In this document: one piece after another, positions 1-64,000 of the stretch
Numbering within the stretch: the stretch's first letter is position 1
How the letters are laid out: each line of letters opens with the position of its first letter
DNA from: Minisyncoccota bacterium
Lineage (GTDB): Bacteria > Patescibacteriota > Minisyncoccia > UBA6257 > JAGOQP01
Direction of reading: 5' to 3'
Assembly (NCBI GenBank): GCA_017991375.1
Contig: JAGOQP010000006.1
Span: forward strand, 3,200 to 67,199
Length of the DNA stretch: 64,000 nucleotides
Position numbers and translations under genes: made by a program
Notes under the pieces: generated by a model
The model's input: the letters and a program-made list of their open reading frames with translations, nothing else
The model's database searches: none
What the model was told of the DNA's origin: nothing

Positions 1-1527
1 CTTTCAAATTTTTGGGCCGCGAAAAAAGCGGGGCTCACGATCGTGGGGGCGATAAACAAGGTTGATATGAACCTTCCAAACTACGAGGCAGTACTCCATG
101 AAACGGCGGACTTATTGGAGTGTGATCCAAGCGACATTCATCGTATATCGGGAAAAACAGGAGATGGGGTAAAAGAACTTCTTGACGACCTTATCACACG
201 CGTCCCCGCTCCATTGCGCCCACAAGACACCAACACACTCAACGCGTTATCAGCAAGCTCACGCGACGTCGGGAGAGCGCTCATTTTCGATTCGTTCTAT
301 GACGATCATAAAGGAATTATAGCAGTCGTGCGAGTGATCAACGGATCGTTTAGCGAGGGAAATGACATTGAGTTTATCGCTGTTCGAGAACGATTCAAAG
401 TAAAAGAGGTTGGTTATTTTATTCCTCGCGCGTCGCAAACACATCACATTACCGAAGGAGAAATTGGATATATAGTAACGGGGCTCAAGGACCCGAATAA
501 AATAAAAATTGGAGACACGGTAGTCACCGGAATACGGGCGCACGACAGTCATCTTCGCTCCATAACGTTGGCGGGGTACAAAGAGCCGCGCCCGGTTGTG
601 TTTGTATCTTTTTTCCCCGATGATGCGGATCGCTACGATGATTTAAAAAAATCCCTTGATCGATTGCGCCTCAATGATGCGTCGTTTGTGTTTGAACCCG
701 ATTTTAACGAAGTGCTTGGGCGCGGATTTAAAGGAGGATTTTTGGGAAAACTTCATTTTGAAATAACCGCCCAACGTCTTGAGAGAGAGTTTGGAGTTAA
801 AACAACCACCTCGTTTCCTTCGGTTACCTATCGCGTCAAAACAGATGTAAAAAAATTACCCGGAACATTAATCCCCGACCCGGACGGGCTCATAACCATT
901 TACAACCCAAAAGATCTCCCCGATGAATATCAAGAGATTTATGAACCGATGATTGCGGTTGAGATTGTATGTCCGTCATATTTGCTGGGAGCCATTCTTT
1001 CGCTCAAAGAATCGTTTCGATGGGAACAAATAGATACCCACACACTCGGAGAAAAATTAATTATAAAAACGACTATGCCTCTCGCCGAGCTTATCTCTGA
1101 TTTTGACGATCGTCTCAAATCAATATCTGGTGGCTTTGCATCGTTTGGATACGAAGAAGCCGGATTACAAAGGGCAAACCTTGCTCGTATGGACATACTC
1201 GTCGCCGGAGAGCTTGTCCCAGGACTTTCTCGAATTCTTCCAAAACATACCATTGAGCGCCAAGCACGCACGATGGTTTCTCGTCTCAAAGACACGCTCC
1301 CCCGCCAACAATTTGCGCAGGCGATTCAAGCGCGCGTTGGGGGCCGTTTTGTCGCGCGCGAAACTATTCCCGCGCTCCGCAAAGATGTGACCGGCTACCT
1401 TTACGGTGGAGACCGAACAAGAAAAATGAAGCTTTGGAAAAAGCAAAAGGAGGGAAAAAAGAAATTGCTTTCCATGGCAAAAGTGCGAATCAGCGCTGAG
1501 GATTTTAAGAAACTGCTAGCGAAGTAA
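1..1527 (+). CDS. lepA: Translation elongation factor 4 (LepA), 5'-truncated at the window edge
   Basis: The frame is open to position 1. The C-terminus YGGDRTRKMKLWKKQKEGKKKLLSMAKVRISAEDFKKL is the typical LepA C-terminal domain. About 90 N-terminal residues, including the GTPase G1 motif, lie outside the window. Confidence 0.85.
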   Translation, partial: LSNFWAAKKAGLTIVGAINKVDMNLPNYEAVLHETADLLECDPSDIHRISGKTGDGVKELLDDLITRVPAPLRPQDTNTLNALSASSRDVGRALIFDSFYDDHKGIIAVVRVINGSFSEGNDIEFIAVRERFKVKEVGYFIPRASQTHHITEGEIGYIVTGLKDPNKIKIGDTVVTGIRAHDSHLRSITLAGYKEPRPVVFVSFFPDDADRYDDLKKSLDRLRLNDASFVFEPDFNEVLGRGFKGGFLGKLHFEITAQRLEREFGVKTTTSFPSVTYRVKTDVKKLPGTLIPDPDGLITIYNPKDLPDEYQEIYEPMIAVEIVCPSYLLGAILSLKESFRWEQIDTHTLGEKLIIKTTMPLAELISDFDDRLKSISGGFASFGYEEAGLQRANLARMDILVAGELVPGLSRILPKHTIERQARTMVSRLKDTLPRQQFAQAIQARVGGRFVARETIPALRKDVTGYLYGGDRTRKMKLWKKQKEGKKKLLSMAKVRISAEDFKKLLAK

Positions 1528-1644
1528 ACAAAGCTCTTTGGTCTCGTATCATTAGTCTCTGATCTCTGGTTAGCAAGAATTCTTACATTCCGTTAATGAT
1601 TAAAGATAAAAGATCAACGATGATCACGTTGGTTGTAGTTTTCT

Positions 1645-1668
1645 TTACTGTTATTTGTGATATACTAA
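1645..1668 (+). promoter_or_regulatory. Putative extended -10 promoter for the pilin-like gene
   Basis: tttgTGaTATACT (TGn plus TATACT) lies about 45 nt upstream of the ORF start. Confidence 0.35.
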
Positions 1669-1705
1669 TAAAAAGAATAATCGCGTTGTACGCGATAATT
1701 ATCAT

Positions 1706-3523
1706 ATGGACACATCTTTTTTTGCTCCCATGCAACTCCGGTCGAGAAAAGGGTTTACGCTTACTGAGCTGCTTATTTATTTGGGAATTTTTGCGATAGT
1801 CGCGGGGACGCTCACTGGCATACTCACTACGGTCACCCGTACCCAAGTTCAAGAATCATCCCAAACGACAGTTACGGGAGAATTAAACTTTTCAATGCAA
1901 ACCATTCAACGACTCGTGCAAGAGTCAAGTTTGATTGACATACCGACAGGAACCGCTACCTCCACTCTTGTGCTTAAAATGAAAGACGCGCAAGATCCAT
2001 CGGGAGATCTTTCAAAGATATACTACACAAAAATATACGCAAGCAATGGACGCATCTATGTGGAAGAGCAACCCAATACCGCGCAACCAATCACGAGCGA
2101 TAAGGTGGTAGCTAACACACTTGAATTCAAAAAGTTCACTCAATATCCCGGAAAAGATGTGGTGCAAATTGATTTGGCATTATCTGACGCGATACAAGTG
2201 GCGGGACAGACAATTACTCGCTCATTGCGCTCGGCAATATCACGCGCGTCGGCAGCTACGTTTGATTCCGACTTGCTTCCTGGCACGGATAACACATACT
2301 CCATTGGCACATGGCCAACCCCTCGATGGAAAGATGCTTCGTTTTCGGGATTGATGACGATAGGAAACACCTCTTCTGGTGGGACGCTTAAGTTGATCGG
2401 GAAAACGGGAACCTCTTTGGACTACACCATTGACACTGCCACGGGAGGATATCTCCGATTCAAATCGGCAAGCGCAACCGCGACACCATTTGTTATTACC
2501 AGTTCGGGAAATATAGGCATCGGAACAAGCTCTCCGATATATGCTTTAGATGTTTCGGGAATTATCAGCGCGGCACAACAACCGGGAAGCACAAGTAGCG
2601 CAATGATTATTGTTAATCAAAAAAATGTTGCCGGAAGTTACGGCGCGTGGGGCATCGCGTCACGCAACGCGAGCAATCTTGGTTTTTATAACTGGGGTAG
2701 AGGTGGAGACGCGCTTACTATCACCGCAAGTAGCTCAGGGTTTGTTTTTAATTTTAATGGAAGTCGTCTTACCAATCTTGTCTCGCCCACTGCCAGCAGT
2801 GACGCGGCGACGAAAGAATACGTTGACGCCGCCGCTGGTGGAGGAGCATCAAAATCACAATACTTTTCATCTAGTGGCACGTTCACGGTACCTTCTCAAG
2901 TAACACTAGTATGGGTGACCGCATGGGGTGGCGGCGGTGGCGGCGGTGGCGGATGTCAAGCAACTGCGGGCGCAAGTGGAGGCGGAGGAGGAGAAATCGT
3001 ATACCGTTACCCGGTGACGGTAACTGGAGGGCAAAATATTACGGTAACCATTGGATCAGGTGGTAGTGGCGGCGCATACCAAACAGCAACATGTCTTATA
3101 TCATCAGGAACAAATGGATCTGATACTACATTTGGATCTTATGTAACCGCAAAAGGTGGTATAGCAGGATATGGTAGTGGTGGAGCTGGTGGAGGTGTTG
3201 GGGGAGGAGATGGAGGAACCGAGGGAGTAAATGGATCACGAGGAATATACTCAGCATACACTATGGGTGGCGCTGGGGGTGGCGGTGGATCAGATAGTAG
3301 CGGAAACGCGAGTGATGGAGGACCGTCCCCAATGTACGCGGGAGGAATAACAACACATAATGTCCGCCGTGGTGGAGGTGGCGGCGGTGGGTTTAAAGGA
3401 GTCGGCGGAAACGAATCAACATCGGCCGCGGCAAACACAGGAGCTGGAGGCGGTGGCGGAAGTAGCGGTGCATCAGGAGGAAATGGTGGCTCAGGAGGAG
3501 TTATTGTTGAATGGGTGGAATAA
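1706..3523 (+). CDS. Type IV pilin / pseudopilin-like protein with a prepilin N-terminal methylation motif and a very large Gly-rich C-terminal domain
   Basis: The N-terminus MQLRSRKG|FTLTELLIYLGIFAIVAG is a classic prepilin leader plus hydrophobic helix; 1730 is an alternative start. The C-terminal 250 aa is poly-Gly/Ser with in-frame GGT/GGC triplet runs at 2925-2960 and 3360-3390. Confidence 0.7.
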   Translation: MDTSFFAPMQLRSRKGFTLTELLIYLGIFAIVAGTLTGILTTVTRTQVQESSQTTVTGELNFSMQTIQRLVQESSLIDIPTGTATSTLVLKMKDAQDPSGDLSKIYYTKIYASNGRIYVEEQPNTAQPITSDKVVANTLEFKKFTQYPGKDVVQIDLALSDAIQVAGQTITRSLRSAISRASAATFDSDLLPGTDNTYSIGTWPTPRWKDASFSGLMTIGNTSSGGTLKLIGKTGTSLDYTIDTATGGYLRFKSASATATPFVITSSGNIGIGTSSPIYALDVSGIISAAQQPGSTSSAMIIVNQKNVAGSYGAWGIASRNASNLGFYNWGRGGDALTITASSSGFVFNFNGSRLTNLVSPTASSDAATKEYVDAAAGGGASKSQYFSSSGTFTVPSQVTLVWVTAWGGGGGGGGGCQATAGASGGGGGEIVYRYPVTVTGGQNITVTIGSGGSGGAYQTATCLISSGTNGSDTTFGSYVTAKGGIAGYGSGGAGGGVGGGDGGTEGVNGSRGIYSAYTMGGAGGGGGSDSSGNASDGGPSPMYAGGITTHNVRRGGGGGGGFKGVGGNESTSAAANTGAGGGGGSSGASGGNGGSGGVIVEWVE

Positions 3524-3537
3524 AAATAAATCAAAAA

Positions 3538-3570
3538 CCCCTTTGTATCACGCAAGAGGGTTTTATTTTT
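3538..3570 (+). terminator. Rho-independent terminator of the pilin-like gene
   Basis: CCCCTTTG-tatcacg-CAAGAGGG hairpin followed by TTTTATTTTT, immediately after the stop at 3521-3523. Confidence 0.6.
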
Positions 3571-3669
3571 GAAAATAATATTTTATAATCGTTTCAGACC
3601 TGGGGAAAAGAGCTGGCCGATCTTTTCCTCGTTCCCAATGCCCTACCGCATGGGAAGGCCTTAGCGGCT

Positions 3670-3750
3670 GCCGCAAGAGTCAGGTGGTCAAGTAGCGCAA
3701 GCGAACGACCTTGTACACATTATCCTGACGCAGTTCTTGCGGCTTTTTTT
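3670..3750 (+). ncRNA. Candidate small structured RNA or compound terminator
   Basis: A long imperfect hairpin runs gccgcaaga-GTCAGG-tGGTC-aagtaGC-GCAA-GCgaac-GACC-...-CCTGAC-gcagt-tcttgcggc and is followed by T7. It carries a GNRA-type GCAA apical loop. It stands apart from the pilin terminator and has no ORF. Confidence 0.3.
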
Positions 3751-3819
3751 ATTTTATTTACTATAAACACTCTTTATTCTTCTGCTTCACTGGTTTGACT
3801 ACACCCATCCTTCAACTAT

Positions 3820-4233
3820 TTATCTACCGTGACATTTCTTATATTTCTTGCCCCGTATGAATCCTCTACATCCCTTTGAGTCACAACAGCATTTAAACGG
3901 CTCTTCAATGTACGCGATTTTGTCATAATCAATGGTAATTTCTTCTCCTTTTTTAATGTCTTGTAATGCATACCCGATTCTTTCTCTTTCTTCAACATTC
4001 GGCTCGCAAGAGTGATTGATATAACTCCCTGGTGGCTCAATAATTTCATACTCATCCTCCCCGATTTGATCAAGATGTACTTTGTCCCTCTCTGAAAGAT
4101 TTTGAATATCGTCAAAATCAACAACTTTTCCTTTTTTCAAAACATACAAAACATCGCCTTTCTTAAAATCTTTTAAGGCGAATAGTCCATTTCCGTGTTT
4201 ATCGCTTTTCTTGATTTCTATAAATTGATTCAT
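3820..4233 (-). CDS. SET-domain protein (lysine methyltransferase-like) with post-SET CxCx4C and a SEC-C-like KKYKKCHG tail
   Basis: GNGLFA, NHSCEPN, EITIDY and CCCDSKGC motifs. The C-terminal GKKYKKCHGR is nearly identical to the SecA C-terminus in this window (GKKYKKCHGK). Confidence 0.8.
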   Translation of the reverse strand: MNQFIEIKKSDKHGNGLFALKDFKKGDVLYVLKKGKVVDFDDIQNLSERDKVHLDQIGEDEYEIIEPPGSYINHSCEPNVEERERIGYALQDIKKGEEITIDYDKIAYIEEPFKCCCDSKGCRGFIRGKKYKKCHGR

Positions 4234-4253
4234 ATTACTTACAATAACACCTC

Positions 4254-4751
4254 TTATACTTCTTTCCCATTTTCAAGAAAAGTCACTTTCTCTGAGAAGT
4301 TTAGAAGTATCTTAGACAATCTATTTACCATTGTTGGGGTCAACAATTGATAAGCCTCGGCTATATCAACATATCTAGCATCACCAATTTCTTTTGATGG
4401 AGCAATCTCTGTTAATTCCTTTCTTGATAATTCCTGTCCTTGAAAAATAAATATGACCTCACCGTCTTCTCCGATATTTCGATATTCAATTCCAACCAGT
4501 TTGAAATAGTGCGAAGGAAGGTTTAACGATATTTCTTCTTTAATCTCTCTTAGAAGTCCCTGTATTGGAGTTTCTTGTTCCTCAACTCCTCCGCCAGGAA
4601 GTCCGAAATAATCAGAATCTAGATCTTTCAATACAAGAATCTGTCTCTTGTTCTTTAGAAATATTGCTCTTGAAGTTAGATGAATCATTTTATTTCCCAT
4701 GGCATTTCTTATCCTCCTCACTAAAGCTACGGATGGATTGCAAAATGTCAC
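4254..4751 (-). CDS. NUDIX hydrolase
   Basis: Nudix box GLPGGGVEEQETPIQGLLREIKEEISL (GX5EX7REUXEEXGU). GTG start at 4751, or ATG at 4700. Confidence 0.8.
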   Translation of the reverse strand: MTFCNPSVALVRRIRNAMGNKMIHLTSRAIFLKNKRQILVLKDLDSDYFGLPGGGVEEQETPIQGLLREIKEEISLNLPSHYFKLVGIEYRNIGEDGEVIFIFQGQELSRKELTEIAPSKEIGDARYVDIAEAYQLLTPTMVNRLSKILLNFSEKVTFLENGKEV

Positions 4752-4772
4752 TTACCGTGACATTTCTTGATC

Positions 4773-5267
4773 TTATTCCTGTGTCCACAGGGAATTTATA
4801 TCATCTGGTAGATGATCTATCCCCTGGAATTCCTTCACGACAATTGATTTTATTCCCTGCCTGATTTCCGGCTTTACATAAGTTATTGTCATTTCTTTTT
4901 CCCCGCCTATACTTTCGCAATCGTCCTCGATAAGAATATCTGGGATAACCTTTTCGGCTATATCTTTGTATAATTCCCCACCTTCCCTGAACAACACCAT
5001 TCCATCTGGGAAATTATACTTTTTCAAAACTGATTTATCCTTTTCTACATCAACCGCCGATTCATGGGAACTCAAGTAGATAATTTCTGCACCCTGTCGT
5101 TTCCAATTGTTCAACTTTTCTAAAGCATTTCCTACAGGGATATAGGATTCATAATCAAGAACTGACTCTTCTCGTTCCATACTTTGCCGCACTCGTTCCT
5201 CTCGAGTCTTTCCTGTCGCGTTTCTATGCATAATTGTTGTTCCATGAAGGAAAATCAATATTTTCAT
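4773..5267 (-). CDS. Hypothetical protein (MKILIFLHGTT...), possibly frameshifted before a C-terminal SEC-C zinc motif
   Basis: ORF 4773-5312 trimmed to the MKIL start to avoid overlap with secA. In the adjacent frame, directly across the stop, the sequence reads IPCGHRNKIKKCHGK* (4748-4792), a SEC-C motif. Confidence 0.5.
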   Translation of the reverse strand: MKILIFLHGTTIMHRNATGKTREERVRQSMEREESVLDYESYIPVGNALEKLNNWKRQGAEIIYLSSHESAVDVEKDKSVLKKYNFPDGMVLFREGGELYKDIAEKVIPDILIEDDCESIGGEKEMTITYVKPEIRQGIKSIVVKEFQGIDHLPDDINSLWTQE

Positions 5268-5271
5268 AGTT

Positions 5272-7860
5272 TTATTTTCCGTGACACTTTTTATATTTCT
5301 TGCCGGAGCCACAAGGGCACGGATCGTTTCTGCCTACGTGTTGGCCATTACCAACGACGCCACTCGCCCCTGTCTTGTTCGCACTCATTTGTGTCTTGTT
5401 AGTGTTTATCTGTGTTCCTCGAAAGACATTGGTAAACACCCACATTTGAGCATTTGCAATAAGATCCTTAAAAAGCCCATAGCTTTCGCGCTTATATTCA
5501 ACAAGTGGGTCTTTTTGACCATAGGCACGCATACGTACCGATTCCATAAGTGCCTCCAAGCTGTCCAGGTGGTTAACCCAAAACATATCAAATGCCGACA
5601 ATATACGCGCTCCTATGGTGGCATCACCAACTACCGTGACAATTTGTTCCTCTATGACGTTGGGGAGTTTTTGTTTTGCTCTTAGAAGAGATATTACCTC
5701 TTCGTTTAGCGCTTCCTCGTTTATAGACAATCCGCTGTCGGAACAAAACCGAGCGAGATCAAAAGAAAGCACGTGCTCCTGCTGATCATTATCGGAATGA
5801 ATGCCTGATTCCCACGCAACAACAAACCGAGAGAGTGTTTCCAAGGTGATATCCCTAAGAACCTCAGCGCTTTCCCCCATCTCAATACGCTCAAGCATAT
5901 GTTGGCGCCGACGATACACCGCGCTCCGTTGTTTGTTGAGTACATCGTCATATTCAAGAAGATGCCGCCGCGCATCAAAGTTAAGCCCTTCAACTTTTTT
6001 CTGCGCTTCTTCAACCACGCGAAGCACGATTCCCGATTCGATTGGCACATCATCGGGCATGTTGAGTCGCGTCATTAACGATTGAACACGCTCACCACCA
6101 AATATTCTCATAAGATCATCTTCGAGCGAGAGGAAAAATTGTGTTTCACCTGGATCCCCCTGTCTTCCCGCGCGTCCACGTAATTGATTATCAATACGAC
6201 GTGCCTCGTTGCGTTGCGTACCAAGCACAAAAAGTCCCCCACATTGTTTAACATGTTCGGCCTTGATCATATCAATGGGGTTTCCACCAAGCACAATATC
6301 AACTCCTCGACCGGCCATATTAGTCGCAAGCGTTACCGCCCCAGGGCGTCCCGCTTGGGCGATAATTTCTCCTTCTCGTTCATGATTCTTCGCGTTGAGT
6401 ATTTCGTGACTAACACCCGCGTGAAGCAATTGTGCCGATAGTAATTCGTTTTCGTCGATAGAAGTAGTACCAATAAGCACGGGCTGTCCTCTAAGTGCCC
6501 GCTCTTTAACCACGCGAACGATCTGATCGTATTTAACCTCTTTGTTTTTAAAAATGAGATCTGGTCGATCGGTACGCTGGCGCGGCTTGTTGGTAGGAAT
6601 AGTAACAACGTCAAGATGATACACTTTGTGAAATTCTTCACTAGACGTTGCGGCTGTTCCAGTCATGCCCGATATTTTTTCGTATAAACGAAAATAGTTT
6701 TGAATCGTAATCTGCGCGTATGTTTTTGATTCCTCCTTAATTGCTACTCCTTCTTTTGCCTCTATGGCCTGGTGCAATCCGCCTGAGTATCGTCTTCCAG
6801 GCATCAGACGACCGGTAAACTCATCGACAATAATAACTTCTCCATTTTTTATCACGTAATGCCTATCACGAGAAAAAAGCGCCTTGGCTTTGAGTGATTC
6901 ATCAAGATAGTGAACCAATCGCGCATGTTGGGTATCGTATATGTTCTCGATAGAGAGCGCCTTTTCAATAGCGGCAATACCGGCATCAGTTATTTGTACT
7001 GAGCGTGCTTTTTCGTCTACCACATAATCGCTGTCTCGAGAGAGCCCGCCGACCAACCGAGCAAAAATCTTATAGTACTCCCCCGCCTGCGTGTCTGGAG
7101 CCGAGATAATAAGCGGCGTGCGGGCCTCGTCAATAAGAATACTGTCCACCTCATCAATAATGGCAAAATAGCGCCCCCGCTGAACCTGTCCAGAAACAGA
7201 ATAGGCAAGATTATCCCGCAGGTAATCAAATCCAAACTCGTGGTTAGTCCCATAAACGATATCGGTTTGATATGCTTCTTTTCGAGAAACGGGTTTTAGA
7301 AATTCTTTTTGCACGCGAAAACTTCCGGTGGTGTCACGCTCCTCGTCGATAAGCACATCGCCCTCGGGCGCTATCGTCCATGAGGGATCATACATAAACG
7401 CATGATCATGGATAATACACGAAGTACTCATTCCAAGCGCGTGATAAATCTGCCCCATCCACACCGCGTCACGTTGCGCGAGATAATCATTAACTGTAAT
7501 AACATGAACTCCTTTTTTAGTGAGTGCGTGCAGATACGCGGGAGCGGTAGCCGCGAGCGTTTTTCCTTCACCAGTACTCATTTCCGCGATAGCTCCTTGA
7601 GCGATAACCATACCCCCCATTAATTGGACATCAAAGTGGCGTTGTCCCAAAGTGCGTTTTGCCGCCTCTCGCACAAGAGCAAATGCTTGCGGAAGCGCGT
7701 CATCCAATGATTGCTGCCCTGAGCGTACCGATTCTCCAAGGCGTACGCTTTCTTGACGTAACGCATCCAAAGAAAAGTCGGCATAGGTATGCTCATACGC
7801 CCCAATCGCTTCCACGCGCTGGCGATAACGCCGCATCGGATCAAAAAACCGTTTAAACAT
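5272..7860 (-). CDS. secA: Preprotein translocase ATPase SecA
   Basis: 862 aa with full-length SecA architecture, DEAD-like motor motifs, and the C-terminal zinc motif CPCGSGKKYKKCHGK. Confidence 0.95.
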   Translation of the reverse strand: MFKRFFDPMRRYRQRVEAIGAYEHTYADFSLDALRQESVRLGESVRSGQQSLDDALPQAFALVREAAKRTLGQRHFDVQLMGGMVIAQGAIAEMSTGEGKTLAATAPAYLHALTKKGVHVITVNDYLAQRDAVWMGQIYHALGMSTSCIIHDHAFMYDPSWTIAPEGDVLIDEERDTTGSFRVQKEFLKPVSRKEAYQTDIVYGTNHEFGFDYLRDNLAYSVSGQVQRGRYFAIIDEVDSILIDEARTPLIISAPDTQAGEYYKIFARLVGGLSRDSDYVVDEKARSVQITDAGIAAIEKALSIENIYDTQHARLVHYLDESLKAKALFSRDRHYVIKNGEVIIVDEFTGRLMPGRRYSGGLHQAIEAKEGVAIKEESKTYAQITIQNYFRLYEKISGMTGTAATSSEEFHKVYHLDVVTIPTNKPRQRTDRPDLIFKNKEVKYDQIVRVVKERALRGQPVLIGTTSIDENELLSAQLLHAGVSHEILNAKNHEREGEIIAQAGRPGAVTLATNMAGRGVDIVLGGNPIDMIKAEHVKQCGGLFVLGTQRNEARRIDNQLRGRAGRQGDPGETQFFLSLEDDLMRIFGGERVQSLMTRLNMPDDVPIESGIVLRVVEEAQKKVEGLNFDARRHLLEYDDVLNKQRSAVYRRRQHMLERIEMGESAEVLRDITLETLSRFVVAWESGIHSDNDQQEHVLSFDLARFCSDSGLSINEEALNEEVISLLRAKQKLPNVIEEQIVTVVGDATIGARILSAFDMFWVNHLDSLEALMESVRMRAYGQKDPLVEYKRESYGLFKDLIANAQMWVFTNVFRGTQINTNKTQMSANKTGASGVVGNGQHVGRNDPCPCGSGKKYKKCHGK

Positions 7861-7902
7861 AGTGGACCTGCACCCTAGCAGAAAAAGAATGGTTATACAA
7901 TA

Positions 7903-8253
7903 TTATTGTTTTTCCTCCCGCGCAACTCGAGAACGTCGCGTTTCTGTTTTTTCTTTTACATCTTGCATTTGAACTTTAAGGCGATCCTTCGCAAGATCGA
8001 CCGCGCGACGCGCGTCGACATCTTGTTGCTCTATGCGAATCGTTTTCTTCCCCATAATAAGCATCAACTCAACGTAGTACACCTCTCCTTTATGATGATG
8101 AGCTGTGGTGCGCGCTACCTCCACGCGAAGAACGACATCCTCCCTTTTTCCCAATCGTCCCAAATAACGATCGAGTGTATTCATACGCAAGAGTATGTAC
8201 TCTTTGAGCGCCGCGGTCACGACCAAGTTGGTTGCCTTAATGATTATTTTCAT
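7903..8253 (-). CDS. hpf: Ribosome hibernation promoting factor (HPF/RaiA family)
   Basis: 116 aa. It carries the beta-alpha-beta-beta-beta-alpha signature residues (YxxLRVEV...HHKGEVYYVEL...DVDARRAVDLAKDRL). Confidence 0.8.
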   Translation of the reverse strand: MKIIIKATNLVVTAALKEYILLRMNTLDRYLGRLGKREDVVLRVEVARTTAHHHKGEVYYVELMLIMGKKTIRIEQQDVDARRAVDLAKDRLKVQMQDVKEKTETRRSRVAREEKQ

Positions 8254-8338
8254 AGTATGTACGATAGTATCAGTATACCATGTCTAAAAAGGTAAACAAA
8301 AATCCCCCCGATGTAATATCGAGGGGCCTTTTTGTCGC

Positions 8339-8422
8339 TTATCGGCGCTTTTTTGCATGTTTCTTTGTGGCCTTCTTTGCTTTCTTTGCCACTTTCTTCT
8401 TTGCAACTTTCTTCTTTGCCAT
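8339..8422 (-). CDS. Putative 27-aa lysine-rich micro-protein (MAKKKVAKKKVAKKAKKATKKHAKKRR)
   Basis: ATG at 8422 with GGGAAG 13 nt upstream. The stop TAA is followed by a hairpin plus T-run terminator (8300-8335). It is not in the ORF track because it is shorter than 60 aa. Confidence 0.3.
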   Translation of the reverse strand: MAKKKVAKKKVAKKAKKATKKHAKKRR

Positions 8423-8631
8423 AATATCTGTTGCTTCCCGCGTGCGTAACGCGCGCAGAAAAATTTTATTCTTCATCCAACGAATTAAAATTGCCGACCA
8501 ATCAATTTTTTCGTTGAAGTAGTATTTTCATACTTCCTACAAGTAATTATATAACAAACGCTCACACAAAAAAACAAAAACTGTGGATAACTTTCAAAAA
8601 AGTCCCCGCGCAAAGCGAAAAAACAAAAAAA

Positions 8632-9681
8632 TTACCGACGCGCAACGTATTCTATCTCTTCTTCGAGCGTAATTGAGAATTTTTTTTGTATCACGCGTCG
8701 CGCATATGCTATTAAACGCGTCACGTCACGAGCAGTCGCCGCGCGAGTACGAATGAGAAAGTTTGGATGTTGTGACGACAACATCACGCCATTCACACGA
8801 GCGCCTTTAAGGCCTGCGGCGTCTAATAATGCCGCCACCGGAATAAGCGGAAAGGGGTCTTTTTTAATACAGTGGGTAAAACGCGCGCGCACTGTCGAAG
8901 ATACAGCGCTCAATGGAACGTTCTTAAATGTACTACCTAGTGTTGGATAACGCATAGGGTGATGCTTAAGACGATACGCGCGGCACGCGCGGGCGTATGT
9001 TATTTCTTGAGCAATCGACGCGTTTGGCGTGAGAGAAAAAAGAACACGCGTAATAACCAACAACCTTTTTTTGTGTTGCTCTTTAAATGCGCTTGCGCGA
9101 TACCCAAAACGACACGAGCGTTTTGATCGCCACGAAGCGACAAAAGAGGTTGGCGAAAAAGAAATTGACTCTACGCGCGAAACACAATTTTCCATTTGCC
9201 CCCCAAACGCTCCCGCGTTTCCTCTTACCGCTCCACCAACACTCCCCGGAAGTCCGCGCGCCCACGCAAGACCGCCGTAACGACGACGCAACGCGTACAA
9301 AACAACACGGCGCATAGAAACGCCGGCTCCTACTAAGAGATGGCCGTCGCCGCAGTCAACGATACCGCCAATACGAACCACCACTATAAGTCCATTAAAA
9401 AAACCATCGGCAAAAAAAGTATTAGTCCCTTCTCCAATAAAATGAACGCGCGATAATAAATGATCCTGCGTGATCCACCAATCCATCACGCGCGCGAGCT
9501 GTTTTGTCGTTTTCACTATAACAAAAAAGCGGGCAACACCGCCCACTCCTAAACGACTGTATGCAGATAAAGAAATATGTGACAAGACGCCAGAAGGAAT
9601 ATTCATAGAAAAGACCGGCACGGTCGTTGCAACAACGAACGTGCCGGACCGTAAATGCCTACGGTAACCGGTAGACTCCAT
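8632..9681 (-). CDS. murB: UDP-N-acetylenolpyruvoylglucosamine reductase MurB
   Basis: FAD-binding and substrate motifs GLAWARGLPGSVGGAVRGNAGAFGG. Confidence 0.85.
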   Translation of the reverse strand: MESTGYRRHLRSGTFVVATTVPVFSMNIPSGVLSHISLSAYSRLGVGGVARFFVIVKTTKQLARVMDWWITQDHLLSRVHFIGEGTNTFFADGFFNGLIVVVRIGGIVDCGDGHLLVGAGVSMRRVVLYALRRRYGGLAWARGLPGSVGGAVRGNAGAFGGQMENCVSRVESISFSPTSFVASWRSKRSCRFGYRASAFKEQHKKRLLVITRVLFSLTPNASIAQEITYARACRAYRLKHHPMRYPTLGSTFKNVPLSAVSSTVRARFTHCIKKDPFPLIPVAALLDAAGLKGARVNGVMLSSQHPNFLIRTRAATARDVTRLIAYARRVIQKKFSITLEEEIEYVARR

Positions 9682-9759
9682 TTTTTTGTGAGTTAAGTGA
9701 GTGCTCGGTCACCGTCTAACCAGTATACCAAAACAAATCATAAGAGCAAGTACAAAAAA

Positions 9760-9787
9760 CCCACCCCCGACGTTAGTCGGGGGTGGG
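9760..9787 (-). terminator. Rho-independent terminator downstream of the gtrA-like gene
   Basis: Perfect 12-bp stem CCCACCCCCGAC-gtta-GTCGGGGGTGGG, followed by a T-run on the minus strand. Confidence 0.6.
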
Positions 9788-9999
9788 AAAATGGCAACAC
9801 TCTTCTATCGATATCATCGTAAGAGAATGTGCACTTAACTCGCTTAGCAGTATACACCCACTCGTTTAAAAAGTCAAGAGTCATTGTCGCGCGCAACAAA
9901 GTATGGAGCACTCCATTCCTGTCGCGGGTAAATGCACAACAATAAACACAACACGTACTCCTTGCCGGATAGCTAAAAACAACCTACGGAAAACCAGTG

Positions 10000-10620
10000 T
10001 TATTTTTTTACGAATACCAGAAACTTATATCCTAAGAAATTCCACATCAAAGACACCACGGTCGCAAGGGCCGCGCCAATATTGGCCCATTGAGCAGGAG
10101 AAACTTGGCCAGGAGCGTTTATAACATTCACTAAAAATGAGGCAACCCCCACGTTTATTCCAAATCCAATAATACTTACCAAGAAGAACTTGCCGATCTC
10201 CTGGGCTGAGGCGGACCCTTTTTGATCAAACGTCCAATATTTATTCCAAAAATAGCTCCCGGTACTCGCGACAATAAACGATAACCCTTTAAATCCGGCA
10301 AACCATATTCCCGCGGCAACGCCACTTACCGCAATAAGCATATTGAGCACTCCCCAATCCAAGAACGTGTTAAACGCTCCTACTGCGACAAATTTTGCGA
10401 GTTGTAACACAATAGGAAATACCCGCGCTACCAAAGAAGCGACCCATAAAGCAACCATCGCCCCAACAGTGAAACAAACAATTGCTCCAACGGCCATACC
10501 CCACGTTAGCGGCAAGAAACTAATGCGAAGATTATATAGAATAGGAATAAGAAAAATACCAAAGAAAAATCCTATAACACCAACTAAAAAAATATCGTGC
10601 TTAGTAATAGTTTGTTGCAT
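10000..10620 (-). CDS. GtrA-family membrane protein (polysaccharide/lipid-sugar flippase-like)
   Basis: Duplicated GtrA-like halves: FVAVGAFNTFLDWGVLNMLI and ...NFLGYKFLVF, with multiple TM helices. Confidence 0.65.
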   Translation of the reverse strand: MQQTITKHDIFLVGVIGFFFGIFLIPILYNLRISFLPLTWGMAVGAIVCFTVGAMVALWVASLVARVFPIVLQLAKFVAVGAFNTFLDWGVLNMLIAVSGVAAGIWFAGFKGLSFIVASTGSYFWNKYWTFDQKGSASAQEIGKFFLVSIIGFGINVGVASFLVNVINAPGQVSPAQWANIGAALATVVSLMWNFLGYKFLVFVKK

Positions 10621-10690
10621 ATAGATACAGCATACATCTTAACCAGAAATAAGTCACGCGCTTACATAGTTAGTGCTCCCACTAGACAAT

Positions 10691-10720
10691 AAAACATCTC
10701 CCGCGTGAGGAGATGTTTTA
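10691..10720 (-). terminator. Bidirectional hairpin terminator
   Basis: AAAACATCTCC-cgcgtga-GGAGATGTTTT is a perfect 11-bp stem with A/T-rich arms. Confidence 0.5.
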
Positions 10721-10747
10721 TTGCTTTAAGTACTTTTTTTGCGCCAG

Positions 10748-10963
10748 CTACTCCACTTTTAAGTTAAATGGAATAGTGACATCTTGAGAAGTTGAGGTGC
10801 TCGCGTACGATGGCGCGGGAGTTGGAGTTGGAGTGGCTTGGCGATCAGTCGCGTTCGGTAATATAAACATAAGATCCGAAAGCCCAATGATCGTTATAAG
10901 ACCAACAATACCAACCAACGCTGCGAGTACCGATTTTTTCTTACCTGATCTCATACATAACAT
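10748..10963 (-). CDS. Possible small single-TM membrane protein
   Basis: MRSGKKKSVLAALVGIVGLITIIGLS hydrophobic helix followed by a Thr/Pro/Ser-rich tail. It overlaps the end of the SIMPL gene by 23 nt. Confidence 0.3.
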   Translation of the reverse strand: MLCMRSGKKKSVLAALVGIVGLITIIGLSDLMFILPNATDRQATPTPTPAPSYASTSTSQDVTIPFNLKVE

Positions 10964-11720
10964 TTACGTTTACACTCACCTCTTGACTTCCCGGCTCAAT
11001 AGACGGCGCGGCCTTCATTACAGCGCCACCACCATATCCACCGCGTCCATCGAATGAACTATAGATCGGATAATTTTCTTGTGAATAATCGGAAACATTC
11101 ATAACGCGCCCGAGCGACAAACCGTTTTGCTCTGCGATACGTTCCGCTTTTTCACGCGCTTTTGCAAACGCTCCTTCGCGTGCTTGCGTAAGATATGTTT
11201 CGGGATCATCTATGCTAAACGAAATAGTTCCTATTTGGTTAATACCCAATGTTGGCAATTTATCCAACAAAGAAGATGTTTTAGTAAAGTCACGAATTTT
11301 TACCGTCACTGTTTGCGTGAGCGAATAACGGGCAATTCTAGGAACAAACTCCCCATATCCGAGTTGCTGTGGTTGGGTATATATGGGAGAGAGTTGGTAT
11401 CCGGTGGTTTTTATATCTTTTTCTTCAACGCCTTGTTCTTTTACAAACAAAATGGCGGCGTTCATCTTTTTATTATTATCCTCTATAACAGAGGTAACAG
11501 ATGCGCCCTCGGTAACTACTGAAAACGAAAGGGTTGCAATATCCGGTTTTGCGGTAACCTTGTCCGATGCCGAGACAGACAGAGTGCGAGCCGCCATAAG
11601 CGACGATGAATACCGCGCCCACGGTCCCCAAAACATAGCATACACCGCCAACACGACCGCGATAACCACACCGGCTGAGATAACCCGATATAACGAATCT
11701 TTTGCTAATTGCTGATCCAT
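10941..11720 (-). CDS. SIMPL/DUF541-domain protein (YggE-like periplasmic protein)
   Basis: An N-terminal TM segment is followed by TAKPDIATLSFSV...IKTTGYQL...TVTVKIRD, the DUF541 signature. Confidence 0.75.
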   Translation of the reverse strand: MDQQLAKDSLYRVISAGVVIAVVLAVYAMFWGPWARYSSSLMAARTLSVSASDKVTAKPDIATLSFSVVTEGASVTSVIEDNNKKMNAAILFVKEQGVEEKDIKTTGYQLSPIYTQPQQLGYGEFVPRIARYSLTQTVTVKIRDFTKTSSLLDKLPTLGINQIGTISFSIDDPETYLTQAREGAFAKAREKAERIAEQNGLSLGRVMNVSDYSQENYPIYSSFDGRGGYGGGAVMKAAPSIEPGSQEVSVNVNVMYEIR

Positions 11721-11770
11721 AAATAATTACATTGTTAATTAATAATACTATGACACATTGTACAATGACG

Positions 11771-12502
11771 TTAGGTACGACGATTTGTGGCGCGAATGAT
11801 TTTTTCGATCTGAGCAGGTACGAGCCCCACAGAGCCAATTAAAAACCCATCAAATACTGACCGCGCGCAGAGCGACTCAATAGTTTTTCCACTAACACTC
11901 CCTCCATAGAGCACCTTCACCATATTAGTTTTTGACTGACGATGCATATATCTTTTTATCTCTGTCGCTATCGCCGCCGCGTGATCTGGGTCAACTGTCT
12001 TATGACCACCAATCGCCCACACTGGTTCGTACGCAATAATAAGAGGGCCCAGGAAAGATTTTTTTAAAGAGCCCAATTGCTTTTTGACGAATAACCACGC
12101 GCGATGAGTGCTTGTGCGAGCCCATTCCCCAACACACACGATTGGCGTTATGTTATATTCTGCCGCCAATGCGCATTTTTTTGCAACGAGCGCATCGGTT
12201 TCGCGTAACTCTCTTCTACGCTCCGAGTGCCCGACTATAACGTACCGCACGCCATGACGCGCGAGCAATGCTGAAGGAACTTGCCCTGTGTGAGAACCAA
12301 CAGAAACGACTGCTACGTCTTGTGATGCCAACATAACCGACGGAGCCACCAACGCGCCAACGCTCTCTATGTCTACAAACGACGGAGCTACTATTATGCG
12401 CGCTTTGGGAAACAGTTTGGCGCCACGATTTACGCTCGCGATTAATTGTAAAACGGTTTTCTTTTTGAGCGGATGTGCTTTCCAGTTAAATACAACAAGC
12501 AT
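11771..12502 (-). CDS. tpiA: Triosephosphate isomerase
   Basis: Motifs NWKAH, VGHSERR, AYEPVWAIGGHK and YGGSV. Confidence 0.9.
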   Translation of the reverse strand: MLVVFNWKAHPLKKKTVLQLIASVNRGAKLFPKARIIVAPSFVDIESVGALVAPSVMLASQDVAVVSVGSHTGQVPSALLARHGVRYVIVGHSERRRELRETDALVAKKCALAAEYNITPIVCVGEWARTSTHRAWLFVKKQLGSLKKSFLGPLIIAYEPVWAIGGHKTVDPDHAAAIATEIKRYMHRQSKTNMVKVLYGGSVSGKTIESLCARSVFDGFLIGSVGLVPAQIEKIIRATNRRT

Positions 12503-12509
12503 ACAGTTA

Positions 12510-13154
12510 TTATACCATAGGAGTTTTATCTTTTCGTGAACGCCACAACGAAGACCCGTGCGCCCACAACCAATAGAGTCCGCCTACACATAATATGCCC
12601 GCAACAGCATAACTGAATATGTGAAGATAGGGAGTAATATCATGCCAATGTTCGCCAAGCCAGAACCCCGCGAGCGTCAGGAGCGCAGACCAAATTAATG
12701 ATCCCACAAAGGTAAAAAAACTAAATCGCCCTAGCCGAGCACGCGCCAGCCCCGCAGGAAGAGAAATAAATGTACGCACCACAGGAAGCAAACGAGAGAA
12801 AAACGCGGCGCCATCTCCCCAGCGATCAAACCACTGTTGAGCCCGCTCCAACGCGGCATCGGGAATAAGTACACGAAGAAAACGACTCTTTAATCGAAAC
12901 AATATGATCCATTGAGCACACCAATATGAAATTAAAGACCCAACCAGATTTCCCAACGCGCCAATAGTTATCACCCACCACAACGAAAGTTTGCCCTGCG
13001 AAGCCAAAAATCCCGCAAATGGCATCGTAACCTCCGATGGAATAGGAATGTTGGCACTTTCAAGAACCATAAGAAAAAACACACCCCAGTACCCAAGGGC
13101 ATCAATAGCGGAAATAGTCCATTGCGAAAGAGTCGCTAATAATTGAGTGACCAT
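12510..13154 (-). CDS. DedA/SNARE-associated family membrane protein
   Basis: GYWGVFFLMVLESANIPIPSE... is the DedA motif; multiple TM helices. Confidence 0.8.
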   Translation of the reverse strand: MVTQLLATLSQWTISAIDALGYWGVFFLMVLESANIPIPSEVTMPFAGFLASQGKLSLWWVITIGALGNLVGSLISYWCAQWIILFRLKSRFLRVLIPDAALERAQQWFDRWGDGAAFFSRLLPVVRTFISLPAGLARARLGRFSFFTFVGSLIWSALLTLAGFWLGEHWHDITPYLHIFSYAVAGILCVGGLYWLWAHGSSLWRSRKDKTPMV

Positions 13155-13176
13155 GAAAAGAAATGAAATAAGGAAG

Positions 13177-14190
13177 CTAATTTTCTCTCATATCCCGAGC
13201 CGCTTCTTCTGGAAAAATGGGATTTATTTCTATACCTGTTCCCAGTTCAAATCCGGCAGAGATATTAAGTTTTGGAACAACATCGATATGCCAATGATAG
13301 TGCGTATGTGATTTTTTGTCGCGCATAGGAGCGGTATGAATGAAAAAGTTGAGATCTGAATGTGCGCACGCGCGCGGAATTTGTTTCATAACCCATGAGA
13401 GCAGATGAGATACCGCGCTCATAGTTTTATCGTCGGTGTCTTCAAAAAACGCGTTATGCTTTTTTGGCAAAATAGTTACCTGATATGGTTCTTTTGACGC
13501 AAAGGGCGCCAGCGCGATTGCGTGAGCATTTTCGCGAATAACGCGTACTTTTTCTTTTTTTTCGGCGCGTATAACGTCACAATGCACACATCGCGTGTGT
13601 GTCTGATAGTACTTTTTAGAAACAGAGAGAGCGTGCGTAATCGTATAGGGCACCAGGGGAAGAGCAATGAGTTGATAGTGTGGGTGATACAGCGACGCGC
13701 CGGCCAATGGCCCCCAATTATGAAATAGCGACGCGTACGCGCATTGAGGATCTTTGGCATACATCCGATACCGAAGCGCGTAGGCACGAAGCACATCAGT
13801 TGCCGCGCTAGCAGAAAGAAGATAAAAAGGTTTATCGTGAGATCGAGTAATAATAAGATCGTGATACCCGATTCCATCAGTACTATGATAGAGCTCTTTT
13901 TTTATCGCACGTGAAGTGGCGATGTTGTCGCGAGAAAGCGCGGGGAATTTGTTTGGCAGTACTTGCAATGTCCACGATGACGCTCTTCCATTTGGAGAAA
14001 AGAAAAAATACGGCTCCTCGTTGCCCGACGCTTGTGGATTTTCAAACGGGCAAGAAGACAGCGAACTCTTTTTTTGAGAGACACCATCTTTCTTTGGTTT
14101 AAAATCACTGGGTTTTTTTCGCGCGTCTCGCTTTGGGGCAAATAGTACCCACTCTCCAGTTGTTATGTGATAGCGAAATTCTGATAACAT
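13177..14190 (-). CDS. galT: Galactose-1-phosphate uridylyltransferase (type 1 GalT, HIT family)
   Basis: FRYHITTGEWVLFAPKRDARKKP aligns with the E. coli GalT N-terminus. HPHYQ active-site motif. 337 aa. Confidence 0.75.
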   Translation of the reverse strand: MLSEFRYHITTGEWVLFAPKRDARKKPSDFKPKKDGVSQKKSSLSSCPFENPQASGNEEPYFFFSPNGRASSWTLQVLPNKFPALSRDNIATSRAIKKELYHSTDGIGYHDLIITRSHDKPFYLLSASAATDVLRAYALRYRMYAKDPQCAYASLFHNWGPLAGASLYHPHYQLIALPLVPYTITHALSVSKKYYQTHTRCVHCDVIRAEKKEKVRVIRENAHAIALAPFASKEPYQVTILPKKHNAFFEDTDDKTMSAVSHLLSWVMKQIPRACAHSDLNFFIHTAPMRDKKSHTHYHWHIDVVPKLNISAGFELGTGIEINPIFPEEAARDMREN

Positions 14191-14351
14191 AATAACCCTA
14201 TTATACCGTATTTATGGCACGAGAAACAACGAAATAAAATATCTAATAAAAGCTATCAACAAAGCCATATTTATTCCTCCTATATAAACAAAAAAGATCA
14301 ATTATAAAAGTTATATCAATATTGGTTGTATAAAAAACAGGCCCCCGGGCA

Positions 14352-14374
14352 TCTTTGGAAAGATTGCCCAAGAG
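14352..14374 (-). terminator. Hairpin terminator downstream of hypothetical gene A
   Basis: GGGCATCTTT-ggaa-AAGATTGCCC, followed by a T-run on the minus strand. Confidence 0.4.
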
Positions 14375-14382
14375 CCAAATGT

Positions 14383-15009
14383 TCAAAGGGAATCGCAAGA
14401 AAAAACCTGACCGCCCCCGATCCAGTCATTCGGGTCGTCAAGCGAATTTGAGCTGACGTACCAAACGCCATAGCCGGCGTTCCAGTTGACGCCAACTGCC
14501 CAAAGCATGCCCTCGGCGCCTCGAACGTAGAAAATGTTGGGAACGCCGTTAGTTAGAAGCAACCCACTCTGACCTTGACCTTGGAGCTTCAACAACTCCC
14601 AGATCTTGGAAAGTGTGGTCTCCACCTTGGCCTCATCTCCGCCCAACTCGGCTATGATGGGGATGTCGCGGGTGGTATGGCGAAGACGGTAATAAGAGAG
14701 CTTTTGCTCTCCAGATGCTTCCTCCACCTTGGTGAGAAAACGCTCTATGAAATTTCTCCCCAGCCAACCAATCTTGACCGGGGCGCCATTGCTCGTATCC
14801 ACCCTAAAGTGATGGGCGGCGACAAATCTACTTGTTGCCGGCACCGTGACGGCGGACACGAAGTCCAAAAGCTTTTTGGCTGCAGTTTTGTCGGCTTCGG
14901 TAACCGTCACAATCAGATCGCCGGACAGGATACGCTCGACGACCGCCTCGCCGCCGAGCTTGTTGAAGATTGCTTCCACGTGACCTAATGTGAACCTTCC
15001 GTATTTCAT
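14383..15009 (-). CDS. Hypothetical protein, family A (paralog of 20569-21072); member of the conserved-promoter gene set
   Basis: 208 aa with strong RBS GGGAGAAGGAA. About 45% identical to the 20569-21072 product across IGW.G..F.E.FL.KVEE.S....LS...L......PI..ELGG......TL.KI...L..QG.GQ.G.LLTNG..NIFYVR. Confidence 0.7.
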   Translation of the reverse strand: MKYGRFTLGHVEAIFNKLGGEAVVERILSGDLIVTVTEADKTAAKKLLDFVSAVTVPATSRFVAAHHFRVDTSNGAPVKIGWLGRNFIERFLTKVEEASGEQKLSYYRLRHTTRDIPIIAELGGDEAKVETTLSKIWELLKLQGQGQSGLLLTNGVPNIFYVRGAEGMLWAVGVNWNAGYGVWYVSSNSLDDPNDWIGGGQVFSCDSL

Positions 15010-15083
15010 TTCCTTCTCCCTTCCCCGGCTTTTTGCCAGGAAACTTCCCTCTACCCGAGGTTATAGGGTCGCGTTACGCGAGG

Positions 15084-15140
15084 TTTTTAGTGTGCATTAC
15101 GTCTAATTTTTATACCACATATTATGCTATTTGGTCAAGC
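15084..15140 (-). promoter_or_regulatory. Conserved near-consensus promoter plus leader, copy 1 (drives gene A)
   Basis: On the minus strand: TTGACC (15133-15138), the 18-nt spacer aaatagcataatatgtgg, TATAAA (15109-15114), then the leader attagacgtaatgcacactaaaa. A 40-nt block is identical to the copy at 23926-23982. Confidence 0.65.
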
Positions 15141-16989
15141 GATGAGTATAGTACCATTGCAATATTTTCTCCGCGACTGGAACCGCGTTTAAACTCCCCT
15201 CTTTTGCGTCTTCAATAAGCACGAGCAAAGCTATATCCGGCTTGGCAAGATCAATTCCGCAGTACGCGACCACAAAAGCATTTACCTTTTGATTATTTTG
15301 AATTTGAGCGCTTCCCGTTTTTCCGGCGCAGGGCAATGGAATACTTGAGAGCATATGCGCCGTGCCGTATTCCTTGGTTACCGCATCAATCATTCCCTGC
15401 TGAACTTCTTTGATAAGATTTTTTTCTTGTATCTCAAGTTCCTGACTACTCATTGCTGTTTCATGAACAACCGCTCCTGTCGCATCGGTAATACGCGCGA
15501 CAACAAACGGACGCACCATATGTCCCCCGTTGGCAATACTTGCGATATAGCGCAAAAGAGCCAGTGGTGTAATAATTAAATCTCCCTGACCGATTGATAC
15601 GTTGTATGTGTCTCCGATGCGCCATACTTGCCCCGTTCGCTTTTCTTTTATATCTGGATCAGGAAGCGATCCATTATTTTCTGAGGGTAAATCAATTCCT
15701 GTTTTTTCATCAAGCTTGAATACACGCCAATATTTTTTAAGCCGATCGATACCAAGACCCACTACCTTTTCAAATCCTCCCCCTACATAGTAAAAGTATA
15801 CATTGCTTGATCGCGCCAGAGCAGAATACATATTCACCCACCCGTGTGCTTTCCAATCAACAAACCGAGACGGTTTGCTTGGATCGTACGGGTTGGGAAT
15901 TTCAATAAAACCAGTTGAGAGAACAGAAAAAAGTGGGTCAACAATATGCTCCTCAAGAGCCGCCAGGGCCACGAGTGGCTTGATAGTAGAGCCAGGACTA
16001 TATACACCAGAAACAACTCGGTTAAAAAGAGGCTTGCTCGGATCGGTAAAAAGTTTGCTGGTCAGGTTATTATTATCAAAAGTAGGAATACTTACCAACG
16101 CAAGCACTTCTCCCGTTTGTGGATTGAGCGCGAGCCCCACCCCCGCCGTTCGCCCAAGAGAAGAGAGTTGTTTTGAAAGCGCGTCCGAGAGCGCCCTCTG
16201 AAGCCCCGCGTCGATGGTGGTGTAGAGCGCGTCGCCCGCGATTGATTGAGAAACTGTTTTGGTATCAAGCTCATTTCCTTTGGCGTCTTTATAGGTAACC
16301 GCCTGCCCATTTACTCCTCTTAAAAACGAATCGTATTGAAACTCAAGACCACTTTTCCCGATTTCATCGTTAAGCCCAAGCGTAGCATCACGCTCAAGAT
16401 CACGCGGAGCAACTAGACCCGTATAACCGACAACGTGTGAAAAAACATACCCATCAACATAGTTGCGCGAATAAGTACTTTGAATGACCAGGGAAGGAAT
16501 AGAAAGTTTTTTTATCTCTATAAGTTGATCGACGGTAAGCGAGCGCGCAAGCGGAAGATACGCCTGACGTTCTAAGTCCATGGTAAGTAATTGATTTTTT
16601 AACGCCGCCACGTCTAGTGGTAAAATAGCACCTATTTGATTAAGCACCTCATCAATGGTTTCTCTTTTTTTAAGTAACTGGGACGCGTTTAAGCTTGCCG
16701 AAAATCCTGGTTCGTTTTTTACCAATGGTTCTCCGAACCGATCATAAATCACGCCACGAGGCGCGCTTAAAATGGTCTGCTGACCGGCGTTGGTTAGCGC
16801 GCGCGACGCATAAGTACTATGCGATAAAAATAAATACCCCACGCGCATCACTACTATGCCCGCGACACACACCACGATAAAAGCGCACAGCGCAAAAACA
16901 CGAGGGGAAATCGGGCGGTCAATAGGAGTAAGTCCGTCGGACACACCGTCAAAGATTGCGTCTTCTAAACCGATTCGTTTCTTGTCCAT
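15127..16989 (-). CDS. mrdA: Peptidoglycan D,D-transpeptidase PBP2 (MrdA)
   Basis: SxxK (GSTIKP), SSN (ARSSNVYF) and KTG (AGKTGSA) motifs. N-terminal TM anchor. Start trimmed to MDKKRIG. Part of the mreBCD cluster. Confidence 0.85.
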   Translation of the reverse strand: MDKKRIGLEDAIFDGVSDGLTPIDRPISPRVFALCAFIVVCVAGIVVMRVGYLFLSHSTYASRALTNAGQQTILSAPRGVIYDRFGEPLVKNEPGFSASLNASQLLKKRETIDEVLNQIGAILPLDVAALKNQLLTMDLERQAYLPLARSLTVDQLIEIKKLSIPSLVIQSTYSRNYVDGYVFSHVVGYTGLVAPRDLERDATLGLNDEIGKSGLEFQYDSFLRGVNGQAVTYKDAKGNELDTKTVSQSIAGDALYTTIDAGLQRALSDALSKQLSSLGRTAGVGLALNPQTGEVLALVSIPTFDNNNLTSKLFTDPSKPLFNRVVSGVYSPGSTIKPLVALAALEEHIVDPLFSVLSTGFIEIPNPYDPSKPSRFVDWKAHGWVNMYSALARSSNVYFYYVGGGFEKVVGLGIDRLKKYWRVFKLDEKTGIDLPSENNGSLPDPDIKEKRTGQVWRIGDTYNVSIGQGDLIITPLALLRYIASIANGGHMVRPFVVARITDATGAVVHETAMSSQELEIQEKNLIKEVQQGMIDAVTKEYGTAHMLSSIPLPCAGKTGSAQIQNNQKVNAFVVAYCGIDLAKPDIALLVLIEDAKEGSLNAVPVAEKILQWYYTHRLTK

Positions 16990-17432
16990 AGTGTAGTAAG
17001 AAAAAGAAGAGCTCCCGCGACGACCGTATAGAGAACCTCCAAAAGAAATGGCAACGAAAACACGGAATCCCAAAATCCCAACGACACCCACCACAACGCG
17101 CATAAAGCGCCGATCACAAGCGCGCATATACTAAAGGTGCGTCTAAAAATAATAAACCGCATTAAGAGAAAAACCACCACCGCCATGAGTACGAGTACGA
17201 TATACTCTATCTGAAAAAAAGAAACATACTTCTCCCACCATACGGCGACAAGCGCAAAAAATGAAAAAAGAAACGCGTCTGAAACAACAAAAGCGAGAAC
17301 CACAATGAACGCGATGAATGACTGCGGACGAACAAGTGGAGTGGCACTTTCTATATATGTGAGCGCAATAAACACCCCAAGGAGAATGAGAGCTTTCACA
17401 AACGTATTAAAAACAACGTGCCGATCGTGCAT
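16965..17432 (-). CDS. mreD: Rod shape-determining protein MreD-like membrane protein
   Basis: 155 aa, polytopic membrane protein, located between mreC and mrdA. Confidence 0.55.
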   Translation of the reverse strand: MHDRHVVFNTFVKALILLGVFIALTYIESATPLVRPQSFIAFIVVLAFVVSDAFLFSFFALVAVWWEKYVSFFQIEYIVLVLMAVVVFLLMRFIIFRRTFSICALVIGALCALWWVSLGFWDSVFSLPFLLEVLYTVVAGALLFLTTLWTRNESV

Positions 17433-18121
17433 TATTTTGATGAAATAATAAAAACGGTGGTTAGGTCTTTGAGCACATATGGAACATCAACCGTTGCCTC
17501 AAAAAAAGCACCCGCCGCGTCTTCACTGACCGCCCCCACCGACCCCACCACTAACCCATAGGGAAGATCTTTTGACGCGGACACAATGCGATCTCCCGCG
17601 CCAATGTGTTTTGTTTTATCAATAAGCCCCACACGTGGAGAAACGCCTCCATACAGCAATCCATTTACCTCATCTTTTCCAATCTTTACCGGAAGTGAAA
17701 AAGTTGGGTCATAGAGTGTTACCACTTCGCTCTGATCGGAACGAGTGCGCGCGACCACGCCTACCAATGTCGTTTTGGAAATAACCACCGCCTGACCAAC
17801 ACGAACATGATGATCGTCTCCCACAGTAATATACACACGACTTTTAACATTGAACGGGTACAACGCAAAAACTTTTGCAGGGAGATAGGCGCCTCCCGCG
17901 GGAAGCGCGATGCCTTGTTCCAACACGTTGATGATGTTTTGTAAATCAAACACTGTTTGCTTTAACGTAAGATTTTCTTGCTCAAGAGATGGCGCGCGCA
18001 CTAGTGCTTTAAAAAAATGCCCAATACCAAAATCCGAATGAGGGATAAAAAAACCAGTCCCAAAAATGAGCGCCAGCACCGCGATCGAGGCAATAAGCCA
18101 AGTACGTTTTTTCATACGCAA
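17432..18121 (-). CDS. mreC: Rod shape-determining protein MreC
   Basis: N-terminal TM, a coiled-coil segment (LTLKQTVFDLQNIINVLEQ), then a beta-rich domain. Sits immediately downstream of mreB. Confidence 0.8.
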   Translation of the reverse strand: MRMKKRTWLIASIAVLALIFGTGFFIPHSDFGIGHFFKALVRAPSLEQENLTLKQTVFDLQNIINVLEQGIALPAGGAYLPAKVFALYPFNVKSRVYITVGDDHHVRVGQAVVISKTTLVGVVARTRSDQSEVVTLYDPTFSLPVKIGKDEVNGLLYGGVSPRVGLIDKTKHIGAGDRIVSASKDLPYGLVVGSVGAVSEDAAGAFFEATVDVPYVLKDLTTVFIISSK

Positions 18122-18139
18122 AAAATGGGGAACGAGCGC

Positions 18140-19180
18140 CTATTCAACGTTTATTGGTTTGAGAGAAAGTGAAAAAACGCTCTTATATTTTTCTATATTC
18201 TCAACCGCAACACCGGTTCCACGCACCACGCACGTAAGCGGATCATCAACAAGCACTGTTTTTACCTGAAGCTCTTTTTCAATAAGTTGCGGCAACCCAC
18301 GTAATAAACTACTTCCTCCCGAAAGATACATGCCATGACGAAGAATATCACCCGAAAGTTCCGGTGGTGTCTTTTCTATAGTGTCACGGATCGCCTCAAC
18401 AATCTGCTTGAGCAACGGAAATAGCGCCATACGAACCTGCGCGTCCCTAATGAGCACTTCTTTAGGAAGCCCCGTAGAAAGATCTCGTCCACTTATGGCA
18501 ATTTCAAGCTTTTCATCGGTTGGAAGCGCCGATCCGATGTCCATTTTTACTTTTTCGGCAGTCGCCTCTCCAATTGCCATTTTGAAATCCTCGCGAATCA
18601 TACGAACAATTTCATCATTGAGCCGATCTCCGGCAACTTTAAGACTGCGAGAAACCACCACGCCACCCATAGAAATAACCGCAATTTCAGTTGTTCCCCC
18701 TCCAATATCAATAACCATACTTGCGGTCGGCTCATCAATGGGAAGCCCGGCTCCGAGCACCGCGGCGATCGGTTCCTCAAGTAGATACACGCTGGATGCG
18801 CCGGAAGAAACCACCGCGTCTTCAACTGACTTGCGTTCAACTTCGGTGAGATTAGTGGGAACCGCGACCACGGCACGCACATAGTTAAAAAGAGAGCGCG
18901 TGCGTATGCGCGAGAGGAAATGTTTGAGAATCTCTTCGGTCATAATGTAATCGGAAATCACGCCATTGACTAATGGACGAATAACATCAATATTCGCGGG
19001 CGTGCGTCCAAGCATGCGCTTGGCCTCATCGCCAATCGCTTTTGTTTGCCCTGTTTTTGTGTTAACCGCGACAACGGTCGGTTGGTTGATAATAATACCC
19101 TCTCCTTTTACATATACCAATGAATTGGCGGTCCCCAGATCAACACCGATGTCGGTTCGCACTGTATCCCAAAAAGCCAT
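18140..19180 (-). CDS. mreB: Actin-like rod shape protein MreB
   Basis: DIGVDLGTANSLVYV..., with phosphate-1/2 and adenosine motifs across the full-length 346 aa. Confidence 0.9.
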   Translation of the reverse strand: MAFWDTVRTDIGVDLGTANSLVYVKGEGIIINQPTVVAVNTKTGQTKAIGDEAKRMLGRTPANIDVIRPLVNGVISDYIMTEEILKHFLSRIRTRSLFNYVRAVVAVPTNLTEVERKSVEDAVVSSGASSVYLLEEPIAAVLGAGLPIDEPTASMVIDIGGGTTEIAVISMGGVVVSRSLKVAGDRLNDEIVRMIREDFKMAIGEATAEKVKMDIGSALPTDEKLEIAISGRDLSTGLPKEVLIRDAQVRMALFPLLKQIVEAIRDTIEKTPPELSGDILRHGMYLSGGSSLLRGLPQLIEKELQVKTVLVDDPLTCVVRGTGVAVENIEKYKSVFSLSLKPINVE

Positions 19181-19212
19181 AAAATAAGTACCTACATCCC
19201 CCGCATTACTTA

Positions 19213-20469
19213 CTAACTGCTTCTACCATACTGTGTTATGTCGGAAAAATCAACTAGCGTAGGAGCATCTTGGGTGCGATATTTAACTTCAACACGATCT
19301 CCCGTTTTTGCGCTTATAACCATACGCACGGGAATACCAATAAGATCGCTTTCGGCAAATTTTTCACCCGCACTCACGTCCAAGCGATCATCAAACAAAA
19401 CCTCAACCCCGTGCTCAATAAGCGTCTCGTACACTTTGTGCGCGTGTTGCGTAATTGATTCATTCGCGTTTGCATCAGAACCATACAACGCAACCACATG
19501 AACATCGAAAGGAGCGATTGATGAGGGCCAAATAAGCCCACGATCGTCATGAAAAAGTTCCGCGCATATTCCCATAAGACGAGACACTCCCATGCCGTAA
19601 CACCCCATCAGCACCGGTTGAGAAGATCCCTCTTTGTCGGTATAACATAACTCAAATGGAGCGGAATATTTTGTCTGCAATTTAAATATATTAGCTACTT
19701 CAGACGCGCGTTGCTCAACCAAATCAGCGCTCCCACAGGAGGGACACGTTGATTGTTGGCTTATAATCTCTTTATTTACTGCCACTCGGCACGCAGAACA
19801 TATAAAAATAGTGTCCTCTCCACGCTCAAAAACAGTTTGATACTCGTGTGAATACGGCGAAAATGTTCCCCCTGAGGCAAATGTTTTATATGTCTTTTGA
19901 GCGATGCCGATATCAACAAATATGCGTTCATACGCCTGCTCCACGCGTTCATAGTACGCGTGCAAATCTTCCTCGTTAGAATGAAACGAGTAAAGATCTT
20001 TCATAATAAACTCCCTCCCACGCAGTATACCCGATTTCGCGCGCGGCTCGTCACGAAATTTTGTCTGTATCTGATAAAACCCGAGGGGAAGTTCTTGGTA
20101 TGAGAAGATTGCTTTTTGCGCGAGAGGCGTAACAATTTCTTCGTGTGTAGGTCCTAGCGCGTATTCTTTATCATCGCGCGCGGCAATCTTAAAGAGTACA
20201 TCAAGTTCGTCCCACCGTTTTGTTTTTTGCCAATTTTCTTTTGGGTGGAGCATCGGCATCACTATTTCATGCGCGCCAAGATTATCCATATGTTTTTTGA
20301 TGACACGCTCGATTTTTTTGATAACGCGAAGCCCAAGCGGCAAATAGGTATACACTCCAGCCATCAATTTATCAATAAACCCAGCGCGCACAAGGATTTG
20401 CGCGTTATATGCCTCTTCGTCCTTTGGAAATTCTTTTTTTATAAACCGAGGAAGTGTGGACTGTAACAT
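19213..20469 (-). CDS. proS: Prolyl-tRNA synthetase, compact form lacking the INS editing domain
   Basis: The N-terminus aligns with E. coli ProS (ILVRAGFIDKLMAGVYTYLPLGLRV). Motif 2 FRDEPRAKSGILRGREFIMKDLYSFH. Only 418 aa. Confidence 0.85.
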   Translation of the reverse strand: MLQSTLPRFIKKEFPKDEEAYNAQILVRAGFIDKLMAGVYTYLPLGLRVIKKIERVIKKHMDNLGAHEIVMPMLHPKENWQKTKRWDELDVLFKIAARDDKEYALGPTHEEIVTPLAQKAIFSYQELPLGFYQIQTKFRDEPRAKSGILRGREFIMKDLYSFHSNEEDLHAYYERVEQAYERIFVDIGIAQKTYKTFASGGTFSPYSHEYQTVFERGEDTIFICSACRVAVNKEIISQQSTCPSCGSADLVEQRASEVANIFKLQTKYSAPFELCYTDKEGSSQPVLMGCYGMGVSRLMGICAELFHDDRGLIWPSSIAPFDVHVVALYGSDANANESITQHAHKVYETLIEHGVEVLFDDRLDVSAGEKFAESDLIGIPVRMVISAKTGDRVEVKYRTQDAPTLVDFSDITQYGRSS

Positions 20470-20520
20470 AGGGATAGATATTATATGGCTTTAGAATAGC
20501 ACACTATTTCACAAAAAAAA

Positions 20521-20548
20521 GACCCCAAGGCACGAATGCCAAGGGGTT
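20521..20548 (-). terminator. Hairpin terminator of gene A' with a central TT-TT mismatch and UUCG loop
   Basis: Minus strand: CCCCTTGGCA-ttcg-TGCCTTGGGG followed by TCTTTTTTTT. Confidence 0.55.
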
Positions 20549-20568
20549 ATGAAAACAAAACCAAAGAA

Positions 20569-21072
20569 TCAACGAGGATTACGAGAGAAAACCTGAGAGT
20601 CAGCGTCGTAACTCAAAAGACAAGACAACGACCTAGATTCGATACCCCAAAAATCGCCGCCCCAGTAAAGGAAAACCGAACAGAGTTCGCCATAAATATC
20701 ACGAACATAGAATATGTTGAAGTGTCCATTAGTCAGAAGAATACCACCTTGCCCACGCCCCTGGGACACAAGAAATTTATTGATCTTAAAAAGAGTCGTT
20801 TCGATTCCATCTTCGCCACCTAACTCAGAGACAATAGGGGCATCACAAGAAGCTCTCGTGAGAGTAAAGATTGAGAGATTGTGATCTTCTGACATCTCCT
20901 CCACTTTGGGCAGAAAATGCTCAGTAAAATGAGGCCCAATCCACCCAATGAGAACGGGTTCATGTTCCGATTCATAAAGACGAAAGTGACGAATGGCGAT
21001 AAAGTTGGCTGGACTTTGAATCTTGATAGCGCCAATGGGTTCAAGAAGACGGATTACCGAGTTTTTATCCAT
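20569..21072 (-). CDS. Hypothetical protein, family A' (paralog of 14383-15009)
   Basis: 167 aa. Its own promoter is TTGACT-18 nt-TATTAT (21137-21166) with a related leader gaacgcacattaactaaaag. Confidence 0.7.
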   Translation of the reverse strand: MDKNSVIRLLEPIGAIKIQSPANFIAIRHFRLYESEHEPVLIGWIGPHFTEHFLPKVEEMSEDHNLSIFTLTRASCDAPIVSELGGEDGIETTLFKINKFLVSQGRGQGGILLTNGHFNIFYVRDIYGELCSVFLYWGGDFWGIESRSLSCLLSYDADSQVFSRNPR

Positions 21073-21136
21073 TGCGCCCCCCTTTTCTTCCGATGATTCA
21101 TCGGATTCTTTTAGTTAATGTGCGTTCTACAATCAT

Positions 21137-21166
21137 ATAATATCACACATCATACCATTCAGTCAA
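21137..21166 (-). promoter_or_regulatory. Promoter of gene A' (same -35/18-nt/-10 architecture as the conserved promoter family)
   Basis: TTGACT (21161-21166) and TATTAT (21137-21142) with an 18-nt spacer. Confidence 0.5.
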
Positions 21167-21233
21167 GATTAAGCGGTAATGTGTTTATATAAGTTCATCT
21201 CCCTGTTATTGATCGTTAGTGGTTAGTCATCAG

Positions 21234-22277
21234 TTAAAGTAGTTTAACCACATCTTTCACTGTCACCACTAACATCAACAAAAGCAACAAGCCAAACCCA
21301 ACGCCGTTAACAATTTGCTGTACCTGGGTACTCACTGGAGATCCTTTTATTTTTTCGGCAATCAAGAAAATAATGCGCCCTCCATCCAACGCTGGGAATG
21401 GAAATATATTAATGGCCGCTAAATTGAGTGAGATGAGCGCTACCAAATTGAGCACATACAAGAACCCAAGCCCTGCCGCCTGTGATGTTGCTTTAAAAAT
21501 TCCAATGGGTCCAGATACCTGCCCCCATAAGCTTTCGCCCCCAAAAATACTAGCAACAAGCTTAAAAAGCATCACATAAATAAAACTAAAAATGCGCCCG
21601 GCTGATTTAAGCGCCTCCCAGAGAGCGGACGGTATAGACATTCGTTCAACTCCACCATTTGAGAGCGCAACCCCTAAAGCCCCCTCTCCGATTGGAGGAT
21701 TTTCACGCGGAACGACCACTATATCCTTTTTTTCGCCGCTATGACGAAGAGAGAGTGCGATTTCTTTCCCTTTGTGTTGATTGATATACGAAACAAATTG
21801 ATCCACTTCTTGATGCTCAAGAATGATATCACCCGCCTCAATACCCACCTGCGCGGCGGGGGATCCAGGCGCAACATCGGTAACAACAATGGATGGCTCG
21901 CTCCCTACCATAAAAATTATTGAAAGCAGTGCCCACCCAAGAACAAAGTTCATCGCTACGCCAGCAAAAAGTACGAGCGCTCTTTGCCATATCGGTCGAG
22001 CCGCAAAGTTTTGTGGTGCGCCAATAGATTCGTTATTTTGAATTATTTCAGAGCTCTGTCCGTCTTCCCCTGCAATCTTTACAAATCCTCCCAAAGGAAT
22101 CGCGTTAATGCTCCACAAGACACCGTTTTTCATCCACCCTTTTATGCGCGGAGGGAATCCAAACCCAAATTCTTCAACGCGCATATTACTCAGACGAGCA
22201 ACGACAAAATGCCCGAATTCATGCACGAGCACCAGCACCGCCAATACGGCTAAAAAAATGATGACGTCTATAATCAT
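21234..22277 (-). CDS. rseP: Site-2 protease RseP (M50 zinc metalloprotease with PDZ domain)
   Basis: HEFGHF (HExxH) in TM1, a PDZ-like middle region, and a C-terminal LDGG motif. Confidence 0.85.
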   Translation of the reverse strand: MIIDVIIFLAVLAVLVLVHEFGHFVVARLSNMRVEEFGFGFPPRIKGWMKNGVLWSINAIPLGGFVKIAGEDGQSSEIIQNNESIGAPQNFAARPIWQRALVLFAGVAMNFVLGWALLSIIFMVGSEPSIVVTDVAPGSPAAQVGIEAGDIILEHQEVDQFVSYINQHKGKEIALSLRHSGEKKDIVVVPRENPPIGEGALGVALSNGGVERMSIPSALWEALKSAGRIFSFIYVMLFKLVASIFGGESLWGQVSGPIGIFKATSQAAGLGFLYVLNLVALISLNLAAINIFPFPALDGGRIIFLIAEKIKGSPVSTQVQQIVNGVGFGLLLLLMLVVTVKDVVKLL

Positions 22278-22440
22278 ATAAGTTGGATGTAAAACAATAA
22301 ACGTGGAACGGACAATAAACTGAGACTAACGACCGAAGATTGTTTCCCTGTCTCTGATCAAGAATTAATGGCTAAGGATTATTATTTTATTCCATTGTTG
22401 GTCGTAAGTTGTGAGTTGTTAGTTGGCGCATTCGTAGCCA

Positions 22441-22470
22441 TTCGTATCATTCGTACGTATTAGCATATTA
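22441..22470 (-). promoter_or_regulatory. Three direct ATTCGTA/TACGAA repeats at about 10-bp spacing upstream of rseP
   Basis: ttcgtagcca ttcgtatcat tcgtacgtat. A similar TTCGTAT cluster lies at 61788-61830 upstream of ybeY. Confidence 0.3.
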
Positions 22471-22497
22471 GCATCATGAAACATTTTTATCTTCTCC

Positions 22498-23046
22498 CTA
22501 TTCGTTTATCTCCACTATCTTTTTCTCCAAAAGCGCGTCAACCGATGCGTTAAATCCGTCTATGGATTTTTGCATATCTTCTCCTATCTTAAAATGCTCA
22601 TCTTCAGTAATGGAACCACTTTTTTGCTCTTCGGCGAGTTCTTTTTTTAACTCATCGCGCGTGGTACGAGACCTGATGCGCGTGTCTTCAACTTTTGATT
22701 TTACTAATTTAATAATTTCATCTCGCCGTTCTTGAGAAAGAGAAGGGAGATTCACATGAATAGTTGTTCCATCAGCAGCCGCTTGAACACTTAGTTTTTC
22801 TGAGATGGCATTGCACACCGCGTTGATAATTGATTTATCCCAAATGCTTATCTGAATTTCTCGCGGTGGAACAATAGAAATCGTTCCCAGTTGTTTAATC
22901 GCCATTCGTTGTCCATAACAATCAACAGTAATATCCTCAACGAGTGCGGCAGTTGGCCGAGATCCACGAATAGCTCCTAATTCGCCTTTGAGCGCGTTAG
23001 CAATATCATCTAGCTGTTTTTGTAATTTTTGTGAAATAGTATGCAT
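22498..23046 (-). CDS. frr: Ribosome recycling factor
   Basis: Aligns to RRF over 183 aa (…VEDITVDCYGQRMAIKQLGTISIVPP…LPSLSQERRDEIIKLVK…). Start trimmed to MHTISQ. Confidence 0.85.
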   Translation of the reverse strand: MHTISQKLQKQLDDIANALKGELGAIRGSRPTAALVEDITVDCYGQRMAIKQLGTISIVPPREIQISIWDKSIINAVCNAISEKLSVQAAADGTTIHVNLPSLSQERRDEIIKLVKSKVEDTRIRSRTTRDELKKELAEEQKSGSITEDEHFKIGEDMQKSIDGFNASVDALLEKKIVEINE

Positions 23047-23096
23047 AGGTAGTATCCCAATTCTACTGTATTTATCCCCCACGCGCAAACAAAAAA

Positions 23097-23138
23097 GGGA
23101 CCAAGGATTCACGTGTGGGACACGGGAATCCAAGGTCC
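23097..23138 (-). terminator. Hairpin terminator of gene B; GGACCTTGG...CCTTGGTCC type with a central TT-TT mismatch
   Basis: Minus strand: GGACCTTGGATTC-ccgtgtcccacacgt-GAATCCTTGGTCCC followed by TTTTTTG. Same architecture as the hairpin after the DGR VR. Confidence 0.55.
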
Positions 23139-23161
23139 TACCTATCAGCGAGTGAAGTGTG

Positions 23162-23791
23162 CTACTTGCCAGAGACCGCCAAACGCCTGTTCCGACCGAG
23201 ACAGTTATTCACCTTTTGCCAATATAGATGCCAACCCTTGTCGCTTTGGTCCAGATACGGATAGTAACGGTGGCCACCCTTGCCGAAGACGATGAGCCCC
23301 GGACCATCGATGCAGATCTTCCCCCGTAACCCCATGATGGCAGGAAATTCGTTCTGGTGATCTACCAGCCACATAAGGTGCTGATAGCCAAGCATCTGAC
23401 CGGCAAGAGGAGAACGGCGACGTTCGTACTCGAAGCCGTTAACAAACTCCTCTTCTGAACGAAGCACTGTCCCGAGGATGAGCGTGAGAGCATCAACGGG
23501 CGAGGTGTCGCTCTCGATGCCCCTATTCCAGGAAAACTTCACCTTGAGGTCGGCGAGAATGGGTCGTGGGAGGGCGGGGATGGGAATGGAAAGTGGTTCC
23601 AGTTGGCGAAAAAAATAGCCACTTTCGCTCACCCGAAAACCCCCTCGGATGAAGAGGGAGAATTCTCTCCCCGTCTGTTTGGGATTGACAATACCGACCT
23701 GAACCTGCTCAATCGATAGCTGGCTCCAGTCGGTGTTGGCGGCCAAAGCCGCCAACAAGGTAAACACCTGTTCATTACTCGGACAAGGCAT
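23162..23791 (-). CDS. Hypothetical protein B (Trp/Tyr-rich C-terminus); member of the conserved-promoter gene set
   Basis: Start trimmed to MPCPSNE, with GGGGGAG RBS. It ends ...GCAAG-TAG, like the DGR target gene. C-terminus GWHLYWQKVNNCLGRNRRLAVSGK. Confidence 0.6.
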   Translation of the reverse strand: MPCPSNEQVFTLLAALAANTDWSQLSIEQVQVGIVNPKQTGREFSLFIRGGFRVSESGYFFRQLEPLSIPIPALPRPILADLKVKFSWNRGIESDTSPVDALTLILGTVLRSEEEFVNGFEYERRRSPLAGQMLGYQHLMWLVDHQNEFPAIMGLRGKICIDGPGLIVFGKGGHRYYPYLDQSDKGWHLYWQKVNNCLGRNRRLAVSGK

Positions 23792-23925
23792 AATTTTCTC
23801 CCCCACGGCGGACTTTAACGCTCATGCTTTATTGCAGAACGTTTCCTCTTCGCCGCAGTATTTAGAACACAAAACAATTATGTCCTAAGCACTGCGGCAA
23901 GTATCACAACTAATACCCAAGCAGT

Positions 23926-23982
23926 ATTTTAGTGTGCATTACGTCTAATTTTTATACCACATATTATAGTAGTAGGTCAAGA
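23926..23982 (-). promoter_or_regulatory. Conserved near-consensus promoter plus leader, copy 2 (drives gene B)
   Basis: TTGACC (23975-23980), spacer aaatagcataatatgtgg, TATAAA (23951-23956), leader attagacgtaatgcacactaaaatac. Confidence 0.65.
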
Positions 23983-24010
23983 TTTGATGAGTCGACGTGT
24001 TTATTATAAA

Positions 24011-24043
24011 CAACCAACCCCGACGTTACGTCGGGGTTGGTTG
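24011..24043 (-). terminator. Rho-independent terminator of the BNR-repeat gene
   Basis: Perfect 14-bp stem AACCAACCCCGACG-tta-CGTCGGGGTTGGTT. It is related to the 9760-9787 hairpin. Confidence 0.55.
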
Positions 24044-24107
24044 TCCTTGATGCTATGTAATAAATTATCCGTTGTTGGTTGTGTGTTGTCAGTTGTAAGT
24101 CAACGCT

Positions 24108-25199
24108 CTACATAGACAAGATCGCTCGCCCACCAATAAAGAAGAAATGATTGATACGCATTGAGTTGTTGAGCTCGGTAATAGTCCAGTTGGTTCCCCC
24201 ATCGGTGCTACGATACATTTTTGTTCCAGAAACCGCGTACAACACACCACGCGAAACCCCAAATGCGTCTATGCGCGTTTTTTGAATAGGAATATGTTTG
24301 AGCAACGCGTATGATGATCCATTGTTATAACTGACCCATATACCTTGAGCATTAAGTGAGTAGATAGTGCCATCGCTGTCAATGTGAATCGCGCTCACCT
24401 TTGGCGCAAAGAGAAATCCTCCTCCAGGAGCTGCTAGTTTTTTAAACGGTTTTTCCAAATGTGTTCCATACATAACAGAGCCGGACTTAAGAAGCAAGAA
24501 GAAGGTCCCCGTGGGCGACTGCTTGATCGCGATAATGGGAGACGAGAGCACATTTACCACACGAGATTCTTTGGTTGCCAAATGGTAATGAATTAGCTGA
24601 CCATTTGAAACGGCAATATACAAACTGTTTCCACTGCGGTACATATCGTAGGCGGCCTCGTTGTCAAACGAAATAAGTGGATCCAAATGAAAGAAGTAAT
24701 CCCACGTACGATACACATACCCCTTAGTACCATCAAACACGGAAATAAAGTAGTCCTCGCCATTTCCCGATGCGGGAAGCACCTTAAATACCATCGATGA
24801 GGAATTTATCTCGTTGTTCGAAGAGGTAAAACGATTCCAGGTAAGTCCTCCATCACGACTCAAAAACAATCCACGATCGGTTGAAGCATACAATTGGTTC
24901 TCGCGAAGATTCCCATCAACATCAAACACTTTAAGTGGCGCCGAGTCATCGACAATAACTTGATGAATGTTTTTAAAATGATCAAATGAAATCAGAAATT
25001 GCCCCACCGAACTTGACCAGTCAGTTTCAACCGCGGCCAGCGCCGACGCAAAAAGACCACCGCCATCAAACATATCGGCTAGTGGATTATCAATAGAGAT
25101 TCCTAAGTACGACGCGCCAAAAAAGATGACCACCGCGGCGGCGCACAGGACAAGAATAAATATAAGTAGATCGTCCATAGTATGATATATAACAACCAT
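24108..25199 (-). CDS. Membrane-anchored BNR/Asp-box repeat beta-propeller protein (Ycf48-like)
   Basis: N-terminal TM. Repeated S-x-D-x-G-x-T-W motifs (STDRGLFLSRDGGLTW and STDGGTNW). Confidence 0.6.
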   Translation of the reverse strand: MVVIYHTMDDLLIFILVLCAAAVVIFFGASYLGISIDNPLADMFDGGGLFASALAAVETDWSSSVGQFLISFDHFKNIHQVIVDDSAPLKVFDVDGNLRENQLYASTDRGLFLSRDGGLTWNRFTSSNNEINSSSMVFKVLPASGNGEDYFISVFDGTKGYVYRTWDYFFHLDPLISFDNEAAYDMYRSGNSLYIAVSNGQLIHYHLATKESRVVNVLSSPIIAIKQSPTGTFFLLLKSGSVMYGTHLEKPFKKLAAPGGGFLFAPKVSAIHIDSDGTIYSLNAQGIWVSYNNGSSYALLKHIPIQKTRIDAFGVSRGVLYAVSGTKMYRSTDGGTNWTITELNNSMRINHFFFIGGRAILSM

Positions 25200-25261
25200 A
25201 GAACAAAAATCCTCTTTGCGAAGTTATCATTACTGAAAGAATAAACTGTATGGTAGCAATA

Positions 25262-26200
25262 CTAGCCACGCGGACGAGTCATATCCCACAGCAATGAGCG
25301 TAACGCGAGTCGCTTATTAACCGGCGTGGTAGCAAGAAGCGACCACGTCTTACACAAAGCGCCCAATTCCCGCGCGTGCTCTATCGGATGCGCGCACAAC
25401 TGAGATATAAGAACTTCCATCCATCCAAAAATACTTGACGGACGAACATGTTCATATTCCAGAAGATCATCGATAACACTTTCAATGGCGTCTGCCGAAG
25501 AAAGAGTGCCACGTACAACTCGTTGCGCAAGCGTTTCAAGGCGACTATGTGATTCGCGTTGTCTTTTTGTTGTATGGTTCTCTAAAAATGAAATCGCTCT
25601 CCCAATACAACCAGCCGATTGATTCGCGCAAAGCTGTACCGTAGGTGCGTCTATTATATCATATTTGGACAAAAAGTCAAGTATTTGCGTGTCAGAAAGC
25701 GGCCCCATATGGATCTTCAAAAAACGTGAAGAAATAGTGGGTAAAATCGCGCTTGGATCGCTTGCGGTGGCAATAATAAGGGCATGATCTGGCGGTTCCT
25801 CTAGGGTTTTTAAGAGAGCGTTTTGAGCAATGGTATTTAAACGATGGATGTCCCGAATAAGGGCTACTCGATAGGGAGAGGCAACGGGGTGTTGGTATAA
25901 AAACCGCTCAAGCTCTCGAATCGCATCTATACCAGAAACACCAGCATCCTCCCCTTCTTCGTGAGCATCATTACCGGCACACACGATGTGTGTCTCAGAA
26001 AGAGTAACATTTGGTTTTTCAAACACCGATCGTTCAAGATAGTGCGCTAACGATTGCGCGAGTAAAAATTTTCCCGCTCCATCGGGACCAAACAAAAGAT
26101 ACGCGTGTGAAAACTCTCGCGCATCCGCAAGTCGTTTGAAATCAGACACTAGTGAGTCGTAACCGTACATAATTGACCAACAACCAACAACAAACAACAA
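25262..26200 (-). CDS. holB: DNA polymerase III delta' subunit
   Basis: HAYLLFGPDGAGK clamp-loader P-loop-like motif; SRF-like motif TISSRF. The start may be at 26170 (MYGYD). Confidence 0.75.
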   Translation of the reverse strand: MLFVVGCWSIMYGYDSLVSDFKRLADAREFSHAYLLFGPDGAGKFLLAQSLAHYLERSVFEKPNVTLSETHIVCAGNDAHEEGEDAGVSGIDAIRELERFLYQHPVASPYRVALIRDIHRLNTIAQNALLKTLEEPPDHALIIATASDPSAILPTISSRFLKIHMGPLSDTQILDFLSKYDIIDAPTVQLCANQSAGCIGRAISFLENHTTKRQRESHSRLETLAQRVVRGTLSSADAIESVIDDLLEYEHVRPSSIFGWMEVLISQLCAHPIEHARELGALCKTWSLLATTPVNKRLALRSLLWDMTRPRG

Positions 26201-26316
26201 ACGATTTAATGAGCTTCATTTACCCTCATTCGGGTCTGATCCTGAGGACTCATCCCTCAGAGTCTAAGACAAAGCAAACAACAAATTGTCGTAAGTTGTG
26301 GGTTGTTAGTTGTATG

Positions 26317-27327
26317 TTATTTCTTGTTAAGCAACGTGCGTTTGTAGACATCTAAGTGGCTGAGAATAAGTCCGGTGCCCTTAGCGACACAAAAAAGCGG
26401 CTCTTCGGCGACATACGCATTTACCCCAAGTGTGCGTTTTAAAAACGCGGGCAAGTTTTCTATATGAGCACCCCCACCCGAGAGAATAACCCCTTTTTCC
26501 ATAATATCGGCAACAAGCTCAGGGGGTGTTTGATTAAATACTTGCTGAATAGCTGAAGCAATCTCCACTAATTGCGGATGGAGCGCTTCGGCAATTTCAT
26601 TTGAAGTAATCATGAGATCGCGTGGTAAACCAGACGTCACATCGCGTCCGCGCACATGATGTTCTTTCTTTGAGCGAGTTGAAATAGCCGAACTAATGGC
26701 AATTTTTACATTCTCGGCGGTTTGCTCTCCGATATAGAGCGAGTACTTTTTCTTGATGTATTCCGAAATCGCCTGATCAAATTTGTTTCCCGCGATACGC
26801 AAGCTCGCCCACGAAACAATGTTCCCCAACGATACCACCGCCACTTCACTTGTTCCGCCACCGATGTTGATAATCATATTTCCCGAATGCGAGTTTATAG
26901 GGATACCTGCTCCCAACGCAGCCAGTAGCGGTTCTTTGACAATGTATGCTTGTTTGGCACCTGCTTCGACCGCGGCGTTTTCAACCGCGCGTCGCTCAGT
27001 TTGCGTGATACCCGCGGGAACGGATATAACTACGTCTGGTTTGATAAACGCGTTAAACGAACCAGCCGCTTTAACAATAAAATATTTTAAAAGCGCCTTG
27101 GTAATGTAGTAGTCGGCAATCACCCCATCTTTGAGAGGTTTGTAAGCGACAATATCAGCGGGGGTTTTTCCGATCATATCCTTTGCCTCGCGTCCCACGG
27201 CAATCACTTTATTATCAGGAGCAGAAAGCGCGACCATGGTGGGTTCGTTGATAACAAATCCTCGCGAGGGAACAAAAACAACGGTGTTTGCTGTCCCGAG
27301 GTCAATACCTATTTTTTTGGTAAACAT
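26317..27327 (-). CDS. Second MreB/Mbl-family actin-like protein
   Basis: KKIGIDLGTANTVVFV... Full-length MreB fold, 336 aa, about 50% identical to the mreB at 18140-19180. Confidence 0.85.
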   Translation of the reverse strand: MFTKKIGIDLGTANTVVFVPSRGFVINEPTMVALSAPDNKVIAVGREAKDMIGKTPADIVAYKPLKDGVIADYYITKALLKYFIVKAAGSFNAFIKPDVVISVPAGITQTERRAVENAAVEAGAKQAYIVKEPLLAALGAGIPINSHSGNMIINIGGGTSEVAVVSLGNIVSWASLRIAGNKFDQAISEYIKKKYSLYIGEQTAENVKIAISSAISTRSKKEHHVRGRDVTSGLPRDLMITSNEIAEALHPQLVEIASAIQQVFNQTPPELVADIMEKGVILSGGGAHIENLPAFLKRTLGVNAYVAEEPLFCVAKGTGLILSHLDVYKRTLLNKK

Positions 27328-27635
27328 GATGGAGTAATCGTTAATCTTTGACTATTAATCGTTGACCAGAAGTGGGGGAAGGTCGTTGTATTGATTATTT
27401 ATCTTTAATCGTTAACTACTGACTGAAAGTGGCAAAAACAACCACTAATTATTAATTTGTATCCTCGTTAGATTTTAACAACAGCATGCTTCTTGAGTAA
27501 AGGATTAACAGTCAATAGTCAATGATTGTTCTTGCCATCCTACCCCCTTTTTTCACAAAAATCAAAGTTTTATGTACAAAAAGAGCCCCCCAGCATTTGC
27601 CCTTCGGTTAAGGATTAATAGTCAATGATTAATGA

Positions 27636-28895
27636 TTATTCCCCCCTCTCTATCTTCGCCCCTAATGCGCGAAGCTTTCCATCAAGATCTTCGTAACCTC
27701 TGTCTATATAATCAATCGTGTCAACAACCGTTTCTCCCTGAGCAATAAGACCCGCAAGCACCACCGCGACACCACCACGAATATCCAAACTAGAGACGTG
27801 AGTACCTTTTAATTTAGTAGGGCCCTCAATAATCGCCCGATTGGGATTTTGAATTTCAACACGCGCCTTCATTAGCTTAAGCTCTTCAAGATACTTAAAG
27901 CGCCCCTCAAACATTGTGTCAAACACTTCGGTTTTTCCGTTTGCTTGAGTCATAAGCACCGCGTATTGCGGTTGAAGATCTGTCGCGAATCCTGGATATG
28001 GGCGCGGGTCAATATCCTGCGGTACGAGCTCGTCATGATGATGTGTGGTAATGTAAGACGCTCCTTCTCGTTCGCTTATACTAAACCGCGCTCCCGCATC
28101 AGCAAGTTTTTTGAGAAACAAATCACTATGACATAGACGCATAGGTCCCACGGTGATCTGAGAATTAGTGAGCACACCAGCGATAAGGTATGTCCCCGCT
28201 TCGATGCGATCGGGAAGCACCTCATGCTCAACACCATGCAAAGACGAAACTCCATCAACAGTAATACTATGAGTCCCCGCCCCACTGATACGAGCTCCCA
28301 TCGCGTTAAGAAAGGCGGCAAGATCTTCTATTTCTGGCTCAGCAGCCGCAACATGTATGTGTGTAGTACCCGATGAAAATACCGCCGCCATAAGAGCATT
28401 TTCGGTCGCGGTTACGCTCATTTTTTTGAGTACTACGTGAGCGGCTTTTGGTTTTCCATTGAGATAGAACTTTTCGTCCTTGTATTCAATAGAAACACCC
28501 ATTTGCTTAAACACATCAAGATGATCGTCTATCGGTCGAGATCCAATAAGACACCCCCCAGGTTGACTAAATATTGCCGAACCAAACCGCGCCAAAAGTG
28601 GTCCAATGAGCACAATGGATCCGCGCAATTTTTTACACAAATGTTCATCAAGATGAGATGATGAGACACCCGTGGGATCGATTCGCACAATGTTTCCCTC
28701 ACGCTCAACTCGCGCGCCAAGCCCGGTAAGAATTTCTAGTAACTTCTCAATATCAGTAATGCGTGGGACATTAGTAATAACGCACGGAGACGACGCAAGG
28801 ATCGTGGCGGGAATAATTTTAAGGGCCGCGTTTTTTGCTCCTTTAATGGCGACCTCCCCAGACAGAGAACACCCTCCAGTGATAGTAAATTTCAT
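27636..28895 (-). CDS. murA: UDP-N-acetylglucosamine 1-carboxyvinyltransferase MurA
   Basis: MKFTITGG...LSGEVAIKGAKNAALKIIPATILA... Active-site Cys region ...LKKLRGSIV... Start trimmed to MKFTI. Confidence 0.9.
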   Translation of the reverse strand: MKFTITGGCSLSGEVAIKGAKNAALKIIPATILASSPCVITNVPRITDIEKLLEILTGLGARVEREGNIVRIDPTGVSSSHLDEHLCKKLRGSIVLIGPLLARFGSAIFSQPGGCLIGSRPIDDHLDVFKQMGVSIEYKDEKFYLNGKPKAAHVVLKKMSVTATENALMAAVFSSGTTHIHVAAAEPEIEDLAAFLNAMGARISGAGTHSITVDGVSSLHGVEHEVLPDRIEAGTYLIAGVLTNSQITVGPMRLCHSDLFLKKLADAGARFSISEREGASYITTHHHDELVPQDIDPRPYPGFATDLQPQYAVLMTQANGKTEVFDTMFEGRFKYLEELKLMKARVEIQNPNRAIIEGPTKLKGTHVSSLDIRGGVAVVLAGLIAQGETVVDTIDYIDRGYEDLDGKLRALGAKIERGE

Positions 28896-29021
28896 AAAAT
28901 AAAAGATTGAAAACAATAGGCAAGCTACGCTATAATTCCTTTGATTATAGGGCGTTATGCCTATTATTTGCAATACGTCAGAGAGAGCGTGGTTAGCTGT
29001 ATATCACACCTCATCAACCTT

Positions 29022-30323
29022 ATGACCCATTCTTTTCGTAAAAAGATATTCTGGATATTTGTAGCTCTATTTGTACTGTTGGCAACCGCGGTGATGTTTT
29101 ATTCAAAAGGATTTCGTTTTGACATACAAACACTTTCCGTAACCAAAACGGGAGCAATTGAAATAGAGAGTACTCCCCGCGCGGTTAATATATACCTCAA
29201 CGAGGAACCATATAAAAACGAATCTAATCTGATACAAAAGGGAACGCTCATTAGTGGTGTTTTGCCGGCACGATACCGACTCGTACTCAAGAAAGAAGGG
29301 TTTTACGACTATGAAAAAAACATTGACGTGCGAGAAAACAGTGTCGTGCGCGTGCTTAACGCGCTCCTTACTCCCACCTCACTCACTATCTCCACTAGCA
29401 GCATACGAGCAACGGGAACACTTATTGCCGATTTTGACCCAGCTGGCAGAGTTATTATAGCCAATGAATCCACGTTCTCACACACTGTTTTTGCGCTTGA
29501 TGGTAATGCAACTCCCACTAACATCAACGCAACAATAGCTTCATTCTTTAAACAAAAAATCGAAAAAGTGTTGTTCTACCCAAAAGAAACAAATAAATTT
29601 CTTGTTAAAACAGCAAAAGGTATTTACCGTGTTGATATAAAAACAAAAGAAGCAACGCCAATCGCGACAAGCTCGATAGTGTTTTTTAAAAAAAGTGGCG
29701 ACAACCTACTGGTGGTTGCGCACCAACCAAAACCCATACAAAAAAAGGGTGTAAAAGCAACGACCACTCCCGCGCTTGCCGATACACTTTCGGTTATTGA
29801 CCTTACACTCAACACCGTTGGATCAACAATCGTTCTTCCTCTTACCACCGCGACCATAAAAGACGTGTCGTTTTCAAATAATCGACTCGCTCTTCTTTTT
29901 GAAAACGGCGATGCGTATATCCAAGAAACCGCCGGGGCTAATATGCTCAAGATCGCGCACGACGCGCAACGCGTACAGTTTTCTCCGGATGGAACAAAAA
30001 TACTTTATCAAGATATCGATGGAAAAACGTTTGTGCGCTTATTGGAAGATGACATAGTATCATTGGACGCGCAAAAAGGGTCAATGCTCCGCATAGCGCT
30101 TATTGATGCCAGCCGCATAAAAGATGTATGGTGGCACTGGGATTCGTATCATCTTATCATCCGCTACCCAAACAAAATAACACTCGCGGAAATAACAAGG
30201 ACCGAACCAAACAACCACTCAACACTCACCCAGGCAACGGGAATAACGTGGTACGATCAATCGACGAAGGCATTGTACATACTCTCTGAAAACAAATTAA
30301 CGCGAGCATCGCTTGAATGGTAA
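29022..30323 (+). CDS. Hypothetical membrane-anchored protein with a PEGA-like domain
   Basis: N-terminal TM (IFWIFVALFVLLATAVMFY), then AVNIYLNEEPY...GVLPARYRLVLKKEGFYDYEKNIDV, which is PEGA-like. Confidence 0.5.
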   Translation: MTHSFRKKIFWIFVALFVLLATAVMFYSKGFRFDIQTLSVTKTGAIEIESTPRAVNIYLNEEPYKNESNLIQKGTLISGVLPARYRLVLKKEGFYDYEKNIDVRENSVVRVLNALLTPTSLTISTSSIRATGTLIADFDPAGRVIIANESTFSHTVFALDGNATPTNINATIASFFKQKIEKVLFYPKETNKFLVKTAKGIYRVDIKTKEATPIATSSIVFFKKSGDNLLVVAHQPKPIQKKGVKATTTPALADTLSVIDLTLNTVGSTIVLPLTTATIKDVSFSNNRLALLFENGDAYIQETAGANMLKIAHDAQRVQFSPDGTKILYQDIDGKTFVRLLEDDIVSLDAQKGSMLRIALIDASRIKDVWWHWDSYHLIIRYPNKITLAEITRTEPNNHSTLTQATGITWYDQSTKALYILSENKLTRASLEW

Positions 30324-30365
30324 TAACAAAAATCTCCCACGATGATTTGTGGGAGATTTTTGTTA

Positions 30366-30845
30366 TTAGCGTTTTGACCACTGCGGAGATTTGCGCGCTT
30401 TCTTGAGACCGTATTTCTTTCGCTCAACCATACGCGGATCGCGAGTAAGAAACCCAAATACTTTGAGTTTTTTGCGAAGTTGTTCATCGTGTTTTACGAG
30501 CGCTCGAGCGATACCATGGCGTACCGCTTGCGCTTGAGATGAGATTCCTCCTCCAGTAACTGAAACCGTGATAACAAACAACCCCAGTAAGTCAGTTTTT
30601 GAAAGTGGGCTTAAAATCAACTTTCGATGCTGTGCCAACGGAAAATATGTTTCCAATGATTTTCCATTTACCGTAACGTGAGAAGAAGATGTTTCGGTAT
30701 GTTCCCCCTCTTTGGGAGCGTGGGGCGCGGTGACAATGCGAACACGCGCGACAGACGTTTTTCTACGCCCAACGCCTTCGGTGTACTTTCCGGCTTTTGC
30801 TTTTAGCGTATGAGTATCACTCTTTTTGGTAATTTTGTGCTCCAT
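30366..30845 (-). CDS. rpsI: 30S ribosomal protein S9 with an N-terminal extension and internal insertion
   Basis: [19 protein letters not shown] and the C-terminal [17 protein letters not shown]. Confidence 0.9.
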
Positions 30846-30847
30846 AG

Positions 30848-31189
30848 TTACTCAATAATGAGATTTTTAATGCGAATCGCCTGTAATTTGTTTTTTGGCA
30901 GCATATGCAACACCGCTTGGCGTAGCACATACCCTTTACCATGTTTGGCGATAACGTCTTTCATCGGCCTTTCTTTCAGATGCCCAATTTGCGTAGTATG
31001 CGCGTAGTATATTTTTTGTTCCTCCTTATTGCCACCCACGGTGAGATCGTTGATATTCTTGAGAATCACTCGATCGGACCCCGCGAGACGAGGATCATAA
31101 GACGGGCTTTTTTTCCCTTGCAAAATCATCGCCGCCTCTGACGCGACACGACCTAAACGCTTTTGGGAACAGTCAATGATATAGTCCAT
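30848..31189 (-). CDS. rplM: 50S ribosomal protein L13
   Basis: [22 protein letters not shown]...[19 protein letters not shown]... Confidence 0.9.
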
Positions 31190-31207
31190 AAACGTAGTAT
31201 GCGTGAA

Positions 31208-33346
31208 TTATTTTTTACCTTCAACAATTAGTTGCTCAATGTTTTTTGGAACCTCCTCATAGTGAGAAAACTCCATCGTAAATGATCCGCGCCCTTGAGT
31301 CATTGAGCGTAATTTGGTCGCGTACCCAAACATTTCAGCAAGTGGCACCATCGAATCAATAACTTTTACCGAGGCGCGATCCCCTAATTCTTCGATACGA
31401 CCGCGCTTGGCAGACAAATCACCCGTTACATCTCCCAGAAAATCAGCGGGGGCAATGACCTGAACTTTCATAATCGGCTCAAGCAATACCGGCTTTGCGG
31501 CCTTTGCCGCGTCTTGAAACGCCATGGAACCGGCAATTTTAAACGCCGCTTCTGATGAGTCGACTTCGTGGTACGATCCATCGTAAAGAGTAACCTCAAC
31601 ATCGATAACCGGGTACCCCGCAACCACACCACGCGACATTGCTTCTTTGATACCCTTTTCAATAGGAGAGATAAATTCTTGTGGAATAACTCCTCCTTTA
31701 ATTTGGTTAACAAATACAAACCCCTTACCACGCTCAAGTGGAGCGATTCTGATTTTACAATGTCCATACTGACCTTTTCCACCGGATTGACGAATGTATT
31801 TTCCTTCGGCTTCGGCATTGTTTTTGATTGTTTCTTTGTATGAAACCTGTGGACGTCCTACGATTGCTTCGACGCTAAATTCGCGCTTCATACGATCAAC
31901 TAAGATTTCCAAATGCAATTCTCCCATACCCCAGATAATCGTTTCTCCGGTTTCGGCATTTCCCGTAACGCGAAATATTGGATCTTCGTCGGAAAGACGC
32001 TTTAAGGCCATACCAAGTTTTTCTTGGTCTGCTTTGGTTTTTGGCTCAATGCGCAAATTAATAACCGGCTCGGGGAAAGTGATTTTTTCAAGCACAATTG
32101 GATGTGCTGGATCACACAACGTGTCTCCGGTAGTGGTATTTTTGAGTCCAACAATCGCCCCCAGGTCCCCAGTGCGCATTTCCTCGACATCTTCTCGGTG
32201 ATTGGCGTGCATACGCACAATACGACCAATACGTTCTTGATTGTCTTTGGTCGCGTTAAGTACGTACGATCCCTTAGCGAGCACGCCACTATAAATACGG
32301 AAGTAGGTTAGGTTTCCCACAAACGGATCGGTGGCGATTTTGAATGCGACCGCCGTAAGTGGTTGGTCGTCGGACGGCGTGCGTGAAAGTTCTTGGCCCG
32401 TAGCAGGATCAGTTCCCTTGATTGGTTTTGATTCGGTGATATCAAGCGGCGAAGGAAGATAATCAATAACACCATCGAGCATGAGCTGGACCCCTTTGTT
32501 GCGCAATGCCGATCCACAAAATACAGGCACTAAGTCGGTCGCGATAGTCGCGGCTCTAAGCACACGACGCAAATCGGAAACGGAAATTTCTTCTCCCGCC
32601 AAATAGCGCTCCATAAGCGCTTCATCTTTTTCAACAATTTTTTCAACAAGTAATGCGCGCTTGGCATCAATTTCAGTAACCATATCAGCGGGAATATCTA
32701 TGCGAGTAAGTTCTTCTCCATGCTCCCCTCCGAATGAGTACGCGCATCTTTCTATAAGATCAATAACTCCTTTGAAGTTCTCTTCAAGTCCAATAGGAAG
32801 CTGTACTTGCACCGCGTTAGGCGTTAAGCGCTCTATGATGGACTCAAATGATTTTTGGAAACTTGCTCCCATGCGATCCAACTTATTCACAAAACAAATG
32901 CGCGGCACTTTATACTTGTCGGCTTGTCGCCACACTGTTTCTGATTGCGGTTCAACGCCCGCGACACCATCGAATACCGTGACGCCACCATCAAGCACGC
33001 GTAAACTGCGCTCAACTTCGGCGGTAAAATCAACGTGTCCCGGCGTATCAATAATGTTAATACGATGCTCGTGTTCGTTTCGAACCGCTTGCACGTCAAC
33101 ACCAGACGCGCTGGTCATGCGAATAGGAGTCCAAAAACAAGTCGTTGCGGCTGAGGTGATAGTAATACCACGTTCTCGCTCTTGTTCCATCCAGTCCATA
33201 GTCGCTTCTCCTTCGTGCACCTCTCCGATTTTGTGAGAAATACCCGTGTAAAAGAGAATGCGTTCGGACACAGTGGTCTTACCCGCGTCGATGTGAGCAA
33301 TAATTCCAATGTTTCGATACTTTTCTAATGGATACTGTTTAGCCAT
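31208..33346 (-). CDS. fusA: Elongation factor G
   Basis: [22 protein letters not shown] and NKLDR GTPase motifs. Full five-domain length, 712 aa. A small insertion follows switch I. Confidence 0.95.
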
Positions 33347-33382
33347 AAATGTTCAGAAAATAAGTAGTGTAGTAATAGAATG

Positions 33383-33850
33383 TTAGCCCCTAAAATGCGC
33401 GAACGCGCGGTTTGCCTCGGCCATTTTGTGGACGTTTTGTTTCTTTCTAATTGCCGCTCCGTCGTTGTTGTACGCGGCAACAATCTCATCGGCAAGTTTT
33501 TGCGCCATTGGCTTTCCTTTGACGCCTTCAGCTCCACTAATCATCCAGTTGCATGCCAAGAAAAACTTACGAGTGGGACGCACCTCACGCGGGACTTGGT
33601 AGTTGGCACCACCAATACGCTTTGAAACCACCTCAAAAAGCGGTGACGCATTTTCGATTGCTTGGTCAAAAACTTCAAGCGCGTCTTTTTTTGTTCGCTT
33701 GGCGACTTCATCAAGCGCGGAATATACCACGCTCTGCGCGACGGTTTTTTTCCCATCTTTCATGAGATAGTTAATAAACCGCGCCACTGTTAAACTGTTA
33801 TGTTTTATATCTGGCTCGATATCTCGCTTGTAATTTCGCTTTTTTCTCAT
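33383..33850 (-). CDS. rpsG: 30S ribosomal protein S7
   Basis: 155 aa; typical S7 N-terminus MRKKRNYKRDIEPD..., and ...MAEANRAFAHFRG. Confidence 0.95.
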   Translation of the reverse strand: MRKKRNYKRDIEPDIKHNSLTVARFINYLMKDGKKTVAQSVVYSALDEVAKRTKKDALEVFDQAIENASPLFEVVSKRIGGANYQVPREVRPTRKFFLACNWMISGAEGVKGKPMAQKLADEIVAAYNNDGAAIRKKQNVHKMAEANRAFAHFRG

Positions 33851-33910
33851 AGATCGTTAATGCCGACACGTCAAACCACAACCTTTTGTTGTTTGTTATC
33901 GGCTATTGGT

Positions 33911-34327
33911 TTATTGTTTTTTTGCTCGCTTTACTCCGTATTTACTTCGCTCTTGTTTGCGATTAGTAACTCCAGTGGTATCAAATCGTCCTCGCACAAC
34001 ATGATAACGAACGCCGGGAAGATCTTTAACACGCCCACCACGAACCATCACCACCGAGTGCTCTTGCAGGTTGTGTCCTTCTCCAGGAATGTAGGCGGTT
34101 ACCTCCATACCGTTAGTGAGACGAACGCGCGCCACTTTGCGCAACGCTGAGTTTGGTTTCTTTGGTGTAGTAGTAAACACTTTTGTGCACACCCCGCGCT
34201 TAAACGGCGATCCTGAATCAACTGGTCGATTTTTGATGGTATTAAAATAATACCCGAGCGCTGGTGATTTTGACTTTTTTGTTCCCTGTTTGCGGGAACC
34301 GCGAACTAACTGATTAATCGTTGGCAT
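33911..34327 (-). CDS. rpsL: 30S ribosomal protein S12
   Basis: [10 protein letters not shown]... [19 protein letters not shown]...[13 protein letters not shown]. Start trimmed to MPTINQ. Confidence 0.9.
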
Positions 34328-34640
34328 TATGTGTAAGCTAATAACTAATAACACGACGGGCAATCGCCCATCTTGGTAACTAGTACCAATCAGCAAGATT
34401 GATATACGTCCGTTTAATATGCGCTACGAAACGTGATTAAAGAGACAAAAAGCCACTTTTACCACACGCATAAGAGCTAGCGTGATAAGAGAACACCACG
34501 CCAACAGTGCAAAAACTATACCAGAAAAGAGTGCGGAGTGTCAAATTGAGCAGTGGTTAGTGAACAGTGACTAGTAGTCAACGAAAGAAGTAATCATTTA
34601 TCTTTAATCATTAACCGGGGCTCATCGTTTTACGTCTTGC

Positions 34641-35249
34641 CTACACAAGCAACCGATACAGTCCATTTACAATGGGAATAATGAGTTCAAAACCGAATAG
34701 AACGAATAAAATAATAAGCCACCAACCGTAACGTTCTGCCGCTAATTCAAACCGAGAAAAACGTCCCGGAAGCAACGAGAAAAGAACTTTTGAGCCATCA
34801 AGTGGTGGAATAGGAACAAGGTTAAAAACCATAAGTCCCAAATTAATAGCGATAGTAATTTGCAATAACACGGGTTGGATTACAACGCCGGCAAACGGCG
34901 TCCTCAGTAGAAGCGCCGCGATAATCGCAAGCACTAAATTACTCGCTGGCCCCGAGAGCGCGATAAGCCCTCCCCCACGACGAGGATTTGAAAGATTCAT
35001 TGGGTTATAGGGAACGGGACGAGCCCACCCAAGCACAAAACCACCCCCCGAAAGCATATAGAGCCCGAGCGGCAAGAGCACTGATCCAAAAGGATCGATG
35101 TGCGCCAATGGATTGAGTGTTAGTCGCCCCGCGTCTTTTGCGGTTGTGTCTCCCAACCAATACGCGACCAATCCATGCATAACCTCATGAACAATGACGG
35201 AAAAAATAAGGATGACTAACTGGAAAAGCACCAAAACACCTTCTGACAT
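34641..35249 (-). CDS. M50-family (site-2 protease-like) zinc metalloprotease, small form
   Basis: HEVMHG (HExxH) in TM1; second zinc ligand region ...NLVLAII...; 202 aa. Confidence 0.7.
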   Translation of the reverse strand: MSEGVLVLFQLVILIFSVIVHEVMHGLVAYWLGDTTAKDAGRLTLNPLAHIDPFGSVLLPLGLYMLSGGGFVLGWARPVPYNPMNLSNPRRGGGLIALSGPASNLVLAIIAALLLRTPFAGVVIQPVLLQITIAINLGLMVFNLVPIPPLDGSKVLFSLLPGRFSRFELAAERYGWWLIILFVLFGFELIIPIVNGLYRLLV

Positions 35250-35262
35250 ATAGTAATTTTAT

Positions 35263-36492
35263 TTATTGATTTAACGTATCGCGCGCAAATGATTTTATTT
35301 GTTCAATGGAAAACGACGGGGAGGGCGCTTGAATAATTTTTGTATGGTTAATATTCCCCATGGTCAAAGAGATGGAAGCTACGGACCAATCGCCCAACAC
35401 CAGTGATCCCGCGATGGGGATCAGAACCATACGATACACTATTTGCGTGGAAGGAACAATCCATATAGACATACGCGACTGATCAAGAATCGTTTTTATT
35501 GAATCGCACAGAGGCGTACGCGCTACGTTCTGACAATAGTCAAAAAACGCATCCTCCCACGCGGGAGAAAGAGTAACACCGTAGCGAGAAAAAGAAGTAT
35601 TGTTTTCGCGCGCATCTCCTTCATATACAACTTCAAGCGGTGCGGTTTTTAGAGAAGCAAAAGAGTTATACGACGCCTCGCCCATCACCCCATCGAAAAA
35701 TCGCCGCGATGAGACAGGAGCAAGAAATCCAGTATCGTGCGTGGAAGTAGATAGTGCCACCCACCTCCCCAGTGATTTTTGAGCAATAGTAAAATCGGAC
35801 GACGTAGGAAGGAGAAAGCGATCTGAAAGTTTTATAAAAAGACCTGATGACGCGTATGGTTTTATAAACGTACCCTCCCACAACAACGTGCTTGTGCTTA
35901 ATAATTCCCCGTTAAAAAATGAGAACAAAACAGAATGTGAGTAATCAGGAATTGTTTGTACAACGCCGTACGCCGAAAGAGAAATGGGTCCACTGGAAAA
36001 AAGTACGTTGTCCCAAAGAAGTTTTGTTTTTTCCTCTGTATGCGCTACTACGCCAGAAGCATGCCCGACATACTCATATGAGGACGTATTGAGGAGTGAA
36101 AAGAGCGCTCGGCGCACTACCTGTTGAGGAGAATGGGTTATGGAGCGCCACCAAGCGACGCCGCCCCCTATGCCAATAATAATCACCACGAGTGAAACAA
36201 TGACAAGCACTCGATGAGATGAGATAAAAGAAAAAAATGCGGGGGTCGGAGCATGATCTTCGGAAGTAATGCGGTCACTCACGCGTGAAACATGTTGTAC
36301 ATAAGAGCTTCTTGGATACTTTCCAGTTAGAAAATAAGCAGGTATTTTACCTTCTCGATCAAGTTCGGAAAACGTCTGAATAATATCTTTGTATGAAAAG
36401 CCGGCAAAAATACAATCGCTTATAATTTGCTCTTTAGTACTTCCCCGTTCAATGTGCGCGATAATGCTCTGCTTTAGATCATGTTGGGGCAT
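35263..36492 (-). CDS. Hypothetical single-pass membrane protein
   Basis: Long ORF with an internal TM (VLVIVSLVVIIIGIGGGVAWW) and no recognisable domain. Start trimmed to MPQHD. Confidence 0.45.
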   Translation of the reverse strand: MPQHDLKQSIIAHIERGSTKEQIISDCIFAGFSYKDIIQTFSELDREGKIPAYFLTGKYPRSSYVQHVSRVSDRITSEDHAPTPAFFSFISSHRVLVIVSLVVIIIGIGGGVAWWRSITHSPQQVVRRALFSLLNTSSYEYVGHASGVVAHTEEKTKLLWDNVLFSSGPISLSAYGVVQTIPDYSHSVLFSFFNGELLSTSTLLWEGTFIKPYASSGLFIKLSDRFLLPTSSDFTIAQKSLGRWVALSTSTHDTGFLAPVSSRRFFDGVMGEASYNSFASLKTAPLEVVYEGDARENNTSFSRYGVTLSPAWEDAFFDYCQNVARTPLCDSIKTILDQSRMSIWIVPSTQIVYRMVLIPIAGSLVLGDWSVASISLTMGNINHTKIIQAPSPSFSIEQIKSFARDTLNQ

Positions 36493-36681
36493 ATAAGATA
36501 AGTATAAAGGGGAAGGGAGAAAATGGAAAGAGAAACAGACGATCATTCATCTTTGATCCTTAATCCTTAACCACATCCTATAGCTCGTTCCACGTGCCCT
36601 TCCGTAGTCCGCCCTTGGCGGACGTAGGAGGGCTAATCACTATTTTTGTCCTTCGACAAGCTCAGGACGAGCTTGCGCTTG

Positions 36682-36698
36682 TCGGGCTGCGGGGAATC
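36682..36698 (-). repeat. 17-nt exact duplicate of the tRNA-Pro 3' end (T-stem/acceptor)
   Basis: tcgggctgcggggaatc occurs at 36682-36698 and, within the tRNA, at 36864-36880. Confidence 0.6.
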
Positions 36699-36820
36699 TC
36701 ACGTCGTCCCTCATATACATTCGGGACTCTTTCAAAACCCTCAGTTTTTCCGCCTGAGGCGGACTATACGGGAAACTGCTAGTTTCCCGACCCCTTCCTG
36801 ATTCAATTCTCTTGAACCCA

Positions 36821-36855
36821 GACAAAAATAAAACCCCTCCATTCGGAGAAGTTTT
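36821..36855 (-). terminator. Rho-independent terminator of tRNA-Pro
   Basis: Minus strand: AAAACUUCUCC-gaau-GGAGGGGUUUU, an 11-bp stem with two GU pairs, followed by AUUUUUG. Confidence 0.6.
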
Positions 36856-36863
36856 GTTTTCGT

Positions 36864-36934
36864 TCGGGCTGCGGGGAATCGAACCCCGGCTACAAGACCC
36901 CCAGCCTCGCGTACTACCATTATACGACAGCCCG
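36864..36934 (-). tRNA. tRNA-Pro (anticodon GGG), 71 nt, CCA not encoded
   Basis: Hand-folded cloverleaf. Acceptor CGGGCUG/CAGCCCG with C1:G72 (the bacterial tRNA-Pro hallmark). D-arm GUAU-AAUGGUA-GUAC. Anticodon arm CGAGG-CUGGGGG-UCUUG with G37. T-arm CGGGG-UUCGAUU-CCCCG. Confidence 0.7.
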
Positions 36935-37017
36935 ATCAACAACCACCGCCAGTATACCTCAAAATTTCATATAACAAAAATCCTCTTCGCTGAAAAAGAG
37001 GATTTCATATAGTAATA

Positions 37018-37203
37018 TTATTTTCCTTTTGATTGTTTTTTGATGCACGACGTACACGCAACAACACGCTTTCCATGAGCGTCTTTCATTGTCTGCAGGT
37101 TGGGATACTTACGAGACCAGTTAACTGGATTATATTTACCACGCAATTTCTTGCGCGTTCCTCCCATCCGCGATCCTTTTCCACAAATAGAACACTGTTT
37201 CAT
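37018..37203 (-). CDS. rpmB: 50S ribosomal protein L28
   Basis: MKQCSICGKG...PNLQ...VVACTSCIKK has the bL28 Cys pattern. Start trimmed to MKQC. Confidence 0.8.
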   Translation of the reverse strand: MKQCSICGKGSRMGGTRKKLRGKYNPVNWSRKYPNLQTMKDAHGKRVVACTSCIKKQSKGK

Positions 37204-37406
37204 AAAATAATACCAAAAGACAGTAGCTATACTATACACGAAAGAGCCCTGCGGTCAAGACTTTTCGCCTAAGTAGGCAAGTGGGTGGGCTCTGCCTCTA
37301 CCCACAGGCAAAGGCACGGGCGCCCTCCCAGTAAAGACTATTTGTCCGAAAGTCTTTTAGCAGGACTCACTGGTATGGTAACAAGTGCGCTACCGAAAGT
37401 CAAAAA

Positions 37407-38483
37407 CTACAACCCGAGTTGCTTACTCATCTGACAGATTAATGAAACCACCACGGGAGGAGGAAGCAAACTGTAGCATAAAACGCCGTTTTCATCGCTC
37501 ACTGACCACTTTTGCTCGGACACAGAAACAGCGTTAGTTGCTGGATCTACCGAATACACATACGCGGGGGTGATTTCATAATCATCAACCTCTTGATCAG
37601 CAACAGACACAGGAACTGAGTTTCGCAAAAATATTTTTGACACCCCGTTAAAATCGATGAGCGAGCGCGTAACGGTGTTATCAAGCTCAATACGATCACG
37701 GATGACTTCTATGCCAAGATTATCACCCTCCTTGGGAACCATACGCGTCCCGTGACACGCGGGATTGTCGCACATAAGATAAAATTCTTTTGTGGTCGCG
37801 TCGTACCCCACCTCTTTTGTTCTGAGAAGTTTTAAATTTCGTGGAGTGTGGCACTCGGGACAGACCACGCGATAACGAATGCGTTCATCAACAACGCTCT
37901 CGGGAACATCAATAAATACAAAAAAATCCGGATCATCACGATATCCCATAAGATCTCTAAAGTACATTGAGTAAGAAATTTGATCGAGATCGCGGGGAAA
38001 CCCATCAATAAAAAGCGCTTTATGTTCCGCTTTATCAATCTCTCGACGTAAAAGCGCGAGAATCAATTCCGTAGGAAGCAACTTGGATGCAGAGCGCCCC
38101 AAGAGCGCGTCAAGAGATTGTTCAAGTGAGAGCGCCCCACGATAATTTTTTTGAAGATACGTTAGTAATTCCTCTTTGCTCTCCGGTTGCTCCATAGCAT
38201 GGTGCACGCTACGCACAATATCTCCCACGGAAATGTGCGCAACCCGATCGGAGCCAATGATTTCAGCAAACGCTTTTGCGTACGTTCCCTTGCCAGAATT
38301 TTTCTTTCCCATAAGAAACGCGACAAAAGTGTTTTTGCTTAAGTATTCTTTTAACTTCTCTATTTCAGTCCCTGCTTTAAGAGTAAAATATTGTTTTCGT
38401 TGCGCGAGATCATCTAGTAAAAATTTCTGATTAGACTCTCCTCGTCCCTTTGTTTTAAACACGGGGAATTCATATCCTTTCAT
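37407..38483 (-). CDS. Adenylate kinase-family nucleoside monophosphate kinase with N- and C-terminal extensions
   Basis: P-loop GKKNSGKGT, FIDGFPRDLDQ, and a zinc LID CPECH...CDNPACHG. At 358 aa it is longer than the typical ~215-aa enzyme. Confidence 0.6.
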   Translation of the reverse strand: MKGYEFPVFKTKGRGESNQKFLLDDLAQRKQYFTLKAGTEIEKLKEYLSKNTFVAFLMGKKNSGKGTYAKAFAEIIGSDRVAHISVGDIVRSVHHAMEQPESKEELLTYLQKNYRGALSLEQSLDALLGRSASKLLPTELILALLRREIDKAEHKALFIDGFPRDLDQISYSMYFRDLMGYRDDPDFFVFIDVPESVVDERIRYRVVCPECHTPRNLKLLRTKEVGYDATTKEFYLMCDNPACHGTRMVPKEGDNLGIEVIRDRIELDNTVTRSLIDFNGVSKIFLRNSVPVSVADQEVDDYEITPAYVYSVDPATNAVSVSEQKWSVSDENGVLCYSLLPPPVVVSLICQMSKQLGL

Positions 38484-38505
38484 ACTGTTTTGTAGTGGTA
38501 ATTTA

Positions 38506-39942
38506 TTATTCTTTTTTCTTTTTTATTTCTAATCCTAACTCACCCAGTTGTCTTTCGTTTGCCAAAGAAGGAGCATCCATAACCGATGTTTGACCCTTTG
38601 AACTTACCGGAAACGCAATAACTTCTCGTATATTTGGTTCGTTGGCAAGAACCATCACCAACCGATCAAGTCCGGGCGCCATTCCCGCGTGAGGCGGAGC
38701 GCCGTACTCATACGCTCGAATAAGATGACCAAATCGTTCATCAACTTCTTGCGGAGAAAGCCCCATAATTTCAAACACCTTTTTTTGCACAGTGGGGTTT
38801 GAGATGCGCACGCCGCCAGAAGCCATTTCATATCCATTACACACCAAATCGTATTGACATGCTCGCAGTTCGCCTAAACGCTCTCCTTTCATTAGCTGAT
38901 CAATATGTTCTGGCTTTGGAGCGGAAAACGGATTGTGAGCAAACGTGTAACGCTTTTCGTCCTCATCAAACTCAAACAGCGGAAAGTCAACAACCCACGC
39001 GAACGCCAATTCGTTTGGATCTTCCTTGTTTTGACGTATATCAAACTTGTCCGCGCCAAACTGTTTGAGCGCTTCTTCGTGAGTAAAGACGGGGAATGGC
39101 TTTGTGGTTACCTTTTTTCCACACGACTCGGCAATGTGTATCATCATCCCCTCAACCATATCACGCACGTCTTTTTCGGAAACAAATGACATCTCCAAAT
39201 CAATTTGTGTATGTTCAAATTGTCTATCACCTCGCAAGTCCTCATCGCGAAACGCGTGAGCGAGTTGATAATATCGTTCAAATCCAGCAATCATCAGTAG
39301 TTGTTTATATTGTTGCGGCGCCTGTGGGAGCGCGTAGAATTTCCCGGGATAAAATCGCGACGGCACCAAAAAGTCACGCGCGCCCTCGGGAGATGTTTTA
39401 GTAAGGGTGGGTGTCTCAATTTCAACAAAGCCATTGCGATTGAGATACTCTCGCGCGAGCGTGGCGACCTTGTGTCGCAATATAATGTTGTCCCGCATAC
39501 GAGGACGCCTCAGATCAAGGTATCGAAATTCCATTCGTGTTTCTTCATTGATGTCTCGTCCATCACCACTCACGTCAAAAGGAGGCGTTTGAGATTTTCC
39601 TAAGACAACCATATCCCGCGCTTCTATTTCTATTTTTCCCGTTGGAAGATTTTCATTTACTAAATTATCTGGGCGATCTTTCACCAGGCCACTCACGCGC
39701 ACAACCCATTCGTTACGCAATTCCTGCGCGGCAGCATAAAGCGCCTCTCCACTCCAAGGACCAAAAACAACCTGGCATATCCCGCTTCTGTCGCGAAGAT
39801 CAATAAAGATAATCTTTCCGTGATCGCGCCGATTATCAACCCATCCAAAAAGCTCAACCTCTTGGCCCGTGCGATGTGCGGTATCAACGATCCACGTTTG
39901 TTTCATACGCATTACGATACACAAAAAAAGAGCTTTCTGCAA
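38506..39942 (-). CDS. aspS: Aspartyl-tRNA synthetase, compact form without the GAD insertion
   Basis: N-terminal OB fold. Motif 2 FRDEDLRGDRQFEHTQIDLEMSF. Motif 3 GMAPGLDRLVMVL. The start may be at 39906. Confidence 0.85.
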   Translation of the reverse strand: MQKALFLCIVMRMKQTWIVDTAHRTGQEVELFGWVDNRRDHGKIIFIDLRDRSGICQVVFGPWSGEALYAAAQELRNEWVVRVSGLVKDRPDNLVNENLPTGKIEIEARDMVVLGKSQTPPFDVSGDGRDINEETRMEFRYLDLRRPRMRDNIILRHKVATLAREYLNRNGFVEIETPTLTKTSPEGARDFLVPSRFYPGKFYALPQAPQQYKQLLMIAGFERYYQLAHAFRDEDLRGDRQFEHTQIDLEMSFVSEKDVRDMVEGMMIHIAESCGKKVTTKPFPVFTHEEALKQFGADKFDIRQNKEDPNELAFAWVVDFPLFEFDEDEKRYTFAHNPFSAPKPEHIDQLMKGERLGELRACQYDLVCNGYEMASGGVRISNPTVQKKVFEIMGLSPQEVDERFGHLIRAYEYGAPPHAGMAPGLDRLVMVLANEPNIREVIAFPVSSKGQTSVMDAPSLANERQLGELGLEIKKKKE

Positions 39943-39948
39943 ATAATA

Positions 39949-40800
39949 TTATCGTACCCGAGACACCACCAATGCCCCATTATCCCAGGTAACGCGCATA
40001 GTTCCTTCTCGATCGGTACGTAATAGGCGCGCCCCCACGCGAGAGATACGCTCCAAAGTGCTTGACGCAGGATGTCCATAGCTGTTTTTCCCAACCTCAA
40101 TAATCGCAAGTAGTGGACGCACCTGTTCCAAAAAAGAATATGATGACGCGTATGCCGATCCATGATGCGCCACTTTCAAAATCTGAGCCGATAAATCCCC
40201 TGTTAAGCGCGTATCTAGTGTACTAGTAATATCACCCGCAAAAAGAATCTTTTGTCTCTCGTGCTCATAGCGAATAATGAGCGATGCGTCGTTGTCGGTA
40301 TGTTTTTTTGAAAGATATTCACGTGTTGGCCACAATACGGTCATACGATTATCACTCCCCCACGAAATAACACTCCCAGCATAAAGAGCTACCAAGGGAA
40401 CATGCGCGGTATTGGTCGCAGCTAAAACTTCGTCGTACAGATCGGTTTTGTCCCCATTCCATACCACCACGCCAACACGATACACCCTCAGCAAGTGGAA
40501 TAGGCCCCCAACGTGATCACGATCCAGATGAGAAAGTACAACCATATCAACGCGTTTTTCTCCCCACGGCGTAATACGATCAAAAACATCGAGCACCGAC
40601 CCATCACGTCCAACATCAACAGCAACCACCACATTATCAGACGCAATAATGTTCGCGTCGGCCTGCCCAACATCAAGAAAGTACGCGCCACTAAACGAAC
40701 GAGGAAATAAGTTATATCCATACACAAAAATAACCGCGCACAATAACGCGATGAGCACTCCCCATGTAATAAAAAAATCTCGTTTAGAGTTCATACCCAC
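39949..40800 (-). CDS. comEC: ComEC/Rec2 metallo-beta-lactamase domain protein (second half of a split ComEC)
   Basis: LSHLDRDHVGG (HxDxDH) and KVAHHGS, with its own N-terminal signal anchor. Confidence 0.75.
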   Translation of the reverse strand: MGMNSKRDFFITWGVLIALLCAVIFVYGYNLFPRSFSGAYFLDVGQADANIIASDNVVVAVDVGRDGSVLDVFDRITPWGEKRVDMVVLSHLDRDHVGGLFHLLRVYRVGVVVWNGDKTDLYDEVLAATNTAHVPLVALYAGSVISWGSDNRMTVLWPTREYLSKKHTDNDASLIIRYEHERQKILFAGDITSTLDTRLTGDLSAQILKVAHHGSAYASSYSFLEQVRPLLAIIEVGKNSYGHPASSTLERISRVGARLLRTDREGTMRVTWDNGALVVSRVR

Positions 40801-42241
40801 GTTTAGTTAAATACCTATACAATAAAAACGTACCGCCTATGAGTGCCATGTAATACACAACCGTTGCAACCCACGACCACGATAACGAATACGACCCCTC
40901 CGATCCAAAAAAGATAATAACCGCGCTCATATATCGTAACGGCAAAAAAGCTATTGCCCCAAAAAAGACCCCGAGGAAAGGAAGAAGGATGCGCACGCAT
41001 CCGGCACAAAAAGAAAACATCATAGCAAAAGGAACGAGCGGCAAAACAAGCATATTAGAAAGAATGCTCCATACCGAAATCGTTTTAAACACCGACGCTA
41101 AAACAGGAAACACCGCCATTTGCGCTCCCACGGTTTGAGATAATATATGTACCACAAAGCGTATGGCAATATGAGCGCCTACAACCATCTGGTCACACAG
41201 AGGACCAATAACACCCATACCAAAAAGAGAGAGGAACGAAAGAATACATCCAATATCGTGCGTGATAATGAGAGGATTGTAGAGAACCATACAAAACGCC
41301 GCCACTACAACACTTTGAGAAAAACTATACACTCGCGACCACATATACGCCCCAATCGAGAGAATCCCCATGAGCGCCGCGCGCACCACGGAACTTTCGG
41401 CGCCAGTCATAACAACAAACAATACCACTCCACACACAACAGTGATACTTGCTATACGCCGTTTGAATATCAGACCAAAAAACGCCCATATCACAGCGAC
41501 TACAATAGTAATATTATACCCAGAGAGAGCCACCAGATGTGTCGTCCCACTATTCTTCATCGCGTCTTTAAACAACGCGGAAAATCCCGCGCTATCTTTT
41601 CCAAGCAACAACCCCGCCGCTAATGCCGCCTCTTGCCGAGGCAATACGCGTAACAATGCGTGAGAAAAATAAGCACGAAAAGCAAACAGATCGCGAGCAA
41701 TACTCCATTGGCCACTCTGATGAGACACGATGGTAGCAAAAGGCATAATCCCTCCGACCCCAGATAGCGATAGATAAGAACTTGCCTCATCTAATGGCGT
41801 TAGATCACCCATGAGCGTAATACTATCCCCATACGACAACGACCGATATGGCTCTGTATACGCCGCCACGATTCCTCCTTCTTTTTGTCTCACTATGACG
41901 CGAGTAGATTTATCGCTGACGCGCGGAGAGGCAATAATAACTCCCTGGACTCGAGCATTCAACGAATGCGCCACTTTTGACTGTGTATCAAAAAGATAGC
42001 GCTCCCTCCACTGCGCGTACCAAAAACCCACCAACACTATAACAATTAACGGGACAAAAAAGAGCGCTCTCGCGCCCCACTCTGCCGCCCAAAAAACACA
42101 CGCGCAAAGAATGCCCCCCGCTACCACTATATAAACAAAAACGGCGCGCGCGCCGATCTGTTGAAGTAATACTCCTACAATAAACAGAACAAAAACCCAA
42201 AATGCTTTTTGGCTTAGCGTCATAATCAAACCAATAGACAC
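40784..42241 (-). CDS. comEC: ComEC/Rec2 competence-channel membrane domain protein (first half of a split ComEC)
   Basis: 485-aa polytopic membrane protein with the DUF4131/Competence domain arrangement. It overlaps the MBL ORF by 17 nt. Confidence 0.7.
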   Translation of the reverse strand: MSIGLIMTLSQKAFWVFVLFIVGVLLQQIGARAVFVYIVVAGGILCACVFWAAEWGARALFFVPLIVIVLVGFWYAQWRERYLFDTQSKVAHSLNARVQGVIIASPRVSDKSTRVIVRQKEGGIVAAYTEPYRSLSYGDSITLMGDLTPLDEASSYLSLSGVGGIMPFATIVSHQSGQWSIARDLFAFRAYFSHALLRVLPRQEAALAAGLLLGKDSAGFSALFKDAMKNSGTTHLVALSGYNITIVVAVIWAFFGLIFKRRIASITVVCGVVLFVVMTGAESSVVRAALMGILSIGAYMWSRVYSFSQSVVVAAFCMVLYNPLIITHDIGCILSFLSLFGMGVIGPLCDQMVVGAHIAIRFVVHILSQTVGAQMAVFPVLASVFKTISVWSILSNMLVLPLVPFAMMFSFCAGCVRILLPFLGVFFGAIAFLPLRYMSAVIIFFGSEGSYSLSWSWVATVVYYMALIGGTFLLYRYLTKRGYEL

Positions 42242-42243
42242 TA

Positions 42244-43245
42244 TTAATCACCAATTATTTCAGTAAGTGCTGTCTCAAAATCTTTTGTGGATAACGCAGG
42301 ATCTTCTTTAAGTCCATAAAAAGCTCCCATAACTTTTGTTGGATCTACCATCATAATAGGAACTCCTTTGCGTTTTATATATCGCAAAACACGAAGTTGT
42401 TCTTTAAACCATTCGCTCCCCACCTCCGCCATATGATCAAGTTTTTGCGCGGCTGCATGTATAATCTTTTTCTTTCTATCAGCCTGTCCCTCATCGGAAG
42501 ACGGGTCCACCTGCGTTAGATCAACCTTCCCTCTTCGTATCCATCCAACACCACGACTTAGAAGAGATCTTTTATACGTTCCACGAGATGGCAATACATA
42601 CACGACAAATTGATAACCATCGGGAGCACCGTCTGATCCGTCAATTCGAGTATATGTTCCATTTTCTTCTCGTTGTTCATCTAAACCGTGGACATCCTCA
42701 ACAACATAGACATCTGCCGAAACACGCGGAGGAAATATTTTGTCATAATCGCGATCAAATGACACGACTCGCAACTGAGACATACGAGCTTCAAGTTCTT
42801 TTGCGAATGCTTTACGCATCGTTGCTTTACCAGAAGATCCAATACCACTCACTAATATATAAAACGGCTCGTTTGTTTCTTTTCGATGATGTTCAATTTC
42901 CTGGACAACATGCTCAACAGCATCACCAAAACACTCTAATTTCTGCAAACGTTTCTCGGGAGAACGTAAAAAACCGCGCTGAGGCATCGCGGGGTCCAAT
43001 GGAGCAACAAGATCCAACCCCAGATGATTTAACGCCACCAGCGCATCCTCGTCTTCAGCAAACTCAGGAGTGTTTGTTTCCTGCGCCTTAAACTCTCTAA
43101 GATGTTTTTGGGTCAATCGAAACCATTCTTGGTCTTGATCTTCTACAGAAAGCCGACTAAGACGTCCCCAAACACGAGGATTGTGTTGTTCAATATTTAT
43201 CTGAGAGGCTGTTTTTTCTTTTGGTTGTTCAAACGGTCGTTCCAT
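42244..43245 (-). CDS. Hypothetical P-loop NTPase/kinase
   Basis: Walker A ILVSGIGSSGKAT. Confidence 0.45.
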   Translation of the reverse strand: MERPFEQPKEKTASQINIEQHNPRVWGRLSRLSVEDQDQEWFRLTQKHLREFKAQETNTPEFAEDEDALVALNHLGLDLVAPLDPAMPQRGFLRSPEKRLQKLECFGDAVEHVVQEIEHHRKETNEPFYILVSGIGSSGKATMRKAFAKELEARMSQLRVVSFDRDYDKIFPPRVSADVYVVEDVHGLDEQREENGTYTRIDGSDGAPDGYQFVVYVLPSRGTYKRSLLSRGVGWIRRGKVDLTQVDPSSDEGQADRKKKIIHAAAQKLDHMAEVGSEWFKEQLRVLRYIKRKGVPIMMVDPTKVMGAFYGLKEDPALSTKDFETALTEIIGD

Positions 43246-43250
43246 ATATT

Positions 43251-44234
43251 TTATAGAGTTTTTATAGTAGTTGATATCATTATTTTATTATATTCTATCT
43301 GAGACATTTGGACAAACAATCCATCGAGTGCTTTGTTCCATTCTGTGGCATCTCGGTTTCCATACACATAGTGGAGCGCAAACGCAAGAGAGCGCTCTAA
43401 TATCGCAAATTGTATTGCAGAAATAAGACTTTTCCGTTCTCCAGCGGTTAAAACTCTATGTTTGAAATATTCCTCCATAAGCGCTTTAAAACGCGTATTA
43501 TTCCATCGTCTCCAATTGCTATCAAAACACCACCCGCGACACGCTTGGCCGACATCTAAGATCAAAGGCCCATAATAAGCGCGGTCAAAATCAATTATTT
43601 GTACGATGCGATCTTTGTTCCATAGAATATGTCGCTTACCAAGATCTTCATGAATGGTTCCCATGGGAAGAGAGGATGAAAAGTAAAGAGTTTTTAAAAA
43701 TCGCTTATACATAATAACAAATGCGCGTCGTTTCGGCCCACCACTCTTTTCTATATCATAAACATCTTCCTTAAAGTGACGGACTGTTGTTGGTACGTCA
43801 AATACATGAGTACGTGCGTGAGTTGTTTTAAATCTTTTGATGGCAGTGTGAAATCGCCCTAATAATTCTCCAAATCGTCTAACATCAGAAACAGTCGGAT
43901 TGAGCTTTTCTTTTCCTTTCACAAATTTTCGTATGTATCCAAAATGATTATTCCAAAAAATGACACGCTCACCACATTTATTAGAAAGGGGAACTTCAAC
44001 AGGAAGTCCTTTTTTATGTAAATACGCTAATAACTCTATTTCAGCTTTGATTTCTTTCTTGCTACGCCATCGATGCCCATCGGGACATAAACGTAAGAAA
44101 TATTTTTCTTTTGAGGTTTGTATATAAAACGCGATGTTCCCACTAGTAACAAGCCGTTGGATGCGCTTGGGCTTAATACCAAAGCTTTTTATTATAAGCA
44201 CTATTTCATTCCGTGATGGTAATATCATAATCAA
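43251..44234 (-). CDS. Aminoglycoside/choline-kinase-like phosphotransferase (APH family)
   Basis: Brenner motif HEDLGKRHILWN and Mg-binding IIDFDRA. Confidence 0.6.
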   Translation of the reverse strand: MIMILPSRNEIVLIIKSFGIKPKRIQRLVTSGNIAFYIQTSKEKYFLRLCPDGHRWRSKKEIKAEIELLAYLHKKGLPVEVPLSNKCGERVIFWNNHFGYIRKFVKGKEKLNPTVSDVRRFGELLGRFHTAIKRFKTTHARTHVFDVPTTVRHFKEDVYDIEKSGGPKRRAFVIMYKRFLKTLYFSSSLPMGTIHEDLGKRHILWNKDRIVQIIDFDRAYYGPLILDVGQACRGWCFDSNWRRWNNTRFKALMEEYFKHRVLTAGERKSLISAIQFAILERSLAFALHYVYGNRDATEWNKALDGLFVQMSQIEYNKIMISTTIKTL

Positions 44235-44758
44235 AACTCAAATCCTACTAACGCTTTTTTTCCTTTGGTAAAGGGATGTTTTAGTTCTTTCATTTCGGTT
44301 GCAAGATCAGCTCGTTTTATGAAGCTCGCCGGAGCTCCTCTTCCTGATAATACCACAATCATATGTTGCGGTTCACGACGAATAACTCTAAGCACCTCAG
44401 CTACTCGTAGCAGTTTCAACGTCACCGCGACATTTACTTCATCAAGCGCGACTATGTCCCATTTTTTTGACTGAATAGCCAAAGCAGCTTTTTTAAGTGT
44501 CTCTTTGGCCGCTTTTTTATGAACAGAAAAAGGGAGTTTATCTCCTAAAATACCCACGAACCCTTTTCCCCCACGACGAATTTCAAATGCTTTCTTAAAT
44601 TTTGAATACTTGTCTAAAAACTTATGCTCACCAGAAATCCAGGGACCCTTTATAAACTGAAACATAATAACACGTTTGCCCTGCCCCACCGCGCGCATCA
44701 TTTGCCCTAATGTTGCGGTAGTTTTTCCTTTCCCATTTCCGGTAAAAACGACAATCAT
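44231..44758 (-). CDS. cobO: Cob(I)yrinic acid a,c-diamide / corrinoid adenosyltransferase (CobO/BtuR family)
   Basis: MIVVFTGNGKGKTTATLG P-loop characteristic of CobA/CobO. Start trimmed. Confidence 0.75.
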   Translation of the reverse strand: MIVVFTGNGKGKTTATLGQMMRAVGQGKRVIMFQFIKGPWISGEHKFLDKYSKFKKAFEIRRGGKGFVGILGDKLPFSVHKKAAKETLKKAALAIQSKKWDIVALDEVNVAVTLKLLRVAEVLRVIRREPQHMIVVLSGRGAPASFIKRADLATEMKELKHPFTKGKKALVGFEF

Positions 44759-44855
44759 GAAATAAGTATAGAGTGAAAAGTGAGATGTGGAAAGCTCTCC
44801 TATACTCATCTTTAATGATTTTTTCTGCTTTCCACTAACCACTGATCACTACTCA

Positions 44856-45989
44856 CTATTGAATAACCCCTCCCCCTAACGCACGTCCCCAGTGAGAATA
44901 AAACACCGCCGATTGCCCAGACGCGGGAAACAATTTTTCTTTTGAACCAAACAAAAGAGTGCCGTTTTGCGTTGAGCCCGCGCCAACGAGCGTTGCGCGT
45001 AAAAGTCGTTGACGATATCGCACACGAACAAGACAGTTAACGCGTTGTTTGTGATCGTACGTCGCACGCGAAGCGCTATCAAGCCAATTAATATCAGTGA
45101 TAGCGCACTCATTGCCATACAAACATTCATCACCCTCATATGCGACAATGAGTTGATTACGCGTAATATCTTTTTTTACCACATAGTACGATTTTCCTGC
45201 TGTGTTTGAAAATCCATGCTTCTGACCGACAGTATAAAACCATACCCCATCGTGCTCACCTACTTTTTTGCCATGCATATCGATAATATCGCCATGAGTA
45301 ATGGGAATGTTGTTTTTGAGAAATTCATCAAACTTAAACTTTCCTAAAAAGCACACCCCCTGTGAATCTTTTTTATCTGCCGTTGGAATCCCAGCTTTGC
45401 GCGCAATAGCGCGCACTTTCTTTTTGGTCAGATGCCCAATAGGAAAGAGAATTTTTTCAAATCGCTCGCGCGGAACCTGCCACAAGAAATATGTTTGATC
45501 TTTTGATAAGTCATTTGCCTGGTAGAGAGCATGCTCTTTTTGTATCAACCACTTACCAAAACTAACTTTTGTTTTTAGACGAGCATAGTGCCCAGAGGCG
45601 ACATAATCGGCACCCAACTCTATGGCCTTATCAAAAAACAGCCCGAATTTGATAGCGCTATTGCACACCACATCGGGATTTGGCGTGATGCCCTTTCTAT
45701 AACCATCTAAGAGATACGACACCACGCGCTGTTTATATTCTTTTTCAAGATCAAAAACATAAAAAGGAATACCCAAGTGTTGGGCTACCCGTCGAGCATC
45801 CTCTCCCTCCTTATCTTGACAGCCATCAACATTGTACCCACGAATAAAGCCGCCGATCACTCGATATCCTTGTTTTTGCAAAAGCAATGCCGCGACAGAC
45901 GAATCCACGCCTCCAGACATCGCAACGAGAACTTTTTTATTTTTTTTATTTTTGGAAAACATTTCTTCTAAGGTTATATGTATTTCCAT
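44856..45989 (-). CDS. mnmA: tRNA-specific 2-thiouridylase MnmA
   Basis: PP-loop KVLVAMSGGVDSSVAALLL; the C-terminal domain is conserved. The start may be at 45962, which overlaps the RT 3' end by 17-44 nt. Confidence 0.9.
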   Translation of the reverse strand: MEIHITLEEMFSKNKKNKKVLVAMSGGVDSSVAALLLQKQGYRVIGGFIRGYNVDGCQDKEGEDARRVAQHLGIPFYVFDLEKEYKQRVVSYLLDGYRKGITPNPDVVCNSAIKFGLFFDKAIELGADYVASGHYARLKTKVSFGKWLIQKEHALYQANDLSKDQTYFLWQVPRERFEKILFPIGHLTKKKVRAIARKAGIPTADKKDSQGVCFLGKFKFDEFLKNNIPITHGDIIDMHGKKVGEHDGVWFYTVGQKHGFSNTAGKSYYVVKKDITRNQLIVAYEGDECLYGNECAITDINWLDSASRATYDHKQRVNCLVRVRYRQRLLRATLVGAGSTQNGTLLFGSKEKLFPASGQSAVFYSHWGRALGGGVIQ

Positions 45990-46929
45990 GCTTTATCAAT
46001 CCAAGATAGGAGTTGACAACTTGAGAGCTGTTAGTAGTCCGCAGTTTTTTTATCATCTTTCTTTTTGTGGAAGTTCTCAGGATTCTGTGGTCAGGAAAGG
46101 AAACCCAACCAAGAAAGTCGATGCCCGAAGATAATGCTTTTATAGAAACCTTGCCGGAATGAAGATGAAGTTTAAGGTTATGTTCGAGGAAATGGGATGT
46201 TTGGGAGATGAGGTTGATGAGATAATCCCTGTTTTCCGACAAAACAACAAAATCATCCGCGTATCTGATGTAACACTTCACTCTGAGGATATGCTTTATA
46301 TATTGATCAAAGGAGTTCATATAGACATTAACAAAGAGCTGGGAAGTGAGATTCCCAAGGGGAAGACCAACATCATCTTTTGTTGAGTGAAAACTGTTTA
46401 TGATTTCTTCAAAAAGCCAGATAATACCCTTGTCTGGAATGTACTGTTTGAGAGTAGAGATAAGAATTTGATGGTCTATATTGTCAAAGAACCTTCTGAT
46501 ATCACACTTGAGAGCCCAACAGGTTTTGGTGTTGTTCTGGCTGACTATATAAAAATAATTTCTGAGTTGATTTATGGCCTTGTGAGTTCCTTTATTGAGA
46601 CGACAAGAATAAGATGTATGGGAGAAAGTTTTATCAAAGAAGGGATAAAGGATTCTGTAGATGGCATGGTGTAATAATCTGTCTCTAACTTGAGCTTTGC
46701 TGATAATTCGAGGTTTAGGGTCAGATATTTTGAATTGTTCGTATCCTCCGTGTTTGTAGGTTTTGTTTTGAAGATCGTTACGAAGTGATATAATATTATT
46801 CATCAGTTGGAATTGAAATAACTGGACATCAGATTTGTTTCTTTTTCCTCTGATAAACTCCCTCCAGGCGAAAAGCAGATTATCAATACTGATAATATCT
46901 TCAAAGTTATGATTCAATATAATTTTCAT
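45946..46929 (-). CDS. Diversity-generating retroelement reverse transcriptase
   Basis: Collinear similarity to Bordetella phage bRT: NLLFAWREF.RGKR, DPKPR.IS...RDRLLHHAI, YSCRLNKGTH, motif A CDIRRFFDNIDH, motif B GLPLGNLTSQLFVNVY (the DGR SQ variant), motif C IRYADDFVVL, and GIDFLGW. Confidence 0.88.
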   Translation of the reverse strand: MKIILNHNFEDIISIDNLLFAWREFIRGKRNKSDVQLFQFQLMNNIISLRNDLQNKTYKHGGYEQFKISDPKPRIISKAQVRDRLLHHAIYRILYPFFDKTFSHTSYSCRLNKGTHKAINQLRNYFYIVSQNNTKTCWALKCDIRRFFDNIDHQILISTLKQYIPDKGIIWLFEEIINSFHSTKDDVGLPLGNLTSQLFVNVYMNSFDQYIKHILRVKCYIRYADDFVVLSENRDYLINLISQTSHFLEHNLKLHLHSGKVSIKALSSGIDFLGWVSFPDHRILRTSTKRKMIKKLRTTNSSQVVNSYLGLIKHGNTYNLRRNVFQK

Positions 46930-46945
46930 AAAGATTTTTCTTTAA

Positions 46946-46955
46946 CCCCCCCCCC
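46946..46955. repeat. C10/G10 homopolymer tract in the divergent RT/avd promoter region
   Basis: cccccccccc lies 17 nt upstream of the RT start codon and between the putative -35 and the TATAAT (46968-46973) of avd. Confidence 0.8.
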
Positions 46956-46990
46956 GCAACAATCTGACTATAATACAGAAGCTGGTTGGT

Positions 46991-47317
46991 GTGTATAAGT
47001 TATGGCATGAGTTTCTAAATCATTTTCATAAACAATCCAGATACACATTGGGAGAAAAGATTGATAATTTGTTTATTGAAATAATAGAGTTAGTTTTTAC
47101 AGCTATACATCTGAGCAAAGATCAAAAATTTCCGTATCTGCAGAAAGCCAGTATAAAGTTGGATATTCTAAAATTTTTTGTTCAAATGACTTGGGAAATG
47201 GGAATTTTGGACAATAAAAAATATGTTTTGCTTTCGGAAGATTTAGAAGAAATTGGTAAAATGTTGGGAGGATGGTTGAGGCAGTTTATAAAAAACTCCC
47301 CGCAGAAAGCGAGGTGA
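46991..47317 (+). CDS. avd: DGR accessory variability determinant (Avd, four-helix-bundle protein)
   Basis: 108 aa. The C-terminus EDLEEIGKMLGGWLRQFIKN matches bAvd VLIAEVGRILGSWIARVNRK. GTG start. Divergent from the RT. Confidence 0.65.
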   Translation: MYKLWHEFLNHFHKQSRYTLGEKIDNLFIEIIELVFTAIHLSKDQKFPYLQKASIKLDILKFFVQMTWEMGILDNKKYVLLSEDLEEIGKMLGGWLRQFIKNSPQKAR

Positions 47318-47321
47318 AAAC

Positions 47322-47456
47322 AAAACGACTTTCGGAATCCAACGACGCGGCAGTAGGAGTTGAAGTTGTTACTGAGCCAATTGTCGTTCCGATTCCACTG
47401 GCCATCGTTGAAGTTCAGGTACTGAACGTTGCGATTGCCGTTCTCGTCGAGCAGAA
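47322..47456 (-). repeat. DGR template repeat (TR)
   Basis: 135-bp direct repeat of 47794-47928. At all 12 mismatched positions this copy has A on the minus strand, and the codons are AAC/AAT-rich (NGNRNVQYLNFNDGQWNRNDNWLSNNFNSY). Confidence 0.85.
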
Positions 47457-47741
47457 ATGTATGCGACACCATCTATGCCACCATCCCTTAAATACTTTCG
47501 GGATTGAATATTGCTTGGAATCTCCTCCGACAATTATCGGAGTAATTCTCCAGCGTCGCATACCAAGTTGTTTTATTTTTGGAAATATGCAAACTCCCTG
47601 ACGCAAGGCGTACCCGGCGTCACTCTCATTACACATATTTCAGAATTCGGTCGCGTAAAGCCCTGCCTACCAGTAGGCAAACCGCACGCATACGAACCTA
47701 ATATCCGTTTCCACCATATCAGTTTTGTTGAAAATTTAAAA

Positions 47742-47788
47742 GGGACCAAGGAGTCAAGCGCGGCAAGGCGCAAGAACTCCAAGGTCCC
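47742..47788 (-). promoter_or_regulatory. GC hairpin immediately 3' of the VR (DGR target-site hairpin / terminator)
   Basis: Minus strand: GGGACCTTGGAGT-tcttgcgccttgccgcgcttg-ACTCCTTGGTCCC followed by a T-run; central TT-TT mismatch. It lies 10 nt after the target-gene stop. Confidence 0.6.
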
Positions 47789-47793
47789 AAGGG

Positions 47794-47928
47794 AAAACTA
47801 CTTGCGGAATCCAACGACGCGGCAGCAGGAGTTGAAGTAGCTACTGAGCCAATAGTCGTTCCGATACCACTGGCCAACGTGGAAGATCAGGCACTGAACG
47901 TGGCGATTGCCGTACTCGTCGAGCAGAA
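47794..47928 (-). repeat. DGR variable repeat (VR) at the 3' end of the target gene
   Basis: It differs from the TR at 12 positions, all TR adenines (coding strand). Encodes ...LLDEYGNRHVQCLIFHVGQWYRNDYWLSSYFNSCCRVVGFRK*. Confidence 0.85.
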
Positions 47929-48391
47929 CCGTACCGGGGAAGATCAGTACGAACTTCTGCCACTCTTCCGGAACGAGTTCCGGATGGGTAGCTAGACGCT
48001 CGAATGTCCGGTTGCCCGCAGGGAAGGTCTTGGCGAGAGAGCGCTTGAGCATCTCCTCGCCATTAACGCAGGACTCGCCGGCAGAGCAGAACTCGATCAA
48101 CTCGAGCTCCACGTCCTTGCCGGCAAAGGGCTCTTCGTGGTTTTCTGCGACCTCCTTTGCCCAAGGGGGCAGAGTGAGAGCGGAGGGGAGAACAAGGCGA
48201 ATGATGTTGCGCGCCTTCCGCCCAGCCTCCACGATATCGCCAGCCCATTTGTCAATGAGCGGCGACCCGTCCTTGAGGGCATTGTACACGTCCTCGATTG
48301 TGCCACCAAGCCGCTCGACCGCCCTGAAAAGGGCGATGAAAAAGCTGGCGGCAAACCCAAGCCCACTCACGATTGAAGTATTCTTAGCCAT
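47798..48391 (-). CDS. DGR target (variable) protein, small secreted/membrane-anchored
   Basis: Start trimmed to MAKNTSIVSGLGFAASFFIALF (signal/TM) with RBS GGGGGAGGAAG. The VR forms the C-terminal 44 aa. Confidence 0.7.
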   Translation of the reverse strand: MAKNTSIVSGLGFAASFFIALFRAVERLGGTIEDVYNALKDGSPLIDKWAGDIVEAGRKARNIIRLVLPSALTLPPWAKEVAENHEEPFAGKDVELELIEFCSAGESCVNGEEMLKRSLAKTFPAGNRTFERLATHPELVPEEWQKFVLIFPGTVLLDEYGNRHVQCLIFHVGQWYRNDYWLSSYFNSCCRVVGFRK

Positions 48392-48491
48392 ATCTTCCTC
48401 CCCCGGCCCCTCGTTCCGACTCCCATCGGAACCCCAGACCGTTTTGTAGCGCTTCACTCCTCCTCGAGCTCATCTCTTAAAGAAGTTCAGC

Positions 48492-48560
48492 GTTTGTATG
48501 CAGTTTTTGACACATAACATATATGTTATGTCTACATTGACCCAAAAACTGCATACAAAC
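48492..48560 (-). promoter_or_regulatory. 17-bp perfect inverted repeat flanking a 20-bp palindrome in the target-gene leader
   Basis: gtttgtatgcagttttt ... aaaaactgcatacaaac, with the inner palindrome acataacatatatgttatgt. It lies between the promoter (48602-48631) and the start codon. Confidence 0.6.
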
Positions 48561-48574
48561 ATCTTCCACAAGTA

Positions 48575-48640
48575 GTATTTTAGCGTGCTTTTAACAAACA
48601 GATTATAACATATTATATGCTATTTTGTCAAGTGCTTTCG
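48575..48640 (-). promoter_or_regulatory. Conserved near-consensus promoter plus leader, copy 3 (drives the DGR target gene)
   Basis: TTGACA (48626-48631), spacer aaatagcatataatatgt (18 nt), TATAAT (48602-48607), leader ...aaaagcacgctaaaatac. Confidence 0.65.
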
Positions 48641-48759
48641 GGATGAAATTAGTTATTTGAAAAAATATAAACACATCGTTTTAAAAAGCAAAGGCGCTCT
48701 CTCAAGCGCCTTCCATCTCCGTTTTTAGTTATTATTAATAATTGCCAATTACAAGTCAT

Positions 48760-49332
48760 CTACTTTCCCTTCTCCACTCTTTCAACATATTCTCCGGTTT
48801 CTGTATTTATTCTAATAATATCCTCCTCTCCAATGAAGAATGGAACATTGACTTTGGCTCCTGTTTCAATAGTAACCTGCTTTGATCCCCCAGACGCAGT
48901 ATCCCCTTTAATCGCCGGGGGGCATTCGGTAATCGCAAAATCCATTTTGATGGGAAGTTGAATACGAATTAACTTTTCGTTCCACATAAGCGCGGTGGCT
49001 TCGGTATTGGCCTTGAGAAACTGAGACGACATTCCCAGTTGATCACTCGTGAGCGAAAATCTGTTCTTAGGATTTCCCACTTCATCAAACCAATACTGGC
49101 CACGATTCTCATAGAGAAAACGCACCTGTTTGCGATCAATATCGGCCTCCTGAAACTCATCTGATCCTTGAAACGATGTCTCTTTGACTTTGCCGGTAAT
49201 AACTTCTTTAAGCTTCACCTTCATAACCGGCTTTCTCTGTTGCATACGTAAAAAATTGGCCTCTAAGACCTCATAAATTGAGTTTTCAAATTCAATGATG
49301 TGCCCTGGACGGACTTCGTTATATGAAAGCAT
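48760..49332 (-). CDS. efp: Elongation factor P
   Basis: 190 aa; KOW-like N-terminal domain with the GKG loop region; three-domain length. Confidence 0.9.
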   Translation of the reverse strand: MLSYNEVRPGHIIEFENSIYEVLEANFLRMQQRKPVMKVKLKEVITGKVKETSFQGSDEFQEADIDRKQVRFLYENRGQYWFDEVGNPKNRFSLTSDQLGMSSQFLKANTEATALMWNEKLIRIQLPIKMDFAITECPPAIKGDTASGGSKQVTIETGAKVNVPFFIGEEDIIRINTETGEYVERVEKGK

Positions 49333-49449
49333 AGATGTAGGTAACTAACAACAAACAACTTACGACTTACGACTGAAGGTGAAAAAACCATTGATTATAC
49401 GGCGGGATATGGGACAGAAAAACCTTCGTCAAAAATCAATGGTAAATGA

Positions 49450-50973
49450 TTAAGGATTATTTTCGTCTTCCTTCTCTTCGCTATTTTTTGATTGTTCTCC
49501 TTCCGACGATTTATGTGATAATGCTTGACGAATAATTTCTTGCAAACTTACTACGTCCGACGGTTCGGCGGGTGCTTTTTTATCATGAGATGTATTCTCG
49601 TGTCGCTGGCCACCTCCATTTCTAGGACGAAGCGCTTCGTCAAGCGATCGTTCATTTTTTCTAAGTACTGTTTCAGACACCGTGGTTGCCGAAGCGTTAA
49701 TATACTCCGAGGCAATTTTTTCTTCAACTTTTGCCCGTGGAAGCGCGTATTTCTCCCGCGACGCCTGGAGGATGGTATCAAAAAGAGAAACCGAAGGCAA
49801 GTGAAGTGGTGACAATGTGCGCGCGGAAAATGGTTTTGACGAAACACCATCAATCATTAAATTGACGTATATGTTGAAGTTGGGAAGGTTCACAAAATCG
49901 TTTGCTAAAAATGACGGCGCGAATTCTTTTTCCAACGCCTCGCCGTCTATCGCGCCAACACGAAACACGATCATAGTACCAACGTTTCCAAATATAGCGG
50001 CACGCACGGTATCATCAAGTTGTTCAATATACTGGTGCGCCAAGACAAGCGAAAGGCGGTATTTACGCGCTTCAGAAAGAATGTTTGCAAACGATTCGGT
50101 AGCGAAGTTTTGAAATTCGTCGACATAGAGATAAAAATCTCTCCGCTCCTCCATAGGAATGTTGACGCGGGACATTGCCGCCAACTGAATTTTGGTGATA
50201 AGCATCGCCCCCAAAAGCGCGGAGTTGTCTTCTCCTATTTTTCCTTTTGACAAGTTAACAATGAGAATTTTCCCCTCGTCCATTGCTTTGCGCACATCAA
50301 ACGATGAATGTACTTGCCCGATGATATTGCGAATGAGTGGATTTGAGACAAATTGCCCAATTTTATTTTGAATGGCGGCGACTGCTTCGGTTTCAAACTT
50401 TTGTGAATATTTTGAGTATTCATCTACCCAAAACGAGCGGACCACTGGGTCTTGTAGATTCTCCACAATCCCCTTGCGGTATTCTTTATCCGAAAACATC
50501 TTCATGATCCCCAGTAACGTTGAATTTGGATATTCCAATAGCGCGAGAAGGGTGTTATTGAGAATATACTCCATACGGGCGCTCCACACATCGGGCCAAA
50601 TTTTCTTAAACACCGACATGATACCCGAAGCAACCAAGTGTCGTAGCTCAAAATCAACTCGTTCGAGAGGATTAAACGCTATGGGGAACGCCGTGTCTGA
50701 AGGATCAATATAAATAACATCATCAACGCGTTGTTCGGGAATCATACGCACCGCGTCTTCGGCAAATTCGCCGTGCGGATCAATAATGCACACCCCTCGT
50801 CCCGCCACAATATCTGAGATGGCCATATTGGAAAGCAACGTACTTTTCCCCGTGCCTGATTTTCCCAATATGTACATGTGCTGTCTGCGATCTCTGATTT
50901 TAATGCCAAATTTCCGCTCCTCATTGCGGAAATTAGTTGAACCAAACAGCAAAATGTCGTTATCGTTTGCCAT
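49450..50973 (-). CDS. FtsK/HerA-superfamily (VirB4/VirD4/DUF87-like) P-loop ATPase
   Basis: Walker A ILGKSGTGKST, CIIDPHGE, Walker B LYVDEFQNF, and the C-terminal RKYRLSLVLAHQ motif. Confidence 0.65.
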   Translation of the reverse strand: MANDNDILLFGSTNFRNEERKFGIKIRDRRQHMYILGKSGTGKSTLLSNMAISDIVAGRGVCIIDPHGEFAEDAVRMIPEQRVDDVIYIDPSDTAFPIAFNPLERVDFELRHLVASGIMSVFKKIWPDVWSARMEYILNNTLLALLEYPNSTLLGIMKMFSDKEYRKGIVENLQDPVVRSFWVDEYSKYSQKFETEAVAAIQNKIGQFVSNPLIRNIIGQVHSSFDVRKAMDEGKILIVNLSKGKIGEDNSALLGAMLITKIQLAAMSRVNIPMEERRDFYLYVDEFQNFATESFANILSEARKYRLSLVLAHQYIEQLDDTVRAAIFGNVGTMIVFRVGAIDGEALEKEFAPSFLANDFVNLPNFNIYVNLMIDGVSSKPFSARTLSPLHLPSVSLFDTILQASREKYALPRAKVEEKIASEYINASATTVSETVLRKNERSLDEALRPRNGGGQRHENTSHDKKAPAEPSDVVSLQEIIRQALSHKSSEGEQSKNSEEKEDENNP

Positions 50974-50980
50974 ATATACA

Positions 50981-52189
50981 TTATTCCCCCAATGGAAGAT
51001 TTACGGGCGCTTCTGAGGTGCGTGATTGAATCGCTTGCAATTTAGGGGCCTTTACCACACTGGTAGGAAAATGAAACAATGTCGCGAGTTCTTCGATGCT
51101 CACCACTGGCAGATCTTCATCCACCAATCGCCCCGAATATCCAAACTTTCGCTGAACATAAAGATCATACACTCTACGTTTTTTGGAAAGTGATTTGTAT
51201 TTTTTATACCACTTAAAAACACGTGTAAGCACGCCTCCGGTAACGGTTACTAGTCGATCGGGCTTAAGCGCGTTGAGATGGTTTGCGTTAAATTGCTGAA
51301 ACGCCCCCATGACCGAAGCAACGTTAAGTGCAGTAAATTCTTTGCGATTGTCTATATACACAAATCGCATGCAGAGTTGAAACACTTGTTTTGAACATTT
51401 TCGCTCAATAGATTCTATAACTTCCCGATCTCCCGGCGTCATACGAAACATGGCCATATTTTTCGCCGTTGGATCATCACTTGCGCCCTTTTTTTCGATA
51501 AATGCTTTAATTTCGTTTTGGCCTTCGTCTTTAAGTGATGCTGTTGGTGAAAAAAGAAGTTGTATCCACACCATCTCGTCGCTTTTTAGTTTTGACATTG
51601 CCTCAAAGATGGTTGCTAGAGGATCGATACGTTTTTCTTCTTTTGGTGCGTCTTCAAAGTACGAGTACGTACGAAGTGGATAGGGGTGTTTTTTTACGAG
51701 CGAAAATCCTGTCCCCCATAAATCCCACGCATCGTTAGGAAGGTGTCGAGGAAGTTCTTGTGTGTAATCCTGCGAGAGTATGAGCTCGGCGTCAGGATAT
51801 TGGGCATAGATTGCCGATTCAAAGAGATTTTTATGTGTTTTGGGAATGCGCGCATAGAATGAAATACCCCCTCCTCGTCCCACTAATTCAAACGACATCC
51901 AAATTTCTACCTTTCCATCAAGATATTTATCCAACGGTTTTATGCCAAACGAGTACATTCCATACAAGCTCGCAAAAACCTGCTCCATTGATTTGATAGA
52001 TTTCATAGATTCGCGCGGAACACGAATCTCATACATAAGCCATTCAATTTTTGATACAAAAGCGGCTCGTCGTGCCATCAATCGAATTTCCCACCACATC
52101 GCAAATAGAAAAAGCGGCACCACAAACCACAGCACAGTGGCAATACTGTTAAAGGCGCTTGAAGTGGTGAGTTGTACTAAATCATTCAT
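50981..52189 (-). CDS. Hypothetical membrane-anchored partner of the ATPase
   Basis: N-terminal TM (IATVLWFVVPLFLFAMWW). Its stop abuts the ATPase start 8 nt away. Confidence 0.45.
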   Translation of the reverse strand: MNDLVQLTTSSAFNSIATVLWFVVPLFLFAMWWEIRLMARRAAFVSKIEWLMYEIRVPRESMKSIKSMEQVFASLYGMYSFGIKPLDKYLDGKVEIWMSFELVGRGGGISFYARIPKTHKNLFESAIYAQYPDAELILSQDYTQELPRHLPNDAWDLWGTGFSLVKKHPYPLRTYSYFEDAPKEEKRIDPLATIFEAMSKLKSDEMVWIQLLFSPTASLKDEGQNEIKAFIEKKGASDDPTAKNMAMFRMTPGDREVIESIERKCSKQVFQLCMRFVYIDNRKEFTALNVASVMGAFQQFNANHLNALKPDRLVTVTGGVLTRVFKWYKKYKSLSKKRRVYDLYVQRKFGYSGRLVDEDLPVVSIEELATLFHFPTSVVKAPKLQAIQSRTSEAPVNLPLGE

Positions 52190-52275
52190 ATCCCTTTATG
52201 GTAATAGTACACAAAAAATGCCCCTAAAACAAATCCCGCCCTTTTGGTATTACGAAAAGGGCGGGATGAGTGTTT

Positions 52276-53304
52276 TTAGGCAATGTAATATCGTCCATCA
52301 GAGAGACGCTTGAAATACTTCTTGTTCTGAAGATTGAGCACGATCGTATTGTGTTTTAGCACACGTTGTTGACTCACCAGCTGGACAACGCGATCAACAT
52401 GCGATGGGCCATTTTTTTTGAGCAATTTATGAATAATCTCACGAGCGGTCCCTTCCTCAATACCAAACTCCTTGAGTGAGTACAACCCACGCCCCACGAG
52501 CACAAAGCGTTTATCTTTGATGAGTTCATTGTGCACGGTCTGGGGATGAGCTTTCTTACTATCAAAGCGAACCTTATTAATCTCTTGCGCGATATCACGA
52601 AAATGGAGCGGAGAGCGACGCTTCTTGAGGATGAGATATGATTTATCACGAACAGTTTTCGGTTTTATCTCCGGCCACGAAACAAGTCCCGTATCACCAA
52701 AGGGGCTCACCGCAAATAGTTTTGAGTTGAGTAAAAAGTTAAGAGCGATAAAATCACTCATCTTGTGCTGACGAGCGGCTTGAGCAAATAACTCGTCAAA
52801 TTTCTTGCGTTCAATGACGGCTTCTTTTTTTGTTTTGAGAATCTGAGCAACTTTCGCAATGAATCGCTTGAGTTCTTTAACGTGGTCCGGTTTTAAATAC
52901 CAAAAACCATGGAATTCTTTATTATCCAGAAAAAATTCTGGCGAGCGGAATATGCCAAAAAGCAATTCTACATAGGGCTCACTCAATGCCTGGTCACGCA
53001 AAACAAATTTGAGATCGTTGATAAGAAAGTCGGCGCGGCGCACCCCTCCAACACTTTCCAGATGATCTATACTCTTTTTATAGATACCCAAAAGACGATC
53101 GTTGTCTTGCGCGTGTTTCTCCAATACTTTAAGTGCCGCAACCTCAATTTGGCGCACTCGTTCACGAGTAACACCATATCTTTTTCCAAGAAGCGCCAAT
53201 GTTTTGGGTTTTCCCCCTCCAATACCAAAGCGCTGGACGATAACTTCTTTTTGACGACCTGCAAGTGCGCGCGGCACTAGTTCATCGAGTAATTGTTTAA
53301 GCAT
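52276..53304 (-). CDS. Sigma-70 region-4 (HTH) domain protein with a long unique C-terminal extension
   Basis: The N-terminus RQKEVIVQRFGIGGGKPKTLALLGKRYGVTRERVRQIEVAALKVL is a classic sigma70 r4 HTH. Regions 2 and 3 are absent. Confidence 0.5.
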   Translation of the reverse strand: MLKQLLDELVPRALAGRQKEVIVQRFGIGGGKPKTLALLGKRYGVTRERVRQIEVAALKVLEKHAQDNDRLLGIYKKSIDHLESVGGVRRADFLINDLKFVLRDQALSEPYVELLFGIFRSPEFFLDNKEFHGFWYLKPDHVKELKRFIAKVAQILKTKKEAVIERKKFDELFAQAARQHKMSDFIALNFLLNSKLFAVSPFGDTGLVSWPEIKPKTVRDKSYLILKKRRSPLHFRDIAQEINKVRFDSKKAHPQTVHNELIKDKRFVLVGRGLYSLKEFGIEEGTAREIIHKLLKKNGPSHVDRVVQLVSQQRVLKHNTIVLNLQNKKYFKRLSDGRYYIA

Positions 53305-53365
53305 ACAATAGAAACGTTTTTATAAAACCCTCCCACCCTCCCTCTGGTAGGGGTGTTTGAGGGCT

Positions 53366-54274
53366 CTATTTTGTTGTCTTCTTATTTCTACCAAAATTAT
53401 ACCAAATAGTCAATAGCGGGCTCGCGATGAAGATAGACGAGTATGTTCCAATAACAGTCCCTATAAGCAAGACAAGAGTAAAGTACCGCAGAGACGGAGC
53501 CCCCACTATAAGCATTACCAGAAGCATCAAGAACAGTGTTAGCGAGGTATTTATTGAACGCGCCATAGTTTGGTTAACACTTTCGTTGACCACTTCTTCG
53601 AATGGCTGGTTTCTGCGGCTCAATAAATTCTCACGAATACGATCAAAAACAACAATCGTGTCATGAACCGAAAAACCCATAATAACCAAGAGCGCGACGA
53701 TAAAGTTCGAATCCATTTCAACACCCTTTAGATACCCCAACAACGCAATAACGCCAGTGGGTACGATTACATCGTGAAGTAATGCGATAAGAGTCGCAGT
53801 CCCATATTTCCACGAAGCAACAGGAAATGATACTTTACGAAATGAAATGGCGATATACACAGAGATCCCCAAAAGCACAAGCACAATAGCCCAGAGAGCT
53901 TTTGAGCGCAGTTGATCGCCAACCGCTGGGCCAATCGCTTCAAAACGAAGTTCCTCCACTGATCCAAACGTCCTAGTAAATTCTTTAAGCAATTCCTGAT
54001 GGCGTATCTCATCCACGTTTTGCATTTTAATTAACAGGGAACGAGATGATGTTTCACGATACGCAACTGCCTCGATATTGCTTTTGTTTTTAAGATAATC
54101 AACGACTGATTGCTCACTCACCGCAGGATCAGAAAAACGAATCTGCCAAAGAGCTCCCCCTGTAAAATCAATCCCTGCCTTGAGACCAAACACGGCAATT
54201 GCCACTATACTTACGATAACCAGTACGACCGAGAAAGAGAGATATATTTTTTTGTGTCCTATGATGTTCATCAT
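53366..54274 (-). CDS. secF: Protein translocase subunit SecF
   Basis: Six-TM SecF topology with conserved periplasmic-loop motifs. Immediately downstream of secD. Confidence 0.9.
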   Translation of the reverse strand: MMNIIGHKKIYLSFSVVLVIVSIVAIAVFGLKAGIDFTGGALWQIRFSDPAVSEQSVVDYLKNKSNIEAVAYRETSSRSLLIKMQNVDEIRHQELLKEFTRTFGSVEELRFEAIGPAVGDQLRSKALWAIVLVLLGISVYIAISFRKVSFPVASWKYGTATLIALLHDVIVPTGVIALLGYLKGVEMDSNFIVALLVIMGFSVHDTIVVFDRIRENLLSRRNQPFEEVVNESVNQTMARSINTSLTLFLMLLVMLIVGAPSLRYFTLVLLIGTVIGTYSSIFIASPLLTIWYNFGRNKKTTK

Positions 54275-54277
54275 ATA

Positions 54278-55555
54278 TTAGTGAATTGCCTCTTTAACAA
54301 ACACGCGCATAAGATTACGCGTTACGGTAATAGCGGTAAACATGCTAATGACCACACCAATAAAAAGTGTGAGCGCTAATCCTTTGACAAAACTTGAGGT
54401 AAAGTTAAAGAGAATGAACGTGGTAATCATGGTGCTTACGTTTGAATCACGAATAGATGGCCACGCGCGACGGAATCCTTCTTTAATAGCAAGACCTTTG
54501 GCAAGTCCTCGTTTAAGCTCTTCCTTCGTGCGTTCAAAGATAAGGATGTTCGCGTCAACGGCCATACCAATAGAAAGCAGGAACCCCGCAATGCCCGCCA
54601 AAGACAAGGTAACAAAAATTTTAAAGAAAATGAGAGAAAACACTATGTACACCGCGAGCGCGATAGACGCCAACACACCATTAAATCGATAATACGAGAT
54701 CATAAACAGCATAATAACGAGCGTGCCAATGAGTCCCGCAAGTAATGATTTATTGAGTGAGTCGCGACCCAAACTCGCGCCAACGGTCTGCTGACTTTCA
54801 AGCGCAATGGGAGCTGGAAGTGCCCCGGCGTTAAATCGTTGCACGAGTTCTTTTGCGGTCTTTGCGGTAAAATTTCCCGAAATAACGGCCTTGCCCCCGG
54901 AAATCTTTTCTCTTACCACTGGTTCACTAATAGGTTGGTTATCTAGAAAGATGCCCACCACCTTGCCGACATTTTGTTCGGTAATTTGCTCAAAAAGTTT
55001 TCCTCCTTCGGTGGTAAATTCCAAAGCAACCTGCGCCTCCGCTGTTGTCTGATTAAACTCAAGCGTCGCGCGCTTTATATACTTTCCATTGAGCGCTGTG
55101 GGCACATACACTGCCTTATCTCCTTCGCCTTGAACGGCTCTAAAATCAAGGTATGGAGTAAGCCCAATTTCATCAATAGCTTTACTAACATCAGAAACGC
55201 CGGCAAGCTCTATAATAAGATAATAATCCCCTCCGCTTTGAGAGATTACTACTTGTGGCTCGCGAACACCAAAAAGATTGATGCGTTTTTCAATAACATC
55301 TCGAAGCCCAGCGGCTGTTTCTTGCCGATTAGCATCGGGCACCTGGGACATATCAATCTTGTAAGTAAGATGAGCGCCCCCAACAAGATCAAGCCCTAGT
55401 TTCCACGGCATGTGTTCGTTGAGCCATTTTTTTCCTGGAATTGGATTAAGTTTGTCGCTCTGAACAATAAAGAGAGCGCCGATAATAGTAACGACACAAA
55501 GAATAACGAGAAACAAAATCGTTTTTGATCTATTCATTGGCCACGATAATACCAC
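54278..55555 (-). CDS. secD: Protein translocase subunit SecD
   Basis: 425 aa; N-terminal TM, large periplasmic domain, C-terminal five-TM bundle. Confidence 0.9.
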   Translation of the reverse strand: MVLSWPMNRSKTILFLVILCVVTIIGALFIVQSDKLNPIPGKKWLNEHMPWKLGLDLVGGAHLTYKIDMSQVPDANRQETAAGLRDVIEKRINLFGVREPQVVISQSGGDYYLIIELAGVSDVSKAIDEIGLTPYLDFRAVQGEGDKAVYVPTALNGKYIKRATLEFNQTTAEAQVALEFTTEGGKLFEQITEQNVGKVVGIFLDNQPISEPVVREKISGGKAVISGNFTAKTAKELVQRFNAGALPAPIALESQQTVGASLGRDSLNKSLLAGLIGTLVIMLFMISYYRFNGVLASIALAVYIVFSLIFFKIFVTLSLAGIAGFLLSIGMAVDANILIFERTKEELKRGLAKGLAIKEGFRRAWPSIRDSNVSTMITTFILFNFTSSFVKGLALTLFIGVVISMFTAITVTRNLMRVFVKEAIH

Positions 55556-55639
55556 TTGAAACGATAAAAATCAAACGAACAACAGCAACGAACAGTGATT
55601 AGTGGATAGTGAGTAGTGAGAGAACGTAACTACCATATT

Positions 55640-55675
55640 TGACCCCTTTTTTCACGATCGTGAAAAAAGGGGTCA
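55640..55675. terminator. 36-bp perfect palindrome (bidirectional terminator) between nrdJ and secD
   Basis: TGACCCCTTTTTTCACGATCGTGAAAAAAGGGGTCA. Confidence 0.6.
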
Positions 55676-55926
55676 AAAATATTAGCAGAAGAAATCATTA
55701 ACTACTAATCCTTAACCGAAGGACGTATATAGTACTATGCCCTCCGAAGCTCGTAGAACAAAGGAGGGTTTCGTACCGCGTCCATCCAAATCCACCATTG
55801 ACGGAGAAGAGAGACATGCTACGTTCTCTCTCGCCAAGAGCGTACAATAACAAACAAAAGCAGAAAACACACCCTACAAAATCTTCTTCGTTGTTGGTGG
55901 TGAGTTTTTTGTTGTTTGGTTAACCT

Positions 55927-58509
55927 CTACAAGCTACACAGTTTGCACTTAACGGTTCCATTGAAGTCGGTTCCTCCGTTGGGATCATCGCCGCCCGCCT
56001 TTTCTGGCGTTGATGAAGTAAGTGTCGGAGAGAGATCGAGCGTCCCTTGGCTATCATCGTTAGCCGCGGCCTCTTTGTACACCGCGAGCCCCTTTGCCTT
56101 TTCATCTTTAAGAGACACAAGATCGCTATCATCCTTGTCTTTATCTTTCTTTGATTTATCTTTCTTATCTTTGTCCCCCGAAACAAGCACCTGGCTGACA
56201 ATTGACCCATCGCGATATACGGTGACATCTTTACATCCAAGTTTATACGCAAGCACGTATGCTTCTTTGACATCATCCACGGTCGCGTCTGAAGGGAAAT
56301 TATTTGTTTTTGATATGGACGAGTCGGTCCATTTTTGAAACGTCGCAAGTGCTCTGATGTGGTCGGCTGGTGTAATATCATGTGCCGTTACGAACGTGCG
56401 CTTTATTTTCTCGGGAATATAAGGAAGGTGAGCGATGCTTCCTGAATGAGCAACCACATCTTTTATAAGCTCATCGTCCATAAGACCTTCTTTTTGCATT
56501 CGGTGTTCAAATACCGGATCAACATAGTAGAAGTTGCCAACAGTTACGCGCTTTTCAAACACCAAGCTATATACTGGTTCGATGCCCGAGGAACACCCTG
56601 CAAGCATTGAGATAGATCCTGTAGGCGCTATAACGGTGGTGTATCCATTCCTAATTCCCACCTTCTTTACGTCGCGAGAAAGCGCTGTCCAATCAAAGTG
56701 CCAACTTTTCTTATCGTGAAAACCAGAAAACGGCAACCTCCCCTCTTTATAGAATGACTGATCAAACGACGGAAGCGCTCCACGTGTTTTTGCCAATGCA
56801 ATTGATTGCGCGTGCGAGTGATATGCCACAAACTCCATAAGTTCGTCCATAAAATCAAGCCCTGCCTTGCCATTGTACGGAAGTTCGAGTTCATACAACA
56901 CATCTCCAATGCCCATGACTCCCAAACCAATTTTGCGAGTAAAAAGGGCCATTTCTTCTATTTCTCTGAGCGGATATTTGTTGATATCAACGACATTATC
57001 CAAAAATCTCGTCGCGATCGCAATCGCGCGGTTTAGCTCGTCCCAATCAATCACCGCTTTGCCACCGTTGTGCTTTTTAACAAACGCCCACACGTTAAGT
57101 GATCCTAAATTGCACGACTCAAATGGATAGAGGAGCACTTCTCCGCATGGATTGGTAGTTACAATCGGCCCCAAGTGTTTGAAAAATGGATTGTACTCGT
57201 TGACGCGATCATAGAAAATAATACCGGGCTCGGCTGACTCCCATGCCTGATACGCGAGCATATCAAACAGCTGCCGTGGATCAATATACGCGGAAACTTT
57301 TTTTGTACGCGGATTTACCAATGGATAGGGCTCTTTCTTTTCGTAGTATTTCCAAAAATCATCCATAAGTAACACGGAGATGTTGAAGTTCCGCAACGCT
57401 TTATTTCCTTCTTTTGCTTTAATGAATTTTGCGATGTCTGGGTGATTAGAATTTAAAATACCCATATTCGCGCCACGACGAATACCTCCTTGCTTGATAA
57501 CATCGGTCATATTGTCGTACATCGTCATAAAACTAATAGGACCAGATGCAACACCACCAGTTGATTTTACGATATCTCCTTCGGGTCTCAGTTTTGAGAA
57601 ATTGTACCCCACGCCACCTCCTTCTTTAAAAATAATAGAGGCGGACTTGAGAGAATCCATAATACCACCAATATCGTCGGGAACATCCAATACAAAACAC
57701 GCACTTCCCATTCCAAGCGGGTTTCCAAAATTTGCTATTGCTGGTGTATTGGGCATAAACTTGCGCGAAACCATAAGATCGTAGTATTCAGCAACTTCTT
57801 TTTCGTATTTATCAAACGATCCGTTTTTAATAAGCGCCACAAATTCTTTCCACGATACTTTCATCTGGCCATTGCGCGCAAAGCGATGATACAAACGGTG
57901 TACTGCTTGCAAGTGGTACCTATTAAGCGCGTATGATCCGATATATAATTTACCCTCCGAGGCAACAGAGTCGAACGACCCATCAATGGGAAACTCCGGA
58001 TTTTTCTTTCCTGATTTTTTAAATACTTTTGTATCGTAAAAAAGCGATGGCAACATGCCGTGAACCGCAACGCGAGTAAAAAGTTCTTTGGGAGATTCAA
58101 TAACACGTCCCTCGTCATCTTTGCGTAAGTAACGCGCGACCAGCACTCGTAACGCGTTTACGTCGAACTTCTTATCAACGTCGTCAATCTCACTTTTATT
58201 GAGTACCTGTGCTTTTTCTTGTCGAAGTTGAGCGCGGTGTTGGCGGTAGAGGATGTACGCCTTTGCTACCTTGGCAAGCCCCCCTTCAATAAGGGTATGC
58301 TCAATAACATCCTGTACCTGCTCAACGGTGGGAATGCTCCCTTTTTTTATAGAGGACTCCAACTGGGATACAATGGTCGCGGTTAAGCTTTCCGCTTTTT
58401 CCCAATCGGGATTGCCCACCGCCGAGGATGCTTTGAAGATAGCAGTGGCTATTTTTTTTGAATCAAAGGGGACTTTTGTACCGTTGCGCTTTAGGATGTG
58501 TGTAATCAT
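55927..58509 (-). CDS. nrdJ: Class II (adenosylcobalamin-dependent) ribonucleotide reductase NrdJ with N-terminal ATP-cone
   Basis: ATP-cone ILKRNGTKVPFDSKKIATAI. Active site NPCGEVLLYPFESCNLGSLNV. A K/D-rich low-complexity insert near the C-terminus. Terminal redox pair CKLCSL. Confidence 0.85.
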   Translation of the reverse strand: MITHILKRNGTKVPFDSKKIATAIFKASSAVGNPDWEKAESLTATIVSQLESSIKKGSIPTVEQVQDVIEHTLIEGGLAKVAKAYILYRQHRAQLRQEKAQVLNKSEIDDVDKKFDVNALRVLVARYLRKDDEGRVIESPKELFTRVAVHGMLPSLFYDTKVFKKSGKKNPEFPIDGSFDSVASEGKLYIGSYALNRYHLQAVHRLYHRFARNGQMKVSWKEFVALIKNGSFDKYEKEVAEYYDLMVSRKFMPNTPAIANFGNPLGMGSACFVLDVPDDIGGIMDSLKSASIIFKEGGGVGYNFSKLRPEGDIVKSTGGVASGPISFMTMYDNMTDVIKQGGIRRGANMGILNSNHPDIAKFIKAKEGNKALRNFNISVLLMDDFWKYYEKKEPYPLVNPRTKKVSAYIDPRQLFDMLAYQAWESAEPGIIFYDRVNEYNPFFKHLGPIVTTNPCGEVLLYPFESCNLGSLNVWAFVKKHNGGKAVIDWDELNRAIAIATRFLDNVVDINKYPLREIEEMALFTRKIGLGVMGIGDVLYELELPYNGKAGLDFMDELMEFVAYHSHAQSIALAKTRGALPSFDQSFYKEGRLPFSGFHDKKSWHFDWTALSRDVKKVGIRNGYTTVIAPTGSISMLAGCSSGIEPVYSLVFEKRVTVGNFYYVDPVFEHRMQKEGLMDDELIKDVVAHSGSIAHLPYIPEKIKRTFVTAHDITPADHIRALATFQKWTDSSISKTNNFPSDATVDDVKEAYVLAYKLGCKDVTVYRDGSIVSQVLVSGDKDKKDKSKKDKDKDDSDLVSLKDEKAKGLAVYKEAAANDDSQGTLDLSPTLTSSTPEKAGGDDPNGGTDFNGTVKCKLCSL

Positions 58510-58641
58510 GAGAATATGGTGCGTTATGTTGATAAAAAGAATAGACAAACTGAGAATCACCAGCGAATCTCTGTACGATACGCACTATAGCGGTGCGTAT
58601 CGACTGGGTTCCGAACGATCAAATGAATTTGTAAAAAGCTT

Positions 58642-59931
58642 TTATTTCTTGCGACCCTTTTTTCGCAAGAAGGTGGGAATATCCCACTGACGATCCTCTT
58701 CTTCTGGTTCTGTCGTTTCTGGTGGCTCGGTTTTAGGGGGTCGATCTTTTTCTTCTTTCGGAGGAGGCGAGGCAACGGTTTTGGTTTCTACTATAAGACC
58801 ACTCTCAAACACCGTCGGTCCCCGAGAAAATGATGAAAAATCGGAAAAGAGAGATGAATTTCTTCCAAACGCTTGCCCAAAACCAGTTGCGATTAACGTT
58901 ACTTTAAGCTGTCCCTTACTGAGCTTACGATCATAGTATGTGCCAAAAATAATTTTTGCCGACGAATCAACGTGATCAGAAACAAGTCGAGCAATTTCGT
59001 TAACTTCGTTCATGGTTATGTCGCGCAAACCAGATACAGCAAAAAGAACACCACGCGCACCATCAATAGAGGTATCTAACAACGGTGAGTTAAGCGCGGT
59101 GTTTGCCGCGGTGATTGCCCGCTCTTTCCCCTGCGCCACACCAACGCCAATAATAGATGCTCCCGATCCTTGAATGATTGTTTTTATATCAGCAAAATCA
59201 ACATTGATAATACCGGGGGCGATGATGAGTTCAGCAACGCCAAGCACCGCATTCTTAAGAACCTCATCAATTGCTTCAAACGCTTTATTTAAAGATGTTT
59301 CTTTTTCTATGACAGAAAAAATGCGATCATTGGCGATGGTGATATAGGTGTCAACACGATCTTTTAATTTAGCGAGTGCTTCAAGCGCGATATCAGATCG
59401 CTGTTTGCCTTCAAATGAGAATGGCTTGGTAACCACGGCGGCGGTGAGAATTCCCATGTCTTGCGCGATTTCCGCGATCACAGGCGTCGCGCCGCTTCCT
59501 GTTCCTCCACCAAACCCCGCGGTGAGAAACACCATATCGGCCCCAGAGAGTGCGGCGGCAATTTCTTCTCGACTTTCTTCGGCGGCCGCGCGCCCGAGCT
59601 CAGGGTTCATACCCGCTCCTCGTCCATGCGTTGTTTGTTTACCAATGTATAACTTCTTTTTTGCTCGACACGACTCAAGGTCTTGGACATCGGTATTTAT
59701 AGCAATAAGATCAACCCCCTTGGGGAAATAGTCATACATGCGAGTAATCGCATTTCCTCCACATCCTCCCACGCCAACCACTTTTATTTTGGTAGCTCCG
59801 GTACTATGTGGGTGTATAGACTGCTTTAGCTTTATATGAGAAACAACCTTGGGCATGTCAGCACGCCCACGCGCGTGGGATTGATGAGAGTGTTTTGGAG
59901 TATTTTTTCTTTTTTTTGTAGCCATACTCAA
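58642..59931 (-). CDS. ftsZ: Cell division protein FtsZ
   Basis: Tubulin signature GGGTGSGATPVIAEIA; NTD and CTD are intact; basic C-terminal tail. Confidence 0.95.
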   Translation of the reverse strand: MSMATKKRKNTPKHSHQSHARGRADMPKVVSHIKLKQSIHPHSTGATKIKVVGVGGCGGNAITRMYDYFPKGVDLIAINTDVQDLESCRAKKKLYIGKQTTHGRGAGMNPELGRAAAEESREEIAAALSGADMVFLTAGFGGGTGSGATPVIAEIAQDMGILTAAVVTKPFSFEGKQRSDIALEALAKLKDRVDTYITIANDRIFSVIEKETSLNKAFEAIDEVLKNAVLGVAELIIAPGIINVDFADIKTIIQGSGASIIGVGVAQGKERAITAANTALNSPLLDTSIDGARGVLFAVSGLRDITMNEVNEIARLVSDHVDSSAKIIFGTYYDRKLSKGQLKVTLIATGFGQAFGRNSSLFSDFSSFSRGPTVFESGLIVETKTVASPPPKEEKDRPPKTEPPETTEPEEEDRQWDIPTFLRKKGRKK

Positions 59932-61170
59932 TTAAGAAGCCCACAACGTACGCAAGAAGCGCGACACCCATGATCCACCAGATACAAATTCACTGTTTTT
60001 CTTAAAAACATCAGCGCGCGATAGCAATAAACCAAAAGCAACGGACATATCGGGATCGTCTACGAGTTGAGCCAATTGCGCGTTGGAAAGCTCACACTCC
60101 TCTATGTTTGGCATACCAATCTTAGCATCGATACGCAGTTCCTCTCGAGCAATATCCACCATACCTCTTAGTTTTGACCCACCGCCAGTAATAACCGCAC
60201 CCGCTGGAAGTTTCCCCGCGAGACCGACCATCTTGAGTTCGCTGTTAATAAGTTCAAATATTTCTCGCACGCGTGATTCTATGATTTCAGCTACAAACTT
60301 CTTTGACACTTGTCCCGAACGCCCCTCTTCAAAATCACCCATCTCAATACGATCTTTAGTAGAAACATCTCGCGCGGCTGCGCACCCAAGTGTCAGTTTC
60401 AATTTTTCGGCAGACGCAACAGAACATTTGAGACCAAGTGCAATGTCATTGCTGATATTACCAGACCCCACCGGAAGAACCTTGGCGGTTACCAATCTTC
60501 CATCCTGATACACCACAATGCCGGTTGTATCAAATCCCATATCAACAAGCACAACGCCAAGATCTCGTTGTTTGCGAGAGAGCACCGCACGCTCGGACGC
60601 GAGTGGCGCAAAATACAACGTGCCATCAAATCCTCCTTTTTTCCCCGCAACCAGTTCAGCAACTTTTTTTGAATTCTTTGAGATGGATGAAAAGACCGCA
60701 ATGAGTACTACATTTGCTTCAAGTTTTTTTCCAGAGAGTCCTACAACATTAGTGCCATCAACTTCTATATCATCAATAATAAATTCTCTCGGGAATGAAT
60801 GGATGATCTCCCACCCGGGAGGAATGTTAACCGCGGTTGAATCTTTGATTACCCGATCTACGTCCTCCTGAATAATTTCAAAATCGGAATGCGGAATGAC
60901 TAACGTTGACTTGGAAAGGATGATTTTACTCCGAGAACCAGACACGCTAAAGATTAAATTTTTAATACATCGCGCGTCAAAGTGTCGCACTTCGCTTAAT
61001 ACTTCAAAAAGACTCTTGACTGTTTCCTCTGGATATACAATCTCACCTTTTTTGATCCCGCTGGATGATTTTTTTATCGCCTTAACAATAACCAGCGAAC
61101 CATCTTTTTTGAGTTCGCCGATGAGCGCTTTAATACGTGAAGATCCAAGATCGATTGCGGTGAGATACAT
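59932..61170 (-). CDS. ftsA: Cell division protein FtsA
   Basis: Actin-fold ATPase with IDLGSSRIKALIGE phosphate-1. Directly upstream of ftsZ. Confidence 0.9.
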   Translation of the reverse strand: MYLTAIDLGSSRIKALIGELKKDGSLVIVKAIKKSSSGIKKGEIVYPEETVKSLFEVLSEVRHFDARCIKNLIFSVSGSRSKIILSKSTLVIPHSDFEIIQEDVDRVIKDSTAVNIPPGWEIIHSFPREFIIDDIEVDGTNVVGLSGKKLEANVVLIAVFSSISKNSKKVAELVAGKKGGFDGTLYFAPLASERAVLSRKQRDLGVVLVDMGFDTTGIVVYQDGRLVTAKVLPVGSGNISNDIALGLKCSVASAEKLKLTLGCAAARDVSTKDRIEMGDFEEGRSGQVSKKFVAEIIESRVREIFELINSELKMVGLAGKLPAGAVITGGGSKLRGMVDIAREELRIDAKIGMPNIEECELSNAQLAQLVDDPDMSVAFGLLLSRADVFKKNSEFVSGGSWVSRFLRTLWAS

Positions 61171-61269
61171 AGAAAGTTACTCAAATTGTAAACAAATACA
61201 ACCGACAATGCAAACACGCGCGACATACAAAAAACCCTCATAGAATGAGGGTTTTTAAAAAATTACACA

Positions 61270-61698
61270 TCACGGTTGACGTAACGTGGCAAGTTTTTGC
61301 AATAAACGTTTTTCAACACGCTCCATCTTCTTGGTATCACTTTTTTTCTTATGGTCGTAACCCTTAAGATGTAATATACCATGCACAATCATGTGCGTAA
61401 TGTCTTGATCGTGCGCGCGAATAAATTCTGGGCTGAGATAAATTTCTCCAAGCACTCGATATACGCTTTTAGGGAACACAAAATGACGCGGTGGTTGTAT
61501 ACTTAACACGTTTGTCGAACAATTTTTTCCTAAAAATAGTTTGTTAAGATGTTGGATTTGTTTTTGCGTGACGAGAGTTATTTCAAAAGAGATTTTGTTC
61601 ACACGCAAAAGCGCGCATGTCTTTTTTGCCACGCGAAGGACATATTTTTCATACCGAATAAATGTTTCTGATGTAGATAAAATTGAAATACGGGTCAT
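61270..61698 (-). CDS. ybeY: Endoribonuclease YbeY (rRNA maturation factor)
   Basis: Zinc motif HGILHLKGYDH. Confidence 0.85.
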   Translation of the reverse strand: MTRISILSTSETFIRYEKYVLRVAKKTCALLRVNKISFEITLVTQKQIQHLNKLFLGKNCSTNVLSIQPPRHFVFPKSVYRVLGEIYLSPEFIRAHDQDITHMIVHGILHLKGYDHKKKSDTKKMERVEKRLLQKLATLRQP

Positions 61699-61982
61699 GG
61701 AAATGAAGTGATTAGTGAGTAGTGGTCAGTGGAAAGCAGAAAAAATCATTAATCATTGACTATTAATCCTTAACCGAAGGACGTATATCGTATTTGGTAT
61801 TTCGTATATTCGTATTGTCTCATTCGCAATAAGTTTGCCCTGATTTATAGTGAGTGTAATCGAACTAGCGAACGGAGTAAATCGAAGGGTATTTCGTAGT
61901 ATTAGATAGTCATTAATCATTGACCCCGCAGCGTTCATCGTTATACGTGCAACTCATTTATATATTGATCGCTGACCGAAAG

Positions 61983-64000
61983 CTACTGATACATATTCAC
62001 ATACGCTCGAGTACTGGAACCAAAGTATCCCGTGCCTTTGGTAAGCCCCACGGGATCAAGAATTTCTTTGAGGTGGGTATCTTGAAACTTGATAAGAGCT
62101 CGTTTAGTGAGAGCGCCAAAGAAAGAGGTCTCGTGGCCAAAAGATCCTGTGCCTTGGGTCGTGAGAGGAAACCCATGGGTATTGAGATACTGCTGGAGAT
62201 ACTTCACCTCAGGATGCGTCATGCCCACAGAAAGAGAGGTAGTGAAGGTATAAGATGAGGTGGCAGTGGTTGGAGAGAGAGCTGAGAGTAACAGTAACGA
62301 GCGCCCCCCACTAGTATTGCTTGAAGTGGCAGGAGTCGTGGTAGCGACATGTTCAAGACGCATCGCGTGAGATGAGTAGCCACCCGTATATGTGACAGAA
62401 AGAGTGCCAGCATCATCGGTAGTACAGACACCTACTGCGTCACAGGTCGGGCCAGTCATGGTCATGGGAACCACGCCATCAACTTTGAAGCGATAAGAAG
62501 AGGATGGGAGTAGATCACCAATGGTAAAGGTGGTGGTGGTAACGTTGGATGAGGAAATGATCCACTCTTTGATAGTGGACTGCCACGATGAAATCGTAAT
62601 ATCAAGCGATCCTGATGAGAACGAAGGGGTTAGCAAAACCGCATCGAGTGTCTTGGTGGTATGAGCGGGAACGGAAACCGTGACGGTAGTGGTGGCGTCA
62701 GCGAAAATAGTGTTTGACGCGGAGGTAAAGGGATGAGAGAAGCTTGAGAGGGTAAGGGTGGTTGAGGTAGTGGTGGTAAGAGGATTTTCAAGAACAATAG
62801 AGGCAGAGGTGGTAGCGGTTGAAGGAGCGGTAGCGGAAAGCACATACACATTGGTATTGGAGATTGATTTGATCGCGGGTGTAGTGGTGTATTGGTAGGT
62901 AAAATCAGCATACGAAGGTTGAGCGGGAGTGGTTTGCCAAGAAGGATTAGTACCCTTGAGCTTGAGGGCGAGCCAATACCAGGACTGGGGAGTATCCATG
63001 GACCAGTTGAGAGTAGAGAGGGTTTTATTAGCCCACGTGTAAGTAGTAGTGGCTGAGATGGAGCTACTTGCATCAACATTATTATCGTAGGAAACAAATC
63101 GTTGAGCACCGATGTATCCAACAGCTGATGTTCTGTACCAACTATATGTATCTATGCTAGAAAGATTGGAAATCGGATATGGAAACGGAATAATGTCTGG
63201 AGAGTTTTGAATCCAATCAGCACAATTCCATGTTTCAATAATAGATGGGGTTGTAAAAGAAAGAGATTTAGCATCTGATCCTGATCCGATTGGTTGTCCG
63301 TGGGTTGTTTTAATCCCTCTAAAATAATATCTGATTACATAAGAATTAGCGTCGCCAACAAAAAAAACAAAATCTTTTTTTGAAGTGTTATTATTAGAAT
63401 CGACAACAAGAATGGACAGGGAATATATACCCGTCCTTGTCGGTACAAAATAATTGAATAGCTGATTGTCTGCTTTGTTAGTCGTTAGTGAATCAGAGCG
63501 TGGGCTTAAAGCAATGGAATAACTGCAATCTGAGCATGATGTCCCATTAATATTAAAAAGTGAGATTGTTGATGTAACTGTTTCATTTATATTCGCCAAC
63601 CTTATCTTCTCGGTAAATGAAACCATCGCGCTGGTTGTTCCAATGCCATATAAAAATTGGTTATTAGTATAAACATTCCCCGAGGAAATATCGTAAAGTT
63701 CACGAACACTCTCTCTGATAATGTTCCCAGTTAGTGTGTTAGAATTTGAACTAATTTCCAAATTAATTCCATTATTATTAGAATACAAACTGTTATCGAT
63801 GTAGTTATTTGATCTTGACATAACCGAGTAAATTCCAATTTCGTTGTTACTCAGATAATTTCTTGAGAAAACGCTAGATTGAACCCTCAACAAAGAAACC
63901 CCATATCCACCATTGCTGATATTATTGTCCTCGATAGATAGATTTATACCTGACTGCAAAAAGACACCAAGAGTACTTGAGCTGATGATATTATTTTGGA
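61983..64000 (-). CDS. Secreted right-handed beta-helix repeat protein with a C-terminal peptidoglycan-binding domain; 5' end beyond the window
   Basis: N-terminal parallel beta-helix/NosD-like repeats (NNISNGGYGVSLL..., NNNGINLEISSN...). C-terminal PG_binding_1-like domain (HPEVKYLQQYLNTHGF...LTKRALIKFQ). The frame is open to the window end. Confidence 0.6.
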   Translation of the reverse strand, partial: QNNIISSSTLGVFLQSGINLSIEDNNISNGGYGVSLLRVQSSVFSRNYLSNNEIGIYSVMSRSNNYIDNSLYSNNNGINLEISSNSNTLTGNIIRESVRELYDISSGNVYTNNQFLYGIGTTSAMVSFTEKIRLANINETVTSTISLFNINGTSCSDCSYSIALSPRSDSLTTNKADNQLFNYFVPTRTGIYSLSILVVDSNNNTSKKDFVFFVGDANSYVIRYYFRGIKTTHGQPIGSGSDAKSLSFTTPSIIETWNCADWIQNSPDIIPFPYPISNLSSIDTYSWYRTSAVGYIGAQRFVSYDNNVDASSSISATTTYTWANKTLSTLNWSMDTPQSWYWLALKLKGTNPSWQTTPAQPSYADFTYQYTTTPAIKSISNTNVYVLSATAPSTATTSASIVLENPLTTTTSTTLTLSSFSHPFTSASNTIFADATTTVTVSVPAHTTKTLDAVLLTPSFSSGSLDITISSWQSTIKEWIISSSNVTTTTFTIGDLLPSSSYRFKVDGVVPMTMTGPTCDAVGVCTTDDAGTLSVTYTGGYSSHAMRLEHVATTTPATSSNTSGGRSLLLLSALSPTTATSSYTFTTSLSVGMTHPEVKYLQQYLNTHGFPLTTQGTGSFGHETSFFGALTKRALIKFQDTHLKEILDPVGLTKGTGYFGSSTRAYVNMYQ

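What the first reader, a model, noticed from the sequence alone, without database searches (positions are those of the whole stretch)
47742..47788. GC hairpin with a central TT-TT mismatch immediately downstream of the VR; the same hairpin type follows two other genes
Ten nt after the target-gene stop (minus strand) the sequence is GGGACCTTGGAGT...ACTCCTTGGTCCC followed by a T-run. This is in the position where DGR targets carry the IMH-associated hairpin/cruciform needed for homing. The same peculiar design, GGACCTTGG...CCTTGGTCC with a central TT-TT mismatch rather than a complementary AA, recurs downstream of gene B (23097-23138) and gene A' (20521-20548, with a UUCG loop). The conserved non-complementary CCTTGG on both arms argues for sequence-specific recognition rather than a generic terminator.
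Basis: seen in the sequence. Interest (0 to 1): 0.65.

Follow-up and report, generated by a model that had tools for sequence, protein, structure and literature searches.

The report
DGR target-flank hairpin with CTTGG arms
The odd hairpin is real and is not a generic terminator: in this candidate-phyla-radiation bacterium and its relatives, a hairpin carrying CTTGG on both arms (giving T-T mismatches) specifically follows the genes that a diversity-generating retroelement rewrites, so it is probably that element's target-site signal.

Summary
Three minus-strand hairpins (47788-47742, 23138-23098, 20547-20522) carry CCTTGG on both arms, giving a 2x2 U.U/T.T internal loop, and each is followed by a T run. 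That is 3 hits against 0.16 expected.

The window is a Patescibacteria ('Candidatus Pacebacteria') contig with an active DGR (target/VR, TR, antisense bAvd, RT). The VR differs at 16 positions in another sample.

All three hairpins follow genes of DGR-target families. A fourth family member (14383-15009) has a U.G variant of the hairpin. Of 17 terminator-like hairpins in the window, only these four contain CTTGG.

In 190 kb of unselected relatives' DNA, CCTTGG pairs occur only just 3' of DGR VRs (3 of 7 loci, or 4 of 8 counting the window). There they often lack a T run and are followed by a separate terminator. A metagenome scan found 9 more distinct DGR loci with the same lower stem but different loops.

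Genes B and A' have no TR match and are invariant, so they are orphan targets.

Verdict: this is a clade-specific, sequence-conserved variant of the known DGR target hairpin/cruciform, and here it doubles as a terminator. Its role in homing is inferred, not shown.

The parts
47742..47788 (-). Hairpin 1. A 47-nt stem-loop directly 3' of the active VR, with two CUUG/CUUG tandem U.U (T.T) internal loops. CTTG occurs five times within it, and a sixth copy overlaps its 5' base (47791-47787).
   Evidence: It is identical in the near-identical strains L002, L004 and L005.
47731..47741 (-). T-rich tail (TTTTAAATTTT) after hairpin 1. This gives the hairpin the form of an intrinsic terminator.
47794..47933 (-). 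Variable repeat (VR) at the 3' end of the target gene.
   Evidence: It is 89% identical to the TR. All 12 differences within the repeat proper lie at TR adenines; one further difference lies in the IMH/IMH* tail. Another sample (L003) differs from the window's VR at 16 positions, all but one at TR adenines.
47798..48457 (-). Active DGR target gene (219 aa, no Pfam or NCBIfam match).
   Evidence: It is homologous to the target proteins of L156, L061 and L110.
47322..47461 (-). Template repeat (TR).
47298..47314 (-). Small GC hairpin plus T run directly 3' of the TR. It has no CTTGG. A hairpin of the same kind follows the TR in five of the relatives examined.
47462..47700 (-). Conserved, covarying RNA structure 5' of the TR. 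It contains an invariant, unpaired ACTTGG at 47568-47563.
46991..47317 (+). bAvd accessory gene, on the strand opposite to RT and divergent from it.
   Evidence: PF22296 E = 6e-15; NF033474 E = 1e-19, 70.7 bits, below the model's curated cut-off of 80. Relatives show the same arrangement.
45946..46929 (-). DGR reverse transcriptase.
   Evidence: RVT_1 E = 5e-25. It has thousands of Patescibacteria homologues at 61-72% identity.
23098..23138 (-). Hairpin 2, of the CCUUGG/CCUUGG type, followed by a T run. It lies about 50 nt upstream of frr.
   Evidence: Covariance model hit E = 4e-16.
23162..23806 (-). Gene B, an orphan member of a DGR-target family.
   Evidence: The L168 homologue (P0124, 54% identity) is the target of a full DGR; 20 of its 24 VR/TR differences lie at TR adenines. 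No TR match in the window. Invariant across samples.
20522..20547 (-). Hairpin 3, CCUUGG/CCUUGG with a UUCG loop, followed by a T run.
   Evidence: Covariance model hit E = 0.1.
20569..21072 (-). Gene A', an orphan member of a second DGR-target family.
   Evidence: BLASTP against the L164 DGR target gives E = 6e-10. The L164 VR/TR pair is verified. No TR match. Invariant apart from one C>T at 20724.
14340..14376 (-). Hairpin 4, GGCUCUUGGGCA...UGCCCGGGGGCC followed by a T run. CUUGG sits in the 5' arm and is paired through U.G wobbles instead of U.U.
14383..15009 (-). Gene A, a paralogue of A' and the fourth DGR-target-family gene in the window.
   Evidence: phmmer against A' gives 4.7e-38 and against the L164 target 1.6e-14. 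No TR match.

Best explanation
The hairpin is the target-side cis element of a Patescibacteria clade of diversity-generating retroelements. It is the counterpart of the hairpin/cruciform that sits 3' of the VR in the Bordetella phage BPP-1 DGR.

Shown:
- It lies a few nt past the IMH end of an active VR.
- Hairpins with CTTGG in their arms follow all four DGR-target-family genes in the window and no other gene.
- In related DGR loci the same motif recurs directly 3' of the VR. The lower stem sequence is kept, while the spacer, upper stem and loop differ, and mid-stem pairs change in a compensatory way.
- In several relatives the hairpin has no U tract and a separate terminator follows it.

Inferred mechanism:
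- When the sense strand of the target is single-stranded (as lagging-strand template or during transcription), the hairpin folds next to the IMH. It keeps or marks the VR 3' end as accessible to the adenine-mutagenised cDNA.
- The 5'-arm CTTGG is under sequence constraint. The opposite arm pairs with it through T.T or T.G and almost never through CCAAG, so the motif stays on one strand only and is often duplicated.
- A factor may read CTTGG. This could be the RT-Avd particle, whose own RNA carries an invariant unpaired ACUUGG.

In this window the hairpin is fused to a U tract, so it also terminates the target gene ahead of the TR RNA unit. Genes A, A' and B are orphan targets that have kept the element.
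For: The DGR is real and active.

Position: hairpin 1 starts 9 nt after the stop codon and 5 nt after VR/TR homology ends.

Window census: CTTGG sits in the stem of 4 of 4 terminator-like hairpins after target-family genes and 0 of 13 others. By Fisher's exact test, computed by hand, p is about 4e-4.

Family membership of A, A' and B rests.

Unselected relatives: strict CCTTGG pairs occur 3 times in 190 kb, all just 3' of VRs (L156, L158, L162), where under 1 is expected anywhere. L168 and L164 carry wobble variants.

Covariance model: in 262 kb, every hit with E < 4 is downstream of a target-family gene.

Metagenome scan: 9 distinct DGR-type hairpins share the arms GGGACCUUGGAU...AUCCUUGGUCCC but have different loops. 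RT or target homologues lie beside them.

Compensatory changes occur in the mid stem.

In L156, L158, L162, L164, L166 and L168 the VR-proximal hairpin is followed by a separate, perfect GC terminator.

An invariant ACUUGG sits in the DGR RNA 5' domain of 7 of 8 unselected loci, and in 7 further loci from the pattern scan.

Published background: a hairpin 4-34 bp after the VR is needed for efficient homing (PMC3240598). The stem-loop is proposed to prolong the open state on the lagging-strand template (PMC12875486). All target genes here are co-directional with replication by GC skew.
Against: - No functional data exist for this clade, so the role in homing rests on analogy.
- Two of 8 related DGRs (L160, L166) lack the motif, so it is not universal.
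- The orphan genes B and A' keep a canonical hairpin although they are not being diversified. An RNA-level or terminator role would explain that equally well.
- All four window hairpins carry U tracts and would terminate transcription anyway.
- Hairpins of the same GGACC-UU-GG design occur at ordinary, non-DGR terminators in gut Firmicutes and elsewhere.
- The defining features of the BPP-1-type element (uninterrupted 7-10 bp stem, GRNA tetraloop, sequence-independent stem) are not met.
- Nearest-neighbour energies show almost no strand asymmetry between the U.U and A.A versions.
- The link between the hairpin's CTTGG and the DGR RNA's ACUUGG is a post hoc observation.
Confidence: 0.6

Rival explanations
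1. It is an RNA-level element of the target-gene families. On this view it is a 3'-UTR hairpin whose U.U internal loops are read by an RNA-binding protein or RNase, controlling termination, stability or expression of these variable proteins. It would travel with the gene family and have no role in cDNA homing.
For: - The orphan genes A, A' and B keep the hairpin without a cognate TR and without any variation.
- The variants use U.G wobbles, which are well tolerated in RNA.
- The U.U orientation is always on the sense strand.
- All window copies have U tracts.
Against: - The target families A, A' and B have diverged beyond pairwise recognition, yet they share the motif. What they have in common is being DGR acceptors.
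- L170, a B homologue at a locus that has no RT, has a plain terminator without the motif.
- No candidate binding protein has been identified.
Confidence: 0.2
2. It is a relic carried along by descent. The VR-IMH-hairpin module was duplicated or recombined together with the C-terminal domain, and the T.T mismatches are tolerated accidents with no function of their own.
For: - Hairpins 1 and 2 share a 12-bp lower stem.
- Tandem U.U loops closed by C-G pairs are among the least destabilising tandem mismatches (general thermodynamic knowledge, not tested here).
- Tandem target paralogues in L061 and L110 carry identical hairpins.
Against: - The arms are conserved across loci whose RTs are only 57-68% identical, and whose spacers, loops and coding flanks differ. 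Compensatory changes occur in the mid stem.
- The mismatch is almost never repaired to U-A; it is replaced only by U.G.
- CTTG recurs up to six times in phase within one hairpin region.
Confidence: 0.1
3. It is simply the lineage's usual style of intrinsic terminator and has no connection with the DGR.
For: - The hairpins have the form of a GC-rich hairpin plus U tract, and sit at gene ends.
- The same design occurs at ordinary terminators in unrelated bacteria. Examples are L059, between a DUF2508 gene and a convergent glgB, and L105, next to a transposase.
Against: - 0 of 13 other terminator-like hairpins in the window contain CTTGG.
- No CCTTGG pair occurs outside VR flanks in 190 kb of relatives' DNA.
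- In relatives the element lacks a U tract and precedes the real terminator.
Confidence: 0.07

Closest known systems
DGR target hairpin/cruciform of Bordetella phage BPP-1 and related phage DGRs (Guo et al. 2011, PMC3240598)
   Same: - An inverted repeat lies a few bp 3' of the VR/IMH (4-34 bp in the paper; 4-28 nt from the stop codon here).
- The stem is GC-rich.
- It is present at most targets of related elements.
- It sits just after the target gene's stop codon.
   Different: In the phage elements the stem is an uninterrupted 7-10 bp whose sequence is free, and the loop is a constrained GRNA tetraloop.

Here the reverse holds. The arm sequence (CTTGG, and GGGACCUUGGAU in one subgroup) is conserved, while the loop and upper stem are free (3-13 nt loops: CUUGCC, CCC, UUCG).

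The stem is also longer (26-56 nt) and is interrupted by one to three tandem T.T mismatches. It is often fused to a U tract. The published search rule used by myDGR (PMC6602519) would not find it.
Nanoarchaeal DGR hairpins with GRA triloops (Paul et al. 2015, PMC4372165)
   Same: It is a lineage-specific, constrained version of the VR-proximal hairpin in ultra-small uncultivated organisms.
   Different: In those elements the constraint is on a trinucleotide loop, and the hairpin lies inside the target ORF. Here the constraint is on the arms, and the hairpin lies outside the ORF.
Rho-independent (intrinsic) terminators
   Same: The four window copies have a GC-rich hairpin followed by a U tract, at gene ends and on the coding strand.
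   Different: - The internal mismatches and arm sequence are conserved.
- The element is restricted to one functional class of genes.
- In relatives it has no U tract and is followed by a separate canonical terminator.
Group IIC intron target sites (terminator hairpins read as single-stranded DNA; discussed in PMC3240598)
   Same: A retroelement related to DGR reverse transcriptases uses a terminator-like stem-loop in single-stranded DNA as its landmark.
   Different: Group IIC introns recognise structure regardless of sequence, and they insert themselves. Here a sequence motif is conserved, and only a cDNA patch replaces the VR.

Membership tests
Diversity-generating retroelement (the locus as a whole) | TR/VR repeat pair whose differences fall at TR adenines | tested here: met
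   The repeat is 140 nt. All 12 differences within the repeat proper lie at TR adenines; one further difference lies in the IMH/IMH* tail.
Diversity-generating retroelement (the locus as a whole) | Reverse transcriptase and Avd accessory protein next to the TR | tested here: met
   RVT_1 E = 5e-25. bAvd PF22296 E = 6e-15. NF033474 DivGenRetAVD E = 1e-19, 70.7 bits, below the model's curated cut-off of 80.
Diversity-generating retroelement (the locus as a whole) | Ongoing diversification of the VR in populations | tested here: met
   In L003 (sample ERR14964774) the VR differs from the window at 16 positions, all but one at TR adenines. L005 carries a third variant.
DGR target hairpin/cruciform (BPP-1 type) | Inverted repeat 4-34 bp 3' of the VR | tested here: met
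   Hairpin 1 starts 5 nt after VR/TR homology ends. In relatives the first CTTGG lies 4-18 nt after the stop codon.
DGR target hairpin/cruciform (BPP-1 type) | Uninterrupted GC-rich stem of 7-10 bp | tested here: not met
   The stems are 5-6 bp, then a 2x2 T.T loop, then 4-7 bp. Hairpin 1 has a second T.T loop.
DGR target hairpin/cruciform (BPP-1 type) | 4-nt loop of consensus GRNA on the sense strand | tested here: not met
   The loops are CUUGCC, CCC and UUCG, and they vary among relatives.
DGR target hairpin/cruciform (BPP-1 type) | Stem sequence free, structure conserved | tested here: not met
   The arm sequence is conserved. CTTGG appears in the 5' arm in nearly all cases, and 11 distinct sequences share GGACCUUGGA...UCCUUGGUCC.
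DGR target hairpin/cruciform (BPP-1 type) | Required for efficient retrohoming | not testable with these tools
   This needs a homing assay.
Intrinsic terminator | Stable GC-rich hairpin immediately followed by a U tract at a gene end on the coding strand | tested here: met
   RNA folding gives -30, -25.1 and -16 kcal/mol, and each hairpin is followed by a run of 4 or more T. Actual termination was not measured.
Intrinsic terminator | The U tract is an obligatory part of the element | tested here: not met
   In L156, L158, L162 and L168 the CTTGG hairpin has no U tract, and a separate terminator follows it.
DGR target proteins (genes A, A', B) | Homology to proteins whose 3' end is a verified VR | tested here: met
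   A' against the L164 target gives 6e-10, and A against the same target 1.6e-14. B against the L168 target gives 54% identity and 5.5e-74. The VR/TR pairs of L164 and L168 are verified.
DGR target proteins (genes A, A', B) | A cognate TR, and adenine-pattern variability | tested here: not met
   There is no TR-like match in the 64 kb window. B and A' are identical in two other samples apart from one C>T. A TR elsewhere in the genome cannot be excluded.
DGR target proteins (genes A, A', B) | C-type-lectin-like fold of the variable domain | tested here: inconclusive
   The AlphaFold model of B has pLDDT 89.8. Foldseek against the PDB gave no significant hit. C-type lectin domains (1sb2_B, 3wbr_A; TM about 0.43) are the only matches listed with a TM-score above 0.4.

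The most novel reading that the evidence does not exclude
CTTGG may be a sequence code shared by donor and acceptor. The DGR RNA carries an invariant, unpaired ACUUGG beside the helix that clamps the 5' end of the TR. The acceptor carries one to six same-strand CTTGG copies in a hairpin 3' of the VR.

A single reader could bind both. The obvious candidate is the RT-Avd particle; a host single-strand-binding factor is another. Binding both would bring the cDNA-bearing particle to genes that are licensed as targets.

That would be the first sequence-specific targeting determinant of a DGR beyond TR/VR homology. It would also explain why the opposite arm avoids CCAAG: a perfect stem would place the motif on the wrong strand.
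Probability: 0.2. Interest if true: 0.8.

Novelty: new variant of a known kind. Interest (0 to 1): 0.58.

Why it matters
How the mutagenised cDNA finds and enters the VR is still the unsolved step of DGR biology; a 2026 paper calls it 'still mysterious' (PMC12875486). The only known target-side element besides homology is a hairpin whose stem sequence is free.

A large clade of DGRs in Patescibacteria, the group richest in these elements, has instead a hairpin with a conserved arm sequence and obligatory T.T mismatches. This gives a concrete motif to mutate. It suggests a sequence-reading factor. It also gives a practical marker for finding targets and orphan targets that current tools miss, because those tools look for GRNA tetraloops.

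Tried and rejected
- **Phage origin.** There was no megablast match to phage records, and the genes are cellular.
- **Generic terminator scan.** The built-in scan misses these hairpins because of the mismatches. I replaced it with my own scans.
- **A slow scan.** My first hairpin scan timed out.
- **Exact look-up of gene B.** It failed because the gene caller used a different start.
- **Genome-contig scan with RRF.** It returned only 5 distant relatives (42-61% identity). These served only as background DNA.
- **Viral contigs pattern scan.** The 37 hits were mostly coding-region chance matches. The RT scan of viral contigs gave only distant RTs.
- **B, A' or A as current targets of this TR.** Rejected: there is no adenine-tolerant match anywhere in the window.
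- **DNA-uptake or over-represented genomic word.** CCTTGG is not enriched in the window overall (29 observed against 22.5 expected).
- **Known RNA family.** Rfam gave only a tRNA.
- **Strand asymmetry of stability (U.U against A.A).** The energy model shows almost none.
- **CCAAG in the DGR RNA pairing with the hairpin.** No conserved CCAAG was found.
- **Paul et al. 2017.** This survey of DGRs in candidate-phyla-radiation bacteria could not be read, so I cannot exclude that it mentions such hairpins.

Full report
**Observation**

All three hairpins are on the minus strand.

- Hairpin 1 (47788-47742) reads GGGACC-UU-GGAGU-U-C-UU-GCGC-[CUUGCC]-GCGC-UU-G-ACUCC-UU-GGUCCC. It starts 9 nt after the TAG of ORF 47798-48457 and is followed by TTTTAAATTTT.
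- Hairpin 2 (23138-23098) and hairpin 3 (20547-20522, UUCG loop) have the same CC-UU-GG / CC-UU-GG arrangement and a T run.
- CCTTGG-N4-34-CCTTGG occurs 3 times against 0.16 expected.
- All three fold far better than shuffles, with RNA z-scores of -7.8, -5.0 and -3.8. DNA parameters give the same structures.
- Hairpin 1 has two tandem U.U loops. Counting the copy that overlaps its base, CTTG recurs six times in phase.
- Hairpins 1 and 2 share a 12-bp lower stem with one compensatory G-C to U-A change.

**Context**

The window (44% GC, 52 of 58 inferred genes on the minus strand) comes from a Patescibacteria MAG. The RT and gene B are 100% identical to NCBI proteins of a 'Candidatus Pacebacteria bacterium' on a 71-kb contig. 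The nearest GTDB relative is only 61% identical in RRF.

The DGR is complete. It comprises:

- the target gene 47798-48457;
- the VR 47794-47933;
- the TR 47322-47461, where all 12 differences within the repeat proper lie at TR adenines and one more lies in the IMH/IMH* tail;
- bAvd 46991-47317 on the opposite strand;
- the RT 45946-46929.

The DGR is also active. In a near-identical strain from sample ERR14964774 the VR differs at 16 positions, all but one at TR adenines, and a third variant occurs in ERR7015365.

**The upstream genes**

The three proteins are not recognisably similar to each other pairwise, but each belongs to a DGR-target family.

- A' (20569-21072) is homologous to the target of the Jorgensenbacteria DGR in L164 (E = 6e-10). 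The VR/TR pair of L164 has 13 of 16 differences at TR adenines.
- B (23162-23806) has 46 homologues whose last 50 or so residues alternate conserved and hypervariable positions. Its 54%-identical homologue P0124 is the target of a full target-Avd-RT cassette in L168, where 20 of 24 differences lie at TR adenines.
- L156 links the families of the active target and of B.
- A fourth member, gene A (14383-15009), is a paralogue of A' (4.7e-38). It is followed at 14376-14340 by GGCUCUUGGGCA...UGCCCGGGGGCC plus a T run. This is the same 5'-arm motif, paired through U.G instead of U.U.
- None of A, A' or B matches a TR in the window, even when TR adenines are allowed to match anything.
- B, A' and hairpins 2 and 3 are identical over 4957 nt in the sample where the active VR has 16 changes. 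The single exception is one C>T.

A, A' and B are therefore orphan or relic targets, unless a second TR lies outside the window.

**Is it the lineage's terminator style?**

No.

- Of the 58 inferred genes, 17 have a hairpin plus T run within 110 nt. CTTGG is in the stem of exactly the four that follow target-family genes and in none of the other 13.
- In 190 kb of relatives' DNA that was not selected by the motif, strict CCTTGG pairs occur three times. All three lie directly 3' of a DGR VR, in L156, L158 and L162.
- L168 has cccuugGGGACUUUGGACA...UGUCCUGGGUCCC (U.G, U.G, U.U), and L164 has CUCUUGG. L160 and L166 lack the motif.
- A covariance model of the lower stem, searched over 262 kb, gave no hit with E < 4 anywhere except downstream of target-family genes.
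- In L156, L158, L162, L164, L166 and L168 the VR-proximal hairpin has no U tract, and a separate perfect GC terminator follows. The CTTGG hairpin is therefore something other than the terminator. In this window the two are fused.

**Wider distribution**

A scan of metagenome contigs for GGACCTTGG-N4-34-CCTTGGTCC-NN-TTT gave 105 hits. They fall into two groups.

- The first is a low-GC group, partly from Hainich groundwater, with 9 distinct sequences. Here cttgGGGACCUUGGAU...AUCCUUGGUCCC sits 4-12 nt after a gene ending ...CGCAAGTAA/TAG, as in the window.
  - RT homologues (57-68% identity) or target homologues lie beside it.
  - Tandem target paralogues each carry it.
  - Some copies have two U.U loops, like hairpin 1.
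  - The spacer, upper stem and loop differ freely, and mid-stem pairs change compensatorily.
- The second group is unrelated to DGRs. It includes two loci of gut Firmicutes sampled many times, one between a DUF2508 gene and a convergent glgB and one beside a DUF772 transposase. It also includes a handful of other loci.

The design is therefore not exclusive to DGRs. In a database of that size, however, those cases are rare, whereas in this DGR clade the design is the rule.

**Mechanism**

Shown: position, specificity for DGR acceptors, sequence conservation of the arms, and separability from the terminator.

Inferred: by analogy with BPP-1, a hairpin 4-34 bp after the VR is needed for efficient homing (PMC3240598). 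It is thought to prolong the single-stranded state of the sense strand on the lagging-strand template (PMC12875486). On that analogy, the element marks or opens the VR 3' end for the cDNA.

All four target genes are co-directional with replication by GC skew. Since nearly all genes in the window are, this is weak support.

The striking point is which features are constrained. In BPP-1-type elements the loop (GRNA) is constrained and the stem sequence is free. Here the arm motif is constrained and the loop is free.

The partner of the two T's is T.T or T.G and almost never A. This keeps CTTGG on the sense strand only and often duplicates it there.

The DGR RNA of the same loci has a strongly covarying 5' domain: 52 predicted pairs, 35 of them with compensatory changes among 7 loci. 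Its longest invariant block is an unpaired ACUUGG next to a helix that pairs with the start of the TR. This suggests, but does not show, that a single reader recognises the same motif on donor RNA and acceptor DNA.

**Rivals**

- An RNA-level role tied to the gene families would explain why the orphans keep the element.
- Pure descent is unlikely, given arm conservation against freely diverging surroundings.
- The generic-terminator reading is refuted within the data available.

**Novelty**

This is a clade-specific variant of the known DGR target hairpin. I found no description of it. The published detection rule (7-10 bp stem plus a GRNA loop, PMC6602519) would miss it. I could not read the 2017 survey of DGRs in candidate-phyla-radiation bacteria.

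Noticed in passing
window 47462-47700 (-), with ACTTGG at 47568-47563; also L156, L158, L160, L162, L166, L168: There is a conserved, strongly covarying RNA structure 5' of the TR: 52 predicted pairs, 35 of them with compensatory changes among 7 loci. A long helix pairs the segment just after an invariant, unpaired ACUUGG with the first nucleotides of the TR. No Rfam family matches it. It may be the RT-recruiting domain of this clade's DGR RNA, placed 5' of the TR rather than 3' as in BPP-1.
   Followed up: partly
window 47298-47314 (-) and 46991-47317 (+): The TR is followed directly by a small GC hairpin plus a T run. This hairpin overlaps the 3' end of avd. avd lies on the opposite strand and is divergent from RT. 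The divergent avd is seen wherever avd was called in the relatives, and a TR-downstream hairpin of this kind in five of them. The TR RNA therefore looks like a short separate transcript, not part of an avd-TR-rt operon.
   Followed up: partly
window 14340-15009 (-): This is a fourth DGR-target-family gene, a paralogue of A'. Its 3' hairpin carries CUCUUGG in the 5' arm, paired to CCGGGGG through U.G wobbles.
   Followed up: yes
L005/L001 7024-8102 (sample ERR7015365), corresponding to window ~48645: In one strain an IS30-like element of about 1.08 kb (335-aa transposase with an HTH_38 domain) is inserted between efp and the DGR target gene, near the predicted promoter at 48631-48602. The same strain carries a different VR variant and a T>G change in the CTTG just 5' of hairpin 1.
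   Followed up: partly
L170 8001-8808 (GCA_041664185.1): A B-family gene sits between the efp region and mnmA. In the window, that syntenic slot holds the whole DGR. In L170 there is no Avd, TR or RT, and the gene has a plain terminator without CTTGG arms. This looks like loss or replacement of a DGR.
   Followed up: partly
L059 6139-6175, L105 7510-7545 and about 60 other gut metagenome contigs: Two hairpins from gut Firmicutes have the same GGACC-UU-GG...CC-UU-GGUCC design and are flanked by A and T runs, so they are bidirectional terminators. One also has a third CCUUGG at its apex. The other lies beside a DUF772 transposase and recurs on many contigs.
   Followed up: partly
L171 and L172, position 1 = window 23956: Contigs assembled from two independent samples both break at the same point, 165 nt upstream of gene B. 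This suggests a repeat or a variable segment there.
   Followed up: no
L044 13549-13573: The hairpin UGCC-UC-GGCGC-[UUCG]-GCGCC-UC-GGCA has a tandem U.C/U.C (pyrimidine) mismatch of the same geometry. It lies downstream of an 82-aa ORF (L044 13197-13445, no domain search run) in another Patescibacteria genome and is not next to a DGR.
   Followed up: no
window 30317-30372 and 52219-52282: These are two long, perfect, bidirectional terminator hairpins flanked by A and T runs (-34 and -33 kcal/mol), between or after genes. They are ordinary terminators and served as the contrast set.
   Followed up: no
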